From Alphaproteobacteria bacterium (GTDB taxonomy: Bacteria > Pseudomonadota > Alphaproteobacteria > Rs-D84 > CACZYB01): a stretch of 64,000 nt of DNA. The notes under the pieces were generated by a model. It was not told the origin of the DNA, did no database searches, and was given only the letters and a program-made list of their open reading frames with translations. This document shows positions 1 through 64,000 of this stretch, in pieces. The position numbers and the translations under genes were made by a program. The DNA lies in contig JBJEXC010000001.1 of NCBI GenBank assembly GCA_051885355.1, positions 14,359 to 78,358 on the forward strand, read 5' to 3'. Positions within the stretch are counted from its first letter, which is position 1. Every line of letters starts with the position of its first letter.

Positions 1-1
1 A

Positions 2-466
2 GTGTTATTTTATGTTTTCTTTGAAACATTGGAATTTGTGGTAAAAAAGCAAATAAGCATAAATATTTTTTCAAACAGTGTTATAATAGGTTTGTTTTTA
101 AGTATTGTTTTAGTTGTCTTTAATCTTTTAAAAATAGTAAATCTTGCCAAATATGCAGAAATGAAAACCAAAAGGTTATATCTGTTTTTAAGAAGTGCTT
201 TATATATAGCATTATTTTGTGTATGTCTTTATTTCCTTTTCCCATATATAAATTATGAGGTTTTGGCTTCCTTTGTTTTTGGATTAATAGTGCTTACATC
301 TTTTATATCATTAATTGTTACGAATGTTTCTGATATTATAGATAGTATTTTCTGTTCAAAGTTAAAAATTTGTGATATTACAAAAAATACTATAATTCCA
401 CTTTTAAATCAAATAACAACATTACTTATAATAATAACAATTTTATTATTACCAATTTTAAAGTGA
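2..466 (+). CDS. Hydrophobic membrane protein, 5'-truncated at window edge
   Basis: Open frame running in from the window start; several predicted TM helices. Stop is 8 nt before the RBS/ATG of the next gene, suggesting a shared operon. No recognisable motifs; AT-rich, so could be spurious. Confidence 0.35.
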   Translation: MLFYVFFETLEFVVKKQISINIFSNSVIIGLFLSIVLVVFNLLKIVNLAKYAEMKTKRLYLFLRSALYIALFCVCLYFLFPYINYEVLASFVFGLIVLTSFISLIVTNVSDIIDSIFCSKLKICDITKNTIIPLLNQITTLLIIITILLLPILK

Positions 467-473
467 GGGGAAA

Positions 474-1253
474 ATGTTAAGTCCAATATATGAAGCAACT
501 AAGTTGATAGGGGATACTTATGCAAAACAAATACAAAAATTTCCAAATGTAAAAGGATGTAGCGAATATTTTATCCATAAATTAAAGCATACTTTCGGTG
601 TTTCCTCTGTTATTTTAGATATTATGATAAGGGAAAAATCAATTGCTCCTTTTTTAACAGATAAGATAAAGGAGTTGATTGAACTTTCCGCGATTCTTCA
701 TGATTTGGGACGATTTTATCAATTTGATGAAAATGGAAAACATATTCCAAATCCTATATTTCATCATGGTGATAAGTCAGTTGAACTTATAAAGGATAAT
801 ATAAATTTTAATAATCCTATGCTTCTTTTTGCAATAAAATCACATGATTCAATGGCGATAGATTATTCTTCACCTTTTTATATTGATTTGAATGAAGAGG
901 ATAAAAAAGTTGCTGATATTATGGCAAAACTTTTGCGTGATGCAGATAAGTTTGAAAATATGCAAAATTTTGTCCTTCATGGTTATCCTATGTTTGCTGA
1001 TGTTAAAATTGCACCTCTTTCGGATGATGTTAAACAGTTTATAAAAAATAAAATGTTGGTAGATAGAAAATTTATAAAAACGGGTGCCGATGTTGTTGCA
1101 GATTTTATCTTTTGGATAAATGATATTTACTTTGATGCAACAAAAGATTCTATACGAAATATAAACTATCTTGAAGTGGCATTAAAGGAGTTTGTAAAAT
1201 ATGGTGCAAGCACAGAAGATGTAAAACTTGTTCGTGAAATGGTGAATATATAA
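474..1253 (+). CDS. HD-domain phosphohydrolase
   Basis: RBS GAGGGG upstream of ATG. H..HDLGR motif (ILHDLGRFY) typical of the HD superfamily. Stop overlaps the next start (TAATGA). Confidence 0.6.
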   Translation: MLSPIYEATKLIGDTYAKQIQKFPNVKGCSEYFIHKLKHTFGVSSVILDIMIREKSIAPFLTDKIKELIELSAILHDLGRFYQFDENGKHIPNPIFHHGDKSVELIKDNINFNNPMLLFAIKSHDSMAIDYSSPFYIDLNEEDKKVADIMAKLLRDADKFENMQNFVLHGYPMFADVKIAPLSDDVKQFIKNKMLVDRKFIKTGADVVADFIFWINDIYFDATKDSIRNINYLEVALKEFVKYGASTEDVKLVREMVNI

Positions 1254-1945
1254 TGACAGAAATAAAGCAAAAAACATTTTTTGGTCGTCGTCGTGGTAAA
1301 GGAATGAGCAAAGCAAAGGATGATTTGATTGCAACCCATATGCCAAAATATCAAATAAAACTTCCTACAACTGGGAAAATAGATTTGAAATCTCTTTTTG
1401 ATTTTGAGCCAACAAAATTTATTTTTGAAATTGGTTATGGTGATGGGGAACATCTTGTTCAAATGGCACTTTTAAATCCAGATACAGCATTTATAGGAAC
1501 AGAAGTTTTTGTGAATGGAAACGCCTCTATTTTAAAAAAGATAATTGAAAATAATATAAAAAATATTCGTATTTTTCCTGATGATGTTAATTTATTATTT
1601 CCATATTTAGAGGAGGGTGTTTTTTCAAGAATTTTTGTTTTATATCCTGACCCGTGGCCGAAAAACAGAACGGAAAATCGCCGTATGATAAATAAAGATA
1701 ATTTAAAGATATTTCATAAACTTTTAAGTCCCGTTGGAAATTTGTTTGTGGCAAGCGATCATCCTATATATATTCCTTGGACTTTATTTTGTATAAATGA
1801 AACAAAATTATTTTCATGGGATGCAAAAAAATCGGCTGATTTTGTAAACTCTCCATCAGATTGGATTCCCACAAAATATGAACAAAAGGCACTTATTGAG
1901 GGACGAAAACCTATATACCTTTCATTTACAAAAAATAAAATTTAA
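1253..1945 (+). CDS. trmB: tRNA (guanine-N7)-methyltransferase
   Basis: SAM-MTase fold motifs (EIGYGDGEH) and the TrmB signature YPDPWPKNRTENRR (cf. FPDPWxKxRHxKRR). Confidence 0.75.
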   Translation: MTEIKQKTFFGRRRGKGMSKAKDDLIATHMPKYQIKLPTTGKIDLKSLFDFEPTKFIFEIGYGDGEHLVQMALLNPDTAFIGTEVFVNGNASILKKIIENNIKNIRIFPDDVNLLFPYLEEGVFSRIFVLYPDPWPKNRTENRRMINKDNLKIFHKLLSPVGNLFVASDHPIYIPWTLFCINETKLFSWDAKKSADFVNSPSDWIPTKYEQKALIEGRKPIYLSFTKNKI

Positions 1946-2023
1946 AATTTTGAAGAAAACTGTTGAAAATAAAGTAAGAATTGAGGTATTATAGATTATA
2001 ATATAATTTTATGAGGGCTTAAA

Positions 2024-2986
2024 ATGAAATTAAAAATCAAAAACTGTTTATCATTACCAATAATTATGCTTTTTGCCGTTGTTGGTTGCACATCGTCTGA
2101 TATAAATAATAACATTCCAGTTAATTCAAATGATCTTGTTGATACAAATGTTATATATAAAAGTGAAACTGTAAAGGTGGAAGTTGAAAATGCACCTGTT
2201 CATTCTTTGGATAAAAATATTGAAGAACATAACAAAGAAAACAAGGGTGATAACACAGTTAAAATAATTATTGCAGAAAAGGAAGAAGAAAAAATTGAAT
2301 CAGTAAATGAAATTCTTTCTACTGAAAATTTAAACGAGGAAGAAATTGCTGTAATTACACCTCCTCCTGCAAAGGAAGATGAAACAGTTTCTTTTGTAAA
2401 GTCTTCTTATGAGGATGAAAATTTTTATGAACCAGTTACAAGATTCGAATCTGATTTTGATAAGGCTGTAAGAGAAGCGGAGGAAAAACGCGGTATCAAA
2501 CCTGAACCAAAGCCTATGGCAGTTCGTCCATCACAACAAAGACGCTTTTCAAATATTAATAATGTAAATACTCCTAAAAAGGAGACTGTAAGAAAGTTTG
2601 ATATAAAAGAAGTTGAACCCCTTAAAAATATCACTTTTTTAAGTGCAATTATTTATCATTCAAATGGAAAGGCTGATATCTCTTCTGCGGATATGAAAGC
2701 AATTAAATCTGTTGCAAATTTTGTAAATAAGAATAATGCAACTGTTCGTATTATTGGAAATTCTTCAAGTCGTTCAAAAAATATGAAGGAAATAGAAAAC
2801 AAATTAACAAACTTTGATTTATCGATTCTTCGTGCAGAAAAAGTTCGTGATGCTTTAATTAAAAATGGTATTTCTGCGGATAAAATATTTATTGATGGTG
2901 TGGCTGATACTGAAAAAGTTGTTGAAGAAAATATGCCAATTAACGAAGCAATAAACAGAAGAACTGAAATTTATATAAATTATTAG
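2024..2986 (+). CDS. OmpA-family peptidoglycan-associated lipoprotein
   Basis: Signal peptide with lipobox VVGC. C-terminal OmpA-like domain with ...ILRAEKVRDAL... and NRRTEIYI (NRRVEI motif). Confidence 0.7.
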   Translation: MKLKIKNCLSLPIIMLFAVVGCTSSDINNNIPVNSNDLVDTNVIYKSETVKVEVENAPVHSLDKNIEEHNKENKGDNTVKIIIAEKEEEKIESVNEILSTENLNEEEIAVITPPPAKEDETVSFVKSSYEDENFYEPVTRFESDFDKAVREAEEKRGIKPEPKPMAVRPSQQRRFSNINNVNTPKKETVRKFDIKEVEPLKNITFLSAIIYHSNGKADISSADMKAIKSVANFVNKNNATVRIIGNSSSRSKNMKEIENKLTNFDLSILRAEKVRDALIKNGISADKIFIDGVADTEKVVEENMPINEAINRRTEIYINY

Positions 2987-2998
2987 TGTTATATTAAA

Positions 2999-3026
2999 AG
3001 GCAGTTTTTCAATCCTGCCTTTTTTT
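2999..3026 (+). terminator. Rho-independent terminator after the OmpA-like gene
   Basis: GGCAG-N10-CTGCC stem followed by T7. Confidence 0.6.
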
Positions 3027-3047
3027 AGATTATGAAGGATTTGTAAT

Positions 3048-4844
3048 ATGATTCCTGAGAGCGGGGAAAAAGAATTTATGACTGATGAAAATTCTTCACT
3101 TAATGGTTTTAGGTGGAGATTGTTTGATGCCGATGAACGATTCGTTCAAACGGTATGTCAGAAATATAATCTTCCAGATATTATTGCAAGAATTATAAAT
3201 TCACGAAAAATTACTTTTGAGGAAACGGAAACTTATATCTCTCCGCAAATAAAAAATTTGCTTCCATCTCCATTTATTTTAAAGGATATGGATAAGGCAG
3301 TTGAAAGAATTGTTCGTGCAATAGAAAGTGGCGAAGCAATAGGTATTTTTGGTGATTATGATGTTGATGGTGCTACCTCATCTGCAATACTATATAAATT
3401 TTTATATGATGTAGGCGTTAAGAATATTCAAATTTTTATTCCTGACAGACAGAATGATGGTTATGGATTAAATTCCGAGGGATTAAAAAAATTAATGAAT
3501 GCCGGTTGTTCTTTGGTTGTTGCGGTTGATTGTGGTATTACTGGATTTGATGCAGTAGATATGGCAAATCAAATGGATTTGGATATTGTAATTGCCGACC
3601 ATCATGAGGCAGAGGTTGGAATACCAAATGCAGTTGCAGTTGTCGATCCAAAACGTGTTGATGATGATTCTGGACTTACTTATCTGGCAGCATGTGGCGT
3701 AGTATTTTTGTTAACAGTAGCCATTAATAAAACTTTGCGTGAAAGAGGTTTTTATAAAAATAAAGGTATAGAGGAGCCGGATTTATTTTCTTATCTGGAT
3801 TTGGTCGCACTTGGAACTGTGTGCGATGTTGTGCCTCTTGTCGGGGTTAATCGTGCATTTGTTTCTGTGGGTGTAAAGGTTATGGCGCGTAGGCAGAATA
3901 TAGGACTTAAATCACTTTGCGATGTGTCTGGGGTAAGCACTTCTCCTTCTGTGTATCATTTAGGATATGTTTTAGGACCAAGAATAAATGCAGGTGGGCG
4001 AGTTGGAAATTCCAGTATTGCTGCGCAACTTTTAACAACTCGTAATCCATTAACAGCGGACAGCCTTGCCCAAAAATTAAATAATTTTAATTTGGAACGA
4101 AAGGATATTGAGGCATCTGTTTTAGAACAGGCATTTACAAAGGTTGCAAGTGAGATAAAACCTGATGATAATTTTATATTTATAAGTGGTAAAAATTGGC
4201 ATACCGGTGTTATAGGAATTATTGCTGGAAGGTTAAAGGAGCGATATAATCTTCCTACTTGTGTTGCAACAATTGATGATAATGGTGTTGCAAATGGAAG
4301 TGGAAGAAGTATTCCCGAAATTGATTTGGGAACTGCTATAATAAAGGCAAAAGAACTTGGTATTTTAACAGAAGGTGGCGGGCATTCTATGGCAGCGGGC
4401 TTTACTCTTCGTGTTGAAAAAATAGATGAATTTAAAAAATTCCTTCATGATTATATTGAATCATCAACAAAATCACAAAAAATTATTCCTGTATTAAAAA
4501 TAGATTCTGTGATTGACATTACTGGAATAAATGCTGATTTGGTAAAGAGACTTCAGATTTTGGAACCTTTTGGAACAGCAAATGAAGAACCTAGGTTTGC
4601 AATACTTAATGCTAAACTTACAGGAAGTGATGCGATAGGTGGCGGAAATATCAGGTGTTATTTTTCATCTGATAATGGAAAAAGCATTTCTGCAATTTGC
4701 TATAAATCTGTGGATACTCCTGTCGGTGAAGTGCTATTATCTGAAATAGGGGAGCGTTTCAAGTTGGCTGGAAAGATAAGGTCCAACAGTTGGAACGGTA
4801 AAAATTATATACAATTTATAATTGATGATATTGCAAAAATATAA
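3048..4844 (+). CDS. recJ: Single-stranded-DNA-specific exonuclease RecJ
   Basis: DHH family motifs GDYDVDGATS and IADHHE; DHHA1 C-terminal region (GGGHSMAAG); length 598 aa. Confidence 0.9.
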   Translation: MIPESGEKEFMTDENSSLNGFRWRLFDADERFVQTVCQKYNLPDIIARIINSRKITFEETETYISPQIKNLLPSPFILKDMDKAVERIVRAIESGEAIGIFGDYDVDGATSSAILYKFLYDVGVKNIQIFIPDRQNDGYGLNSEGLKKLMNAGCSLVVAVDCGITGFDAVDMANQMDLDIVIADHHEAEVGIPNAVAVVDPKRVDDDSGLTYLAACGVVFLLTVAINKTLRERGFYKNKGIEEPDLFSYLDLVALGTVCDVVPLVGVNRAFVSVGVKVMARRQNIGLKSLCDVSGVSTSPSVYHLGYVLGPRINAGGRVGNSSIAAQLLTTRNPLTADSLAQKLNNFNLERKDIEASVLEQAFTKVASEIKPDDNFIFISGKNWHTGVIGIIAGRLKERYNLPTCVATIDDNGVANGSGRSIPEIDLGTAIIKAKELGILTEGGGHSMAAGFTLRVEKIDEFKKFLHDYIESSTKSQKIIPVLKIDSVIDITGINADLVKRLQILEPFGTANEEPRFAILNAKLTGSDAIGGGNIRCYFSSDNGKSISAICYKSVDTPVGEVLLSEIGERFKLAGKIRSNSWNGKNYIQFIIDDIAKI

Positions 4845-4855
4845 GAGGGGTAGTT

Positions 4856-6172
4856 ATGAAAATTTTAAGTTTTATTTTATTTATTATTCTATCAAATGTA
4901 TCATTTGCACAAAATGCTCCTGCGATAAAGGCATTAGAAAATGCAACTGAGGAAGTAGAAGTTTTTGACGATACAGAGTTCAAAGAATGGGTGGATGATT
5001 TTAAAAAAACTGCTGTAAAAAAACATAAAATTTCTAAATCTACTGTTGATGAAGCATTTAAAAATATAAAGTATGAACCAAAGGCGATTGCTTCAGATAG
5101 AAAGCAACCTGAATTTATGAAAACTTTTTGGAGTTATTATGATTCTGCATTAAAGCCGGAGCGTATTGCAGAGGGAAAAATCAAATTAAAAAAACATTAT
5201 AAATTATTTAATAAAGTTGCAAAGGAATACAATGTTCAACCACAAATTTTGATCGCATTTTGGGGAATGGAAACAAATTATGGAACCTATATAGGAAAGT
5301 ATAATATAATACAGGTTCTTACTACTTTGGCATTTGACCCAAGGCGTTCTGAATTTTTTACAAATGAACTTGTCAAGGCTTTACAGATTATAGACAAGGG
5401 ACATATGAAAGTTCCTGATATGGTTGGTTCGTGGGCTGGTGCGTTTGGTAATTTTCAATTTATGCCTTCGTCCTTTATTGCGTATGCGAAAGATGGTAAT
5501 GGTGATGGTAAAATTGATGTGATAAATAATATTGATGATGCAGTTTATTCTGCTGCAAATTATTTATCAAAAATGGGTTGGAATGGAAAACAGAAATGGG
5601 GGCGTCCAGTCCTTATTGATAAAAAGGATAAGGATTTATGGGAATATGTAAATTCAAACGAATGGAAAACTGTAAATTTCTTTAAAAATTTAGGGGTGAA
5701 ACAATATAATGGCTCACCACTTCCTGATTCTGATATAAATGCAAGTTTGATTGCACCAAATGGTGTTAATGGACCTGTGTTCCTTGTGTATGATAATTTC
5801 AAATATATTATGCGTTGGAATGCCTCTACAAATTATGCTTTGTCAGTTGGGCTTCTTTCTGATGCAATAGTGTCTAACTCTACACCTTTGTTTGACAGAC
5901 CTGCAAATTGGAATTCAATACAGCCTATGACAACAGTCCAGATAAAGGAAATTCAAGAGGCATTAAAAAAACTTGGTATTTATGATACGACAGTATCGGG
6001 ACTTTATGGTAAAAAGACTATGCAGGCAATTAAGAAATATCAAAAGATGTTATTAAATGGAGATTCTAAAGTTTCTCCAAACAAAACACCAATTACAGAA
6101 TATAAATCTGGAAATCATATAGTTCAAGATGGCTATCCTTCCTTTGATTTATATGAAATGTTAGTAAAATAA
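4856..6172 (+). CDS. Lytic murein transglycosylase (MltB/Slt35-like) with C-terminal peptidoglycan-binding domain
   Basis: Signal peptide. MltB-family core (FWGMETNYGTY, EF-hand-like DGNGDGKID). C-terminal PG_binding_1-like repeat (LGIYDTTVSGLYGKKTMQAIKKYQK). Confidence 0.8.
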   Translation: MKILSFILFIILSNVSFAQNAPAIKALENATEEVEVFDDTEFKEWVDDFKKTAVKKHKISKSTVDEAFKNIKYEPKAIASDRKQPEFMKTFWSYYDSALKPERIAEGKIKLKKHYKLFNKVAKEYNVQPQILIAFWGMETNYGTYIGKYNIIQVLTTLAFDPRRSEFFTNELVKALQIIDKGHMKVPDMVGSWAGAFGNFQFMPSSFIAYAKDGNGDGKIDVINNIDDAVYSAANYLSKMGWNGKQKWGRPVLIDKKDKDLWEYVNSNEWKTVNFFKNLGVKQYNGSPLPDSDINASLIAPNGVNGPVFLVYDNFKYIMRWNASTNYALSVGLLSDAIVSNSTPLFDRPANWNSIQPMTTVQIKEIQEALKKLGIYDTTVSGLYGKKTMQAIKKYQKMLLNGDSKVSPNKTPITEYKSGNHIVQDGYPSFDLYEMLVK

Positions 6173-6173
6173 A

Positions 6174-6196
6174 GGGAGTTTATACTCCCCTTTTTT
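6174..6196. terminator. Bidirectional rho-independent terminator between convergent genes
   Basis: GGGAGT-TTAT-ACTCCC perfect hairpin flanked by an A-run and a T-run. Confidence 0.65.
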
Positions 6197-7703
6197 AATC
6201 ATAAAATCCATCTGGAACAGGGCAATATAATAAATTGTCATCACCATCAAAATTATATAAAGAGTTTTTATTTTTTATAGAATGATTTTCCTTTATTTCC
6301 TGTTCAAAAATATCATTTAATTTTTCATCGACAATTTCTGCTTCTGGTTCATCAAGGCTGTTAATTGCAGAAATAGTTTTTTCACCTATGATACCATCAA
6401 TTAATAATTCATCATCAGAGTTTAAAAATTGATTAGTGATAGTTTGGGTGGTTTTTGCAACCATATCTGGATTTTCCGTAATCACAGCATAAGTAAATAT
6501 ATCATTTGCAATTTCTTCGTGTTTTATTTCTGGAATTTTGTATTCATTGAAGATTTTTACTTCTTGCTTTATATCAGAATTTGGTTTTTGTTCCTCCACT
6601 TTTTTATGAAGTTTTCGAAACAGCATTGCATCTTGCATAAGTTTAGTTTCTTTTTCTTTGGTTTTCGTTGTTGTGTCGGAAGTATCTGTAATATTACATT
6701 CTTTGTTTTCATCACTATATGCAAAATGAAAGAATTGAGAGATGTCATCATTGACTTTGTTTGAATTGGGATTGTCAGAATTACTATATCCAATATGTCT
6801 CATCACAAGTTTTGCATTCTTAATACTGTCAATTTGAAAAGCATCAACAGACAGATTTCTAGCATCTTTGTCCCCTACTATTAAAATTTGAAACGGTATA
6901 ACTTTTCGCGTGTATTCAAGTTCGGGATTAAGTTCCATAAGTTCCTCTGTCGACATATTATTATCATCTGCAATTTTTTCCAAACTGTCATCTGGTTTTA
7001 CTTCGTAATAAAAGTAGGATTGAGGGTTGATAATTATATTGTCTTCATCTTTTTTAAATGGAATATCCGGAATTAAATCTATTCTGTCTTCCTGTGGTAA
7101 ATTAAAATAATCGTGGGCTTCGGGTTCTTTGGATTTTAGTAAAGTAAGTTTTTCTTTGCTCCATCTATTTAATTTTTCTTTATTTTTAAATATTTCACTC
7201 TCAAATTGTTCTTTTGTAAGGTTTGGACCGTACTTATCATATAATTCCATACCGAACTTTACAGCATTATTATCCGTATTTTGTGAGGAGAAAACATAAG
7301 AAAAAGGATGCCCCTTTAATAAATCATCTATTTGTCCGCCCAATTGTCTTCCAAGCACTTTATTTTTTTGTAATGTATAGCCCCAATGAATATTGCTCCA
7401 AATATCATGATCATAAATAAATTTATAATCATTTGGTATAGATGAACCAAATACAGTATGTCCCTTTTCATTTTTATATTTGTTTGTAATTTTTTTAAGT
7501 GTAGGTTTGAAATCAAAAATGTCAGAATTTGCGAGGTAATAAAGTTGCCAAGGATATTTTATTGCATCAAAATTCGGATCATTTATTTTTGCAATCATTT
7601 CTTTGTAGATAGAATCGATAATTTGATTGTAAACAGGTTTATTTTTATCAATATTATGAAAACCCTGTAATTTTTTTATTTTATTAACTTCTTGTTTTTT
7701 CAT
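6195..7703 (-). CDS. Modular cell-wall-binding protein: unknown N-terminal domain + LysM + acidic linker + C-terminal PG_binding_1 (endolysin- or effector-like)
   Basis: 502-aa ORF with no signal peptide. LysM consensus (YYEVKPDDSLEKIADDNNMSTEELMELNPEL...IPFQILIV). C-terminal DGIIGEKTISAINSL PG-binding motif. N-terminal ~200 aa (YDHDIWSNIHWGY, GHPFSYVF) matches nothing I recognise. Confidence 0.75.
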   Translation of the reverse strand: MKKQEVNKIKKLQGFHNIDKNKPVYNQIIDSIYKEMIAKINDPNFDAIKYPWQLYYLANSDIFDFKPTLKKITNKYKNEKGHTVFGSSIPNDYKFIYDHDIWSNIHWGYTLQKNKVLGRQLGGQIDDLLKGHPFSYVFSSQNTDNNAVKFGMELYDKYGPNLTKEQFESEIFKNKEKLNRWSKEKLTLLKSKEPEAHDYFNLPQEDRIDLIPDIPFKKDEDNIIINPQSYFYYEVKPDDSLEKIADDNNMSTEELMELNPELEYTRKVIPFQILIVGDKDARNLSVDAFQIDSIKNAKLVMRHIGYSNSDNPNSNKVNDDISQFFHFAYSDENKECNITDTSDTTTKTKEKETKLMQDAMLFRKLHKKVEEQKPNSDIKQEVKIFNEYKIPEIKHEEIANDIFTYAVITENPDMVAKTTQTITNQFLNSDDELLIDGIIGEKTISAINSLDEPEAEIVDEKLNDIFEQEIKENHSIKNKNSLYNFDGDDNLLYCPVPDGFYD

Positions 7704-7811
7704 AAAAAATTCTCCTTTTATATTAAAAGTTTTTATTTTGTTCCATTTTATAGTTGATTTATGAAATAATTCTCGTTATAATAGAATTATTAAATAGCAA
7801 AGAGGTGCAAA

Positions 7812-8216
7812 ATGCAAAAAACAAAAAAAAATATAATTGATATTGTTAAATCATTATTTACTGATAAAACATTAAAGAAAATTTTAACAACATTAAAAAT
7901 AATCATAATTTTGTATTTTAGTCTACCATTTTTTATAATATTATTTAATTCAATAAGATTACAATCTAATTTTCAAAATAATCTTTGGTTTGTTTATATT
8001 TATATTTTGGCTCTTGCATTTTATTTTTCTTTTATGTATTTTTTAATGGTACAGGCATCAAAAAAATTCCTTGTCCATTTAATATTGCTTATGTATTTGC
8101 TTGTTAATTTATTGTTTTTTCCACAACCTTATAGAGAAATGATTTTAATAATTTCTTTATTGTTGTTTTTTATATTTGCTCTTTTATCAAATGGAGGAAA
8201 TAAGAATGATAAATAA
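7812..8216 (+). CDS. Small multi-pass membrane protein (hypothetical)
   Basis: 134-aa hydrophobic ORF. RBS AGAGGTG 6 nt upstream of ATG. Contains an A9 run near the 5' end. AT-rich, low confidence. Confidence 0.35.
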   Translation: MQKTKKNIIDIVKSLFTDKTLKKILTTLKIIIILYFSLPFFIILFNSIRLQSNFQNNLWFVYIYILALAFYFSFMYFLMVQASKKFLVHLILLMYLLVNLLFFPQPYREMILIISLLLFFIFALLSNGGNKNDK

Positions 8217-8547
8217 ATTGCATAAAAATTTTATAATGAAATTTTTCTACTATATAATAATGCTTAGTTGTAATTTCTTTATTGCCTTATTTTGGGGAAT
8301 GTTATCTATATTTATGTATCCATTTGAAAGAGAGTGCCCTGAGGAATATTATGATGTTTATCAATGTCCCAAACCCAGTGATATAGAACTTTATTCTTTT
8401 TCAATACTTTCTTTTATTGTTGTTTTTGCATTGTTAATCCTTTCGAATAATTTTGTATTTAAAAATGTAAAGGATAAGTGGGGTAGAACCTTTGCATTTA
8501 TTATGTTTTATGTCCTTCCTATAATAAATTACATCATTAATAAATGA
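8176..8547 (+). CDS. Small membrane protein, paralog of the 8646-8915 ORF
   Basis: Shares ...Y..P...E..L..F.I.SF....F.L.I......VFKN.K.K....FAF...Y... with the next ORF; 2-3 predicted TM helices. Confidence 0.4.
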   Translation: MLFYQMEEIRMINKLHKNFIMKFFYYIIMLSCNFFIALFWGMLSIFMYPFERECPEEYYDVYQCPKPSDIELYSFSILSFIVVFALLILSNNFVFKNVKDKWGRTFAFIMFYVLPIINYIINK

Positions 8548-8645
8548 GGTGTTTTATGGTAAAAAATAATTTGATATATTTGATATAATAGATTTTATTA
8601 TCATAAAATTTTTTCCGTTGATGTTTTTTTGTTGGAATAAATTTA

Positions 8646-8915
8646 ATGTATTCCATATTTGTTATTATAGGTTTATTTGGTTTCGGTCCTAATGTAGAAT
8701 ATGATACATTTGTGTGGGACATTGTCAGATATTACGATAGTCCATACCTTAGTGAGTTTCAGTTGGGACTTTTTATTTTCTCATTTTTCCTTTTTATAAT
8801 TACACAATTGTTTGTATTCAAAAATGCGAAGAAAACATCAATAAATGTATTTGCTTTCTGTGATTTCTATTTGTTTGGAATAATTGTAGTTTTATTAATG
8901 TTGTTTGGTTCGTAA
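8646..8915 (+). CDS. Small membrane protein, paralog of the 8176-8547 ORF
   Basis: Same conserved block (LFVFKNAKKTSINVFAFCDFYLFG vs NFVFKNVKDKWGRTFAFIMFYVLP); hydrophobic. Confidence 0.4.
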   Translation: MYSIFVIIGLFGFGPNVEYDTFVWDIVRYYDSPYLSEFQLGLFIFSFFLFIITQLFVFKNAKKTSINVFAFCDFYLFGIIVVLLMLFGS

Positions 8916-9181
8916 ATAATGGATAGACTTAATCCATTAGTGAATTTTACTATAGCATAATTTAGCAAAAAAGTCAAGAACAATTTTGGAACATTATTAT
9001 TTATACCGTTTGCCATTCTTGCAACCTCATAACTCAAACTAGGCTCCTTGCTAACCCTACTTGTCATTAAGAACAACTTCGTTCGGTATCTAATTCTCTC
9101 CCTTTCCGCTATTTGAATTAAGAAAAATTAAGTTATAAAAAAAAGCCCCCGAAAGGGAGTTTTTAAATAAGAAATATAATG

Positions 9182-10354
9182 TTATTTTTCGTAAATGCGA
9201 ACTTCATCAAACATTACATCATCAGTTCTCATTGTCAAAGCAACTCTTGATGCAGGAAGTCCCATTTCTGTTAATGTTGTCATAACATCCTTTACATTCT
9301 TTTTAATTGTGCCGTTTGATTTTCCTTGTGGAGCAACGCCAGATACTTCAAATGTAGCAGATGGGTTTCTTTCCAATACACGGCTTAAAGATTGATATAA
9401 AGGTTCTGCGAAATCAACAGATGATTTATCAAATTTTACTGTGATAATAGGTCTTGTCGATTTTGCAACTGGTGTTATATCAACAGGTGTAGAACTTGCA
9501 CGAGCAGGGCGAAGAGCAACTGCATCTCTGTTTTCAACCATCATAGGGGCACGAGGTGCTGGACGATGTGGTTGAGCAGATCTTGATTGCATACCATAAT
9601 CTTGTGCAGTTTCATTTATGAATGCTTCATAAGATTCGTCACTTGAAAACATTGAGCCACCATTTGCGAAGAAGTCAGTTGATGATGATGAACCATAAAG
9701 TTTTCCATTTTTAATGTTAAGTGCAACATCATTTAGGCTGAACTTTTCATTATCAACATAGGCTTGTTGTCTGTCTGCTTCTTGATTTAATTGACGAGCA
9801 AAAATTGAAATGTTTGAACCAATTTGTTTTGCTTCTTCTTCAAGAGCCTTTAATTGTTTATGGTCATCTTCTGTTGCACCACGGATTTTGTATGATGCTT
9901 GGATAGAACCAACCATATAATCAACCATTGATTGATCGGATTCTACATCTGCAACAAGTCTTTTTATATCAAAAGCAATGTTGTTGATTTTTTCAAGTTT
10001 TGCACGAGCATCTTTCCATTCATCCATAAGTTCAGGATTTCCAGGTGTTGTGCCAAGTTGCAATTTTGAATTGATTTGTGAAATTGCACTTCTGTAATCA
10101 GATACAGCAGTATTTGTTTCATTCCTCATTTGTTGAAGAGTATTTTTTCTTGAATCAACTACTGTTTTAAGTTGTTCTTGTTCTGCTTTGAAATTAGCAA
10201 TTTTATTTTTCATAAATGTGCCATCAAAAGCAGATGTTTGTTTTGCTTGTTTTGTTTCAGGCTTCTTATTATCACCAAAAAGTGTATCAGAAGTAGAAGA
10301 ACATGCACCCAAGATTACTATAGATAGTAATGTAAGTATGTTTTTTATTTTCAT
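9182..10354 (-). CDS. Coiled-coil lipoprotein (hypothetical)
   Basis: Signal peptide with lipobox ILGAC. Long predicted coiled-coil. Pro/Ala-rich segment (PHRPAPRAPMM). Terminator hairpin CTCCC-TTTC-GGGGG plus T8 immediately 3' (plus coordinates 9140-9170). Confidence 0.6.
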   Translation of the reverse strand: MKIKNILTLLSIVILGACSSTSDTLFGDNKKPETKQAKQTSAFDGTFMKNKIANFKAEQEQLKTVVDSRKNTLQQMRNETNTAVSDYRSAISQINSKLQLGTTPGNPELMDEWKDARAKLEKINNIAFDIKRLVADVESDQSMVDYMVGSIQASYKIRGATEDDHKQLKALEEEAKQIGSNISIFARQLNQEADRQQAYVDNEKFSLNDVALNIKNGKLYGSSSSTDFFANGGSMFSSDESYEAFINETAQDYGMQSRSAQPHRPAPRAPMMVENRDAVALRPARASSTPVDITPVAKSTRPIITVKFDKSSVDFAEPLYQSLSRVLERNPSATFEVSGVAPQGKSNGTIKKNVKDVMTTLTEMGLPASRVALTMRTDDVMFDEVRIYEK

Positions 10355-10449
10355 TTATAACCCCTATATATTATAGTTAAAGAACTGTTTTTTATACAGA
10401 CTGTTTAAATAATATAATCTTTATTCTTAAAAATCAATAGTTTCTTATA

Positions 10450-11049
10450 TTATTTTTTTACAGATTTTTTTATAAGTTTAATCGCCTCTTCTGGTGTGGA
10501 AACTATTTTATACATATTTTTATGCCCTTTAGATATAAAACCTGTTTTAATAAGAGAATCTACTAAAGCCTCAAATGGTTTGAAAAAATTATTATGATTG
10601 ATAAGTATGATAGGTCTTGTTTCTGAAAGTGTGCTGTTTGGAACAACTTCTCTATGCTTATTAATAATTTCTTTTCCTACCAATAAATCAAATAATTCAT
10701 CAAAGGTGCCAAAGCCTCCAGGAAGAACAATAAAAGCGTCAGAATTATCAATAAAAGTTCTTTTCCTTTTTTGAATATCACATACAATTTTTGTTTTTGT
10801 TCCTTTTATTGGTTCTTCAAATGCTGCAATTACTTTTGTTGTAATACCATAAATAGCACCACCATTATCAAGAACACCGTATGCAACAGCACCCATTAAG
10901 CCTGTTCCACCGGCCCCATAAACTAAACGCATTTTGTTTTTTGCAAGAAGTTCACCTGTTTTATGTGCTAATTCGTAATAATCTTTTGTTTTTCCATTTT
11001 GTGCACCACAAAAAACACTTACTGAAATTTTTTTATTTTTTAATATCAT
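10450..11049 (-). CDS. LOG-family protein (cytokinin riboside 5'-monophosphate phosphoribohydrolase / TIGR00730)
   Basis: GGxGxMG and PGGFGTFDELFD motifs diagnostic of the LOG / lysine-decarboxylase-like family. Confidence 0.85.
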   Translation of the reverse strand: MILKNKKISVSVFCGAQNGKTKDYYELAHKTGELLAKNKMRLVYGAGGTGLMGAVAYGVLDNGGAIYGITTKVIAAFEEPIKGTKTKIVCDIQKRKRTFIDNSDAFIVLPGGFGTFDELFDLLVGKEIINKHREVVPNSTLSETRPIILINHNNFFKPFEALVDSLIKTGFISKGHKNMYKIVSTPEEAIKLIKKSVKK

Positions 11050-11167
11050 TTTTTATTTTTTCTCCTTCTTTTAAATTTTATATATAAAATAATATATTAA
11101 AAATGGATTCCTTTCAACTGATAAATATATTGCATTTTAAAATTTATTTGTTTATAATGCCCTTTAT

Positions 11168-11241
11168 GGTCGGTTGGCAGAGAGGCTATGCAGAGGACTG
11201 CAAATCCTTGTACACTGGTTCGATTCCGGTACCGACCTCCA
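11168..11241 (+). tRNA. tRNA-Cys (GCA)
   Basis: Cloverleaf: acceptor GGTCGGT/ACCGACC, anticodon loop ACTGCAAAT (anticodon GCA), T-arm GGTTCGATTCC, discriminator T, encoded CCA. The track's ATG-started ORF at 11174 runs through it, so that start is spurious. Confidence 0.9.
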
Positions 11242-11269
11242 TAATAATAATTATAAAAGGAGTATATGT

Positions 11270-11794
11270 TTGGCAAATAAAGATAATTCAATTTCGTTAA
11301 ATGTTAACGAAAAAATTCGCGCAAAAGAAGTAAGACTTATTGGTGCAGATGGCGAAAATGTTGGTATTGTTTCAATTAGTGATGCTTTAAATATGGCTCG
11401 TGATGCCGGTCTTGATCTTTTAGAAATTGCCCCTCAATCAAATCCTCCTGTATGTAAAATTATGGATTATGGTAAATGGAAATACGAAGAACAGAAAAAA
11501 TTAAAAGAAGCAAAATCTAATCAAAAGGTTGTTGAAACAAAGGAACTTAAAATCCGTCCAAATATTGATGTGCATGATTTTCAGGTTAAGATGAAATCTG
11601 CTAAACGCTTTATTGAAGATGGGGATAAAGTTAAATTTTCTGTAAGATTCAAAGGTCGTGAAATTACAAATCAAGAATCTGGACTTTCTCTTCTTAATCG
11701 TGTAAAGGAAGAACTTGGCGATATTATAAAGGTTGATAAAGAACCTTTGATGGAAGGAAGACAGATGGTTATGTTTGTTTCCCCTTCTAAATAA
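11270..11794 (+). CDS. infC: Translation initiation factor IF-3
   Basis: IF-3 N- and C-domain homology (EVRLIGADGENVGIV..., FSVRFKGREI). RBS AAGGAG at 11256-11261 followed by a non-ATG start (TTG 11270 or ATA 11264), as is typical for infC autoregulation. Confidence 0.85.
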   Translation: MANKDNSISLNVNEKIRAKEVRLIGADGENVGIVSISDALNMARDAGLDLLEIAPQSNPPVCKIMDYGKWKYEEQKKLKEAKSNQKVVETKELKIRPNIDVHDFQVKMKSAKRFIEDGDKVKFSVRFKGREITNQESGLSLLNRVKEELGDIIKVDKEPLMEGRQMVMFVSPSK

Positions 11795-11806
11795 CTTTAT
11801 AATAAT

Positions 11807-12811
11807 ATGATAATACAAGAATTATTTAATAAAAATTTAGATGGTATTTTAAAAATTCACCCTAAAAAAATTGCGGTGGCCGTATCTGGTGGCTCTGATA
11901 GTCTTGCTTTGACCTTGTTAAGTCATAATTGGGCAAAAATTAACAATGTTGAAATGGTTGCAATAACTGTTGATCATAATCTAAGAAAAAATTCCTCGCG
12001 TGAGGCTTTAAAGGTTCATAAATGGTTGGAAAAATACAAAATTCACCATACTATTTTAACTTATACTGGTGAAATTCCTACTTCTAATATAGAGGCTGTG
12101 GCAAGAAATTATCGTTACAAAATGCTTTTTGATTATTGCTATAAAAATGATATTAAGTATTTACTTGTTGCACATAATGCTGATGAACAAACGGAAACTT
12201 TCTTCCTTAACCTTTCCCGTGGAAGTGGGGTTTATGGACTTTGTGGAATGCCTAAAACTCAAATGTGGAACAACATAAATATTGTTCGTCCTATGCTTTA
12301 CTATTCAAAGGAAGAAATTAAGGATTATCTTAAATCTAATCGCCAAAAATGGGTGGAGGATCCTTCAAATAAAGATAATAAATATAAGCGTGTCAGAATC
12401 AGAAAGTTAAAAAAACTTATTGATACATTGGAACTTTCAAATGAGCGTATTGCAAATACTCTTGATAATATGAGACGCGCTAGAGAGGCAATTGATTTTT
12501 TTGTGAATGATTTTATCTTTAAATCTACTATTGAAAAGGGAAGCGGATCTATTACACTTTCGCCTAATTTATTTGCAATTTATCCGGAGGAAGTTGTGAT
12601 AAGGGCTATTTCAAAAATTCTTCAGGAATTATCACAAAAAAACTATCCTGCCAGATTTGAAAATTTGAAAAATCTTTATAATAAAATTGTAAATCATAAT
12701 TTGGGCGGGGGTGTGACACTTTCAAATTTAAAAATCTCAACAAAAAAAGATGGTGTAATTTTTATTGAAAAAGAAAAATCAAAAGGTAAAAAAACTGCTG
12801 GTAAAAAATAA
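11807..12811 (+). CDS. tilS: tRNA(Ile)-lysidine synthetase
   Basis: PP-loop SGGSDS in context VAVSGGSDSLAL; TilS-like length. Confidence 0.8.
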   Translation: MIIQELFNKNLDGILKIHPKKIAVAVSGGSDSLALTLLSHNWAKINNVEMVAITVDHNLRKNSSREALKVHKWLEKYKIHHTILTYTGEIPTSNIEAVARNYRYKMLFDYCYKNDIKYLLVAHNADEQTETFFLNLSRGSGVYGLCGMPKTQMWNNINIVRPMLYYSKEEIKDYLKSNRQKWVEDPSNKDNKYKRVRIRKLKKLIDTLELSNERIANTLDNMRRAREAIDFFVNDFIFKSTIEKGSGSITLSPNLFAIYPEEVVIRAISKILQELSQKNYPARFENLKNLYNKIVNHNLGGGVTLSNLKISTKKDGVIFIEKEKSKGKKTAGKK

Positions 12812-12865
12812 ATTTATAATATAGACTTATCTTACTTTGAAACACACTAAATTAAGGAAATAAAA

Positions 12866-14767
12866 ATGAGTAAATATTGGAAATATATATATGTTTTGTT
12901 TTTTATTTTTTTATTTTTCAATCTTATACTAGAATCTCCAAATGAAAAGGTTGAAAAAAATCAAAATGAAATAAAGTTTTCTGATTTTGTTAATAAAGCA
13001 AAAAAGGGCGAATTAGAATCTATTGTCATAAAGGGCGATATTGTTGAAGGAACCTTAAAATCCCCAACAAAAAACTTAGATGAAAATGGTGAAAAAGTAG
13101 AGCCAGAAAAATTTACATCAAAAGTAATTTTTTACCCTAGACTTCTTGAAATTTTAGAAGAAAAGGAAATCCCAACAGAAATTAAAATTTCAGAAGGTTC
13201 CAGAATAACATTTACAAAAATCATTGATATACTCGTATCTTTGTTATGGATAGTTATGATTATTTTCATTTTCAAAAGTTTGAAAAGTGATAAATTCAGT
13301 ATTGGAAAATCAAATATAAAAATGTTCACATCTGATATGCAAAAGATCAGATTCTCTGATGTGCTTGGGGCTGATGAAGCAAAGCAAGAAGTCGCTGAAA
13401 TTGTTGATTTTCTTTCTGATCCAACAAAATATTCTCGACTTGGTGCAAAAATACCAAAGGGAGTTTTATTAGTTGGTGCTCCTGGAACTGGAAAAACTTT
13501 ACTTGCAAAAGCAATCGCTGGTGAAGCAGGTGTTCCATTTTTTTCCACAAGCGGTTCAGAATTTGTTGAAATGTTTGTTGGTGTTGGTGCCAGCAGAGTA
13601 AGGGCACTTTTTGAACAAGCAAAAAAATCCGCACCTTGTCTTGTTTTCATCGATGAAATTGATGCAGTAGGTCGTCATCGTGGTTCTGGATATGGTGGTG
13701 GAAATGATGAAAGGGAACAAACCCTTAATCAATTGCTTGTCGAAATGGACGGTTTCGAAACAAATGCTGGAATTATTATAATTGCAGCAACAAACCGCGT
13801 CGATGTTTTGGATGATGCTCTTCTTCGTCCAGGAAGATTTGACAGACAAGTTTATATCGATTTGCCTGATTTAAAGGGTCGTGAAGCAATCCTTAAAAAA
13901 TACATAAGTGAGGTTGATATCCTATCTGATGTAGATGTCGCCTCTGTTGCAAGGGGAACCCCAGGGTTTAGTGGCGCGGAACTTGCAAACCTTGTAAATG
14001 AGGCCGCAATTATTGCCGCAAGAAAAAATAAAAAGAAAATATCACAAGATGATTTTGAATATGCAAGGGATAAAATACTTATGGGATTAGAGCATAAATC
14101 AAGAAGTATGTCGCCTGATGAAATTAAAAATACTGCATATCATGAGGCAGGCCATGCACTTTGTTCTGTCCTTCTTCCAGAAGTGGACCCTATACATAAG
14201 GCTACAATAGTGCCTCGTGGACAAGCATTAGGACTTGTGCAACAACTTCCAGAAAGGGACAAAGTAAGTGTAAATATTACAGAAATTCGCTCAAACATTG
14301 CGGTTGCTCTTGCTGGACGAATCAGTGAGGAAACTTTCTTTGGAAAGGATAAAATTACAACTGGAGCATCCTCTGATATACAGGCAGCAACAAAATATGC
14401 AAGAAATTCTGTTGTATTTTGGGGATTATCACCTAAAGTTGGCACAGTTTATTATGGAGAACGAGAAAAATATCCTATTTCCGAAGAAACTTCTCGTGAA
14501 ATTGATTTAGAAGTAAAGCGTATGATTGATGAGGGATATAAACTTGCAAAATCAACTATTTCCAAGCATAAGGCAACTTTGGAAAAATTGGCGCAGGCTT
14601 TGCTTGAATATGAAACCTTGACTGGGGACGAAGTTCGTGCCATAGTAAAGGGTAAAAAAATAAAATTGACTAAGAAGATAGATATTGCTAAAAATAGGAT
14701 AGAAAGAATATCAACCCTTCCTTTGACAACGAAAAAAAAGATTAAACAAGAAGAAAAGAAAAAATAA
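12866..14767 (+). CDS. ftsH: ATP-dependent zinc metalloprotease FtsH
   Basis: N-terminal TM helices. AAA Walker [12 protein letters not shown] region. Zinc-binding HEAGHAL. Confidence 0.95.
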
Positions 14768-16560
14768 TGAGTTTAAAAAGTAAAAACAAAGATAAAGCAA
14801 AATTAAATTTAAAAATCCTTAGCCGTATTTGGCGTGAACATACAAAAAAGTATATATGGGCTTTGGTTGGCGCAATGATTTTAACTGCACTAACTGCGGG
14901 AACGGAGGCTTTTTCTGTCTCCCTTCTAAAACCTATATTTGATAAGGGATTTATTGATCAAAACAGTCAAATACTTGTTATGCTATGTTTACAAATAATT
15001 GGACTTTATTTTATAAAGGGATGGCTTTATTTTTCACAAACTTTAATACTTTCTCATATAAGCACAAAAACTGTGCAATCAATACAACAACGCGTTTTTT
15101 CTCATTTAATGACACTTGATATGGCTTATTTTAATAAACACGCAAGTGGGCAAATGCTATCTCGTATTATAAATGATTGTAATTCCATCACAAATATTGC
15201 AATTAATTTTATCACTAATATATTTAAGGATTTGATTACATGTGTGGCTATGTTCGCATTGATGATTTATTATTCATGGAAAATGTGTTTGGTTGTTTTT
15301 GTATTTTTCCCAATAGGCGCAATTGCAATTTCTATCATAGTTAGGAAAACAAAGGATATTGCAACAAAAAGCACACAAAAAAGTGCTGATTTTATAAGTT
15401 TGCTTTCAGAATCGCTTCAAAATGTAAAAATTATAAAATCTTATTGTATGGAAAAATTTGAATCAAACAGAATTAAAAATATCTTAAATATTATGTTTCA
15501 ATTTCAGATGAAAACTGTAAAAATTACAAGTATGTCTACACCTGTTATTGAAATTTTATCTGGTTTTGTTATGGCTGGAATTATAATTTTTGGTGGTTGG
15601 CAAATATCACATGGGTATCTTACAACTGGTGGATTTGTGACATTCTTGGGTGCTTGGGTTTCTGTGTATAAGCCATTAAAATCATTACTTAATTTCCGTG
15701 TGCAACTTCAAACTGCGCTTGTAAGTGCAGAAAGAGTTTATGAAATTATTGATACAAAACCAGCAATCAAAGATATTGATGGTGCCATTAATCTTGAAAA
15801 TGTAAAGGGTGATATTGAATTTAAAAATGTGTCATTTGAATATGAAAGTGGCAAACCTATTATAAAAAATTTGAATATGAAAATTCCACATGGAAAAACA
15901 GTCGCTCTTGTTGGGGCAAGTGGTGGTGGAAAAACAACTATTGTTAATTTGATACCAAGATTTTTTGATATAACCAGTGGTGAAATTTTAATTGATGGTA
16001 TAAATGTTAAAAAATATACCCAAAAATCTTTGCGTGAAAATACCTCTCTTGTAAGTCAGGAAGTGATACTTTTTGACGATACTATAAGGAATAATATTGC
16101 CTATGGTAAAGGTGAAAAAGAATATGATAAAGTGGCTGATGAGGAAATCATTTCTGCATCTAAAAATGCGAATGCTTATGATTTTATTATGGCTATGAAC
16201 GAAGGTTATGAAACAAGGATTGGGGAAAGGGGTGTGCGTCTTTCTGGTGGTCAAAAGCAAAGAATTTCTATTGCTCGTGCAATTATAAAAAATGCTCCAA
16301 TTCTTTTGTTGGATGAGGCAACATCTGCACTTGATACAGAATCAGAATTCGAGGTGCAAACTGCACTTGATAACCTTATGAAAAACAGAACTACTATTGT
16401 TATTGCCCACAGACTTTCAACTATTAAAAATGCCGATATGATTTATGTTATTGAAAAGGGTGAAATAGTAGAATCTGGAAATCACAATGAACTTTTGCAA
16501 AAAAATGGTGAGTATGCAAAACTTTACAATATGCAATTTAAAAATAAGAGCGAAGAATAA
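14767..16560 (+). CDS. msbA: ABC exporter, fused permease/ATPase (MsbA-like lipid A flippase)
   Basis: 6-TM N-terminal domain plus NBD (GASGGGKTT, LSGGQKQRISIARA, LLLDEATSALD). Start overlaps the ftsH stop (ATAATGA). Confidence 0.75.
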   Translation: MSLKSKNKDKAKLNLKILSRIWREHTKKYIWALVGAMILTALTAGTEAFSVSLLKPIFDKGFIDQNSQILVMLCLQIIGLYFIKGWLYFSQTLILSHISTKTVQSIQQRVFSHLMTLDMAYFNKHASGQMLSRIINDCNSITNIAINFITNIFKDLITCVAMFALMIYYSWKMCLVVFVFFPIGAIAISIIVRKTKDIATKSTQKSADFISLLSESLQNVKIIKSYCMEKFESNRIKNILNIMFQFQMKTVKITSMSTPVIEILSGFVMAGIIIFGGWQISHGYLTTGGFVTFLGAWVSVYKPLKSLLNFRVQLQTALVSAERVYEIIDTKPAIKDIDGAINLENVKGDIEFKNVSFEYESGKPIIKNLNMKIPHGKTVALVGASGGGKTTIVNLIPRFFDITSGEILIDGINVKKYTQKSLRENTSLVSQEVILFDDTIRNNIAYGKGEKEYDKVADEEIISASKNANAYDFIMAMNEGYETRIGERGVRLSGGQKQRISIARAIIKNAPILLLDEATSALDTESEFEVQTALDNLMKNRTTIVIAHRLSTIKNADMIYVIEKGEIVESGNHNELLQKNGEYAKLYNMQFKNKSEE

Positions 16561-16601
16561 TTATTCATAAATTTTTATTTTCCTTGCAATAAAAATAGCA
16601 T

Positions 16602-18434
16602 TTGCTAACATTACCCATTATGATAAATGTAGAAAATATCACAGTTTATATGCAATCAAGGACATTGCTTGAAAATGCCTCAGTCCAAATTTCTGATAAC
16701 CAAAAGGTTGGAATTGTAGGACTTAATGGTTGCGGTAAATCAACCCTTTTTAAAATTATAAAGGGTGAGTTGGAGGCAACCGACGGCAAAATTACAATCT
16801 CCAATAATCAAATAATTTCTTATGTAGAGCAGGAATTTTACGATACCAATCTGTCCGTTATGGATTTTGTGTTAAGCAAGGATAAAAGGTTGATGCAAAC
16901 AAGGGCAAAGTTGCAAACCACAAAGCCAGAGGAGTTACCGGAAGTATATGAAGAACTTCGCATACTTGATTCTGACAGCCGAGAGGCACAAATTGCAAAT
17001 ATCCTTGCAGGACTCGGCTTTGATAATGATGACCTGACCCGTCCTGTGTCTGATTTTTCCGGCGGATGGAGAATGCGCCTTGCACTTGCCGGAGCCTTGT
17101 TTAAATACTCCGATATCTTACTTCTTGATGAGCCAACCAATCACTTGGATTTGGAAGCTTCAATCTGGCTTATGTCATACCTTAAAAAGTATAAGGGAAC
17201 TTTGATAATAATAAGTCACGATAAAAATATCCTTAATGATATTTGTGAAAACATAATACATTTTGAAAATAAAAAGTTGGTGTTTTATTCCGGCAACTAC
17301 AATACATTCTATAAAAACTATATTCTTAAACACGAAAACGAAGAAAAACTTGCAAAGAAACAGGCAGAAACAAAGGCTCATCTTCAATCCTTTGTTGACA
17401 GGTTTAGGTATAAAGCAACCAAGGCAAAGCAAGCCCAAAGTCGTCTTAAAATGCTTGAAAAAATAGAGGATATAGTCGTAACCGAACTTGATAAATCATC
17501 ACATTTTGAGTTTAAGGATGCGCCCGAATTACCAAGCCCTATTGTAAAAATTGAAAACGGTGCAACAGGATATAATGAAACAATGGTTTTAAATAAATTA
17601 AATCTTACCATAGGGGCAAATGACCGCATAGGTATTTTGGGAAAAAATGGAAACGGTAAATCCACCCTTGCAAAACTTATACACGGAGAATTAAAGTTAT
17701 TAAAGGGAACAATGTTTAAAAATACAAAATTAAACATTGCATACTTTACCCAACATCAAGCGGAGGAATTACCATTAACTAACACCCCACTTGAATATAT
17801 GTCTTCACTTCTTCCTGATAAAACAGAAACACAAGTCCGCACCATTCTTGGAAATTTCGGTATAGTAGGAGATATAGCCCTAACAAAGATAAAGGAATTA
17901 TCTGGTGGTGAAAAGAGCAGGGTGGTCCTTGCAAAATTATCACTTAACAATCCATCACTTATAATATTGGATGAGCCAACAAACCATTTGGATATACAGG
18001 CGCGTGAAGCACTTATTACAGCCCTTAATAATTACAATGGTGCAGTCATACTAATCACACACGATTTCAATTTCTTAAATATGGTAGTCGATGACTTATA
18101 CCTTGTTGATAATCATACTTGCACTTTGTTTGATGGGACCTTAGATGATTATAAAAATTTCCTACTTTCAAAACCGAAAAAGGAAAAGGTGGAGGTTAAA
18201 AAGCCAACCCCTTCTGTAAATCCAAAAGAAACAAGACAATTAAAAGCAAACCTTTTAAAACTTGAAAGCAAATTAAAGGAATTAAATAATCAAAAGGATG
18301 ATTTGATTAAGGAATTATCACAACCACAAGACGGAGTTACAATAGCCACCCTTTCAAAGCAATTGAATACCCTTGAAACAAAAATTGCAACCACCGAAAA
18401 CGAATGGTTGCAACTTGCGGACAATATAAATTAA
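16602..18434 (+). CDS. ABC-F family ATPase (Uup/EttA-like, no TM domain)
   Basis: Two NBDs (GLNGCGKST / GKNGNGKST, two LSGG signatures) with no membrane domain; C-terminal coiled-coil. Confidence 0.85.
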   Translation: MLTLPIMINVENITVYMQSRTLLENASVQISDNQKVGIVGLNGCGKSTLFKIIKGELEATDGKITISNNQIISYVEQEFYDTNLSVMDFVLSKDKRLMQTRAKLQTTKPEELPEVYEELRILDSDSREAQIANILAGLGFDNDDLTRPVSDFSGGWRMRLALAGALFKYSDILLLDEPTNHLDLEASIWLMSYLKKYKGTLIIISHDKNILNDICENIIHFENKKLVFYSGNYNTFYKNYILKHENEEKLAKKQAETKAHLQSFVDRFRYKATKAKQAQSRLKMLEKIEDIVVTELDKSSHFEFKDAPELPSPIVKIENGATGYNETMVLNKLNLTIGANDRIGILGKNGNGKSTLAKLIHGELKLLKGTMFKNTKLNIAYFTQHQAEELPLTNTPLEYMSSLLPDKTETQVRTILGNFGIVGDIALTKIKELSGGEKSRVVLAKLSLNNPSLIILDEPTNHLDIQAREALITALNNYNGAVILITHDFNFLNMVVDDLYLVDNHTCTLFDGTLDDYKNFLLSKPKKEKVEVKKPTPSVNPKETRQLKANLLKLESKLKELNNQKDDLIKELSQPQDGVTIATLSKQLNTLETKIATTENEWLQLADNIN

Positions 18435-18435
18435 A

Positions 18436-19620
18436 TTATCTATTTCTTGCTTGTGAAAGAGTAGCCAACTTTAGTCTCTCTTCATCACTTAACAATTTTT
18501 CAAATGCCTTTGTCGCATTCATTGGTAACTTGCCTGTTTCTCTATAATATTTTAAAATATCATTTTGTGTCGCAATATTTGATGGCACAGTCAATTCCCA
18601 ATTATAAAAGAATATATCAGAAAGAGGAGCACCCATTTCAGTTGCCTCTGGTGAAAAATTCATTTGTTCCCCAGTTGCAAGCATAAATTTTCTTTCTTCA
18701 ATTGCTTCATTTAATACAAAGTAATATTCACCAGCAGGGGAATTTACAACCATTTTTGTATCTTCTTCAAATATTTCGCCACTTTTTTCTTTTGCAATAA
18801 CTTTAAACAAAGGAGAGCGTTTATATTTACCGTCATCACCCTTGCCGTCATCAGACTTTGTTAAAAAAACAACAGCTTGATTTTCTTTTAATAAAGATTT
18901 TACAGTTTCATAAAATTTTTCAACTGGTTCAAAATCATTTTCACCCTTTGCATTTGTGAATGAACGAAGTCCATGAAATACTACAACACCATTATCTCCG
19001 TTTATTGCATCCATATAATCCTTTGCAGCGCGTTCAAATATTTCTGGTGTGTTTTCTTTCCAACCACCAAGACCGTCGGAAACACGACCACCAACAAACA
19101 TAGATAATTTTGCATTACGATTTATCTTTCTAATCATTTCTGAAACTGCTCTATTATCCTTTCTAAATGTCTGTGCTCTGTTTTGAAGTTCTTCCATTGA
19201 AGGAGTAGCAACAAAATCCGCTGGATAAGAAGTAATTTTCAAATCTGGATTGTTTTCTTTGAACTCATTTATCGCAACATTTGGCATAATAAGAGTAATT
19301 TTTTTCATATCCAAATCATTTGCATAATACTTATCAGAATTAAGTATAAATTGAATTTTATTTTCTTTATTTTTAATATCACTGTCTCTAAGTAAATCAT
19401 TAAAAATATCAATACCCATATCGCCTGCACTTATAATTTTAAGATTGCTTTGATGTGCCAAAGCATCTTTTACCTTTGCTTTTACATCTTTCATACTATC
19501 CTTTGATAAATCAAAAATAATATTTTCTGTATGCGTTGAAGCATTTACCAAAGAAGTCGCACTTGATGAATAACCTTTGTTCTTTTCAGAATTAATAATT
19601 CCAATTAAAGTTTCTTTCAT
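18436..19620 (-). CDS. Conserved hypothetical protein (394 aa)
   Basis: Long clean ORF convergent on and abutting the ABC-F stop. No diagnostic motif recognised (possibly ELM1/DUF1022-like; unverified). Confidence 0.5.
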   Translation of the reverse strand: MKETLIGIINSEKNKGYSSSATSLVNASTHTENIIFDLSKDSMKDVKAKVKDALAHQSNLKIISAGDMGIDIFNDLLRDSDIKNKENKIQFILNSDKYYANDLDMKKITLIMPNVAINEFKENNPDLKITSYPADFVATPSMEELQNRAQTFRKDNRAVSEMIRKINRNAKLSMFVGGRVSDGLGGWKENTPEIFERAAKDYMDAINGDNGVVVFHGLRSFTNAKGENDFEPVEKFYETVKSLLKENQAVVFLTKSDDGKGDDGKYKRSPLFKVIAKEKSGEIFEEDTKMVVNSPAGEYYFVLNEAIEERKFMLATGEQMNFSPEATEMGAPLSDIFFYNWELTVPSNIATQNDILKYYRETGKLPMNATKAFEKLLSDEERLKLATLSQARNR

Positions 19621-19746
19621 TTTATATCCCTTCGTTTGTTAATATAAAGATATTATATAACATAAAGGACCTTTTGTCAACACAAAGTTGATTTTTTTTT
19701 TCTTGAAAATATAGTAAAATCAATGAGTTATTATATAAGTATTATT

Positions 19747-20337
19747 TTAAATAGAATCTTTTTTGTCCTGTTTTTTAAAGAATTGAATCATTCTTCTGAT
19801 TCTGTGTTTCTTTTTCTTATTCCTTTGTTTTCGAAGTTTTATAGATAATCTGTATCCTATATAATATCCAACAATTCCAACTATAACAGACCAAGGAATA
19901 TTACCAAGTATAATAGGTTTTCCAATACCTTTTACAAGAAGGGTTAAAGTCTCCCAAATATGCGAAAATGTAAAATCTTCCAAAAGTAAAGTTTTTATTT
20001 CCCCTACAAACACAGCAAATGGAATTGATGCTTCACCAAGTATAAGTTGCCCAGTTAAATAAAATATATAAAACATAATAGGTGTCGTAAGCGGATTACT
20101 TATAAATGTTAAAAGACACGCAATGATAAGATTAAATCTGAAATGTAGCAGTCTATCAACAATTGTCCATATAATAAGACAAATAAGCGATTGCCCCCAA
20201 AATGGATTTATTCCTGCAACAAACCCAACACAAAAAGTTCTTGCAATATACACAGGCGATTTATTCTTCTTATCCTTAAAAGTTTTAAGAATATACCTGT
20301 ATAACTTTTTAATAAACCCTTTAATACTATCTATCAT
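19747..20337 (-). CDS. DUF2062-like small membrane protein
   Basis: FCVGFVAGINPFWGQ...FISNPLTTP pattern resembling DUF2062; basic C-terminal tail. Confidence 0.5.
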   Translation of the reverse strand: MIDSIKGFIKKLYRYILKTFKDKKNKSPVYIARTFCVGFVAGINPFWGQSLICLIIWTIVDRLLHFRFNLIIACLLTFISNPLTTPIMFYIFYLTGQLILGEASIPFAVFVGEIKTLLLEDFTFSHIWETLTLLVKGIGKPIILGNIPWSVIVGIVGYYIGYRLSIKLRKQRNKKKKHRIRRMIQFFKKQDKKDSI

Positions 20338-20340
20338 TTA

Positions 20341-21282
20341 TTATCCTACAAGATGTGTAATATACAAAGCATAACAAACTAAAAATATAATACCAGATAA
20401 TCTGCTGATTTTTCCAATCACACCAGTTATTATTAAAAGCAAAGTTGTCGCAATCAAAATATACACATCAGATTTCAAATCACTTGGAAATAATATAGGT
20501 GTAAATAATGCTACCATACCAAGTATAAATAAAGTATTATATATGTTACTTCCAACAATGTTTCCAAATGCAATGTCATTATGTTTTTTAATTGATGCAG
20601 TAACCGAAGATGCAAGTTCAGGAAGTGAAGTCCCAACTGCTACAATAGTAAGCCCTATGATACTTTCCGCAATTCCAAAATTTCTTGCAATAGTAATCGC
20701 ACTATCAACAAGCAATTTTGCCCCACCAAGTGTCATAGCAATACCAATTATTGCAATAATTAAAGAAAGATAAAGAGGCTTTATCTTTATGGCGGAAATT
20801 TCTTCCTCTATTTCTTTGTCTTCACTTTTAAAATCTTTTTCTGTTTTATAACTGTAAAATACATAAAAAATTAGGGAAGCAACCATTACAATTCCAGCGA
20901 TTCTTCCTATTTCTCCTGTATATGAAGTGACAAATATCACAAAAGTTGAAGCAATCAAAAACCAAACATCTCTTTTTAAAAAAGATTTTTTCTCTATATT
21001 TATAGGATAAATGATTGATGAAACTCCAAGTATTAATAAAATATTTGCAATATTACTTCCAACAATATTTCCAACTGCAATTCCTGTTGATGGAATTTCC
21101 TGATGAATTGCAATAAAACTTGCAACAAGTTCAGGTGTTGATGTTCCAAATCCAATTAACACAATACCAATAAGAAGAGTTGAAACTTTCAACTTTTTCG
21201 CCACTTCCACAGCACCAGATACCATAATATCTCCACCAAAACCAAGTAAAATTAAACCTAAAATAAATAAAATATATACCAT
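20341..21282 (-). CDS. Ca2+/Na+ antiporter, CaCA family (YrbG-like)
   Basis: Two alpha-repeats, GFGTSTPELVASF and GTSLPELASSV; 10-TM topology. Confidence 0.8.
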   Translation of the reverse strand: MVYILFILGLILLGFGGDIMVSGAVEVAKKLKVSTLLIGIVLIGFGTSTPELVASFIAIHQEIPSTGIAVGNIVGSNIANILLILGVSSIIYPINIEKKSFLKRDVWFLIASTFVIFVTSYTGEIGRIAGIVMVASLIFYVFYSYKTEKDFKSEDKEIEEEISAIKIKPLYLSLIIAIIGIAMTLGGAKLLVDSAITIARNFGIAESIIGLTIVAVGTSLPELASSVTASIKKHNDIAFGNIVGSNIYNTLFILGMVALFTPILFPSDLKSDVYILIATTLLLIITGVIGKISRLSGIIFLVCYALYITHLVG

Positions 21283-21354
21283 AATAATCTCCTTTTTTTT
21301 ATAGAAATTATTATCTTTTTATATAAAAGTCAATAGGTAGATAAATCTGTAATT

Positions 21355-21834
21355 TTATCTGTGAATATTTTCTTTTTCTTGATTTAAAAGAAGTTTTATC
21401 ATTCTTACAGCATCATTATCATTTCGTGCCATAGAAAGAATGTTTATAGTCATATCAAACGCTCTGTTTTCAAGATAATTTTGTTCTTTATTTGATAAAT
21501 CAACATTTTCATATAACAATCTCATTTCATTAAGAATCATATTAAAAATTTTTGATTTATTTATAGATAGGGAAGAAGTAGAGGCAATAAATTGATTTTC
21601 TTCTACATTAGTTTTAATATTAAATTCATTTTCTTTTAACATATTATCATCATTAGAAGTAATCCAATTTATGTTAAAACCCATATCTGCCAATTTTTGC
21701 AAAGTTTTAAGTTTTGGTTTAGAAATTCCCCTTTCGTAATTTTGCCATGTAACTTCACCCAAACCTAAATAAGCAGACATTTCTTTTTGGGTTTTGCCAA
21801 GTGAAATTCGTATTTGTTTTAACTTTTCTTCCAT
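21355..21834 (-). CDS. XRE-family HTH transcriptional regulator
   Basis: N-terminal HTH_3 (LGKTQKEMSAYLGLGEVTWQNYERG); C-terminal domain unknown. Confidence 0.65.
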   Translation of the reverse strand: MEEKLKQIRISLGKTQKEMSAYLGLGEVTWQNYERGISKPKLKTLQKLADMGFNINWITSNDDNMLKENEFNIKTNVEENQFIASTSSLSINKSKIFNMILNEMRLLYENVDLSNKEQNYLENRAFDMTINILSMARNDNDAVRMIKLLLNQEKENIHR

Positions 21835-21981
21835 TTTTATCCTACTTTTTGAATATAAAACATATAAATTTATGTATTTTGTTCTTTACAAACATAAAAA
21901 TATATGTATATAATACTAATATATCATATATAACTGGAAATATGATATTTATTCAATTAATATATATTGTAGGAGAAAAAA

Positions 21982-22401
21982 ATGAAAAATACAAATAAAA
22001 ATATTAAAGAAATAAAAATTTCAACCGAACATAAATCAAAATTATATAATTTAATAGGTAATAGAATAAAATCAAAACGCATTGAATTAGGTATGACAGA
22101 GGAAGAACTTGCAAAAAAACTTTCTATTTCTGTAAAGGATATCAAAAATATTGAAAATGGAAGTCAAAAATTTACAGTGGATTTTCTTGCCCAAATGGCA
22201 TATACATTGGATATAAATAAAGTTTATTTATTAACTGGTGTAGATGATGAAATTTTAAAAGAGGATATCCAACTCCTAGATAGTTATATTGAATTTTTTA
22301 AAATGCTTCAAAGTTTATCGGATAAGAATAAAGAACGTTTATTGAATATGTTTGATAAAAAAATTACTCCTAATGTTAAAAAGTGTTTAAAGAACAAATA
22401 A
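21982..22401 (+). CDS. XRE-family HTH transcriptional regulator (divergent from 21355-21834)
   Basis: HTH_3 (LGMTEEELAKKLSISVKDIKNIENG); RBS GGAGAAAAAAATG. Confidence 0.65.
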   Translation: MKNTNKNIKEIKISTEHKSKLYNLIGNRIKSKRIELGMTEEELAKKLSISVKDIKNIENGSQKFTVDFLAQMAYTLDINKVYLLTGVDDEILKEDIQLLDSYIEFFKMLQSLSDKNKERLLNMFDKKITPNVKKCLKNK

Positions 22402-22442
22402 TGGACATTTTTTACATAAAATACAATTGTGGATTTTAATAG

Positions 22443-22471
22443 TTGACAAAGAATCAGAACAAATGTAGAAT
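22443..22471 (+). promoter_or_regulatory. lexA promoter (TTGACA-N17-TAGAAT) overlapping an imperfect alpha-type SOS box GAAC-N7-GAAT
   Basis: TTGACA 22443-22448 and TAGAAT 22466-22471. GAACAAATGTAGAAT at 22457-22471. Confidence 0.5.
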
Positions 22472-22507
22472 ATACATATAAAATTAAATAAGATTAAGGA
22501 GATAAAT

Positions 22508-23140
22508 ATGCTTACAAAACAGCAATTAAGACTTTTTATGATTATTGATGAAAGTTTGAAAAAGGATGGTATTTGCCCATCTTTTGAAGAAATGAAAAAT
22601 ATAATCGGCTTGAAATCTAAATCCGGAATTCACAGACTTATAAAAAGTTTGGAAGAAAGAGGTTTTATAAAACAAATTCCTAATAAGGCTAGGGCATTGG
22701 AAATTTTGAAATATCCTGAAAATTTCGCAACACATCAACCTGTAAATGATAATATAAAGATGACAACTATTCCACTTTATGGAAAAATTGCTGCGGGAAC
22801 TCCTATCACAGCAATTGCTGATACAACTGAAACAATGGATATTCCATCAGATATGCTTGGTATTGGTAAATTTTATGCCCTAAAGGTAGAAGGTGATTCT
22901 ATGATAGAGGCTGGTATCCACAGTGGCGATAGGGTTATTATTCAAGAAACTCCAAACGCAGAAAATGGAACAATAGTTGTTGCATTAATTGATAACGAAG
23001 AAGTCACTCTTAAATATCTTTATAAAAAAGACGGCTCTATTGCACTAAAACCTGCAAATCCAAATTATCAAACACGAATTTTCTCTCCAGATAGGGTAAA
23101 AATACAGGGAAAATTAGCAATGTTGATAAGACATTATTAA
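22508..23140 (+). CDS. lexA: LexA repressor
   Basis: N-terminal winged HTH. S24 peptidase domain with GDSM (Ser) and the TLKYL (Lys) dyad. 210 aa. Confidence 0.9.
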   Translation: MLTKQQLRLFMIIDESLKKDGICPSFEEMKNIIGLKSKSGIHRLIKSLEERGFIKQIPNKARALEILKYPENFATHQPVNDNIKMTTIPLYGKIAAGTPITAIADTTETMDIPSDMLGIGKFYALKVEGDSMIEAGIHSGDRVIIQETPNAENGTIVVALIDNEEVTLKYLYKKDGSIALKPANPNYQTRIFSPDRVKIQGKLAMLIRHY

Positions 23141-23182
23141 AAAAGGAAAAAATTCCTTGCAAAATAAACGAATCTGTGTTAG

Positions 23183-23197
23183 AACATAAATAGAACA
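23183..23197 (+). promoter_or_regulatory. SOS box (alphaproteobacterial type, GAAC-N7-GAAC) upstream of recA
   Basis: GAACATAAATAGAAC, 18 nt upstream of the recA ATG. Confidence 0.6.
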
Positions 23198-23214
23198 ACA
23201 AAAAGGAAACAAAA

Positions 23215-24276
23215 ATGTCTGAAAACAAACAAGAAGCATTAAAAGCGGCACTATCGCAAATTGAAAAATCTTTTGGTAAGGGAAGTATTATGAAACTTGG
23301 TGAACAGGAGGGACTTGAAATTCCATCTATCTCTACTGGTTCACTTGGACTTGATATAGCCCTTGGTATTGGTGGACTTCCACGTGGAAGAATTGTTGAA
23401 ATCTATGGGCCAGAAAGTTCTGGTAAAACAACATTAACTTTACATATTGTGGCGGAGGCTCAAAAGGCTGGTGGCACTTGCGCATTCGTTGATGCTGAAC
23501 ACGCACTTGATCCTGCTTATGCAAAAAAAATTGGTGTTGATATAGATAACCTTATTATTTCACAACCAGACTCTGGTGAACAAGCATTGGAAATCGCCGA
23601 CACTCTTGTCCGTTCTGGTGCAATTGATGTATTGATAGTTGACTCCGTTGCTGCCCTTGTGCCAAAGGCTGAATTAGAGGGCGAAATGGGTGATAGCCAT
23701 ATGGGTTTGCAAGCCCGTCTTATGTCCCAAGCATTAAGAAAACTTACCGCATCTGTTTCAAAATCAAATGCTCTTGTTGTTTTCATTAACCAAATTCGTA
23801 TGAAAATAGGTGTTATGTTTGGAAATCCTGAAACAACAACCGGCGGAAATGCTTTAAAATTCTACTCTTCTGTTCGTATGGATATTCGTCGTGTCGGTTC
23901 TATAAAGGATAAGGAAAATGTAATTGGAAACGAAACAAGAGTGAAAATCGTTAAAAACAAGGTTGCTCCTCCTTTCAAAACAGTTGATTTCGATATAATG
24001 TATAATCAAGGAATTTCCCGCGAAGGCGAAATTATTGAACTAGGTGTAAAGGCTGGCGTTATTGAAAAATCTGGTGCATGGTTCTCCTACAACTCTGAAC
24101 GCATTGGTCAAGGAAAGGAAAATGCTCGCCAATGGTTAAAGGATAATCCAAAAGTTGCACAGGAGTTAATCAAAAAAATTATGGAAAAATCTGGCATTAT
24201 AAATGAAAAAATGCTTGAAACTTCTGCAAATGCAACTGTTGATGATGATACTCCAGCATCAGAGCCAGCAGAATAA
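23215..24276 (+). CDS. recA: Recombinase RecA
   Basis: GPESSGKTT Walker A, L1/L2 loops; near-full identity to the RecA consensus. Confidence 0.97.
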
Positions 24277-24320
24277 TTTTTCCCTAATCCGATAATATAA
24301 TCTCTCTTTGTTCCAAAAAT

Positions 24321-24352
24321 ACCCCTTATTACAAAAAAGGGGTATTTCTTCT
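24321..24352 (+). terminator. Rho-independent terminator after recA
   Basis: ACCCCTT-N9-AAGGGGT stem then a T-rich tail. Confidence 0.6.
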
Positions 24353-24434
24353 TATAGAAATATTTTCTTAAACTATTATAATAAACTAATTCCCTTATTC
24401 TCATCTTTTTTCATATTAAAAGGAGGGAGTTCTT

Positions 24435-25049
24435 ATGAAAAAATCTTTAATATCAGTAATTGTTCCAATAACAAATGTTAAAACTTGCTTATCAAAATGC
24501 TTGAAAAGTATCACAAACCAAACATACAAAAATCTTGAAATTATAATCATAGATAATGTAAAAGAAAAATCCTTAAAAGAAATCTACAAAAAATTCGCCT
24601 CAACCGATAAACGAATAAAAATTATAACAACAAAATCACAAAATATAAACAACCTAGCCCTTTCCCACGCAACAGGCGATTTCATACACTTCATAGCCTC
24701 CTGCGACTATATCTCCCCATCTTATTACGAAAAAATGCTCACCCTAGCAAAAGAAAACAAAAGTGACCTAGCCATAAGTGGCTTTAAAACCACCCGCACC
24801 AAACTTTGCTATACCAAAAATCAAATAGCACACAGCATCAAAGAAAAAGTCACCACAACAAAAATTAACAAATACGACTATATTTTCAGATATTTCATAA
24901 ACAGAAATTTCCTACTTGCAAACAACATCAAATTCCAAACTAACTCCATGCAAGATATGCTCTTCCTAATGCAAGCCATATTTTTTGCAAACAATATAGC
25001 CACAGTCCCAATTGTCACCTACTTTACAAACCTCCCCCTAAAAGAATAG
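24435..25049 (+). CDS. Glycosyltransferase family 2, short/decayed (possible pseudogene)
   Basis: GT2 N-terminal signature SVIVPITN...NQTYKNLEIIIID, but DxD region degraded (IIIDNVKEKS). Only 204 aa. Strongly G-depleted plus strand. Confidence 0.45.
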   Translation: MKKSLISVIVPITNVKTCLSKCLKSITNQTYKNLEIIIIDNVKEKSLKEIYKKFASTDKRIKIITTKSQNINNLALSHATGDFIHFIASCDYISPSYYEKMLTLAKENKSDLAISGFKTTRTKLCYTKNQIAHSIKEKVTTTKINKYDYIFRYFINRNFLLANNIKFQTNSMQDMLFLMQAIFFANNIATVPIVTYFTNLPLKE

Positions 25050-25097
25050 AAATTTTCCCCTTGCCCCATACATCGAAATATGCTATAATTAACTAAT

Positions 25098-27224
25098 ATG
25101 AGAACAAGGAATGACATAGAAAAACATAAACACTCACAACCATTTTATCATTTAAAAGGGATAAAGTGTAATCTATTTATACTACTTGCCTATATCATAT
25201 TCTCTGTGCCTAATATCGCCACAGCCAAAAAGGTCAAACCTGCAAGAAAGCAAAATTTAAAACGCCAACAAATAAATTCACTAAAAACAATCCCCCAAAC
25301 CGATATTCCTACTAAAACACAAGATACACTCCCCCTTACAGAAACAGGAAACGACCTCTTACTAAAAATAAAGGAGGCGGAGGAGAAAAAAGAAGAAGAA
25401 AATAAAAAAGAACTTTTGCAAATCCTTAATGACAATATGATGAAAGTAAAGGACTCCTGCCTCGGTATAGAAAAGGATTTAAAGACCATCCAAGTATTAG
25501 CAGGAGTATCCACAGGAGCGAGCGGGTTGGGAACCCTTACCTCTGGCGGAGCATTGGTAAGCGGTATAGTGAAATCGGGAAAGGATAAGAAGATAGAGGA
25601 GAATAAAAAGGAGATACAAAAGAAACAGTTACAAATCAAGGTAATTAACGGAGAAAATAGACTTAATGAGATAGATGCACTTTTTGAAACATCAAAAAAT
25701 AGAAGAAAAAAAGATATAGAAGAATTTGCTCTAAAAAGGCAAGAAGTTATGAAAGAAGTTCCTTTATTGTATAGGAAATATAATGATACATTAAAAGAAT
25801 ATAAATCTTGTAAAGAAGATATTAATAAACAATTAGAAGATAATAACAATAATGAAGAATATAAAAAACTTTTTAATAGAAAAGAACAACTTCAAGAAAT
25901 AGCATATCAAAGATATAAAGAAAAACATTTAGATAATGAAGATCCTTATATAAAGGAAACCCAAATTTATATAGAAGAATTAAGTAAAGAAGAAAAAAAA
26001 GAATGGCAAGATATACAGTCCAAAAAATCTGTATTTGAAAAAGAAATATTTAATAAGAATATGACCTGTGAAACTCTTAAAGATAAAGCAGATGAAATAA
26101 GCAATAAAATGTATAACTTAGATAAAATATATATTGGTGCAGGAAATGGTATTATTCAATCATTTGGAGGAAGAAATTTTTTAAGACATTCTAATAATAC
26201 ATTTGCACAAGGTGTTTCAATGGATGGTAGATCCGATGTCACAAATAACTTATCTTCTGTTCTATATGTAGGGACATTACAGTATTATATGAAAACTCAA
26301 AAACAACTAAATCTTCCTGCTCTTGTAGGAGTTGAAGCTAATGATACAGATAAAATTCTTACAGAAGAGGAGCTTAATTCAATTGCATATCCAGAAGAAA
26401 CTTTTACTGATGTAGATTCTTATATAAATAGATATAAAACAACCCAATATGACGATAATGATAAAGAATATATGATAGAGCAAGCAACAACAGAAGTAGC
26501 ACCAATAGGAGAACTTAAAAAACTTCAAAGTTTGCATTTAGAAAAAACACAGATAGAAAATAATAAACAAGATTTACTTTACAATTATGATAATGCAGAA
26601 ATTTATACCACCCAAGAGGATAAAGACAGGCTTACAAGAGAAATTGGAAAACTTCATCGTGATAACGAAAAACTTAACAATACCTCTAAAACCCTAGGCA
26701 ATGTCAGAACAGGTCTTATGGCGGGAAGTATAGCCACCTCGGCTACCTCTACTATCACCTCCGGTATCAATATCAAAAAACTCGACGACCTCATAGATAA
26801 AATAAAATCCTGTAATGCCTCTATCAACTCCCTTAAAACTAACCTAAATAATGCTATGGCGGAGGGGGCTGATACAGACCTTACCCTTTATAAGAACATA
26901 GCGAATTCTTGTAATGACTTAGACAGTAATAATATAAAAGACATAAAGGGAGTAATGACAGCCTCAACTATTGTAGGTGGTATAGGAACAGCGACAAGTG
27001 TTGCAGGCACTATAACTTCAGCCCTTGCAAACACGGAAAAAGTTCGTAAAGATGACAGTGAGGAAGGGGTAAAGAAGGAGAAGGGATTGAATCTAGCCTC
27101 AAACATAATGGCAGGAGTAACGACAGGGACTAGTGCAGGAGGGATAGTGTTAGGAGCGGTGACACTTAAGAAACTGCAAGACAATGTGGATAGAGCTGAA
27201 AGATGTGAGAAAGTATTGAAATAA
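25098..27224 (+). CDS. Large secreted/surface coiled-coil protein with four glycine-zipper (small-residue) helices
   Basis: Signal peptide (LLAYIIFSVPNIATA). Long K/E-rich coiled-coil. Repeated G/S/T-rich helix motifs (LAGVSTGASGLGTLTSGGALVSGIV; IVGGIGTATSVAGTITSALA; MAGVTTGTSAGGIVLGAV). Confidence 0.6.
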   Translation: MRTRNDIEKHKHSQPFYHLKGIKCNLFILLAYIIFSVPNIATAKKVKPARKQNLKRQQINSLKTIPQTDIPTKTQDTLPLTETGNDLLLKIKEAEEKKEEENKKELLQILNDNMMKVKDSCLGIEKDLKTIQVLAGVSTGASGLGTLTSGGALVSGIVKSGKDKKIEENKKEIQKKQLQIKVINGENRLNEIDALFETSKNRRKKDIEEFALKRQEVMKEVPLLYRKYNDTLKEYKSCKEDINKQLEDNNNNEEYKKLFNRKEQLQEIAYQRYKEKHLDNEDPYIKETQIYIEELSKEEKKEWQDIQSKKSVFEKEIFNKNMTCETLKDKADEISNKMYNLDKIYIGAGNGIIQSFGGRNFLRHSNNTFAQGVSMDGRSDVTNNLSSVLYVGTLQYYMKTQKQLNLPALVGVEANDTDKILTEEELNSIAYPEETFTDVDSYINRYKTTQYDDNDKEYMIEQATTEVAPIGELKKLQSLHLEKTQIENNKQDLLYNYDNAEIYTTQEDKDRLTREIGKLHRDNEKLNNTSKTLGNVRTGLMAGSIATSATSTITSGINIKKLDDLIDKIKSCNASINSLKTNLNNAMAEGADTDLTLYKNIANSCNDLDSNNIKDIKGVMTASTIVGGIGTATSVAGTITSALANTEKVRKDDSEEGVKKEKGLNLASNIMAGVTTGTSAGGIVLGAVTLKKLQDNVDRAERCEKVLK

Positions 27225-27313
27225 AAATTCCTCTTGCACTTTTGGGGGAAAATTGTATAATATTTATCATTAAACTACTTTGATATAAACAAACTAAACG
27301 AAAGGATTATAAA

Positions 27314-28327
27314 ATGGCTGTAAAAGTAGCAATAAATGGTTTTGGTCGTATCGGAAGAATGACTTTCCGTGCATTAATTGAAAGTGGAAGAAATGATGTT
27401 GAAGTTGTGGCTATCAATGATTTGGCAAGCCCTGAATCTTCACTACATCTTTTGAAATATGATACTGTTCATGGAAGACTTCCAGTAGAAGCAAAACTTG
27501 AAAACGGTGTGCTTATCGCTGGAAATCAAAAGGCAAAAATGTTTGCTATCCGTGATCCAAAGGAATATCCATGGAAGGATTTGGATATTGATATAGTTTT
27601 CGAATGCACAGGTATTTTCACAGAACGCGAAAAAGCACAAGTTCATTTGGACGCTGGTGCAAAAAGAGTTCTCGTTTCTGCTCCTGCAAAGGGTGCTGAT
27701 TTAACTGTTGTTTATGGTGTTAACCAAGACAAAATCACAAATGAGATGAGAGTTTTCTCAAACGCATCTTGCACAACAAACTGCTTGGCTCCTGTTGTAG
27801 AAGTATTACACAGAAACTTTGGCATTTCACACGGTTATATGACAACAATTCACTCATATACTGGCGACCAAGTAACACTTGATAGAGATTTAAAGGGCAA
27901 TCTTTACCGCTCTCGTGCTGCTGCACAAAACATTATTCCAACAACAACTGGTGCTGCAAAGGCTATAGGTCTTGTTATCCCAGAATTAGCAGGAAAACTT
28001 GACGGTGCTTCTACTCGTGTTCCAACACCTGATGTTTCACTTGTTGACTTTAAATTTGTTGTTAAAAAAGATGTTACTGCTGAAGAAATCAATAATGCAA
28101 TTATCGAAGCATCAAAGTCAGAAAGATACAAAGGTATCCTTTGCACAAATGATGACGCTTTGGTTTCATCTGATTTCATTCACAACCCTGCATCATCAAC
28201 TTTTGATTTAAAAGAAACAAAAGTTATGGAAGGAAATTTCGTTCGTATCGTTTCATGGTATGATAACGAATGGGGTTTCTCCAACCGTATGCTTGATACA
28301 GCAGTTGCAATTTCAAAAACAATCTAA
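27314..28327 (+). CDS. gap: Glyceraldehyde-3-phosphate dehydrogenase
   Basis: INGFGRIGR NAD-binding motif; ASCTTNCLAP catalytic Cys; 337 aa. Confidence 0.95.
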   Translation: MAVKVAINGFGRIGRMTFRALIESGRNDVEVVAINDLASPESSLHLLKYDTVHGRLPVEAKLENGVLIAGNQKAKMFAIRDPKEYPWKDLDIDIVFECTGIFTEREKAQVHLDAGAKRVLVSAPAKGADLTVVYGVNQDKITNEMRVFSNASCTTNCLAPVVEVLHRNFGISHGYMTTIHSYTGDQVTLDRDLKGNLYRSRAAAQNIIPTTTGAAKAIGLVIPELAGKLDGASTRVPTPDVSLVDFKFVVKKDVTAEEINNAIIEASKSERYKGILCTNDDALVSSDFIHNPASSTFDLKETKVMEGNFVRIVSWYDNEWGFSNRMLDTAVAISKTI

Positions 28328-28351
28328 TTTGTTTGAAATACTTAAACGAAA

Positions 28352-28375
28352 CCCTCCAATCGGAGGGTTTTTATT
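28352..28375 (+). terminator. Rho-independent terminator (CCCTCCAATCGGAGGG + T-run) after gap
   Basis: 6-bp stem, loop AATC, T8. Confidence 0.7.
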
Positions 28376-28458
28376 TTATTAGCAATTTTTATTGACAGTC
28401 TATTTTTTTTGTTTATACTATTTAACAAAAGCAATTAATAAAATGAAAGGTAATTAAA

Positions 28459-28845
28459 ATGTATTCAAATTACAATGAATCTCAAAATTATTATGGACCT
28501 AAAATTTTGACAACACTTGGAGCTTTTTTTCTTTGTGGGCTGTTATTAAGTGTGCCAATAGTAGATTATATTGAAGATAAAAAATACACTGAACTTCCTT
28601 TAACTACCGGAACAGTAGTGGAAAAATCAGTAATAAATAAAACCACCATATTTTCAATAGATACTGATGGTAACAAGGATACTATTGAAAAATTAATCAA
28701 AGTAAGAAACAATAGAGAAAATACTATATATATTATAAATATGAAAGAAGATTCTCAAATCCAATTTGCAGATAACAGTAAAAAAACTAAGTTGGATAAA
28801 TCAAGTATTTATAAAATTGATAATTTTATTGTTAAACAAAGATAA
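28459..28845 (+). CDS. Hypothetical membrane-anchored protein
   Basis: Single N-terminal TM helix. Promoter TTGACA-N16-TATACT at 28394-28421. Bracketed by two near-identical terminator hairpins. Confidence 0.45.
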   Translation: MYSNYNESQNYYGPKILTTLGAFFLCGLLLSVPIVDYIEDKKYTELPLTTGTVVEKSVINKTTIFSIDTDGNKDTIEKLIKVRNNRENTIYIINMKEDSQIQFADNSKKTKLDKSSIYKIDNFIVKQR

Positions 28846-28852
28846 AAAATCC

Positions 28853-28875
28853 CCTCCAATCGGAGGTTTTTTTTT
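28853..28875 (+). terminator. Rho-independent terminator; same CCTCCAATCGGAGG core as 28352-28375
   Basis: CCTCC-AATC-GGAGG plus T9. Confidence 0.7.
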
Positions 28876-28908
28876 AGTTATTTGTAGAAATTTAACGTTT
28901 TTTACTGT

Positions 28909-29183
28909 TTAAGCTATTCTTACAACGTCCGATACAAGAACTATAGTTTCTGCCCCTGTGAAAAGCACATTTTTTTTACAAGTTCCTTCTATATCTTTTA
29001 AAGAAAAAGTAGCAGTTGTAGTATTTTCTTCTGCTAAGACAGGGTTACTGCCAACATAAAGACTTAACATTAAAACTGTTGAAATTACAAATTTAAAAGA
29101 TTTTAAGATAGAAGTTTTGTTATGGAAAGAAGAAATAACTGACTTATTTACCCCCCCCCCATTTGTCTATTTATGTCTAACAT
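28909..29183 (-). pseudogene. Phase-variable small secreted protein gene, currently frameshifted OFF by a G10 tract just after the start codon
   Basis: Minus strand reads ATG TTA GAC ATA AAT AGA CAA ATG GGG GGG GGG TAA (MLDINRQMGGG*). With G11 or G8 the frame continues into a 91-aa ORF carrying a signal-peptide-like segment (ILKSFKFVISTVLMLSLYVGS). RBS AAAGGAAA upstream. Confidence 0.5.
29151..29160. repeat. Homopolymeric C10/G10 tract (only one of its kind in the window)
   Basis: Ten consecutive C in a ~30% GC background; no other G/C homopolymer longer than 5 seen. Confidence 0.95.
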
Positions 29184-29260
29184 ATTGTTTCCTTTCATTT
29201 TGTTGTTAAACTTCTTTTAAAATACCATATTTTAGGATTATATGCAATAATATTTTTCCC

Positions 29261-29288
29261 TTGCATTTTTAAGAGGTTATGTTATACT
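29261..29288 (+). promoter_or_regulatory. Putative sigma70 promoter of rpsU (TTGCAT-N16-TATACT)
   Basis: Sequence match ~70 nt upstream of the rpsU start. Confidence 0.4.
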
Positions 29289-29355
29289 AAACCCCAAGTT
29301 TTTTAGAACTTACCAAACTTCTATAAAAACAAATTCATCAAAAGGGGGTGAAATA

Positions 29356-29562
29356 ATGGTAAAAGTTCTAGTTCGTGATAACAATGTTGAACAAGCACTC
29401 CGTGTTCTTAAAAAGAAAGGACAAAAGGAAGGACTTCTTCGTGAAATAAAGGAAAGAAAGTACTATGAAACTGGTACTGCTATGAAAAAGCGTAAGAAGA
29501 ACGAAGCAGTTCGTCGTGAAAGAAAAAGAATATCAAAGGAAAAACAACTCCTCGGATATTAA
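29356..29562 (+). CDS. rpsU: 30S ribosomal protein S21
   Basis: Typical S21 sequence (VLVRDNNVEQALR...RREKKRISKEK); RBS AAAGGGGGTG. Confidence 0.9.
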   Translation: MVKVLVRDNNVEQALRVLKKKGQKEGLLREIKERKYYETGTAMKKRKKNEAVRRERKRISKEKQLLGY

Positions 29563-29567
29563 AAATA

Positions 29568-29595
29568 AGACCCCAATTACGGGGCTTTTTTTTAT
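29568..29595 (+). terminator. Rho-independent terminator after rpsU
   Basis: GACCCCAATTACGGGGC hairpin then T8. Confidence 0.6.
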
Positions 29596-30158
29596 TTTAT
29601 TGATTTTTTAACTTGCTCATTCACTTTCATAAAATCGTAAACATGCAAAAATCTTACTTCATATGGTTGGCTGTTTCCATTAGTTATTCTTGTTCCACCT
29701 GCCGTAGAAACATCAATGCTTCCCGTTCCAAATATTAAATCCAAAATATTTCTGTGAAGTCTTGTATCTGTGATTTTTACAAATGGCACAAACTTGTATG
29801 ATTTTATAAATACTCCCCTGATTTCAAGGATTCCTTTGTTCGTAATCACATATTTCATACTTTTAAATTTAAGGTATTGATATATAAAACAAATTGTAAA
29901 GATAATAATAGTTATTAGTACCCCAGTTATTATAATTGAAGTATTAAAATGTTTTCTAATAATATATAAATATCCTAAGATAACCCAAATAGACAATCCA
30001 AATGAATATAGCACAGCAAATATCAAAGAAATTTTACTTGGAATTTCCTTCATCAAGGAAACCTTTTCCCCTTTGCTGACATAATTTTTCCAATCGGTAT
30101 TAAATAAGTTCATAATGTCCTCCTTTATTATTATAAGGAGATTATAACATAAAATCAC
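29592..30158 (-). CDS. Membrane protein with bacterial PH (bPH_2 / YdbS-like) domain
   Basis: Two TM helices followed by a bPH_2-like beta-rich domain (VITNKGILEIRGVFIKSYKFVPFVKITD). Confidence 0.5.
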   Translation of the reverse strand: MILCYNLLIIIKEDIMNLFNTDWKNYVSKGEKVSLMKEIPSKISLIFAVLYSFGLSIWVILGYLYIIRKHFNTSIIITGVLITIIIFTICFIYQYLKFKSMKYVITNKGILEIRGVFIKSYKFVPFVKITDTRLHRNILDLIFGTGSIDVSTAGGTRITNGNSQPYEVRFLHVYDFMKVNEQVKKSIK

Positions 30159-30174
30159 TACTCACACAAGGAAT

Positions 30175-31605
30175 TTATTCTGATGCAGGAACGTCAATTT
30201 TTTGAATATCAATCAAATTTGCAAATTGAGAGAAGTTTTTATCAAGAACAGCAAACTGAATATTTATTTTGTCTTTGTTGCTATTAAATTTTGAAAGTTC
30301 CTTTTCCGAAATATTTTTAATAGATGGAAGATTTACAGTCAAAGGATTAACATGCACATTATCCTTTATAATTTCATAATGTAAATGAGGTCCAGTTGAA
30401 AGTCCAGTAGAACCCACATAACCAATTATTTGTCCTTGATTTACTTGCGTTCCAACATTAACACCAGATCTGAAAGCGCTCATATGTCCGTATGCTGTTG
30501 AATAAGTTCCATTGTGTTTGATTTTCACATAATTTCCGTAACCATTTTTCCAACCACGGAAAACAACTTTACCGCTTCCCGCAGCAGGAATAGGAGTTCC
30601 AGTAGGTGCAGCAAAATCAATACCTTGATGTGCACGAGAATATCCAAGAACAGGGTGCTTTCTTTTTCCATATTTTGATGAAATTCTTGCTCCATTTATA
30701 GGTGATTTTTTAAGTGTTTTTGATGCACTTTTTCCAGTTTCATCATAGTATGCAACTCGCCCATCTCCATTTTCATATCTGTAAAGTTTGAACTCTTTAT
30801 GCCTTGAATTAAGGTAAAGTGAGGCAAAAATCACTTCTCCATTACCAATATAATCCCCTCTGTCAGAATAAAGATTTTCATACATAATTTGGAATTTATC
30901 TCCAGGGTAAATATCGCGTTCAAAGTCAACATCAAAAGAAAATACTTCGTAAAATTTATCAATAATATTGTATGGAATTCCCTGTGCAAGAGCAGATTCA
31001 ATAAGCCCAGTTCCCTTTGCAATTTCACCCTCTTTTCTTATAAGTTCGGATGTTATATCAGATTTTTCTTCCATAGTTCTGTAACCATCATTAACCTTTT
31101 GCGCACGAACCTTGTATATAGGACTTTTTATAATTTCAAGGGAGTAAAGTTCCGCCTTTTGCTTTCCATCAGCAGTATTAATAGGCTTTACCTTTACAAC
31201 TAACTTATCATTGTTTGGTTTAAGTTCCGAAGTTTTACAAATTGGGTCAATAGACTTACTTATCTCTAAAATATCACTGTAAGGAACACCAATAGGTGAA
31301 AGAAGCGAAGTAATAGAATCACCACTTTTCACCTCAAGTGTGTATTCCTTTAACCCACTAAACATATCATCAAAAAAGTTGTTTAAACGTTTTGGAATAG
31401 TATGTGAAGAATTACCAATAATTTCACTTTCCATAGGCATCAAAGGGAAATCAACCTCCTTTACCGGAGCAATATTACTTCCTGATTGTTTTGATATAAT
31501 AAAGAAAAATAAAATACACAAAGAAAAACTTACCAAAAAAACCTGAAAATGAGGCTTTTTTATGTATTTTTTTATATTCTTATGTGCATTCTTAAACTTA
31601 GTCAT
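30175..31605 (-). CDS. M23-family metallopeptidase (LytM/NlpD-like peptidoglycan endopeptidase)
   Basis: HxxxD (HQGIDFAAPTGTPI) and HxH (GPHLHYEI) zinc motifs. N-terminal TM anchor. Confidence 0.85.
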   Translation of the reverse strand: MTKFKNAHKNIKKYIKKPHFQVFLVSFSLCILFFFIISKQSGSNIAPVKEVDFPLMPMESEIIGNSSHTIPKRLNNFFDDMFSGLKEYTLEVKSGDSITSLLSPIGVPYSDILEISKSIDPICKTSELKPNNDKLVVKVKPINTADGKQKAELYSLEIIKSPIYKVRAQKVNDGYRTMEEKSDITSELIRKEGEIAKGTGLIESALAQGIPYNIIDKFYEVFSFDVDFERDIYPGDKFQIMYENLYSDRGDYIGNGEVIFASLYLNSRHKEFKLYRYENGDGRVAYYDETGKSASKTLKKSPINGARISSKYGKRKHPVLGYSRAHQGIDFAAPTGTPIPAAGSGKVVFRGWKNGYGNYVKIKHNGTYSTAYGHMSAFRSGVNVGTQVNQGQIIGYVGSTGLSTGPHLHYEIIKDNVHVNPLTVNLPSIKNISEKELSKFNSNKDKINIQFAVLDKNFSQFANLIDIQKIDVPASE

Positions 31606-31658
31606 ACTAATATTTTATCATAAGTCAAAATAAAAAGCAAATATAAATATTTTTATTC

Positions 31659-32048
31659 CTAAATAGATTGTATTTTTGAAATAACAGAGGTAATTCCCAC
31701 TTGCCTTTGTGCGGATAAATGGCTGGAAAGTCCCATTTTATCAAAAATTTCCATAGCATTTATAGCTTTTATTTCTGAGATAGTTTTTTCATTAAATATA
31801 ACAGTTAATATGTAAAGAAGTCCCTTTACAATCAAGGCATCACTATCAAAAGCAAACCTGTATTTACCATTGTCATCAACCTTGTAATTCCACCATACTG
31901 AGGAAGAACAACCATAAATCCTGCATTCATCAGTTTTATGCTTTGCTTCAAATGGAGCAAGTTCACGCCCCAATTCAATAAGATAGGAGTATTTATCCTC
32001 CCACTCTTCCATCATATTAAAATTAGAAATCAAATCTTCAACTGTCAT
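31659..32048 (-). CDS. sufE: SufE-like sulfur acceptor protein
   Basis: Conserved Cys motif IYGCSSSVWW (cf. GCQSQVW); ~130 aa. Confidence 0.7.
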   Translation of the reverse strand: MTVEDLISNFNMMEEWEDKYSYLIELGRELAPFEAKHKTDECRIYGCSSSVWWNYKVDDNGKYRFAFDSDALIVKGLLYILTVIFNEKTISEIKAINAMEIFDKMGLSSHLSAQRQVGITSVISKIQSI

Positions 32049-32090
32049 TTTGTTTGCCTTTATTTTAAAATTATTATATAATATAGAAAA

Positions 32091-33086
32091 TTGAAAACAA
32101 GGGAAAAAATGAAACTGAGTGAACCAAAATATTTTTACAAAAAATGGGGAATATCTACAATTTTGTTCCCTCTTTCTTTGCTATATAAATTTGGGGATAA
32201 ACTAAATCAAATTTTCACAATTCCATATAAATCAAGGGCAAAAGTAATTTGTGTTGGAAACATTGTTTTAGGAGGTGTCGGCAAAACACCAATAGTCATT
32301 GAAATAATAAATCATCTTTTAAAACAAAATATAAGGGTAGGGGTTATATCCCGCGGATATGGTGGCACAATTTCCTCAAATACACCTGTAATTGTTGATA
32401 CAAAAAAATATACAGGTTCCGAGATTGGGGACGAACCATACCTTATCGCATCAAAATTTAAAAATGTTCCAGTTTGCGTTTGTAAAAATAGAGCAACTTC
32501 TGCAAAGTTTTTAGAGGACAAAGTTGATGTAATAATTATGGACGACGGATTCCAAAATTATAAATTAAAAAAGGATATAAAGATTGCTGTCTTTGATGGA
32601 ATTGATGCAATTGGTAATGGATATATCTTTCCCGCTGGTCCGTTAAGACAATCTTTGAAATCAGGATTAAAAGGTGTAAATCTTGCAATAATTATGCGGG
32701 CAAAAAATTCCCCACTTGAAAATAAAATCAAAACATTTAAAATTCCAGTTATAAATGGGAAAACCGTTCCAACAAATACAATTTGCGACTATATTGGGCG
32801 TGAAGTTATTGCCTTTGCCGGTATTGGCAAACCTCAAAAATTTTATAAAACCTTAACTGATAATAAAATAAAAATTGTTGATAAAATAGATTTCCCAGAT
32901 CATTATGCCTATAGTGATAAAGATATTGAAATGTTAAAGCAATTATCAAAGGTAAAAAAATTACCAATACTTACAACAATGAAAGATTATGTAAAGATTC
33001 CAAATAATGATAAAAAAAATTTTACCCCTATTGATATAGAGGTAAAATTCGATAACGAAAAAGTTTTATTTAAAATTTTATCTTGA
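32091..33086 (+). CDS. lpxK: Tetraacyldisaccharide 4'-kinase
   Basis: P-loop VGNIVLGGVGKTP characteristic of LpxK; 331 aa. Confidence 0.85.
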   Translation: MKTREKMKLSEPKYFYKKWGISTILFPLSLLYKFGDKLNQIFTIPYKSRAKVICVGNIVLGGVGKTPIVIEIINHLLKQNIRVGVISRGYGGTISSNTPVIVDTKKYTGSEIGDEPYLIASKFKNVPVCVCKNRATSAKFLEDKVDVIIMDDGFQNYKLKKDIKIAVFDGIDAIGNGYIFPAGPLRQSLKSGLKGVNLAIIMRAKNSPLENKIKTFKIPVINGKTVPTNTICDYIGREVIAFAGIGKPQKFYKTLTDNKIKIVDKIDFPDHYAYSDKDIEMLKQLSKVKKLPILTTMKDYVKIPNNDKKNFTPIDIEVKFDNEKVLFKILS

Positions 33087-33299
33087 TAAAGTATTTGACA
33101 TTTCTGCTATTTTATTAAAAGTAGCAGTTTCTTTTTCCATCATTTCTTCGTAACTATGACCATTCTTTGTATCATATTTTTTTGCTTCAAAACATTTCAT
33201 ACAATTTGATTTTGGAACAATACTGCCACAGTCTTTGTATAAATGTGGACATTCCAATCTAAAATCTATAAATTTTTTCATATTTTCAAGTCTTATCAT
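33078..33299 (-). CDS. Small Cys4 zinc-ribbon-like protein (paralog 1)
   Basis: 73 aa. Motif CP-x6-CGS-x2-P-x-S-x-C-x-KCF-x4-Y-x2-KNG-x-S shared with the neighbouring ORF. Confidence 0.5.
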   Translation of the reverse strand: MIRLENMKKFIDFRLECPHLYKDCGSIVPKSNCMKCFEAKKYDTKNGHSYEEMMEKETATFNKIAEMSNTLSR

Positions 33300-33329
33300 T
33301 TTTGCTTCCTTTCAGTTTGTTATCAACAG

Positions 33330-33698
33330 TTATCTTGAAAATTCCTTTGAGCAATATGCACATTTTTCCCAGTAATCTTTGTATTTACAAGTTGCAGATT
33401 CTGTTCTAAATCTACATTCATCTGCTAAATCTCTATTGTGATTTTCACGAATGTTATAATATGAACTATTTTCCATTTCCATAGGTGAGTTATAGGAAAA
33501 TTCTTTACTACTTCTTCCATTTTTTATATTGTATCTTCCTTCCGCAAAACATTTTTTACAATATGAAGGAGGATTTCTTGAACCACATTCATTATTTTTG
33601 TATGGGCAATTATTTTTAAATTTAAAATAACTTTCCTCCTTGTAAATATTTCTACAAATTTTATTAATTTCATCCTCATTTAAAACTTCATTTGTCAT
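33330..33698 (-). CDS. Small Cys-rich zinc-ribbon-like protein (paralog 2, with extra C-terminal Cys cluster)
   Basis: RBS AAGGAG 7 nt upstream of ATG at 33698 (the track's longer start at 33764 would overlap tyrS). Shares the CP...CGS..P.S.C.KCF....Y..KNG.S block with paralog 1. Additional CxxC-like CAYC near the C-terminus. Confidence 0.55.
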   Translation of the reverse strand: MTNEVLNEDEINKICRNIYKEESYFKFKNNCPYKNNECGSRNPPSYCKKCFAEGRYNIKNGRSSKEFSYNSPMEMENSSYYNIRENHNRDLADECRFRTESATCKYKDYWEKCAYCSKEFSR

Positions 33699-33708
33699 AT
33701 TTTTCTCC

Positions 33709-34941
33709 TTAAACCCTAAGTATAGCCTTATTTTTCTTTCCAACAGAAAGCAAAATTTTGCCATCTTTTGCCATATCTTTTGTAATTACAAATTTATCAT
33801 CAGAAATTTTTTCATCATTCACAGATACAGCACCAGAAACAATCATACGCCTTGCATCACTTTTTGATTTACAAAGTGATACAGATACAAGCCCATCTAA
33901 AATATTTACATCACCGGCAAAGTCAAAGGTAGGAAGTCCCGCACCCATACCGCCATTTTCAAATGTTTCTTTTGCAGTTTTTTCTGCATTTAATGCTTCC
34001 TCTTCACCACGACAGATTTTTGTCGCCTCAAATGCAAGAATCTTTTTTGCCTCATTTATTTCTGCCCCTTGAAGATGCTCCAACTTCTCTATCTCACTAA
34101 TTGGAAGTTCTGTAAATATGCGAAGAAGTTTAGGCACATCTCTGTCATCAACATTGCGCCAGAATTGATAATACTCATACGAGCCAAGTTTATCCTCGTT
34201 AAGCCATACTGCATTTCCCATAGATTTTCCAAACTTTACCCCATTTGCATCAGTCAAAAGAGGTGCAGTCAATGCGAAAAGTTCCACTCCAAGTCTTCGT
34301 CCTAAATCAACACCCGAAACAATATTTCCCCATTGGTCCGCACCACCAAATTGTAAAATTGCACCATAGCGTTTGTTAATTTCCACAAAATCATACGCCT
34401 GAAAAAGCGAATAATTAAATTCCAAAAATGATAAAGGTTGCTCTCTATCCAAACGAAGTTTCACACTTTCGCGTTTAAGCATTTCATTAACAGAAAAATA
34501 ACGACCATATCGTGTTAAGAAATCTATATAAGATATATCCTTAAACCAATCGTAATTATTAACCATAATCGCATCGGTTTTTCCATCTCCAAAATTAAAA
34601 AATTTTTCCATAGATTTCTTAATACCTTGGATATTTTTTTGAAAAACCTCCTCCGTCATTATAGGGCGTTCACTTGATCTTCCCGAAGGATCACCAATTC
34701 TTCCAGTCGCCCCACCAACAAGGGCAATAGGCTTATTCCCTGTTTTTTGAAACAGTCTAAGTAAAGTAAGTGAAACCAAGTTTCCAATATGAAGACTGTC
34801 AGCAGTAGGATCACAACCCAAATATCCAACAACAGGATTTTTTTCACAAAGTTTTTTATCCAATCCTTCCAAATCACTTGCTTGATTAAAAAGTCCGCGT
34901 TCAATAATAATATTTAAAAAATCTGATTTTACTTTATACAT
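33709..34941 (-). CDS. tyrS: Tyrosine--tRNA ligase
   Basis: HIGH (SLHIGN) and KMSKS-like (KFGKS) motifs; C-terminal S4 domain; 410 aa. Confidence 0.95.
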   Translation of the reverse strand: MYKVKSDFLNIIIERGLFNQASDLEGLDKKLCEKNPVVGYLGCDPTADSLHIGNLVSLTLLRLFQKTGNKPIALVGGATGRIGDPSGRSSERPIMTEEVFQKNIQGIKKSMEKFFNFGDGKTDAIMVNNYDWFKDISYIDFLTRYGRYFSVNEMLKRESVKLRLDREQPLSFLEFNYSLFQAYDFVEINKRYGAILQFGGADQWGNIVSGVDLGRRLGVELFALTAPLLTDANGVKFGKSMGNAVWLNEDKLGSYEYYQFWRNVDDRDVPKLLRIFTELPISEIEKLEHLQGAEINEAKKILAFEATKICRGEEEALNAEKTAKETFENGGMGAGLPTFDFAGDVNILDGLVSVSLCKSKSDARRMIVSGAVSVNDEKISDDKFVITKDMAKDGKILLSVGKKNKAILRV

Positions 34942-35051
34942 TTTTTTCCTCTTATAATTAATAAAAAAATTTTACAAAATAAAAGTTACAAAGACAAGGA
35001 AATAATTTTTCTTGATAAAAGAGAAAAATCATATTATCATAAAAAATAGAT

Positions 35052-35410
35052 TTGCATTTCACTAATGCAAATTTAGTGTCCAGAGATGGATGCGGGACTG
35101 TCGAAAGTCCAATGAACACGCGCTACATATTCTCTTTGTGTAGTGAAAAGTGCTTCCCCAAGGAGTTGGGGAGTCTTTGGCGTATGTCCAGAGAGGTGTT
35201 CTCATCTCTTAAAGGCCAAAGAAGTCATCTCGTGTTTATGATTTTCGAACTCCCCGCCATTTCAAAGATACGAAATTGCAGACAATATTTTTGTGCTCAT
35301 AAAAGAGCAAAAGTATTCCTGCAAATATATTTTAATTGTGAATGGGAGGAAGTTTTTTTGTTCATGGTCTTCGCTTCCTCCCTCCCGATTAAAAAAAAGT
35401 ATTATGAAAG
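35052..35410 (+). ncRNA. GC-rich structured element of unknown identity (candidate ncRNA or leader); strand uncertain
   Basis: ~48% GC island in a ~30% GC genome. Multiple perfect hairpins (TTTGCAT/ATGCAAA; GGACU-GUCGAA-AGUCC; CCCCA-AGGAGU-UGGGG; UCUUUGGC...GCCAAAGA; GGGAGGAAG...CUUCCUCCC). The 224-aa ORF the track draws across it has no protein-like features. Confidence 0.3.
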
Positions 35411-35420
35411 GAGAAACAAT

Positions 35421-35726
35421 ATGAAAAGATTTTTTTTAATATCAACAATACCAATATTTCTGGTTTTATTTGAATATGATGCATTCCCATCATCATTGGA
35501 TACAGCCCTACAAAAATACTGCATTCCAAAAGATGCAACTTATTGCTCCAGTAGTTTTAGGGCAAGATATAATATTGCAAATGATAGATGTGATTGCGCG
35601 AACAATACTTACCTAGAATATGATGCTTCAAAAAGACATTGCAAAATAAAATGTCCAGCAGGAAGTTATCCAGCCATAATACCATCATGTTCGGCTGGGT
35701 CAGTAAAATTTTTAATTGCACAATAA
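35421..35726 (+). CDS. Small secreted Cys-rich protein with ephrin-receptor/TNFR-like Cys repeat
   Basis: Strong RBS AAAGGAG. Signal peptide MKRFFLISTIPIFLVLF. CDCANNTYLEYDASKRHCKIKCPAGSY repeat (CxC..NTY...C..CP.G.Y). Confidence 0.6.
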   Translation: MKRFFLISTIPIFLVLFEYDAFPSSLDTALQKYCIPKDATYCSSSFRARYNIANDRCDCANNTYLEYDASKRHCKIKCPAGSYPAIIPSCSAGSVKFLIAQ

Positions 35727-35746
35727 ATATAAATAAGGAGTGGAAA

Positions 35747-37069
35747 ATGAAAAATAAAACAAAAATATTAATTGCTTCAAGTATATTGGGGGGAATGTCA
35801 ATTCCAGTATATTCACAAATATATATGTGTAAAACATGCCCAGCAAATACTTATTCAAACGGAAGTCAATGTGTCCCATGCGGGCAATACCAATATTCAA
35901 ATGCAGGTTCTTCATCTTGCACAGATTTAAAATATCAGATAGAAAGCACGGTTGCAAGTTTAACAAAGGGAGGACAACAAACAGAAGGAACTTTAACCCC
36001 AGGATATTATGTAGTAATCCTTGGTGGTGGTAATGGTGGAGGAAGTCGAGACAACAAGTATATAGAGAACAATAGTGGATTACTTTCCTGGAATATTAAC
36101 AGCAATTTTAATATATTTAATGATAAATTTATGAAATTAAGTTGTGAAGAAGATGCAAGCGATGATGATTATTATTCATATACTAATATATTTCCAAAAA
36201 ATAAATATACTGTTCCTTATTCCAAAGCAGGTTTAGGGGCACAAATGCAATATGTTATAAAAGTTGATACAAATACCCCATATATTCTTGCATCTGGTGA
36301 AGATGGAAAAAGTGATGGCTCTGCATGTGGTGGTGGCGGTGGTTCCTGGTTAAAACTTGGTAATACCTATTATGTCGCTGGTGGCGGTGGAGGTGGTGTT
36401 AATATACATAACTATTCTAGGTATAGGAGTCCGGAAGGTGGTGCTGGTGGTGGTATCGGTGCCGGCGGTGGCGGTGGTGACCATTATAAAGGTTTAGTCG
36501 GTGCTGCAGGTGGAGCAAGTGGACATTACTCTGGTGGTGCTGGTGGTAGAGGTGATAGAGCAGGTGGAGTAGGTTCCGGTCCACAAGGAGGTCGAGGTGG
36601 TAATGTTGATAGAACAGCATCTTGTCATACAGCAGAAATTGAAGTTGCAAGTGGAAATCCTTATGGAGGTCTTGGTGGAGTAACATCAAGAGATAGTAAT
36701 TGTTCATCAACTATGTCAAAAATTAGTTTTAAATATCCAACATGTTCCAACTATGCTTCCTATAACAAAAATCTACCTGTAGAACGTACCGAAGAGTATG
36801 ATTGCGATAGTGATAATAATTGTTATTATAAATATTGTAATACATCATATTTTGGAACAGAAGTTTGTTCATTTAATGAGTATAGAGAGTATGACGACGA
36901 TGATGATATTGTTGCTAGATATTTAGCAAATTTATTCATTGCCTCTGAAGATACTTTCAGTAATTATATAAGAAATGGAGAAGATGGTAAAACATCACAT
37001 ACTTCTAATACAAATAAATTTAATAATCAATTGTGTAGGAACTGTGCAAAGATATTTAAAATAAAATAA
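35747..37069 (+). CDS. Secreted protein: N-terminal ephrin-receptor-like Cys repeat + long Gly-rich blocks + Cys/acidic C-terminal region
   Basis: RBS AAGGAG. Signal peptide. CKTCPANTYSNGSQCVPCGQYQYSNAGSSSC (paralogous to the previous gene). Gly-rich blocks (GYYVVILGGGNGGG, TYYVAGGGGGGV, GGAGGGIGAGGGGGD...GGAGGRGDRAGG). DDDDD stretch. Terminator follows. Confidence 0.7.
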   Translation: MKNKTKILIASSILGGMSIPVYSQIYMCKTCPANTYSNGSQCVPCGQYQYSNAGSSSCTDLKYQIESTVASLTKGGQQTEGTLTPGYYVVILGGGNGGGSRDNKYIENNSGLLSWNINSNFNIFNDKFMKLSCEEDASDDDYYSYTNIFPKNKYTVPYSKAGLGAQMQYVIKVDTNTPYILASGEDGKSDGSACGGGGGSWLKLGNTYYVAGGGGGGVNIHNYSRYRSPEGGAGGGIGAGGGGGDHYKGLVGAAGGASGHYSGGAGGRGDRAGGVGSGPQGGRGGNVDRTASCHTAEIEVASGNPYGGLGGVTSRDSNCSSTMSKISFKYPTCSNYASYNKNLPVERTEEYDCDSDNNCYYKYCNTSYFGTEVCSFNEYREYDDDDDIVARYLANLFIASEDTFSNYIRNGEDGKTSHTSNTNKFNNQLCRNCAKIFKIK

Positions 37070-37072
37070 AAA

Positions 37073-37110
37073 ATTCCCCCAGCCTTAAAACTGGGGGATA
37101 ATTTTTTTAT
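37073..37110. terminator. Bidirectional rho-independent terminator
   Basis: CCCCCAG-CCTTAAAA-CTGGGGG flanked by A- and T-runs, between convergent genes. Confidence 0.7.
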
Positions 37111-37118
37111 ATAAAAAG

Positions 37119-37442
37119 TTACATAGGTAAATCAACACCCTCTGGAAGTTGAAGCCCGCTTGTTGCCTCTTCCATAGTAGCAGTAGAAATCTCATCTGCT
37201 TGTTCCTTTGCATTATTCATTGCAGCAACAACCAAATCTTCCAATGTTTCTTTTTCACTTTCCTTTAACAAAGATGAATCAATTTCACATTTTTTAACAT
37301 CTTTTGTGCAAGTCATTGTTATTTTTACAAGCCCACCACCAGCATTGCCAACAACTTCTTGTTTTGCAAGTTCAGCCTGTGCAATTTTAACCTTGTTTTG
37401 CATTGCTTGTGCTTGTGCAACTAAATCATTTAAATTAACCAT
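37119..37442 (-). CDS. ybaB: Nucleoid-associated protein YbaB/EbfC
   Basis: Typical 107-aa YbaB sequence (MQNKV...GGGLVKITMTC...); immediately downstream of dnaX as in most bacteria. Confidence 0.9.
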   Translation of the reverse strand: MVNLNDLVAQAQAMQNKVKIAQAELAKQEVVGNAGGGLVKITMTCTKDVKKCEIDSSLLKESEKETLEDLVVAAMNNAKEQADEISTATMEEATSGLQLPEGVDLPM

Positions 37443-37483
37443 ATCATATCTCCTTTTTTTATGTTAATAATGTATAAATAATA

Positions 37484-37936
37484 CTATATTTCTTCAATCT
37501 TTGCAACATAAGAATTTGTAAAACTATGCAAAAGTTCTTTAAGTATAGGATTATTAGAAATTTCTTTAAGTTGTGCTTCAAATATATCGCGTTTTTTCTT
37601 GTAAATAGTATCCTCGCCAACTTCATTCGAATGTTCCACCTTTATATTATACTTCGCATTTGCAAAAAAAGTATTAAGGTTTTTAAGAAGTTCCCTCGGA
37701 TACCCAGTATCAAAATTTATAAATAATACCCCTTTATCAAAGGATACAAAGCGAACATATCTTTCTACATCTTGGGAAAGAAGGTAGTTTTTCTTTTCCT
37801 TTAAAATATCAACAATACTTTCAATGGAAAGAATTGATACATCAGTATTGCTACTTTCTTCTTCCTCAAACAAAGATGAAGAATTTGCTATGCTAGATAT
37901 TTTTTTTTTGAACTTCGGTTGAAGTCTGATTTTCAA
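37484..37936 (-). CDS. dnaX: DnaX C-terminal (tau-specific) segment, in a different frame from the dnaX N-terminal ORF
   Basis: Overlaps the 3' end of the dnaX ORF across an A10 run. Deleting one A fuses the frames seamlessly (…VQKKISSIANSS…). Confidence 0.55.
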   Translation of the reverse strand: MKIRLQPKFKKKISSIANSSSLFEEEESSNTDVSILSIESIVDILKEKKNYLLSQDVERYVRFVSFDKGVLFINFDTGYPRELLKNLNTFFANAKYNIKVEHSNEVGEDTIYKKKRDIFEAQLKEISNNPILKELLHSFTNSYVAKIEEI

Positions 37937-39089
37937 TCTTGTGAAGTATTTCCGCTGGACTTGGCATCATACCCACATAAGAAAGTCTTATAATAATCAT
38001 TTCCACCGCAGAAAGAACATTTGGAACACGGCTTAATTCGTCAAAGCCCTTCAATAACATCTGCCAAATACGGGAAAGAGTTGCAATACTTAAATTATGA
38101 GCCATATTGGAAATTTTTTCTTGTTCCGCCGGTGGCACAGGAACAGAAGCCAAAGAACTTGGTGTTATCTTTACCCTTGTAATATAATGGGTAATTTCCA
38201 ATAAATCAGTCAAAATTAACACTGGGTCCACACCCAAATCATATTGATTATCAATAATTTCAACTGCCTTTTGAATATCAGCCTTAATAATCGCATCATA
38301 TAAATCAAAGACAATCCCCTTTGATGCAAGTCCCAAAATCTTTGAAACTTTATCAACAGTAATATCACCATCACAATTTGAAATTACTTGATCAAGGAAA
38401 CTCATTCCATCACGCACAGACCCGTCCGCAGTCTTCGCAATAATATTTATTGAATCATCATCAATTTTCACATTTTCCAACTCGCAAATGTGTTTGAAAT
38501 GTTTTGACAAAGTTTCCAAATCAACACGCCTTAAATCAAATCTTTGACAACGAGATAAAACAGTAGGTGGCACCTTCCTTATTTCCGTAGTCGCAAAAAT
38601 AAATATTACATAAGGAGGAGGCTCTTCTAAAGTTTTAAGAAGTGCATTGAAAGCATTCTTTGAAAGCATATGAACTTCGTCAATTATATAAACTTTATAT
38701 CTTGCAGATGATGGCTTATATTGAACTCCGTCAATAATTTCCCTTATATCATCAACACCAGTATTTGAAGCCGCGTCCATTTCAATAACATCAATGTGCC
38801 TGTCTTCTGCAATTGCACGACAATTTTCACATACACCGCAAGGTTTCACTTGTGGACCAGTTGCCTTTCCGTCAGCACCAAGACAATTTAATGATTTTGC
38901 AAAGATTCGGGCAGTAGAAGTCTTTCCAACCCCACGAATTCCAGTAAATATATAAGCATGAGCAAGTCTGTTAGTATTTATTGCATTAGTAAGAGTTTTT
39001 ACTAAAACTTCTTGTCCTATAAGTTCATCAAAAGTGCTAGACCTATATTTCCTAGCCAATACCTTATATTTTACTTCTTCGTTTGCCAT
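37893..39089 (-). CDS. dnaX: DNA polymerase III subunit gamma/tau, N-terminal 398 aa (domains I-III)
   Basis: Walker A GIRGVGKTSTARIFAK; zinc module C..C..C; SRC motif; ends VQKKNI* inside the A10 tract. Confidence 0.9.
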   Translation of the reverse strand: MANEEVKYKVLARKYRSSTFDELIGQEVLVKTLTNAINTNRLAHAYIFTGIRGVGKTSTARIFAKSLNCLGADGKATGPQVKPCGVCENCRAIAEDRHIDVIEMDAASNTGVDDIREIIDGVQYKPSSARYKVYIIDEVHMLSKNAFNALLKTLEEPPPYVIFIFATTEIRKVPPTVLSRCQRFDLRRVDLETLSKHFKHICELENVKIDDDSINIIAKTADGSVRDGMSFLDQVISNCDGDITVDKVSKILGLASKGIVFDLYDAIIKADIQKAVEIIDNQYDLGVDPVLILTDLLEITHYITRVKITPSSLASVPVPPAEQEKISNMAHNLSIATLSRIWQMLLKGFDELSRVPNVLSAVEMIIIRLSYVGMMPSPAEILHKIENQTSTEVQKKNI

Positions 39090-39229
39090 AAAATTATATT
39101 ATCCTTAATCTTTATTTCCCCATTTTAACAAATTTTAAACGAATAGCAAGATTAAATTTTTAAATTTATGATTGCTATTATTTCCGAACTTTTGTAATAA
39201 TATATATAATAAAATAAAAGGAGATAAAA

Positions 39230-40402
39230 TTGAAGAAAATTATACTACCATTTTTGCTATTATCATTTACATTTAATGAAAATGTAAATTCATCAACACC
39301 AGATTTGCGTGCCCCTTATGCAATACTTATGGATTACGACAGCGGACTTGTTCTATATGAAAAAAGTGCAGATACAGTCGTGCCTCCTTCTTCTATGAGC
39401 AAACTTTTAACCGTATATAAAATTTTCTCTCTTATAAAAGACGGCAAATACACACTTGATACAGAATTTACCGTTGGTGACGAAGCATGGAAAAAGGCAA
39501 AGGCAATGAATGCCAACTCTGGCTCAACAATGTTTCTTGAATATGGTGAAAAAGTAAGGATAGAGGATTTAATCCGTGGTATAATTGTCAACAGTGGAAA
39601 CGATGCAACCATAGTTATTGCTGAAAATATCAGTGGTAGCGAAGCCAAATTTGTAGAAGAATTAAATGATTTAAGCAAAGAATTGGGACTTCAAAACACA
39701 CATCTTGAAAATGCCTCTGGCTGGTATGATAAAAGACACCTTATGTCCACTCGCGATTTGGCAATACTTTCCCGCCGTATTATAAAGGATTTTCCAGAAT
39801 TTTATCATTACTTTGGTGAAAAGGAATTTTTATATAAAAAGGATTTAACAGGCAACAAAGATAACCGCAACAAACTTCTTTGGATTATGCCATCTGCCGA
39901 CGGACTTAAAACCGGACATACAACAAAGGGCGGATACGGTCTTTCCTCCTCTGCAAAAAAGGGTGAAAGAAGACTTATCGCTATAGTAAATGGTATAAAG
40001 GGTGCAAATCCAAGTTATACAAGATTTACCGATTCGAAAGCTCTTCTTGAATGGGGATTCAAAGAATTTTCAAATTATGTATATTACAACAAAGGTGACA
40101 AAGTCTTGGATGTTCCAGTATGGTTTGGCACAAAAACCACAACTCCGGTTGGTGTTCAAGAAAAAATCTTAATAACTGCACAAAATGGAAAAACTCCTGA
40201 TATAGAATTTCGTGCAACTTATGAAACCCCAATTCCTGCACCAGTTATAAAGGATACGAAGGTTGGAACTTTGACCCTTTATGTAGATGGGGTAAAGTTT
40301 AATGATTACGATTTATTCACACTTGAAGATGTAAAAAAATGCAACTTCTTTATGCGAATTTTTAAAAATTTAAAACAAATAGTTTTGAAAGTAGTAGGTT
40401 AA
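39230..40402 (+). CDS. dacA: D-alanyl-D-alanine carboxypeptidase (PBP5/6-like, S11)
   Basis: Signal peptide. SxxK (SMSKLL), SGN, KTG motifs in the right order. C-terminal beta-sandwich domain. Confidence 0.85.
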   Translation: MKKIILPFLLLSFTFNENVNSSTPDLRAPYAILMDYDSGLVLYEKSADTVVPPSSMSKLLTVYKIFSLIKDGKYTLDTEFTVGDEAWKKAKAMNANSGSTMFLEYGEKVRIEDLIRGIIVNSGNDATIVIAENISGSEAKFVEELNDLSKELGLQNTHLENASGWYDKRHLMSTRDLAILSRRIIKDFPEFYHYFGEKEFLYKKDLTGNKDNRNKLLWIMPSADGLKTGHTTKGGYGLSSSAKKGERRLIAIVNGIKGANPSYTRFTDSKALLEWGFKEFSNYVYYNKGDKVLDVPVWFGTKTTTPVGVQEKILITAQNGKTPDIEFRATYETPIPAPVIKDTKVGTLTLYVDGVKFNDYDLFTLEDVKKCNFFMRIFKNLKQIVLKVVG

Positions 40403-40403
40403 T

Positions 40404-41018
40404 ATGACAGGTTTGTTTATCACATTCGAAGGTGGTGAAGGTGTAGGAAAAACCACCCAAACAAAAATAATTGCTGAAAAATTAAGGCAAAAAGGATATA
40501 CCGTAATTACAACCCGCGAACCTGGGGGAACTCCACTTGGGGAAAAGATTCGTGAAATCCTTTTAAAGGGTGATATTGATAAAATGTCCCCAACAACAGA
40601 GGCTTTGCTTTTTACCTCCGTTCGCCGTGACCATTTTGAACGCGTAATAAAACCAAATGTCGATGCTGGCAACATTGTGCTTTGCGACAGATATATGGAC
40701 ACAACAAACGCATATCAGGGATTCGCACACAAACTCGGTATTGAAAAAATGGAAAATTTATATAACCTTGCAATAGGCGATTTCAAACCAAACTTGACTA
40801 TCATTTTTGATATAGATCCATCAAAATCACATGGTAATCTTACAGAAATAAACCGATTCGAAAAAATGGGAAATGATTGGCTGACTGCCTCCCTAAATGG
40901 TTTTCGCGAAGTTGCAAAACTAAATCCCGACCGTTGCGTCCTTATGCCATCAGAAGGAAGTATAGAGGAAGTATCAGAGCGAATTTTAAAAATATTAAAT
41001 GAGAAATTAGGACTTTAA
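40404..41018 (+). CDS. tmk: Thymidylate kinase
   Basis: P-loop FEGGEGVGKTTQ; DRY motif (CDRYMD). Confidence 0.9.
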   Translation: MTGLFITFEGGEGVGKTTQTKIIAEKLRQKGYTVITTREPGGTPLGEKIREILLKGDIDKMSPTTEALLFTSVRRDHFERVIKPNVDAGNIVLCDRYMDTTNAYQGFAHKLGIEKMENLYNLAIGDFKPNLTIIFDIDPSKSHGNLTEINRFEKMGNDWLTASLNGFREVAKLNPDRCVLMPSEGSIEEVSERILKILNEKLGL

Positions 41019-41021
41019 TTT

Positions 41022-42269
41022 ATGCCATTAAATGATGAAAAAATAGAACAAGCAAAAGATGATAACCCAAAAACTACGCCATTTCTTCTTTCCCATTTAA
41101 AGGAAGAAACGGAATTTTTTAATGCCTTTAAATCATCCCATCTTCATCATTCATGGCTTATCACCGGACCAAAGGGTATTGGTAAAGCAACACTTGCTTA
41201 TCGTATCGCAAGATACATTTTCTCATTATCAAATCCAGACCATTTAAAAAATCTTAATATAAAGATAGATACCACTTCACCCATACTTGACAACAATTTT
41301 TCTTATGAAGAGGAAGAGGAGGGTGATGATACTGAAACAATGGGCTTTTTTGAAAATGATTCTGTTGCCGTTTCCCAATCTCAGCCAAATATAAGCAAAG
41401 TTTCACTTGAAAAATTTGATACATCACCATTAAAACTTTCTCCCTCACATCCAATATTTGAAAGATTGACCGCTGGCGGACTTACCGATTTAATTATTGT
41501 CGAAAGGGAATACAGTGAAACCACAAATAAATTAAAAACAGAAATTTCAGTAGAGCAAATACGAAATTTAAAGGAATTTTTTTCCAAAACTTCATCAGAG
41601 GGCGGATACAAAATTGCAATTATCGACTCCGTCGATGAAATGAACGCCAACAGCAAAAATGCCCTTCTTAAAATATTAGAAGAAGCACCAGCAAAATCTT
41701 TATTACTTCTTATTTGCCATAATATAAATGGTATTTTGCCAACAATAAAATCTCGTTGTCGTATTTTAAAATTATCACCTATTGATAATGAAAATATGAA
41801 ACTTTTATTACAATTTAAATTACCAAATATTACAGATGAAGAAATCACAAAACTTATAAATATAAGTGACGGAAGTATCGGCACAGCAATAAATATTTAT
41901 AATAACAAAGGGCTTGACTTACAAAACAAAATTTTCAACCTTATCCCAGAAATTTTTAATAAAAAAAATAATGGCATTTTGGAAATTGCAAACCAAGTTT
42001 CAAATGAGGAGATTTTCAAAATCTTTCAAAATATAATTTTAAACTTTCTTTCAAATGCAATAAAATATAAATCAAAGATTGAACTTGAAAATATTGATAA
42101 TGTTGAAAAAATCGCACTTGAAACAATTACTATACATTATCAAAATATAAAATCTCTGTTTGCGATTCGCGAAAGTTTGTTAAACAATTTCCGCCTATAT
42201 CCACTTTTAAATCTTGATATAACAGCACTTATAATTTCAACATTTGAAAGGATAAAAAATGTTTATTGA
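41022..42269 (+). CDS. holB: DNA polymerase III delta' subunit
   Basis: AAA+-like HSWLITGPKGIGKATLAYRIA; conserved tmk-holB-tatD gene order. Contains an acidic insertion (EEEEEGDDTE). Confidence 0.75.
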   Translation: MPLNDEKIEQAKDDNPKTTPFLLSHLKEETEFFNAFKSSHLHHSWLITGPKGIGKATLAYRIARYIFSLSNPDHLKNLNIKIDTTSPILDNNFSYEEEEEGDDTETMGFFENDSVAVSQSQPNISKVSLEKFDTSPLKLSPSHPIFERLTAGGLTDLIIVEREYSETTNKLKTEISVEQIRNLKEFFSKTSSEGGYKIAIIDSVDEMNANSKNALLKILEEAPAKSLLLLICHNINGILPTIKSRCRILKLSPIDNENMKLLLQFKLPNITDEEITKLINISDGSIGTAINIYNNKGLDLQNKIFNLIPEIFNKKNNGILEIANQVSNEEIFKIFQNIILNFLSNAIKYKSKIELENIDNVEKIALETITIHYQNIKSLFAIRESLLNNFRLYPLLNLDITALIISTFERIKNVY

Positions 42270-43038
42270 TAGTCATTGTCATCTTGATTTTTATGAAAAA
42301 GAAGAACTTCCAGAAATATTGGAACACGCAACAAAATCTGATGTCAAATATATGCTAAACGCTTGTGCATCTCAATCAAGTTTTAAAAGAATTATTGAAA
42401 TTGCAAATGAAAATAAAAATGTCTTTGGTGCAATTGGCATACACCCACACGAGGCAGAAGATATGGGTCACCCAATGGCAGAGGACGAACTACTTATCAC
42501 CATAAATAAATCAAAAAAAATTATCGCAATTGGTGAAACCGGATTGGATTATTCTCGTGAAAATATCAACAAAGATATTCAAATGGAAAACCTTTATAAC
42601 CACATATCTGTGGCACAAAAAACATCTCTTCCCCTAATCATTCATAACAGAGATTCAAACGAAGATATGATAAATATTTTAACAGAAGGTATGAAAAAAT
42701 CCCCATTCAAATGTATAATTCATTGCTTTACAGCCGACGAAACTATGGCAAAAAAAATGTTGGATTTGGATTTCTTTATTTCTGCCTCTGGCATAACAAC
42801 ATTTAAAAATGCAACTGATTTACAGGAGGTTTTTAAAAACATAGTCCCACTTGAAAAACTTTTAATCGAAACGGACAGCCCATATCTTGCACCCGTTCCA
42901 CATAGAGGGTCAAGAAATGAACCAGCCTTTGTTATAGAGGTTGCAAAGAAACTTGCCGAACTTAAAAATATATCAGCCGAAGAAATAGGCAACATAACCA
43001 GCAATAATTTTAAAACCTTGTTTGAAGTGGATATTTAA
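42259..43038 (+). CDS. tatD: TatD-family metal-dependent DNase
   Basis: IDSHCHLDF N-terminal His cluster; 259 aa. Confidence 0.85.
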   Translation: MFIDSHCHLDFYEKEELPEILEHATKSDVKYMLNACASQSSFKRIIEIANENKNVFGAIGIHPHEAEDMGHPMAEDELLITINKSKKIIAIGETGLDYSRENINKDIQMENLYNHISVAQKTSLPLIIHNRDSNEDMINILTEGMKKSPFKCIIHCFTADETMAKKMLDLDFFISASGITTFKNATDLQEVFKNIVPLEKLLIETDSPYLAPVPHRGSRNEPAFVIEVAKKLAELKNISAEEIGNITSNNFKTLFEVDI

Positions 43039-44588
43039 CTTTTCTTTATATACCTTTTTATCATTTGAAAATCTATCACTTTAAATACAAAAAGTGATAT
43101 GAAATAAAATCCCATTCCAAATATTATAAGCAATATCAACATTAGTATTCGTAAAATCAAACCGTAAACTTCAATATCCGCCATAATCCCAATACTTCCA
43201 AAATAAACAATAACTCCCATCACAATTGAAAGAATAAGAGTTTTCACAATGTCCTTTAAAATACTTTTATACATATGCATAAAATTTTTCACATAACTTA
43301 TATAATAAAGCATTAAAAAGTTAATCCAATTTGCAACAGTAATTGCAAGCACAACACCCATATAACTGAAACTCCTTGTCAAAACCACTGTCAAAAATAA
43401 ATTGAATAAAAGACTGACACCTGCAATTATCATAGGAGTCTTAGTATCCTTTCTTGCATAAAAAACATTTGAATAAAGTTTTATATAAACAAGCGCAGGC
43501 AAACTTAAACAAAGTATTTGTAAAATTTGTGCCGTAGCATAAGTATCAGATGCCTTAAAAAGTCCGCGTTCAAAAAATATCTGAATAATAGGATAACTGA
43601 CAGCCATCATTCCAATAGCACAAGGAATAACAAGAATGCTTGCCATTTTCATAGAGTTATTAAAAAGAAGTTGCGTTTTATTCAAACGATTATTTTTAAT
43701 TTCCTTTGAAAGACTTGGAAGCAACACTGTCGCAATCGCAATCCCAATCACTCCAAGTGGAAGTTGATTAAGTCTGTCAGCATAATAAATCCACGATACA
43801 GCCCCATTAGTTGGTGTCGCAAAAATACTTCCTATCATAATATTAAGATGATAAATTCCTGCACCCATAATCCCAGGCATAATCTTTTTAAAAAATTGTA
43901 CAACCGAAGAAGTCATTTCCGCCCTAAATGAAATAATTCCGAAGCCATAATTTTTTGCAATCCAAAAAAGCCACCAAAGTTGTATTATTCCAGATGCAAA
44001 CACACCCCACGAAACCGCATACGCAGGATTCGGAAAAAATTTTGCAAATAAAAGAAGTGAAAATACTATACATAAATTTAAGACAATAGGAGTGCTTGCA
44101 TAAGGCTTAAAATTCCCAAGTGTATTCAAAATACTTCCAAAAAATGAAGTCAAAGCAATAAAAAACAAAAATGGAAAAGTTATTCGTGAAAGTGTAACTG
44201 CTAACTCAAATTTATTCAAATTTTGTGAAAACCCAGGTGCAAATATCTGAACCACCTGTGGCATAAATATTTCACAAATCAAAGTAAAAATCAAAAGTAT
44301 GTAAAACAGCAATGCAAATATAGATCGGCAAAAATTTTTCGCCCTTTCTTTTCCATCTGTGTATAAAATTCCAGAAAATATAGGAATAAAAGCAGAATTA
44401 AAAGCCCCCTCTGCAAAAATACTCCTAAATAAATTTGGAATTCTAAATGCCACCAAAAAACAATCAGAAAATTTTCCAGCCCCCAAATATTTTGCGACAA
44501 ATAAATCACGAACAAGCCCACTTATCCTACTTAAAAAAGTAAGTCCACCAACAGCCACAGTATTTTTTAAAAACTTTTTATTTAACAT
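43035..44588 (-). CDS. murJ: Lipid II flippase MurJ (MviN)
   Basis: 14-TM MOP-superfamily protein; N-terminal conserved FLSRISGLVRD...FRIPNLFR. Confidence 0.9.
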   Translation of the reverse strand: MLNKKFLKNTVAVGGLTFLSRISGLVRDLFVAKYLGAGKFSDCFLVAFRIPNLFRSIFAEGAFNSAFIPIFSGILYTDGKERAKNFCRSIFALLFYILLIFTLICEIFMPQVVQIFAPGFSQNLNKFELAVTLSRITFPFLFFIALTSFFGSILNTLGNFKPYASTPIVLNLCIVFSLLLFAKFFPNPAYAVSWGVFASGIIQLWWLFWIAKNYGFGIISFRAEMTSSVVQFFKKIMPGIMGAGIYHLNIMIGSIFATPTNGAVSWIYYADRLNQLPLGVIGIAIATVLLPSLSKEIKNNRLNKTQLLFNNSMKMASILVIPCAIGMMAVSYPIIQIFFERGLFKASDTYATAQILQILCLSLPALVYIKLYSNVFYARKDTKTPMIIAGVSLLFNLFLTVVLTRSFSYMGVVLAITVANWINFLMLYYISYVKNFMHMYKSILKDIVKTLILSIVMGVIVYFGSIGIMADIEVYGLILRILMLILLIIFGMGFYFISLFVFKVIDFQMIKRYIKKS

Positions 44589-44670
44589 TTGATAAAAAAT
44601 CCTTTATTTGCTAAAAATTATACTATATCATAAAACATAACAGATTTATAGGCAATACAAAAGAGGAAAA

Positions 44671-45432
44671 ATGAAAAAATTTTTATACATAGTTTTTATT
44701 TTTATAATATCATCTTGTGCAGTAAATACAAAAACTGATTATTCCAAGTTATCCGATAAAGATATTTATGATTCCGCTATCAAGAATATAAATAAAGAAA
44801 ATCATATCTCCGCAATAAGCGAACTAAGCCAAATTGAATATAACCATCCATATTCTTCCCTTGTTCCAAATTCTTGGATTTTAACAGGTTATACATATTA
44901 TAAAGAAAAAAAATATCCAGAAGCGATAGAAACATTTGAAAAACTTATCAAATATCAACCAAATCATAGGGATGTCCCTTATGCAATGTATATGATTGCA
45001 ATTTGCTACTATGACCAAATTTCCCCAATATCAAGGGATCAAAAAATGACCGAACTAGCACTTATTAATATGGAAAGATTGAAAAAAACATTCCCAGATT
45101 CTGAATACACAAAAGATGTCCTTCCAAAAATTATTATTGCAAGAAACAATTTAGCGGCAAAGGAAATGTATATTGCAAAAAACCTTATGAAAAAGAAAAA
45201 TATGATAGCAGCCCTTAACCGCCTTCAAACAATTATTGCAAAATACGATACAACTTTGTTTATAGAGGAGGCTTTGTATAGGACTGTCGAAATATATCTT
45301 ATTTTAATGGAACCAGATGATGCAAACAATATGCTCCGTTTGTTAGAACATAATTATCCAAATTCAACTTGGACCACATCGGCAAAGGATTTAATTAAAT
45401 CATATAATGAAAAGCAAAATAAGAAAAACTAA
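44671..45432 (+). CDS. bamD: Outer membrane protein assembly factor BamD (TPR lipoprotein)
   Basis: Lipobox ISSC; TPR-like repeats; ~250 aa; divergent from murJ. Confidence 0.7.
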   Translation: MKKFLYIVFIFIISSCAVNTKTDYSKLSDKDIYDSAIKNINKENHISAISELSQIEYNHPYSSLVPNSWILTGYTYYKEKKYPEAIETFEKLIKYQPNHRDVPYAMYMIAICYYDQISPISRDQKMTELALINMERLKKTFPDSEYTKDVLPKIIIARNNLAAKEMYIAKNLMKKKNMIAALNRLQTIIAKYDTTLFIEEALYRTVEIYLILMEPDDANNMLRLLEHNYPNSTWTTSAKDLIKSYNEKQNKKN

Positions 45433-46376
45433 GGATTCTCAACCTTTCTTGAACCAATGATTTTTATTTCATATTCAAGCATTATGCCAAACTTTTCATA
45501 AACAGCATATCTTACCTTTTCTGCCAATTCTTCAATATCAGCAGAAGTTGCTTCATTCTCATTTATTATAAAGTTAGCATGCAAAGGAGAAATGATTGCT
45601 CCCCCCAACTTTAATCCCTGACATCCAGCATCTTTGATAAGTTTCCATGCGGAATGTCCCTCTGGATTTTTAAATGTAGAACCTGCAGTTTTCGTATATG
45701 TAGGTTGCGCAGCATCCTTTTCCTTTAAAATTTTATCCATTTTTTCTTGGATTTTTTTTGAATCTCCCACAACCCCTTTCAATACAACAGAGGTAATAAT
45801 ATAATCAGGACTGATAGATGAATCCCTATACACCAAACCACATTCTGAGGCAGGAATAGTTTTTACTTCACCATTAAGTTTATTTACAATCTCTATTTCA
45901 AGCAAAATATCCTTTACTTCCGCCTTGAAACAACCAGCATTTGTAAGTATTGCACCACCAATAGAACCAGGGATACCAAACAAAAACTCAAATCCCTTTA
46001 TCTTATTTTCCATTGCGAATTTTGAAAGTGCAATATTTGAAGCAAAGGCACCACAAACAACTTTGCAATTATCATCTTTTGCAATTTCAATATTATTAAA
46101 CGCTTCGGATTGAAGCCTTATAGTAATACCATTTAAAATTCCATCACGAATAAGGACATTAGAACCAAAACCAAGTATATGTATAGGCATATCCTTAGGT
46201 GCATGCTTTAAAAAATCGATTAAATCCTTTTTATCCTTTGGACTAAAAAACACTTCCGCCATGCCACCAGTTTTAAATCTGGTAAAGTTAGCAAGATTGT
46301 AATTTTCTAACAATTCACCTTTTACTCTTGGTAAATCTTTCATAACAGAACTTTCCATTTTATTTTTTGCTTTCAA
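45429..46376 (-). CDS. murB: UDP-N-acetylenolpyruvoylglucosamine reductase
   Basis: FAD-binding domain (GGMAEVFF) and C-terminal MurB domain. Confidence 0.9.
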   Translation of the reverse strand: MKAKNKMESSVMKDLPRVKGELLENYNLANFTRFKTGGMAEVFFSPKDKKDLIDFLKHAPKDMPIHILGFGSNVLIRDGILNGITIRLQSEAFNNIEIAKDDNCKVVCGAFASNIALSKFAMENKIKGFEFLFGIPGSIGGAILTNAGCFKAEVKDILLEIEIVNKLNGEVKTIPASECGLVYRDSSISPDYIITSVVLKGVVGDSKKIQEKMDKILKEKDAAQPTYTKTAGSTFKNPEGHSAWKLIKDAGCQGLKLGGAIISPLHANFIINENEATSADIEELAEKVRYAVYEKFGIMLEYEIKIIGSRKVENP

Positions 46377-47784
46377 TCAATTTAGGCAGTTCATAAATCA
46401 TATGCTTTATATCTCCTGCACCAAATGATACAATTATATCACCTCTTCTTAAATTTGACAATATTATATCAACAATTTCAGAAAAATCAGATAGTTGGAA
46501 AACATTTTTTTTGCCAGTTTCTTTAAGTGCATTGTAAAAATCAATGTGATTCTTCATTCCATCGGATGATTCTCCTGCACCAAACACAGGCATACAAATA
46601 ACAAAATCTGCATTGCCAAAACATTTCAAAAAATCATTAAATAAATCAGTTAATCGAGAATATCTGTGTGGTTGAAAAATAGCCATAATCTTACCACTGC
46701 CAACAACATCACGAGCCATAGCCAAGGTTGTTTCAATTTCCTTTGGATGATGTGCATAATCATCAAAAATCCTTATACCATCAACATTATCAACCTTTGA
46801 AAATCTGTGCTTTACACCATTAAAATTTGAAAAGGCTAGACGAATTTTTTCCTCACTAATTTCTAAAAATTTTGCAACAGAAAGCGCAACCAAAGAATTC
46901 AAAATATTATGTCTTCCAAACATTGGTATATGAAGATTTTCAATTTTACTTCCATCTTTGTAAATCGCATCAAAATATCCACCATCAATATCAAAATGAA
47001 TATTTTCAGCCCTTACATCAGCATCATCTGAAAAACCATAAGTGATTATATTTTTCTTTCCTTCAAATTCAGCTTTCAATTCCATAACCACAGGGTGATC
47101 GGCACACATAACAACCAACCCAGAAGAAGGAACCCTGTTTATATATTCACGAAAATAGTTTTTAAGGTTATCAAAAGTTTTGTAAAATTCCATATGCTCT
47201 GCATCAATGTTTGTAATAACCGCAATATCCACAGAAAAATGTTTAAGATTTCCAAACGCTTCACAAGTTTCAGCAACAACCCAATCTCCATTTCCAACAA
47301 TATTACTTGAAGCATAATGAGTAATAATTCCACCATCAACGACAGTAGGTTTTAATCCTGCCATATCAAGCAAAGTTCCAACAAATGATGTTGTAGTAGT
47401 CTTTCCATGCGTTCCACTTATACCAATAGATTTTTTAAGCCCCATAATTGCTTGAAGCATTTCTGCTCTTTCAATAATAGGAAGACCAAGTCTTCTTGCT
47501 TCAACTATTTCAACATTATCATCTGGCACAGCAGAGGAAAATACAATAAAATCCGCACCATTTACATTTTCGCTTTTGTGTCCGATAAAAATTTTTGCCC
47601 CAAGGCTTGAAAGATGTTCAAGATTTTCACCATCAGCCTCATTCGACCCTTGAACCTTATATCCCATTTTAAGCAAAACTTCAGCAATAGAACTCATTCC
47701 TATACCATCTGCACCAATAAAATGAAAAACAGATGATAATGGCACATTTTTTAAATCTACTTTTGGCAATTTTAATTCCTTCAA
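46360..47784 (-). CDS. murC: UDP-N-acetylmuramate--L-alanine ligase
   Basis: Mur ligase P-loop GTHGKTTTTS; N-terminal HFIGADGIGMS. Confidence 0.9.
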   Translation of the reverse strand: MKELKLPKVDLKNVPLSSVFHFIGADGIGMSSIAEVLLKMGYKVQGSNEADGENLEHLSSLGAKIFIGHKSENVNGADFIVFSSAVPDDNVEIVEARRLGLPIIERAEMLQAIMGLKKSIGISGTHGKTTTTSFVGTLLDMAGLKPTVVDGGIITHYASSNIVGNGDWVVAETCEAFGNLKHFSVDIAVITNIDAEHMEFYKTFDNLKNYFREYINRVPSSGLVVMCADHPVVMELKAEFEGKKNIITYGFSDDADVRAENIHFDIDGGYFDAIYKDGSKIENLHIPMFGRHNILNSLVALSVAKFLEISEEKIRLAFSNFNGVKHRFSKVDNVDGIRIFDDYAHHPKEIETTLAMARDVVGSGKIMAIFQPHRYSRLTDLFNDFLKCFGNADFVICMPVFGAGESSDGMKNHIDFYNALKETGKKNVFQLSDFSEIVDIILSNLRRGDIIVSFGAGDIKHMIYELPKLIESKK

Positions 47785-47790
47785 CTTTTT

Positions 47791-48888
47791 TTATTTAATA
47801 AGCAATAATTCATCAATCGTATCAACGACATTTTGACTTGCATTATTTTTTAATTTAAAAATTTTAGCCTTTTTTGCCATATTTTCAAGTAAATTTTCAT
47901 TTATTACAAATTTCTTCAATACATTATAAAGGCTTTCTGCTGTAAAATCATCTTGCAAAATGATTTCCCCACCTCCCACAGAAGTAATTTGTTCAGCATT
48001 TATAACTTGTTGCCTGTCTTTATGCTTTATAGGAATAAAGATAGCAGGGCGTCCCACACTTCCAACTTCCAAAACAGTGGAAGCACCAGCCCGTCCAATA
48101 AATAAATGACATTTTTTAAGAATTTCAGCAGGATTATCAAAAAAACTTCTTATTTCACATTTTATATTAAATGATTTATAAAAAGATTTAACTTCATCAA
48201 TATCATATTGCACAACTTGCTGATAAATAAATAACCTTTTCCTTACTTTTTCATCAAGCATAGCAATAGCACGCGATACAATATTCGAAAAAATTTCCGC
48301 ACCCTGTGAACCACCCATCACAGCAATTACAAAAGGCACTTTGTCATTGATAGTAGGATAGGGAGTATCCACAATCTTTTTAACCTCATCACGAAGAGGA
48401 AGCCCAACAAATTTCACCTTTGCTCCATCCGGTATCTTTTTCGTATTTTTAAATGATACCGCAACAACATCAGCAAATTTTGAAAGGAATATATTCGCAT
48501 TTCCCAAAATTGAATCAGCATTGTGTATCAAAGTTTTTTTACCCAAAATTTTGCCCCATAAAACCACAGGCACAGAAATATATCCACCCATTCCAATTAC
48601 AACGGAAGGTCTTATCAATAACATATGGAAAAAAGTTTGCACAAATCCAATGGCAAGTTTTGAAAGACTTCTTATCCTATACCATAAATTTTCACCACTT
48701 AGACCGCCACCTATAATAGTGTGGATTTTACTAAATTGAGAAGCAAACCTCTTCCCCCTTTTGTCAGTGATAAGATATACATCATATCCTCTTGCTTCCA
48801 ATTCTTTTTTTATTTCAGATGCAGGAAACAAATGACCCCCAGTTCCACCTGCGCCTATAACAACTCTGATTTTTTTATTATTTTTCAT
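47791..48888 (-). CDS. murG: UDP-GlcNAc:undecaprenyl-PP-MurNAc-pentapeptide GlcNAc transferase
   Basis: GGTGGHLFPA motif. Start placed at internal Met (MKNNKKIRVV) rather than the longer track ORF (to 48927). 3' end overlaps ftsW. Confidence 0.9.
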   Translation of the reverse strand: MKNNKKIRVVIGAGGTGGHLFPASEIKKELEARGYDVYLITDKRGKRFASQFSKIHTIIGGGLSGENLWYRIRSLSKLAIGFVQTFFHMLLIRPSVVIGMGGYISVPVVLWGKILGKKTLIHNADSILGNANIFLSKFADVVAVSFKNTKKIPDGAKVKFVGLPLRDEVKKIVDTPYPTINDKVPFVIAVMGGSQGAEIFSNIVSRAIAMLDEKVRKRLFIYQQVVQYDIDEVKSFYKSFNIKCEIRSFFDNPAEILKKCHLFIGRAGASTVLEVGSVGRPAIFIPIKHKDRQQVINAEQITSVGGGEIILQDDFTAESLYNVLKKFVINENLLENMAKKAKIFKLKNNASQNVVDTIDELLLIK

Positions 48889-50017
48889 ATTTATTACCTC
48901 TACCATTATATTCTTGTAGTAATGCAAGTAAAAGCCCTATCCCAAGACAAGAAGAAATAAACGATGAACCACCATAAGAAATAAATGGCAAAGTCATTCC
49001 CTTTGTTGGTATAAGTGCTAAATTAGAACAAATATTTACACATAATTGAAATGTAAAATATGTTGCAATTCCAGTCCCCGCAAAAATCACAAACGGATTT
49101 TTCTTTTCTTTTAAAATATTAAAAATCCTAATAAGCATCATAAAAAATATGATAAGAAGTATTATTGAAAGAAGAGAACCCATTTCCTCCACCATCGCAG
49201 AAAAAATAAAATCAGTATGCACATCAGGTATCATCTTTTTTAAATTATTTGTATGACTTCCAAAAAGACCCGCCTCTTTTATAGTTTGCAAAGCCTTTTC
49301 AATTTGATAATGATCCTTGTCACCACTTTTATCTAAAAATTGATTTATACGATTGTAAAAGTGTGGCAAAGTAAAATATGCCATACATAGCACAGAAATA
49401 CCAAGCCCTACCAATCCAAAAATCCATTTCCATGCAAGACCCGCAACAAATACCTCTGCAAAAAATATCATACAAAAAGTAGTAAGCATACCAATGTCAG
49501 GTTGAAAAAATAAAACTCCACCAACCGCAACCATTACTCCAATCAAAAGAAATATATTGTTCTTCATTCTTTTTTTATCATCCAAAGTTTGAAATTCTTT
49601 AATCCTTACAAGTATAAGAGCAATTACTATTGCAAAAACAGGTTTTAAAATTTCTGATGGTTGTATAGAAATTCCAATCCTTATCCAACGCCTTGCCCCC
49701 TTTATCGGTTCAAAAAAGAATGTTGCAAGAAGACAGAAAAACAAAGCAATAAATCCAATACACGATAAGCGCTTAATATTTTTCATTGAAAGAAATGATG
49801 AAATCAAAAGAACCGCAAACCCAATTCCAACATATCCTAAATATTTATCTATATAATAATGACTATTAAGTCTTCCTCTTATCGCAGAATATGGACTTGC
49901 TGCAAAAATCATAAAAACCCCAATACCTATTAAAAACAAAGTTTCTACAAAGATGGCTTTATCTAAACTAAACCACCATTTTGCAAGCCTACTTTTATCA
50001 GTCCTTTGAATAAACAT
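48878..50017 (-). CDS. ftsW: Peptidoglycan glycosyltransferase FtsW (SEDS family)
   Basis: 10-TM SEDS protein in the canonical dcw position between murD and murG. Confidence 0.85.
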   Translation of the reverse strand: MFIQRTDKSRLAKWWFSLDKAIFVETLFLIGIGVFMIFAASPYSAIRGRLNSHYYIDKYLGYVGIGFAVLLISSFLSMKNIKRLSCIGFIALFFCLLATFFFEPIKGARRWIRIGISIQPSEILKPVFAIVIALILVRIKEFQTLDDKKRMKNNIFLLIGVMVAVGGVLFFQPDIGMLTTFCMIFFAEVFVAGLAWKWIFGLVGLGISVLCMAYFTLPHFYNRINQFLDKSGDKDHYQIEKALQTIKEAGLFGSHTNNLKKMIPDVHTDFIFSAMVEEMGSLLSIILLIIFFMMLIRIFNILKEKKNPFVIFAGTGIATYFTFQLCVNICSNLALIPTKGMTLPFISYGGSSFISSCLGIGLLLALLQEYNGRGNKYEK

Positions 50018-50019
50018 AT

Positions 50020-51438
50020 TTATCCCAGTTTATTTTTATATTTTGCAATAATATTTTTTACTATTGTTTTAAAATGTTCACCTCTTGCTTCAAAAGATTT
50101 ATATTGATCAAACGAAGCACACGCAGGGGACAAAATCACAACAGGATTAGTAACCTTTTTCTTTTTTAAATCATGAATAGCAAGTTTAAAGGCCTTAATT
50201 ACAGCCTTATCCAACTTATGACATTTATATGTAGGAACAATTTTCTTTGTTTGATTATAAAACTCATTTTCACATTCCCCAATGGTAAAGATTCGTTTTA
50301 TATTTCCATTTGAAAGTTGAGGTATCAAAATATTAATTCCTCCCTCTTTCTTTCTTCCTCCAATAATCCAATAAACATCATCAAGGGACGAAATTGCGTA
50401 TTGTGTAGCCTCCGCATTAGTAGCCTTTGAATCATTTATAAATTCAACAGAGGCAAAATCAGCAACCTTTTCAACTCTGTGTTCCAAAGGTGTAAAAGTT
50501 TTTATTGCATTAAGTATTTTTGATGTTGCAATTCCAACTCTCTTTGCAACCGCAAAACTTACAACAATATTTTGCCAATTATGCTTTCCTTTTAAATTTG
50601 AAAGTGTTTTAAGGTCAAATAATTCCTTCTTTTCCCCCTTTGTATTATCAATTAAAATTCCAAAAGAATTTACATAATACCCATCAACTTTTCTGTTAAA
50701 TGAAACAGGAATATTATGCACCAAAGAAGAAGATTCCTTTTGAAGTTCATTAAAAATTTTCTTCGTATATTCATCATCAACAGCAATGACATTTGAGAAA
50801 TTTTTCTTTGATACTCTGTTAAATATTCGCTTTTTAACATTGACATATCCATCCATTCCATTATGTCTTGATAAATGATCAGGAGTAATATTTAAAAGTG
50901 CAGATATATCAAAATCAATAGATGGAGAAAGTTCAATCTGATAACTTGACATTTCAAACACATACCAACCATCACTTCCAAGATTTGGCAAATCAAAAAC
51001 CGGTATCCCAAAATTTCCACCAATAGCAGTAGGAATCTCATTTTCCTTTAATATATGATGCACCAAAGCCGTAGTTGTCGACTTTCCATTTGTTCCTGTA
51101 ATTCCTATGTAATGTGCATCTTTATAAGTCGAAACAAACAACTCTATATCATCAAGAATTTTAACCCCAGCATCTTTTGCCCTTTGTGCAATAGGATGAG
51201 GAGCAGGGTATGTATGAGGTATCCCAGGGCTTATCACCAAAAATTCCACAGAACCAAAATCAACACTCATAAGGTCCTGAATAGTTGCCCCAAAGTTTGA
51301 TGCCTCTTTCCTTAATTCCTCTTTATTATCCCACGCTATGACATGAATCCCGCGTTGCTTTAATTCCCTAACAACAGCCATACCACTTTTCCCAAGTCCA
51401 AATACAGCGACTGTTTTATTAAGCAAATTATTTATCAT
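50020..51438 (-). CDS. murD: UDP-N-acetylmuramoylalanine--D-glutamate ligase
   Basis: GLGKSG and GITGTNGKSTT motifs. Start placed at Met 18 of the track ORF. Confidence 0.9.
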   Translation of the reverse strand: MINNLLNKTVAVFGLGKSGMAVVRELKQRGIHVIAWDNKEELRKEASNFGATIQDLMSVDFGSVEFLVISPGIPHTYPAPHPIAQRAKDAGVKILDDIELFVSTYKDAHYIGITGTNGKSTTTALVHHILKENEIPTAIGGNFGIPVFDLPNLGSDGWYVFEMSSYQIELSPSIDFDISALLNITPDHLSRHNGMDGYVNVKKRIFNRVSKKNFSNVIAVDDEYTKKIFNELQKESSSLVHNIPVSFNRKVDGYYVNSFGILIDNTKGEKKELFDLKTLSNLKGKHNWQNIVVSFAVAKRVGIATSKILNAIKTFTPLEHRVEKVADFASVEFINDSKATNAEATQYAISSLDDVYWIIGGRKKEGGINILIPQLSNGNIKRIFTIGECENEFYNQTKKIVPTYKCHKLDKAVIKAFKLAIHDLKKKKVTNPVVILSPACASFDQYKSFEARGEHFKTIVKNIIAKYKNKLG

Positions 51439-51451
51439 TTTTGTTACGCCT

Positions 51452-52525
51452 CTATCTAATTTTAAGTGATGATAAAGCAATAAGAGCAAGTATTATAGAT
51501 ATAATCCAAAATCTTAACACGACAGTTTGCTCACTCCAACCTTTAAGTTCAAAGTGATGATGTATAGGTGCCATTTTGAAAATTCCTTTACCTCTTAATC
51601 TAAATGATGCAAGTTGCAACATCACAGAAATTGCTTCCACAACAAAAATTGCACCACAAATAAGAAGTAAAAATTCACTCTTTGTAATAACACTTATTAC
51701 TCCCAAAGCAGAACCTATTGCAAGAGAACCTACATCTCCCATAAATATTTTTGCTGGATACGCATTGAACCATAAAAATCCTAACACAGCACCAATCAAA
51801 CTTCCGATAAAGACTGTAATTTCACCAGCCCCCGGCACATAAGGAAGAAATAGGTAAAGTGAAAAGTCAGCCCTTCCAATTAAATAAGATACAATTAAAA
51901 ATACAACAAGAGAACTAAGCATAATCATACTTGCAAGTCCATCAATTCCATCAGTTAAATTCACCGCGTTTGATGTTCCAACAATAACAAACGCAACAAA
52001 AATAAAATACAAAATTCCAATATCCCAAAGAATGTTTTTGAAAAATGGAACAGTTATTGCAGTTTTAAATTCGTATGGCATCAAAGAATAAATTCCATAA
52101 CATGCAATACCACTTAATATAAATTGTAAAACAAGTCTAAGTTTTGCAGATAATCCACGATAAGCATTTCCATGCACCACTTTGAAATAATCATCAATAA
52201 AACCGATAAGTCCAAATGCAATCATTGTAAAAAGCACAATCCATACATAACCATTTTTTAAATTACACCATAAAAGAGAAGATACAAGGATTGAAAAAAT
52301 CATCAACACACCACCCATAGTAGGTGTCCCTTGTTTTTTCAAATGCGATTGAGGCCCCTCTTTCCTTATAGGTTGAGCAAATTTATTTTTAATAAAATTT
52401 ATAAACCTTGTTCCAAACATTAAATATATAAAAAGTGATGTTAAAAGAGCAGCACCAGTTCTGAAAGTTATATATCTAAATATGTTAAAAATACCATCCC
52501 ATTGACTTACTAAACTATAAAACAT
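51452..52525 (-). CDS. mraY: Phospho-N-acetylmuramoyl-pentapeptide transferase
   Basis: 10-TM protein with conserved DD..DG.DGLA and HHH motifs. Confidence 0.95.
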   Translation of the reverse strand: MFYSLVSQWDGIFNIFRYITFRTGAALLTSLFIYLMFGTRFINFIKNKFAQPIRKEGPQSHLKKQGTPTMGGVLMIFSILVSSLLWCNLKNGYVWIVLFTMIAFGLIGFIDDYFKVVHGNAYRGLSAKLRLVLQFILSGIACYGIYSLMPYEFKTAITVPFFKNILWDIGILYFIFVAFVIVGTSNAVNLTDGIDGLASMIMLSSLVVFLIVSYLIGRADFSLYLFLPYVPGAGEITVFIGSLIGAVLGFLWFNAYPAKIFMGDVGSLAIGSALGVISVITKSEFLLLICGAIFVVEAISVMLQLASFRLRGKGIFKMAPIHHHFELKGWSEQTVVLRFWIISIILALIALSSLKIR

Positions 52526-52632
52526 TTTTGATTCCTTTTAATTTTTTTAAACTAATTTATTATACCACATAATATAGTATTTTTCAAAAGTTTTTTAAAA
52601 CTAATTTAACATTATGATTTTATTTATTATTT

Positions 52633-54291
52633 TTAATTTAAGTTAAGTTTCGGTATAATTTCTTCAATAATCTTTGCAGATACTGGCACCGTAGTACAAG
52701 CAGAAGTTACACAGCCATTATTATTTGCCTCATCAAGCATTATAAGCATAGTGTATTTAGGATCTTCTATCGGAAAAATTGAAACAAAAAATGTTCTAAG
52801 AATTTTATCATTATACTTTCCATCAACAAGTTTTAAAGCAGTTCCAGTTTTTCCACCAGCCTTTATACTTTTAAGATTCGCCTTAACTCCAGTTCCATCT
52901 GTAATCACAAGCCTCATCAATTTTTTTATTTCATATGAAGTTTTGCTATTTACAACTTGATATGATTTCAAAATTTTATTTTTATCCCTTTTTATTAAAG
53001 TAGGATTTACATACATTCCGTCATTTATAATCGCATTCACAGCACTTATTGTATGAAGTAAACTTATTGAAATACCATATCCATACGCCGAAGTTGCATT
53101 TACATTATCATTCCATTTTTTTGGGAAAATAGGAAAGCCTCTTTCTGGAAGTTCAAAATTCATTTTTGAAAAGAACCCAAGTTTTTTGAAAAAATTAGTT
53201 TGCTTTTTTTCACCTAACTCCATCGCAATCATTGCCGATGCAATATTAGAAGAATAAATAAAAGCCTCCTCCATATTAATTTTCCATTTCTTAGGATGAG
53301 AATCTTTTACTCTGAAATTACCAATCATAAAAGGTTTTGAAACATCAAAAAGTCTGTCCTTTGGATAATTATTTTCAAGCGCCAAAGCCGTATTGAAAAT
53401 TTTCATCACAGAACCAATTTCATACACATCAAGCGTAATATGATTATTATAAAGCGAACTTGAAATAATTTTTTTTGCATCATTATTATGGAAATCAGGA
53501 AGAGATACCATACCCAAAATTTCCCCAGTTTTCACATCCATAACAATTCCGGCCGCACTTTTTGCTTTAAAATTTTTCATTGCATTTGTTAAATTTTGCC
53601 TTATCGCATCTTGAATATAGATATCCACTGAAAGAACGATAGGATTTTTAGAACTTGTTAAATCATTGTCATCAATATATTTTTCAATACCACTTGTTCC
53701 CCTGTTATCAATATCTATATTCCCAATTATATGAGGGAACAAATTGCTTTGTGGATAAAATCTGTAATCTGTTTCATAGGCACCCAAAGCAGGCTCTCCT
53801 ATCATAAGAAGTTTTTCGCGTTCCGATGGTGAAATTTTCCTATCAAGATAAACAAATTTTTTATCAGATTTGATTTTTTTCAAAACATCATCATATTTTA
53901 AATCAGTTAAAATTTTTACCAACTCACTTGCTGTTCTTTCTGGATAAATAATTTTATGTGGTTCCACATATAAATCCAAAGTTGGAAGATTTACCGCCAA
54001 CAATTCTCCATTTCTATCCGTTATATCAGGTCGAGAAAATCTCCTTAATTGAGAATTTGTATTATAATTTTTTTCTTCAAAGAAAGAAAGATTTATACTT
54101 AAAGATAATGTTCTAAGTATAATAACAGTAAATATTAAATAAATAAAAAATAAAATAAAATTAAGTCTGTTTATAATAATATTTTTTTTCCGCTTTATTT
54201 TTACCCATGAAAGAGGAATATCCATCCCAAAATTGAAATTGTTTTTTGATATACCAATATTATCAAGATGTTTTTTTAATAATTTTTTCAT
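52633..54291 (-). CDS. ftsI: Peptidoglycan D,D-transpeptidase FtsI (PBP3-like)
   Basis: N-terminal TM anchor, dimerisation domain, and transpeptidase SxxK (SVMK), SSN, KTGT motifs. Confidence 0.85.
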   Translation of the reverse strand: MKKLLKKHLDNIGISKNNFNFGMDIPLSWVKIKRKKNIIINRLNFILFFIYLIFTVIILRTLSLSINLSFFEEKNYNTNSQLRRFSRPDITDRNGELLAVNLPTLDLYVEPHKIIYPERTASELVKILTDLKYDDVLKKIKSDKKFVYLDRKISPSEREKLLMIGEPALGAYETDYRFYPQSNLFPHIIGNIDIDNRGTSGIEKYIDDNDLTSSKNPIVLSVDIYIQDAIRQNLTNAMKNFKAKSAAGIVMDVKTGEILGMVSLPDFHNNDAKKIISSSLYNNHITLDVYEIGSVMKIFNTALALENNYPKDRLFDVSKPFMIGNFRVKDSHPKKWKINMEEAFIYSSNIASAMIAMELGEKKQTNFFKKLGFFSKMNFELPERGFPIFPKKWNDNVNATSAYGYGISISLLHTISAVNAIINDGMYVNPTLIKRDKNKILKSYQVVNSKTSYEIKKLMRLVITDGTGVKANLKSIKAGGKTGTALKLVDGKYNDKILRTFFVSIFPIEDPKYTMLIMLDEANNNGCVTSACTTVPVSAKIIEEIIPKLNLN

Positions 54292-54297
54292 AACTTT

Positions 54298-54663
54298 CTA
54301 CTCAAACAAAGGGTTAATAGGTATATCAACAATTTTTATAAAATCATTTGTATTTATATTATGATAATTTTTAAGAAATTTATTTGATAAAGTTTTTACT
54401 TTTGATATAGAAGTTAGATGAGAAATTTCTGTTTCCAAAACCTTTATTTCAACATCACTATCTTTGATTTGTGTTTCTAAAACATTAATTTCATTTTGAA
54501 AATCGTTTATACGATATTGTAACCTAGAAGAATATATCCCTAAGGATAAAATGACAATACCTGTAAAAATTATAATAACTTTGTTCACTTTTCCCCCAAA
54601 ATATAAACTAAATTTTTTGAAACGCCCGAAGTTTTGCTGATCTCGCCCTCGGATTATTTTCAA
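54298..54663 (-). CDS. ftsL: Cell division protein FtsL-like
   Basis: Short bitopic protein (1 TM + coiled-coil) between rsmH and ftsI; overlaps rsmH 3' end as usual. Confidence 0.5.
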   Translation of the reverse strand: MKIIRGRDQQNFGRFKKFSLYFGGKVNKVIIIFTGIVILSLGIYSSRLQYRINDFQNEINVLETQIKDSDVEIKVLETEISHLTSISKVKTLSNKFLKNYHNINTNDFIKIVDIPINPLFE

Positions 54664-55543
54664 TTTCCTTTACATTTGGTATTATAACATTTTTTAACAG
54701 ATTCTTAAAGCGTATTTTATCATTATCTAAATTTTGCGTTGTATCAGGCAAATATCTAGAAGTTGCATTAAGGTGCAAAGTATTTTCCTTTATAAAATTT
54801 TTAACAATCCTGTCTTCAAGAGAATGAAAATCCACAACAACAAATCTTCCACCACTTGCAAGTATTTCATAACTGTCATCCAATACTTTTGAAAGTTCCC
54901 CTAACTCATCATTTACAAAAATACGAAGGGCTTGAAATATTCTAGGTATAATTTTATTTGCTTGCCATTCTCCAAACATAGCCTTTATTAAATCAGTTAA
55001 ATCAAAAGAAGTTCTAAACGGTTTCTCACCTCGCTTTAATACAATTCGTTTTGCAATAGCACGCGACCTAGGCTCCTCACCATACTTGTAAAATATATCA
55101 GAAAGTGCTTCTTCTGAAAAATTATTTAACACTTCCTCCGCATCAAATTCATTTTTTCCCATAGCCATAGAAAGTGGAGCATCCATACGAAAAGAAAACC
55201 CTCTGTCCGCATTATCAATTTGCATAGACGATATTCCAATATCAAGCATAACTCCATCAACTGGTGCTATATTATTTTCACGCATAGTTTTTAAAATATT
55301 TGAAAAAGTATCTTGAAAAAATATAAACCTGTCGCCGTATTTTTCCTTTACCTCTTTTACCCTAGGAAAAACATTTTCATCCCTATCAAACGCAATCACT
55401 TTACAATTACATTTATCAAGAAGTGCCGAAGTATATCCACCATTTCCAAATGTTCCATCAATATAAACCCCACCATCAAAAGGAGATATATTTTCAATCA
55501 CTTCGTTAAGCAGAACCGGAATATGTGGATTATCAATCGACAT
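54608..55543 (-). CDS. rsmH: 16S rRNA (cytosine1402-N4)-methyltransferase
   Basis: HIPVLLNEV, DGTFGNGGY SAM motifs. Confidence 0.9.
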   Translation of the reverse strand: MSIDNPHIPVLLNEVIENISPFDGGVYIDGTFGNGGYTSALLDKCNCKVIAFDRDENVFPRVKEVKEKYGDRFIFFQDTFSNILKTMRENNIAPVDGVMLDIGISSMQIDNADRGFSFRMDAPLSMAMGKNEFDAEEVLNNFSEEALSDIFYKYGEEPRSRAIAKRIVLKRGEKPFRTSFDLTDLIKAMFGEWQANKIIPRIFQALRIFVNDELGELSKVLDDSYEILASGGRFVVVDFHSLEDRIVKNFIKENTLHLNATSRYLPDTTQNLDNDKIRFKNLLKNVIIPNVKEIENNPRARSAKLRAFQKI

Positions 55544-55545
55544 TT

Positions 55546-55998
55546 TTAATCCCTTTTAAATGAAAGAGAAGGGCGAATTTTTTGTGCCTTGGTTCGGACA
55601 TCTTCTTGTGATTTATAAAAATCATCCTCATTCCATATTTGAAAAGTTTTTCCCCTTCCAACAAACAAAGCCTTATCCTTTATTCCTGCAAATTCCAATA
55701 AATCAGAAGGGATAACAATTCTTCCAGTTATATCAAACAACAACTGCCTTGCATCAGAAAAAATAAGCGAATTAAGATTTTGGTTTTCCTCACCAAATAA
55801 ATCAAGGTTATCAGTAGCATCAGCCATCTGTTCCATACGGGACATAGTAAAACCTTCAATACATTTATCAGTAAAGGAATGAAAAAGAATAACCCCTTGA
55901 AAATCATCACCCTTAAGAACATTACGAAAATCTGCAGGCACACTTACTCGTCCCTTACTATCAACTTTGTTTTCAATTGTTCCTAAAAATAATGCCAT
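55546..55998 (-). CDS. mraZ: Transcriptional regulator MraZ
   Basis: Two SpoVT/AbrB-like repeats (DSKGRVSVP / ITGRIVIP). Confidence 0.9.
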   Translation of the reverse strand: MALFLGTIENKVDSKGRVSVPADFRNVLKGDDFQGVILFHSFTDKCIEGFTMSRMEQMADATDNLDLFGEENQNLNSLIFSDARQLLFDITGRIVIPSDLLEFAGIKDKALFVGRGKTFQIWNEDDFYKSQEDVRTKAQKIRPSLSFKRD

Positions 55999-56212
55999 AT
56001 TTTCACCTTAATTTGAGTCCAGCATAGTATGGTTTTTTATGGTTGTCAATGACAAAAATATATTTTTAAGTGGTAAAAACTGCCTAAATATGAAAAAATT
56101 AAATAAAAAATCATTTTTTTTAAATAAAAATATTTTTTTACTTGACAATAGAATCGGAATGATTCATAAATAAGTTATGGCGTAAAAATAAAAAGCAAAA
56201 AGGAGAGCAAAT

Positions 56213-56560
56213 ATGGAAAGTAAAAATAAAACAGTTTTAATGACGGTCATTGATACTATTTTAGAAGAGGTTGTATGGGTAAATAAAAACGGTGAAACTA
56301 TTTCATTAAAGGATGCTTTAGCAAAAAATATCCACGAAGGAAATCTTGGAAATATTGAATCTCTTGATAGAAGTGATTTAATCGGGGCATACACATCTTT
56401 CCAAATCAAAAGACAATCCTTTGCTGAAAATACAAAAAATATGACCGATAAAGAAATTGCAGATAAAATCAAACTTTATATATTTGAAGATACTCGTGAA
56501 CAAATGATTTTACTTGAAAAAGAACTGGATATTAAAACAAAAGAAAGAAAAACTGCCTAA
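56213..56560 (+). CDS. Hypothetical protein (115 aa)
   Basis: RBS AAAGGAGAG. Clean ORF followed by a terminator at 56586-56616 (CCCCTTTTGTATGAAAGGGG + T-run). Confidence 0.45.
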   Translation: MESKNKTVLMTVIDTILEEVVWVNKNGETISLKDALAKNIHEGNLGNIESLDRSDLIGAYTSFQIKRQSFAENTKNMTDKEIADKIKLYIFEDTREQMILLEKELDIKTKERKTA

Positions 56561-56677
56561 ATTTTGGACGCAATCCAAGGAAAAAGTCCCCTTTTGTATG
56601 AAAGGGGATTTTCTTCATATTGCTTTTTACCTCATATTATAGCAAAATATATGTGTTAACAACAAAGGAGGTAATAA

Positions 56678-57217
56678 ATGAAAACAAGTCTAAAAACACT
56701 AGCATTAGTATTATTGGCAACTTCTGCTTGCAGTAATAATAATACAACTACAACAACTACTACTACCACAAGAACAAGATCAATAGATGGTAGCACAAAA
56801 ACAACTACAAAATCTGTAAGAAGACCTATGAAGATTTACGAAGAAAAAATCACAGCAGTTCAATGTGACCCATCTGTAAAAGGTGATTTCACATATTGTG
56901 ATTTAAGAGGTGAAGAAATCACAGGTATCGTTAAATTCGAAAATGGAAGTTATGTATATTATGAAAATGGTGCAGAGGTAGACGGTGTTGCAGTTTATCC
57001 AAATAAAAAAGTCCGCACATATCATAACAGAAGCAAAGACGATAAAACTTACACAATAGTAAATTACTATTCTGATGGAAGTATCGCATCTATTGATATA
57101 GCAGATAAAGAAAAAGGTCGTGAAAGCGCACAATATACAAAAGGTTCAGTATATAATGCTCCACAACAACAAGAAAAAATTGATAAATTTACAGAGGTTG
57201 TTGAAGAAAATAACTAA
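56678..57217 (+). CDS. Lipoprotein with poly-Thr linker (hypothetical)
   Basis: RBS AAGGAGG. Signal peptide with lipobox TSAC. NNNTTTTTTTTT low-complexity linker. Terminator hairpin ATCCCTC-AATTCA-GAGGGAT + T-run at 57243-57270. Confidence 0.55.
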   Translation: MKTSLKTLALVLLATSACSNNNTTTTTTTTTRTRSIDGSTKTTTKSVRRPMKIYEEKITAVQCDPSVKGDFTYCDLRGEEITGIVKFENGSYVYYENGAEVDGVAVYPNKKVRTYHNRSKDDKTYTIVNYYSDGSIASIDIADKEKGRESAQYTKGSVYNAPQQQEKIDKFTEVVEENN

Positions 57218-57267
57218 CTATCAAAAATCTTTTTCCTGTGAAAATCCCTCAATTCAGAGGGATTTTT

Positions 57268-58872
57268 TTAAATCTTTATTTTTGCTTCAAATAAATCAGG
57301 TAAATCATTTTCATAAAGTATCACATCACCCTTATGCACATTTTTTGCCGTCCAAATCAAAGCCTCTTTGAAACTGTCAACCAAAATAATTTGCTGATTT
57401 TTATTCATAGAGTTTTTAAATGTATCCACAAAATCCTTTATCCTTTCCGGCACAACAGCAATTACAATATCGCATTTTAAAAGAGCCTCTTTCGCAACCC
57501 TTATATGTTGTTCCTTATGCTTTTTGCCAAGTTCCACCATCCCCGGAGTAATAAGTATTGCCCGCCCATTTGTCGCCAAAGTTTTAAGTGTGCCAAGTGC
57601 CGATATAAATCCATCAACATTTGAATTAAATCCATCATCAATGATAACAGTTCCATCAGCCTGCTTTTTCACTTCCAACCTGTGTTCCACTTGCTTTAAA
57701 GTTTTAAGACTTGCGATAATAGTATCAACAGGAATACCAAGTTTTACCGCCATAATAAATGCCATAGAAATATTATTTGCTTGATGAAGTCCAAATATAG
57801 GAGCCTCTATTTTATAATTCTTTCTATCAAAGGATAATACAAAACTAATCCCATTAATATTTTGCACTATATCAGAAATTTTATAGGTATTTTTGTTTTC
57901 CACACTATCAGATAAAAATATAATATTTTTTATATCCGCTGGGATAAATTTTTTATCCACTTGTAAAGTATTTATCACAGATACACCATTGTTAGAATTT
58001 ACAGACTTTATCAAATCCATTTTTTCTTTTGCTAAACTTTCCTGATTTTTAAAGTTTGCAAAATGTGCAAATCCCACAGCAGTGAGTATCCCAAATTTTG
58101 GTTTTATAAGAGAACAAATTTTCTTAATTTTACCCTTTGCCGAAGTCCCCACTTCCACAATAAAATATTTATGATTTTTTTTCAAATCAGACCTTATTAC
58201 CTGCGTAATTCCCATTAATGTATTAATACTTCTTGCGGTAGTGAGTGTTGGAGCAACCGAAGATACAATATGATGAAGTATATTTTTTGTGGATGTTTTT
58301 CCAAACGAACCAGTAATTCCGATTACAACAGGTTTTACCTCATCTAATTTCTTCTCCGCCTCCTTTACATATTTATGTCTTATAAAAATTTCAAATGGTT
58401 TTAAAAGTATGTTTGAAACAATAAGCATAAATGGAATTGCTTGTATCAAAAGAAGTAAATATCCAACCTCTTCACATAAACAATAATTTTTTAAATTATG
58501 TAAGTTATAAAATATCATTCCTGCAAAAACTGAATCTATCAAAACTGATAAATAAAGTATTCGCTTTGCTCTTAGTGTTAATACCAATTTCTTTTTTGAG
58601 TTTGCCGACATTGGATTAAATTGAATAAATGCAAATAATGTGAATATTACAAATAATGCCAACATATCAATAGTGTAATTTTTATATGCAATAGAAAATA
58701 CTGTGTATAAAAAAATAACAACAGTTAAATATTTATCAATCAATTGCAATTTGTGAAAAATAAATTTAAAAAAGTTTTTGTTTTCATATCCTTCTTGTTG
58801 AAAAAAATGAAGCGATAACAAACTTCTTTTGTATGCAAAAAATATAAATGCAATAGTAGCGACAATAAACAT
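57268..58872 (-). CDS. murF: MurF-like Mur ligase with N-terminal ~165-aa polytopic membrane domain
   Basis: Mur ligase P-loop GITGSFGKTSTK. C-terminal domain aligns to MurF (…IIDDGFNSNVDGFISAL…, LITPGMVELGKK). N-terminal 4-5 hydrophobic helices replace the usual MurF N-domain. Confidence 0.7.
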   Translation of the reverse strand: MFIVATIAFIFFAYKRSLLSLHFFQQEGYENKNFFKFIFHKLQLIDKYLTVVIFLYTVFSIAYKNYTIDMLALFVIFTLFAFIQFNPMSANSKKKLVLTLRAKRILYLSVLIDSVFAGMIFYNLHNLKNYCLCEEVGYLLLLIQAIPFMLIVSNILLKPFEIFIRHKYVKEAEKKLDEVKPVVIGITGSFGKTSTKNILHHIVSSVAPTLTTARSINTLMGITQVIRSDLKKNHKYFIVEVGTSAKGKIKKICSLIKPKFGILTAVGFAHFANFKNQESLAKEKMDLIKSVNSNNGVSVINTLQVDKKFIPADIKNIIFLSDSVENKNTYKISDIVQNINGISFVLSFDRKNYKIEAPIFGLHQANNISMAFIMAVKLGIPVDTIIASLKTLKQVEHRLEVKKQADGTVIIDDGFNSNVDGFISALGTLKTLATNGRAILITPGMVELGKKHKEQHIRVAKEALLKCDIVIAVVPERIKDFVDTFKNSMNKNQQIILVDSFKEALIWTAKNVHKGDVILYENDLPDLFEAKIKI

Positions 58873-58873
58873 T

Positions 58874-59653
58874 TTACTCTCCTATATTTTTCAAAATAAT
58901 AGATGATACCTGAAACTTTCCATCAGTTAAAATAGAATTGTGATTAAAGGTTGGAAGTATAAAAAGTTTCGAACTATTAATAACACTGTGAAAATTTTTT
59001 CCAAACTCAGGTGGTGTAATTTTATCCCTCTCCCCATAAATTAACACAGTCGGAATAGTTATTTTTTTTGCAAGCGTAAGTGACGGAGTTTTTATAGTTT
59101 CTTTCATTATCTCCCTCATCACAGCCTTAGTATTCTTATAATCATCACTTGCGATTTTGTTAAATATTTTTTTATAGATATAAGTATTTTCAAGATTTCC
59201 ACCAAACGATGAGAAAATCTTTGAAATAATAGAATGTATTTTTTGCAAACTCCATACAGGAATTTTCTTATAAATATGCACTTTCTTTTTAAGTCCAGCC
59301 CCTGCAATTATCACAATCCTGTCAATAAGTGTTGAATAGTTTGCACCCAAATCAATTGCAATACGACCACCAAAGGAATGCCCCACAATAATAACCTTGT
59401 CATCCCTATTTTTTATCCCCTTTATAAAATCCGCTATAATAGAGGAATATTCAGAAATGCTCATAACCATTTCAGGCACAGGACTTTTCCCAAACCCAGG
59501 AAGGTCAATCAAATAGCAATCATAATTATTTAACATTTTAGCAATAGGCTTAAAGTTAATAAGATTATGCCCCCATCCATGCAAAAGCACAAATTTTATA
59601 TGGGAATTTTTTTTACCCTTTATATATTCAAAATTCAAATTTTCATATACCAT
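58874..59653 (-). CDS. Alpha/beta-hydrolase fold esterase
   Basis: HGWGH oxyanion region; nucleophile elbow GHSFGG; translationally coupled to the upstream MurF-like gene. Confidence 0.7.
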   Translation of the reverse strand: MVYENLNFEYIKGKKNSHIKFVLLHGWGHNLINFKPIAKMLNNYDCYLIDLPGFGKSPVPEMVMSISEYSSIIADFIKGIKNRDDKVIIVGHSFGGRIAIDLGANYSTLIDRIVIIAGAGLKKKVHIYKKIPVWSLQKIHSIISKIFSSFGGNLENTYIYKKIFNKIASDDYKNTKAVMREIMKETIKTPSLTLAKKITIPTVLIYGERDKITPPEFGKNFHSVINSSKLFILPTFNHNSILTDGKFQVSSIILKNIGE

Positions 59654-59754
59654 AATTACCTCATAATTTAAAAAAATTATATACTATAATAACAAAAAAT
59701 ACAAAGAAAATCTAAATATCTTGATTTTTAAGTAAAATTTATATATGATAAATA

Positions 59755-59845
59755 TCGAGGTTTGACGGACGGTATTATTTTTATACTGGGTCAGGTTCGG
59801 AAGAAAGCAGCCCCTAAATCTAACATCGGGTTGTCAAAACCTCAT
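59755..59845 (+). ncRNA. ffs: Signal recognition particle 4.5S RNA
   Basis: Terminal 10-bp helix GAGGUUUGAC/GUCAAAACCUC. Conserved domain IV core GGGUCAGGUUCGGAAGAAAGCAGCC (cf. E. coli GGUCAGGUCCGGAAGGAAGCAGCC). T-run after. Confidence 0.75.
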
Positions 59846-59848
59846 TTT

Positions 59849-60058
59849 TTATTTCAAATCTATATCAATAATAGACATATTAAAATCAAATGAAACCTCA
59901 TCATCATCAACATCACGATACAAAGTTCCAATAAATTCTGAATCAATATAAACCTCAGCCATATCTTCATCAGATTTAGAAGGCACAAGTTTAATTTTTT
60001 CATTTGAAAATTTGTTTTTTAAGTATTTTTCAACTTTAAGTAGTTCTTCGTTTTTCAT
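59849..60058 (-). CDS. DUF3126-family small protein
   Basis: ~70-aa alphaproteobacterial family pattern (KVEKYLKNKFSNEKIKLVP...AEVYIDSEFIGTLYRD). Confidence 0.55.
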   Translation of the reverse strand: MKNEELLKVEKYLKNKFSNEKIKLVPSKSDEDMAEVYIDSEFIGTLYRDVDDDEVSFDFNMSIIDIDLK

Positions 60059-60195
60059 ATATTTCTCCTGTTTATAAAATTAATTATAAATGATTTTTAC
60101 AAATATTACTAGTATAAAAGAATTATTTTTTATATTGTCATTTCAAACTATAATTATTATACTTAAACAAAAAATAATAATAAAAGGAAGTCATT

Positions 60196-61014
60196 ATGAA
60201 AATTTTATTTCTAGGTGATGTTGTTGGCAAAAGTGGAAGAAAAAAACTTTTTTCTCTTATTGATACAATTGTATCTAAGTTGAAAATAGATTTTACAATA
60301 GTAAATGCAGAAAATTCTGCACACGGTTTTGGTATCAATCCAGATATAGCCCAGAAATTTTTTATGTATAATATTGATGTGTTAACAACTGGCGACCATA
60401 TTTGGGACCAAATGACAATCAAACCTTATTTACAGGAGGAAGCAAGAATAATTCGCCCACTTAATTACAAAAAATATAATGATGGCAATGGATATAAAAT
60501 TTATACATCAAAAAATGGTAAAAAAATTTTAGTGGTAAATCTTCTCGGAACTCTTTTTATGATGAGAGAGGATATTGAAAACCCATTCTTAACAATGAAT
60601 AACTTATTAAATGATTATAAGTTAGGTCAAAATGTCGATGCAATTTTTGTTGATTTCCATGCAGAAGCAACATCCGAAAAAATGTCGCTTGCCCATTTTC
60701 TTGACGGTCGTGTAACAGCAGTAATTGGCACCCATACACATATACCAACATCTGATAATCATATACTTCCAAACGGAACTGCTTTCCAATCTGATGCAGG
60801 TATGTGTGGCGACTTTAACTCATCAATTGGTATGAAAACAGATGTTTCAATTTCAAGATTTTTAGGTGAGGGGGAACATACCCACCTTTGCCCAGCCGAA
60901 GGTGAAGCAACCCTTTGCGGTGTAATAATTGAAACAGATGATAAAACTGGACTTGCAAAAAATATTGAACCTTTAAGAGTTGGTGGAATACTTCCTCAAA
61001 CACATAAACTATAA
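60196..61014 (+). CDS. YmdB-like metallophosphoesterase (TIGR00282)
   Basis: MKILFLGDVVGKSGR N-terminus and GDH / GTHTH metal-binding motifs. Confidence 0.8.
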   Translation: MKILFLGDVVGKSGRKKLFSLIDTIVSKLKIDFTIVNAENSAHGFGINPDIAQKFFMYNIDVLTTGDHIWDQMTIKPYLQEEARIIRPLNYKKYNDGNGYKIYTSKNGKKILVVNLLGTLFMMREDIENPFLTMNNLLNDYKLGQNVDAIFVDFHAEATSEKMSLAHFLDGRVTAVIGTHTHIPTSDNHILPNGTAFQSDAGMCGDFNSSIGMKTDVSISRFLGEGEHTHLCPAEGEATLCGVIIETDDKTGLAKNIEPLRVGGILPQTHKL

Positions 61015-62174
61015 TGAAAAATTCGTATGAAATAAAAAGATTGGTTTTAACAAACTTTCGCTCTTATGATAAATTAAAAATAGATTGCGAAGGTATCAAA
61101 AATATTATAATTACCGGAGAAAACGGCGCTGGTAAAACTAATATTTTAGAGGCTATATCAATGCTTTCTATTTCCGGACCATTCAGAAAGGCAAAACTTT
61201 CCCAACTTGGTAAAATTAATAGCGATAACAAAGTATTTACAATTTCATCTCAACTTTTAACAGGAAACGATTCGCACACTCTTGGCATTTCCTATAATTA
61301 CAAAAATAAAGATGAATTTACCCAAGATGATTTTGAAGAAACAATAGAAAAAAGAATGATTGTTGCAAATGAAAATAATATCCAAGCCCAAGATTTACAA
61401 AACTTTGTAAAAATTATTTGGATAACTCCATTTATGGATAGACTTTTTTCAGAGGCAACTGGCGAACGCAGAAAATTTCTGGATAACCTTATATCAAACT
61501 TTTATCCATTTTATGGAACTTCTCTTAACCAATATAATAACCTTTTAAAACAACGCTCCAAAATTTTAAAGGGAAAAAACAGCGACCTAAATTGGCTTTC
61601 AAGTATAGAGGAGGAAATAGTCTCTCTCGGTGTCAGCATTGCTGATTTACGATTAGAATTCGAAGAAAAATTAAATAAAATCCTAAGTGAGAGAAAGACC
61701 AACTTCCCCCACATACAAATTACAATTACCGGCTTGATAGAAGATAAACTTCGCACACATAAAGCTGTAGAGGTAGAGGACTTTTTCAAACAAACCTTAA
61801 TCGCAAATCGTGAACTCTTTAAATATAACTTTTCCCCACCAGTAGAAGGTATCCACCGTTCCGATTTTACCGCATACAACCTTGATAAATTTATATCCGC
61901 CGACCAAACTTCAACTGGTGAACAAAAATGCACAGTCATTTCAATAATCCTTGCCTATGCAAATTTACTTTACCTTTATTTTGATAAATATCCAATTATT
62001 TTAATAGATGAGGCTCCCGCCCACCTTGATGATTTAAAATTACAAAGGTTGTTTGAGGAACTTGAAAATATCCCAACACAAATCTGGTTCACAGGTATAA
62101 TAAAGGACGATTTTAAATATTTTGAAAATAAAACATCCCTCTTCTTACATATAGAAAACAGCAAACTAAAATAA
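61014..62174 (+). CDS. recF: DNA replication and repair protein RecF
   Basis: Walker A GENGAGKTNILEAI, signature and Walker B (ILIDEAPAHLD); start overlaps the preceding stop (ATAATGA). Confidence 0.85.
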   Translation: MKNSYEIKRLVLTNFRSYDKLKIDCEGIKNIIITGENGAGKTNILEAISMLSISGPFRKAKLSQLGKINSDNKVFTISSQLLTGNDSHTLGISYNYKNKDEFTQDDFEETIEKRMIVANENNIQAQDLQNFVKIIWITPFMDRLFSEATGERRKFLDNLISNFYPFYGTSLNQYNNLLKQRSKILKGKNSDLNWLSSIEEEIVSLGVSIADLRLEFEEKLNKILSERKTNFPHIQITITGLIEDKLRTHKAVEVEDFFKQTLIANRELFKYNFSPPVEGIHRSDFTAYNLDKFISADQTSTGEQKCTVISIILAYANLLYLYFDKYPIILIDEAPAHLDDLKLQRLFEELENIPTQIWFTGIIKDDFKYFENKTSLFLHIENSKLK

Positions 62175-62230
62175 ACTCTTTTCTAAGTCAAAAAAATATG
62201 CTATACTTTTAATATTAAAAGGAAGTAAAA

Positions 62231-64000
62231 ATGACATTTTTAAAAAATGTTTTTGAAGATAGATATCAAGGAGAACATCATAAGGCAGCCCGCTGGCTTA
62301 TGATAGCCTATATTATTTTTACCCTTATTATGTGGGCAATTTTAATAATGATTTTCCCTATCACTTATTGGATAAACAGTGGATTTGATAATGCTGTATT
62401 TCAATCTCCAGAAGTAAAAAACTATTTTACACAAATTGTAAATACAAAGGGATTTTATGTAATATTTGCTTATTACCATTGGGTATTGGATTTTGTGGCA
62501 AGACGAACATCTACCGTTATCCCAGCAATCCCACTTATGGCAATTCCTGTATTGCTTGTTGTATTGGAAAATAAAAATCCACATGAAGTTACATCAACTC
62601 CTGATGCTTATTCAAAGCATGCAAACGAAGAAATATTAAAGAAAATGAAGGTATGGGATGGTTTTATTGTAGTCCTCGGTAAATTTAAAAAAAGATTTTT
62701 AAAACTGGGTGAAACATTATCTGTGCTTGTATGTGCTCCACCTGGAACTGGTAAAACAGTAGGTATAGTTATTCCAACAATTTTTGAATGTGATACAGTA
62801 AGTATGATTGTCAACGATCCAAAACCTGAACTTTGCTATATCACAAGTGGTTACCGTGCAAAAATTGGTCCAGTATTTATTATGAATTGGGGAAGGGAAG
62901 ATGATCCAGAAAACGGCATCTACTACCCAAGTTGGAATCCTTTGTCCCCAGGAATTATCCCACCACAGGGACCAGATAGGGATATGTATGTCGACAGTAT
63001 GGTAAATGTTTTTGTGCAGGACCCTGCCGGTTCTTCTGCTGACCCACACTGGTCAAAAACTGGTCGAAATGCTTTAACAGGACTTATTCAATACATAGTT
63101 TCAAAATGTGAACGCGCAACCGCAAGTGATTACTTTTATTCCAAACTTTCAAATAATACCTTTAACGCAAATGATGCTTATATGTTAGAGGGTTATTATA
63201 TGGATATGAATGATAATTATGCAATGGGTGCCTTAACTCTTCTTCGTGAAGGAAAACTTACAAAGGATAATTATGTTCCCGTTGGCACATGGAGTGAAAT
63301 TCCAAAAAATTGGGTTGGTCGTGAAGCAAGTATTCCAATGCTTCTTGATTGGCTAAATGAATCACAAGTTGAAATTGCTGAGGCTATAAGAAAAAGAAAG
63401 GAAGAGGGGGATCAAATGGCATCACTTGCTGACCCTATGAAAGAAATGCTTGAAAATGCAGTAACAGAGGCACGTCGTTATGGATATGCTCACCGCGCAT
63501 CTCTTGAACTTACTCAACTTGCAAATACACCGGATAAGGAAAGAGGTTCCATTCTTTCCACTGCGCTAAGTGGTATTTCAATTTTCAAAAACCAAGCCGT
63601 CCGACAAAGAACTTCACACAGTGATTTTTCTTTCAAGGATTTGCGTGGAATGGTTGATCCAAATGATGGCAAAATTAAACCTGTTACAGTCTATCTTTCC
63701 GTTAACCAAACTGATGCTCGTGCCTTAAATGTTATTACAGGTGTGTTTGTTGAACTTATGTCAAATTACTTCATTTCAAATCCTCCAAATAAAGTTATAA
63801 ATACAAAAACTGGTGAAAAGGTTGGTCCTTATCCAATTTTATTTGTGCTTGATGAGTTCCCTCAAATGCCAAAACTTAATGCCGTCATTGATGGTCCTGC
63901 GGTTGGTCGTGGTCAAAAGGTTTCATATCTTCTTATTGCACAAGATTTGGGACAAATAGAGGCCGGCTATGGTCGTGAGCATGTTGAAACCTTAATGTCA
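62231..64000 (+). CDS. virD4: Type IV secretion coupling protein VirD4/TraG (3'-truncated by window end)
   Basis: RBS AAAGGAAG. N-terminal TM helices. Walker A VLVCAPPGTGKTVGIVIPT. Walker B ILFVLDEFPQMPKL. Open to the window edge; absent from the ORF track only because it has no stop. Confidence 0.8.
   Translation, partial: MTFLKNVFEDRYQGEHHKAARWLMIAYIIFTLIMWAILIMIFPITYWINSGFDNAVFQSPEVKNYFTQIVNTKGFYVIFAYYHWVLDFVARRTSTVIPAIPLMAIPVLLVVLENKNPHEVTSTPDAYSKHANEEILKKMKVWDGFIVVLGKFKKRFLKLGETLSVLVCAPPGTGKTVGIVIPTIFECDTVSMIVNDPKPELCYITSGYRAKIGPVFIMNWGREDDPENGIYYPSWNPLSPGIIPPQGPDRDMYVDSMVNVFVQDPAGSSADPHWSKTGRNALTGLIQYIVSKCERATASDYFYSKLSNNTFNANDAYMLEGYYMDMNDNYAMGALTLLREGKLTKDNYVPVGTWSEIPKNWVGREASIPMLLDWLNESQVEIAEAIRKRKEEGDQMASLADPMKEMLENAVTEARRYGYAHRASLELTQLANTPDKERGSILSTALSGISIFKNQAVRQRTSHSDFSFKDLRGMVDPNDGKIKPVTVYLSVNQTDARALNVITGVFVELMSNYFISNPPNKVINTKTGEKVGPYPILFVLDEFPQMPKLNAVIDGPAVGRGQKVSYLLIAQDLGQIEAGYGREHVETLMS

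What the first reader, a model, noticed from the sequence alone, without database searches (positions are those of the whole stretch)
37484..39089. dnaX split at an A10 run: gamma-like short product in frame, tau only after a slip
The dnaX frame ends (…EVQKKNI*) inside a run of ten A. The following 150-aa ORF overlaps it in the +1 frame, and removal of a single A joins the two into one ~540-aa tau-length protein. This is either a homopolymer sequencing error or a genuine frameshift, and a genuine one could arise in three ways. It could be rescued by transcriptional slippage on A9+ tracts, as in AT-rich endosymbionts. It could be programmed, with gamma made in frame and tau by slippage, the mirror image of E. 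coli, mechanistically like Thermus dnaX with its A9 slippery run. Or the gene is an inactivated pseudogene.
Basis: partly seen in the sequence, partly recalled or inferred. Interest (0 to 1): 0.6.

Follow-up and report, generated by a model that had tools for sequence, protein, structure and literature searches.

The report
Conserved slippery A-run splits dnaX
The replication clamp-loader gene dnaX of this uncultured alphaproteobacterium is deliberately broken at a run of ten A's, so the short gamma form is made by normal reading and the essential long tau form only after a slip. This is a recoding arrangement already described in other phyla, here conserved across a whole new clade.

Summary
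On the minus strand, dnaX (39089..37893, 398 aa, domains I-III) stops two codons after an A10 run (37909..37900). The tau C-terminal domain (PF12362) continues in the +1 frame to 37484, and A9 or A12 gives a 534/535-aa tau.

It is neither a sequencing error nor a pseudogene. About 40 protein clusters at 63-100% identity, from independent assemblies, all end at the same place. Every short-form relative whose DNA I could fetch carries a pure A10 run (A11 in one), including lineages with 56-64% GC where AAG is the preferred Lys codon.

- The downstream ORF is under purifying selection and has no conserved start codon.
- Both non-tau frames close within six codons.
- Run length is conserved, but codon phase and required shift direction differ between lineages.
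- Nested sister lineages carry the run in frame (A11).

These features point to programmed transcriptional slippage, Thermus-like but with the roles reversed. A small hairpin just upstream of the run recurs in most lineages.

The architecture (gamma templated, tau by recoding at A10) was described by Antonov et al. 2013 in Chlorobi, Bacteroidetes and Verrucomicrobia. This is a new alphaproteobacterial member, needing the opposite shift: one A fewer or two more.

The parts
37893..39089 (-). dnaX zero-frame ORF (398 aa): the gamma-like product with clamp-loader domains I-III. Its stop codon TAG lies at 37895..37893.
   Evidence: PF13177, PF22608, PF12169. It is identical to NCBI MGN0929061.1, 'DNA polymerase III subunit gamma/tau'.
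37900..37909 (-). Slippery homopolymer A10 (T10 on the + strand): the recoding site.
   Evidence: Conserved as a pure A10 (A11 in L097) in all 16 fetched short-form relative loci. The run stays pure although AAG is preferred over AAA in GC-rich lineages.
37484..37900 (-). Tau-specific C-terminal segment (about 137 aa) in the +1 frame. It is reached only from mRNAs with A9/A12 or by a ribosomal +1/-2 shift. NCBI annotates it as hypothetical protein ACI4N3_00265.
   Evidence: PF12362 at E=1.3e-14. 48% identical to the C-terminus of the full-length DnaX P0022. dN/dS 0.18-0.25. No conserved start codon or SD. AlphaFold2 model with pLDDT 82.
37888..37890 (-). Stop codon (TAG) of the third frame. 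It terminates the product of A11 mRNAs at 400 aa.
   Evidence: In the eleven short-form loci tested, both non-tau frames stop within 6 codons (five GC-rich loci).
37911..37926 (-). Small hairpin GACUUC-AACC-GAAGUU (6 bp, 4-nt loop) ending 1 nt upstream of the run. A candidate nascent-RNA stimulator of slippage.
   Evidence: A hairpin ending 0-4 nt before the run is predicted in 10 of 12 lineages, with different stem sequences. The 24-nt MFE falls in the lowest 5% of same-gene windows in 7 of 12. Function is inferred, not shown.
37119..37442 (-). ybaB/ebfC, the next gene of the dnaX operon.
   Evidence: PF02575. The same dnaX-ORF2-ybaB order is seen in relatives.
37075..37098 (-). Terminator-like hairpin plus T-run closing the dnaX-ybaB unit.

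Best explanation
This is a programmed recoding site in dnaX.

Faithful transcription and translation of the A10 template gives a 398-aa gamma-like clamp-loader subunit (domains I-III). RNA polymerase slips on the A10:T10 hybrid and produces mRNAs with variable A-run lengths.

- A9, A12 (and A15) mRNAs put the downstream PF12362 domain in frame and give the 534/535-aa tau. Tau is the form that carries the C-terminal domain needed to hold the polymerase.
- A11 mRNAs give a second short form of 400 aa.

One gene therefore delivers both subunits, as in Thermus thermophilus, but with gamma as the templated product and tau as the slippage product. A 6-bp hairpin that forms in the nascent RNA 1 nt upstream of the run may favour forward realignment, that is loss of one A.

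Shown:
- the anatomy;
- conservation of the run;
- selection on ORF2;
- closure of both other frames;
- absence of an independent start.

Inferred:
- that the slip is transcriptional;
- the ratio of the two products;
- the role of the hairpin.
For: 1. About 40 clusters at 63-100% identity are all 394-400 aa and end in ..QKKN(x)* or ..KKK*. No fused form occurs among the relatives at 63% identity or more; the only fused close relatives are the nested in-frame trio at 54-61%.
2. DNA of 16 short-form relative loci was fetched: L001-L006, L087-L091, L093-L097. Fifteen carry exactly A10 and one carries A11, and in all of them tau is out of frame.
3. The run is kept pure in lineages with GC3 of 0.75-0.88, where AAG outnumbers AAA and CAG outnumbers CAA. 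About 1e-4 such runs are expected per gene there.
4. ORF2 is translated. dN/dS is 0.18-0.25. Among near-identical strains there are 8 synonymous and 3 non-synonymous variants in the tau frame, against 2:9 and 1:10 in the other frames.
5. No start codon or SD is conserved for ORF2, and three lineages have no ATG/GTG/TTG there at all. In L087 a tau-frame stop abuts the run, so the shift must happen inside it.
6. Run length is conserved, but codon phase differs (position 3 in L090/91, position 2 elsewhere). The required direction also differs: A10 to A9/A12 in most, A10 to A11 in L095/96, A11 to A12 in L097. Mixed direction is the criterion Antonov et al. used to infer transcriptional realignment. 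A conserved run length is Baranov et al.'s criterion.
7. No SD-like element or significant downstream structure was found, and there is no Rfam DnaX frameshift element.
8. The nested sister L092 has A11 in frame, with both other frames closing, which is the Thermus-like arrangement.
9. Both non-tau frames stop within 6 codons even in GC-rich lineages, where the background probability is 0.00-0.33.
10. A11 templates yield A10-A15 mRNAs in Citrobacter tssM (PMC4256274).
Against: - No RNA or protein data exist for any member, so transcriptional versus ribosomal slippage is inferred from sequence logic only.
- In E. coli and Buchnera, slippage at A/T runs gives mainly insertions (PMC5574713). In Thermus the extra A's come 'in a diminishing proportion' (PMC5009743). 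On that pattern an A10 template needing -1 or +2 would make tau a minority product, which is awkward for an essential subunit.
- The hairpin statistics treat related lineages as independent. In GC-rich genes the hairpin is not unusual (L089 at 0.40, L097 at 0.30).
- That PF12362 is the alpha-binding domain V is not demonstrated. Foldseek places 2AYA at rank 2 with E=0.1, and hhalign against E. coli domain V gives probability 1%.
Confidence: 0.7

Rival explanations
1. Ribosomal frameshifting or sliding on the poly(A): tRNA-Lys re-pairs +1 or -2 within AAA AAA AAA on a homogeneous A10 mRNA, giving tau. It could also operate alongside transcriptional slippage.
For: The run offers perfect re-pairing for tRNA-Lys in any frame. 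Ribosomal frameshifting on runs of A is long known (Atkins 2016), and ribosome sliding on long A stretches has been reported (own knowledge: Koutmou et al. 2015). The Atkins 2016 review treats some reversed dnaX genes as possible ribosomal frameshifts.
Against: - Codon phase of the run and the required direction differ between lineages while run length is conserved.
- There is no conserved slow or stop codon in the A site.
- There is no SD-like element, no significant downstream structure and no Rfam DnaX element.
- The E. coli heptamer A_AAA_AAG is absent.
Confidence: 0.2
2. Homopolymer sequencing or assembly error: the real gene is an intact A9 or A12 tau ORF.
For: Homopolymers are the classic site of indel errors, and the window comes from a metagenome-assembled genome.
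Against: - The same 398-aa product occurs in six members of the window's 90% cluster, on 14 or more contigs.
- 23 contigs carry P0014 exactly.
- About 40 clusters from NCBI, ENA, Logan and JGI assemblies are truncated at the same site, and none among the relatives at 63% identity or more is fused.
- All 34 ORF2 homologues are stand-alone.
Confidence: 0.01
3. Non-programmed frameshift tolerated through leaky slippage, as in AT-rich endosymbionts (Buchnera, Blochmannia), or a decaying pseudogene or split gene whose tail is made separately.
For: The window is 31% GC and runs of eight or more A/T are common in it.
Against: - The site is conserved across relatives down to 63% identity and across 25-64% GC.
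- It is the only gene in 64 kb split at a homopolymer.
- ORF2 is under purifying selection.
- ORF2 lacks any conserved start codon or SD.
- The break falls exactly at the domain III/IV boundary where gamma ends in other bacteria.
- Both other frames close at once.
Confidence: 0.04
4. DNA-level phase variation: the run changes length during replication, switching tau on and off in subpopulations.
For: Run length does vary between close lineages: A10 against A11 in L097, and probably in P0004 at 94% identity. A poly-G tract elsewhere in the window looks like a contingency locus.
Against: Tau is the essential form (bioRxiv 10.1101/2022.11.10.516041), so an OFF state would be lethal. No assembly among the relatives at 63% identity or more shows the in-frame length. 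The observed variants (A10, A11) are both out of frame for tau.
Confidence: 0.03

Closest known systems
Two-ORF dnaX with poly-A run in which tau requires recoding (Antonov, Baranov, Borodovsky et al. 2013, NAR 41:6514, PMC3711429; mentioned in Atkins et al. 2016, PMC5009743)
   Same: dnaX is split into a gamma-length ORF and an overlapping tail ORF at a run of 10 A's. Gamma's stop lies just after the run, and tau is made only by recoding. Programmed transcriptional realignment was proposed there from alignment with the Thermus poly-A motif, and no experimental test of the dnaX cluster is described.
   Different: - The published cases are in Chlorobi, Bacteroidetes and Verrucomicrobia, and none is alphaproteobacterial.
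[quoted passage not shown]
- Here the tail is in the +1 frame (A10 followed by T), so tau needs one A fewer or two more.
- The tail here is the alphaproteobacterial PF12362 domain.
- I did not verify the frame direction on their sequences. I took it from the paper's statement and the Fig. S3 snippets.
Thermus thermophilus dnaX transcriptional slippage (Larsen et al. 2000; summarised in PMC1088944 and PMC5009743)
   Same: A homopolymeric A run (A9) at the domain III/IV junction, heterogeneous mRNAs, stop codons close by in both alternative frames, and two subunits from one gene.
   Different: In Thermus tau is the templated zero-frame product and gamma comes from slipped mRNAs. Here the roles are reversed. 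The Thermus-like register does occur in the nested sister lineage L092 (A11 in frame) and in a Marinicaulis MAG (A9 in frame).
Escherichia coli dnaX -1 programmed ribosomal frameshift (A_AAA_AAG plus an upstream SD-like element plus a 3' stem-loop)
   Same: The same gene, the same junction, and the same outcome of two subunits sharing domains I-III.
   Different: Here there is no A_AAA_AAG heptamer, no SD-like stimulator, no significant downstream stem-loop and no Rfam match. In E. coli gamma, not tau, is the shifted product.
Hairpin-stimulated transcriptional slippage of Roseiflexus IS630 (Penno et al. 2015, as described in PMC5009743)
   Same: A 6-bp stem with a 4-nt loop in the nascent RNA, directly 5' of the slippage motif. 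In Roseiflexus this promotes forward realignment, that is loss of one nucleotide, which is the change that makes tau here.
   Different: The motif there is the heteropolymeric T5C5, which does not slip without the hairpin. Here the run is A10, which can slip unaided. The hairpin's effect is untested, and the hairpin is absent in L095/96 and not adjacent to the run in L071.
Caulobacter crescentus DnaX processing by ClpXP
   Same: An alphaproteobacterium that also makes tau and gamma forms from one dnaX gene with a PF12362-type tail.
   Different: In Caulobacter gamma arises by partial proteolysis of full-length tau. No recoding is involved.

Membership tests
Two-ORF, poly-A dnaX (tau by recoding; Antonov 2013 type) | A gamma-length ORF (domains I-III) terminating within a few codons after a poly-A run of 7-10 A's | tested here: met
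   ORF1 of 398 aa carries PF13177, PF22608 and PF12169. Its stop lies 2 codons after the A10.
Two-ORF, poly-A dnaX (tau by recoding; Antonov 2013 type) | An overlapping downstream ORF that encodes the tau-specific C-terminal region | tested here: met
   PF12362 at E=1.3e-14. 48% identical to the C-terminus of the full-length P0022.
Two-ORF, poly-A dnaX (tau by recoding; Antonov 2013 type) | Run and ORF arrangement conserved among homologues | tested here: met
   All 16 fetched short-form relative loci carry A10 (A11 in one). About 40 protein clusters are truncated at the site.
Two-ORF, poly-A dnaX (tau by recoding; Antonov 2013 type) | -1 frameshift at the DNA level (tail ORF in the -1 frame, restored by one extra A) | tested here: not met
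   In the window and most relatives the tail is in the +1 frame. A9 or A12 restores tau, and A11 gives 400 aa. The feature is met only in L095/96 and L097.
Two-ORF, poly-A dnaX (tau by recoding; Antonov 2013 type) | Tau-length protein actually produced | not testable with these tools
   This needs proteomics or a reporter assay. It is supported only indirectly, by purifying selection on ORF2.
Thermus-type dnaX transcriptional slippage | Homopolymer of 9 or more A's at the domain III/IV junction, with stops nearby in both alternative frames | tested here: met
   A10 here. The A10 and A11 products are 398 and 400 aa. The same holds in all the short-form lineages tested.
Thermus-type dnaX transcriptional slippage | Tau encoded in the zero frame and gamma from slipped mRNAs | tested here: not met
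   The zero frame gives gamma. The feature is met in the sister L092 and in L060.
Thermus-type dnaX transcriptional slippage | Heterogeneous A-run lengths in mRNA | not testable with these tools
   No transcript data were available.
E. coli-type dnaX -1 PRF | A_AAA_AAG heptamer with an upstream SD-like element and a downstream stem-loop | tested here: not met
   The run is followed by T, and no AGGA/GGAG lies upstream. Downstream 50-nt z-scores range from -2.35 to +1.26 and no structure is conserved. Rfam gives no DnaX element at E up to 10.
Endosymbiont-type non-programmed poly(A) frameshift rescue | Many genes interrupted at long poly(A) tracts, with tracts not conserved between species | tested here: not met
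   Only dnaX is interrupted in the 64 kb. The tract is conserved down to 63% identity and in GC-rich relatives.
Hairpin-stimulated slippage (Roseiflexus IS630 type) | Nascent-RNA stem-loop immediately 5' of the slippage motif | tested here: inconclusive
   A hairpin ending 0-4 nt before the run is predicted in 10 of 12 lineages, and 7 of 12 fall in the lowest 5% of same-gene windows. The combined p of about 1.5e-5 assumes independence. Some of the apparent covariation could follow GC drift.
Tau domain V (PF12170 / PDB 2AYA) | Sequence or fold match of the tail to E. coli tau domain V | tested here: inconclusive
   No PF12170 hit at E up to 1. Foldseek ranks 2AYA second, but with E=0.1 and TM 0.29. 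hhalign gives probability 1.2%. The profile search against PDB found no tau chain.

The most novel reading that the evidence does not exclude
The clade has turned dnaX into an evolutionary toggle on a single homopolymer. The register of the A-run has flipped repeatedly: A10 needing -1/+2, A10 or A11 needing +1, and A11 or A9 in frame. Which replicase subunit is 'templated' therefore changes between lineages.

Where tau needs the loss of one A, a terminator-like nascent-RNA hairpin directly upstream of the run biases RNA polymerase toward forward realignment, so that enough of the essential tau is made. That would be a hairpin-directed, deletion-type programmed slippage in a core chromosomal gene. 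Until now this has been known only from an IS element.
Probability: 0.3. Interest if true: 0.7.

Novelty: new member of a known kind. Interest (0 to 1): 0.5.

Why it matters
- Annotation. Public records call the 398-aa ORF 'gamma/tau' and the tail 'hypothetical protein'. The essential tau of a whole clade of uncultured alphaproteobacteria is therefore missing from the databases.
- Biology. It extends the reversed dnaX architecture to the Alphaproteobacteria, where the only characterised route to gamma is ClpXP proteolysis in Caulobacter.
- Comparative material. The clade offers a natural series of one run at 25-64% GC, three registers and hairpin present or absent. This series can be used to test what sets slippage direction and efficiency, and why bacteria keep both DnaX forms.

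Tried and rejected
- The metagenome scan with the tail alignment gave only two loci.
- Exact look-up of the window's own two ORFs and of P0001 found nothing on record.
- Foldseek against PDB, hmmsearch against PDB and hhalign against E. coli tau domain V gave no significant match. Equating PF12362 with domain V therefore rests on the Pfam description and on position in the protein.
- Downstream structure as a frameshift stimulator is rejected. Only L089 has a strong hairpin (z=-2.35), and it is not conserved.
- Independent initiation or termination-reinitiation of ORF2 is rejected, because no conserved start codon or SD exists.
- Other overlapping ORF pairs in the window (7812/8176, 33330/33709, 35052/35639, 54298/54608) give no sign of being split genes: tyrS and rsmH are full-length matches and the rest match no Pfam family.
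- The Larsen et al. 2000 paper is not held. The Thermus details come from reviews.
Full report
**1. The observation**

The gene is on the minus strand. ORF1 (39089..37893, 398 aa) ends ...GAA GTT CAA AAA AAA AAT ATC TAG. The ten A's are window positions 37909..37900, seen as T10 on the + strand.

A second ORF runs to 37484 in the +1 frame. Removing one A, or adding two, fuses the ORFs into a 534- or 535-aa protein. Adding one A gives a 400-aa product.

ORF1 has the three clamp-loader domains (PF13177, PF22608, PF12169). ORF2 matches PF12362, 'DNA polymerase III gamma and tau subunits C terminal', at E=1.3e-14, and does not match PF12170.

The window is about 31% GC. It contains as many A/T runs of 10 or more as its composition predicts: 2.0 expected, 2 observed. 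The other T10 is intergenic. The run alone is therefore unremarkable, and the case rests on comparison with relatives.

**2. Not an error, not a pseudogene**

A search with the fused protein found about 40 clusters at 63-100% identity. All are 394-400 aa long, come from NCBI, ENA, Logan and JGI assemblies, and end ..QKKN(x)* or ..KKK*. The only full-length close relatives are P0022, P0032 and P0036, at 54-61% identity.

The window's protein is NCBI MGN0929061.1, from a MAG labelled Alphaproteobacteria bacterium. Its 90% cluster holds five more 398-aa variants on at least 14 contigs. P0014 alone is carried by 23 contigs. All 34 detectable homologues of ORF2 are stand-alone small ORFs, and the window's own is annotated 'hypothetical protein'.

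I fetched DNA for 16 short-form relative loci:

| Loci | Run | Tau restored by |
|---|---|---|
| L001-L006, L087-L091, L093, L094 | exactly A10 | A9 or A12 (529-537 aa) |
| L095, L096 | A10 followed by C | A11 |
| L097 | A11 | A12 |

These loci range from 25% to 64% GC. In the GC-rich ones GC3 is 0.75-0.88, and AAG and CAG are the preferred codons, yet the junction stays CAA AAA AAA AA. About 1e-4 such runs are expected per gene there.

ORF2 is under purifying selection. dN/dS is 0.18-0.25 for the closer pairs, although dS is saturated. Among near-identical strains, variants are 8 synonymous to 3 non-synonymous in the tau frame, against 2:9 and 1:10 in the other two frames.

ORF2 has no conserved start codon or SD. 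Three lineages have no candidate start at all. In L087 a tau-frame stop directly abuts the run, so the frame change must occur within the run.

In GC-rich lineages both non-tau frames stop within 6 codons, although the background probability in off-frames of the same genes is only 0.00-0.33. This points to selection for clean gamma ends.

**3. Mechanism**

Run length and purity are what is conserved. Three other things are not:

- Codon phase. The run starts at codon position 3 in L090/91 and at position 2 elsewhere.
- The base after the run, which is T or C.
- The direction of the required shift, which is -1/+2 nt in most lineages and +1 nt in L095/96 and L097.

Conserved run length is Baranov et al.'s criterion for purposeful transcriptional slippage (PMC1088944). 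Mixed direction is Antonov et al.'s criterion for transcriptional realignment rather than ribosomal frameshifting (PMC3711429).

I found no SD-like element, no conserved downstream structure and no Rfam DnaX frameshift element. A11 templates are known to give A10-A15 mRNAs in Citrobacter tssM (PMC4256274). Thermus A9 gives a graded series of longer mRNAs (PMC5009743).

I therefore favour RNA polymerase slippage (about 0.7), with ribosomal sliding or frameshifting on the A-run as the main rival or a co-contributor (about 0.2).

One difficulty remains. Slippage at A/T runs is mostly insertional (PMC5574713), whereas most of this clade needs -1 or +2.

A possible answer is a small hairpin that ends 0-4 nt upstream of the run. 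In the window it is GACUUC-AACC-GAAGUU at 37926..37911. It is predicted in 10 of 12 lineages with different stems:

- ACUUC/GAAGU
- UUCAUC/GGUGAA
- CGGCG/CGCCG
- CCUC/GAGG
- UUCCUC/GAGGAA
- GGCCUU-type

The 24-nt window is in the lowest 5% of same-gene windows in 7 of 12 lineages. The hairpin is unremarkable or absent in the three lineages that need an insertion (L095, L097, L071).

A 6-bp, 4-nt-loop nascent hairpin directly 5' of the slip motif is what drives one-nucleotide-deletion slippage in Roseiflexus IS630 (PMC5009743). This link is a hypothesis. The lineages are related, numbers are small, and GC drift could mimic covariation.

**4. Evolution**

A rough NJ tree of the N-terminal domains puts all A-run lineages in one clade, with the three in-frame genes nested inside it. 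L092 (P0022) has A11 in frame, with A10 giving QKKN* and A12 stopping at 401 aa, which is the Thermus arrangement. The run is therefore ancestral to the group, and its register has flipped several times. [quoted passage not shown].

Outside the clade, two of 80 alphaproteobacterial dnaX loci show related states. A Marinicaulis MAG has an in-frame A9 with both other frames closing. A Paracoccaceae MAG has A12, with tau restored by A13 or A10.

**5. Comparison with what is known**

Antonov et al. 2013 described 17 two-ORF dnaX genes in 12 genera, nine of them with A10. The nine listed in their Fig. S3 are Chlorobi, Flavobacterium, Cytophaga, Capnocytophaga and Coraliomargarita. [quoted passage not shown] Atkins et al. 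2016 mention the same reversed architecture.

The present case has the same architecture in a new class. In the window and most relatives it has the opposite frame relation, and the tail is the alphaproteobacterial PF12362 domain. It is not the E. coli type, and it is not the Thermus type in register. I found no paper reporting it in Alphaproteobacteria, where Caulobacter makes gamma by proteolysis.

**6. Limits**

- There are no transcript or protein data.
- The identity of PF12362 with the alpha-binding domain V is unproven. The AlphaFold2 model of the tail is confident (pLDDT 82) apart from the 22-residue linker.
- I took the frame direction of the published cases from the paper and did not re-derive it from their genomes.

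**7. Verdict**

It is a new member of a known kind, with variant features (direction, register flipping, upstream hairpin) worth experimental follow-up. Interest 0.5.

Noticed in passing
window 29151-29160 (minus strand; ORF start about 29181): A C10/G10 tract, very unusual in a 31% GC genome. It sits at codons 9-11 of a small minus-strand ORF with an SD-like AGGAAA upstream. G10 gives an 11-aa stub (MLDINRQMGGG*). G11 gives a 91-aa protein with a signal-peptide-like segment. It looks like a slipped-strand phase-variable small exported protein that is 'OFF' in this assembly.
   Followed up: partly
L071 (JBJLFU010000015.1, Paracoccaceae MAG LRMED-264), run at 3804: A separate alphaproteobacterial lineage whose dnaX has an A12 run. 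The zero frame gives 439 aa, and A13 or A10 gives 557-558 aa. The same 6-kb locus holds further A9 and A13 runs. It could be a second, independent reversed dnaX, or an error-prone assembly.
   Followed up: partly
L060 (JAJFGE010000134.1, Marinicaulis sp. MAG), run at 3670: An in-frame A9 at the domain III/IV junction of a 598-aa dnaX. Both alternative frames stop at 393-407 aa, and a GC-rich hairpin lies directly upstream. This is a Thermus-like arrangement in a free-living alphaproteobacterium.
   Followed up: partly
L092 (JGI 3300042612 Ga0466705_444331), run at 3675: The full-length sister gene (P0022, 526 aa) carries A11 in frame, preceded by the hairpin UUCCUC-GGCU-GAGGAA. A10 would give QKKN* (395 aa). 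It shows the register of the same run flipped relative to the window.
   Followed up: yes
proteins P0171, P0173, P0174, P0176, P0180, P0183, P0188: Stand-alone proteins of 155-185 aa, only 24-30% identical to the tau tail. They appear among the 29 library representatives that match the tail, and may mark further lineages with a split dnaX.
   Followed up: no
window 35639-37069 (+): A 476-aa ORF next to the dnaX-ybaB operon. It has a signal-like N-terminus and long Gly-rich stretches (GGGGGS, GGAGG repeats) and no Pfam match. Relatives have different genes at this position.
   Followed up: no
window 41022-42269 (+): A holB-like gene (delta prime, PF13177) of 415 aa. The Pfam match begins only at residue 151, so it carries an unexplained N-terminal extension of about 150 aa. 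Relatives encode products of 400-422 aa at the same position.
   Followed up: no
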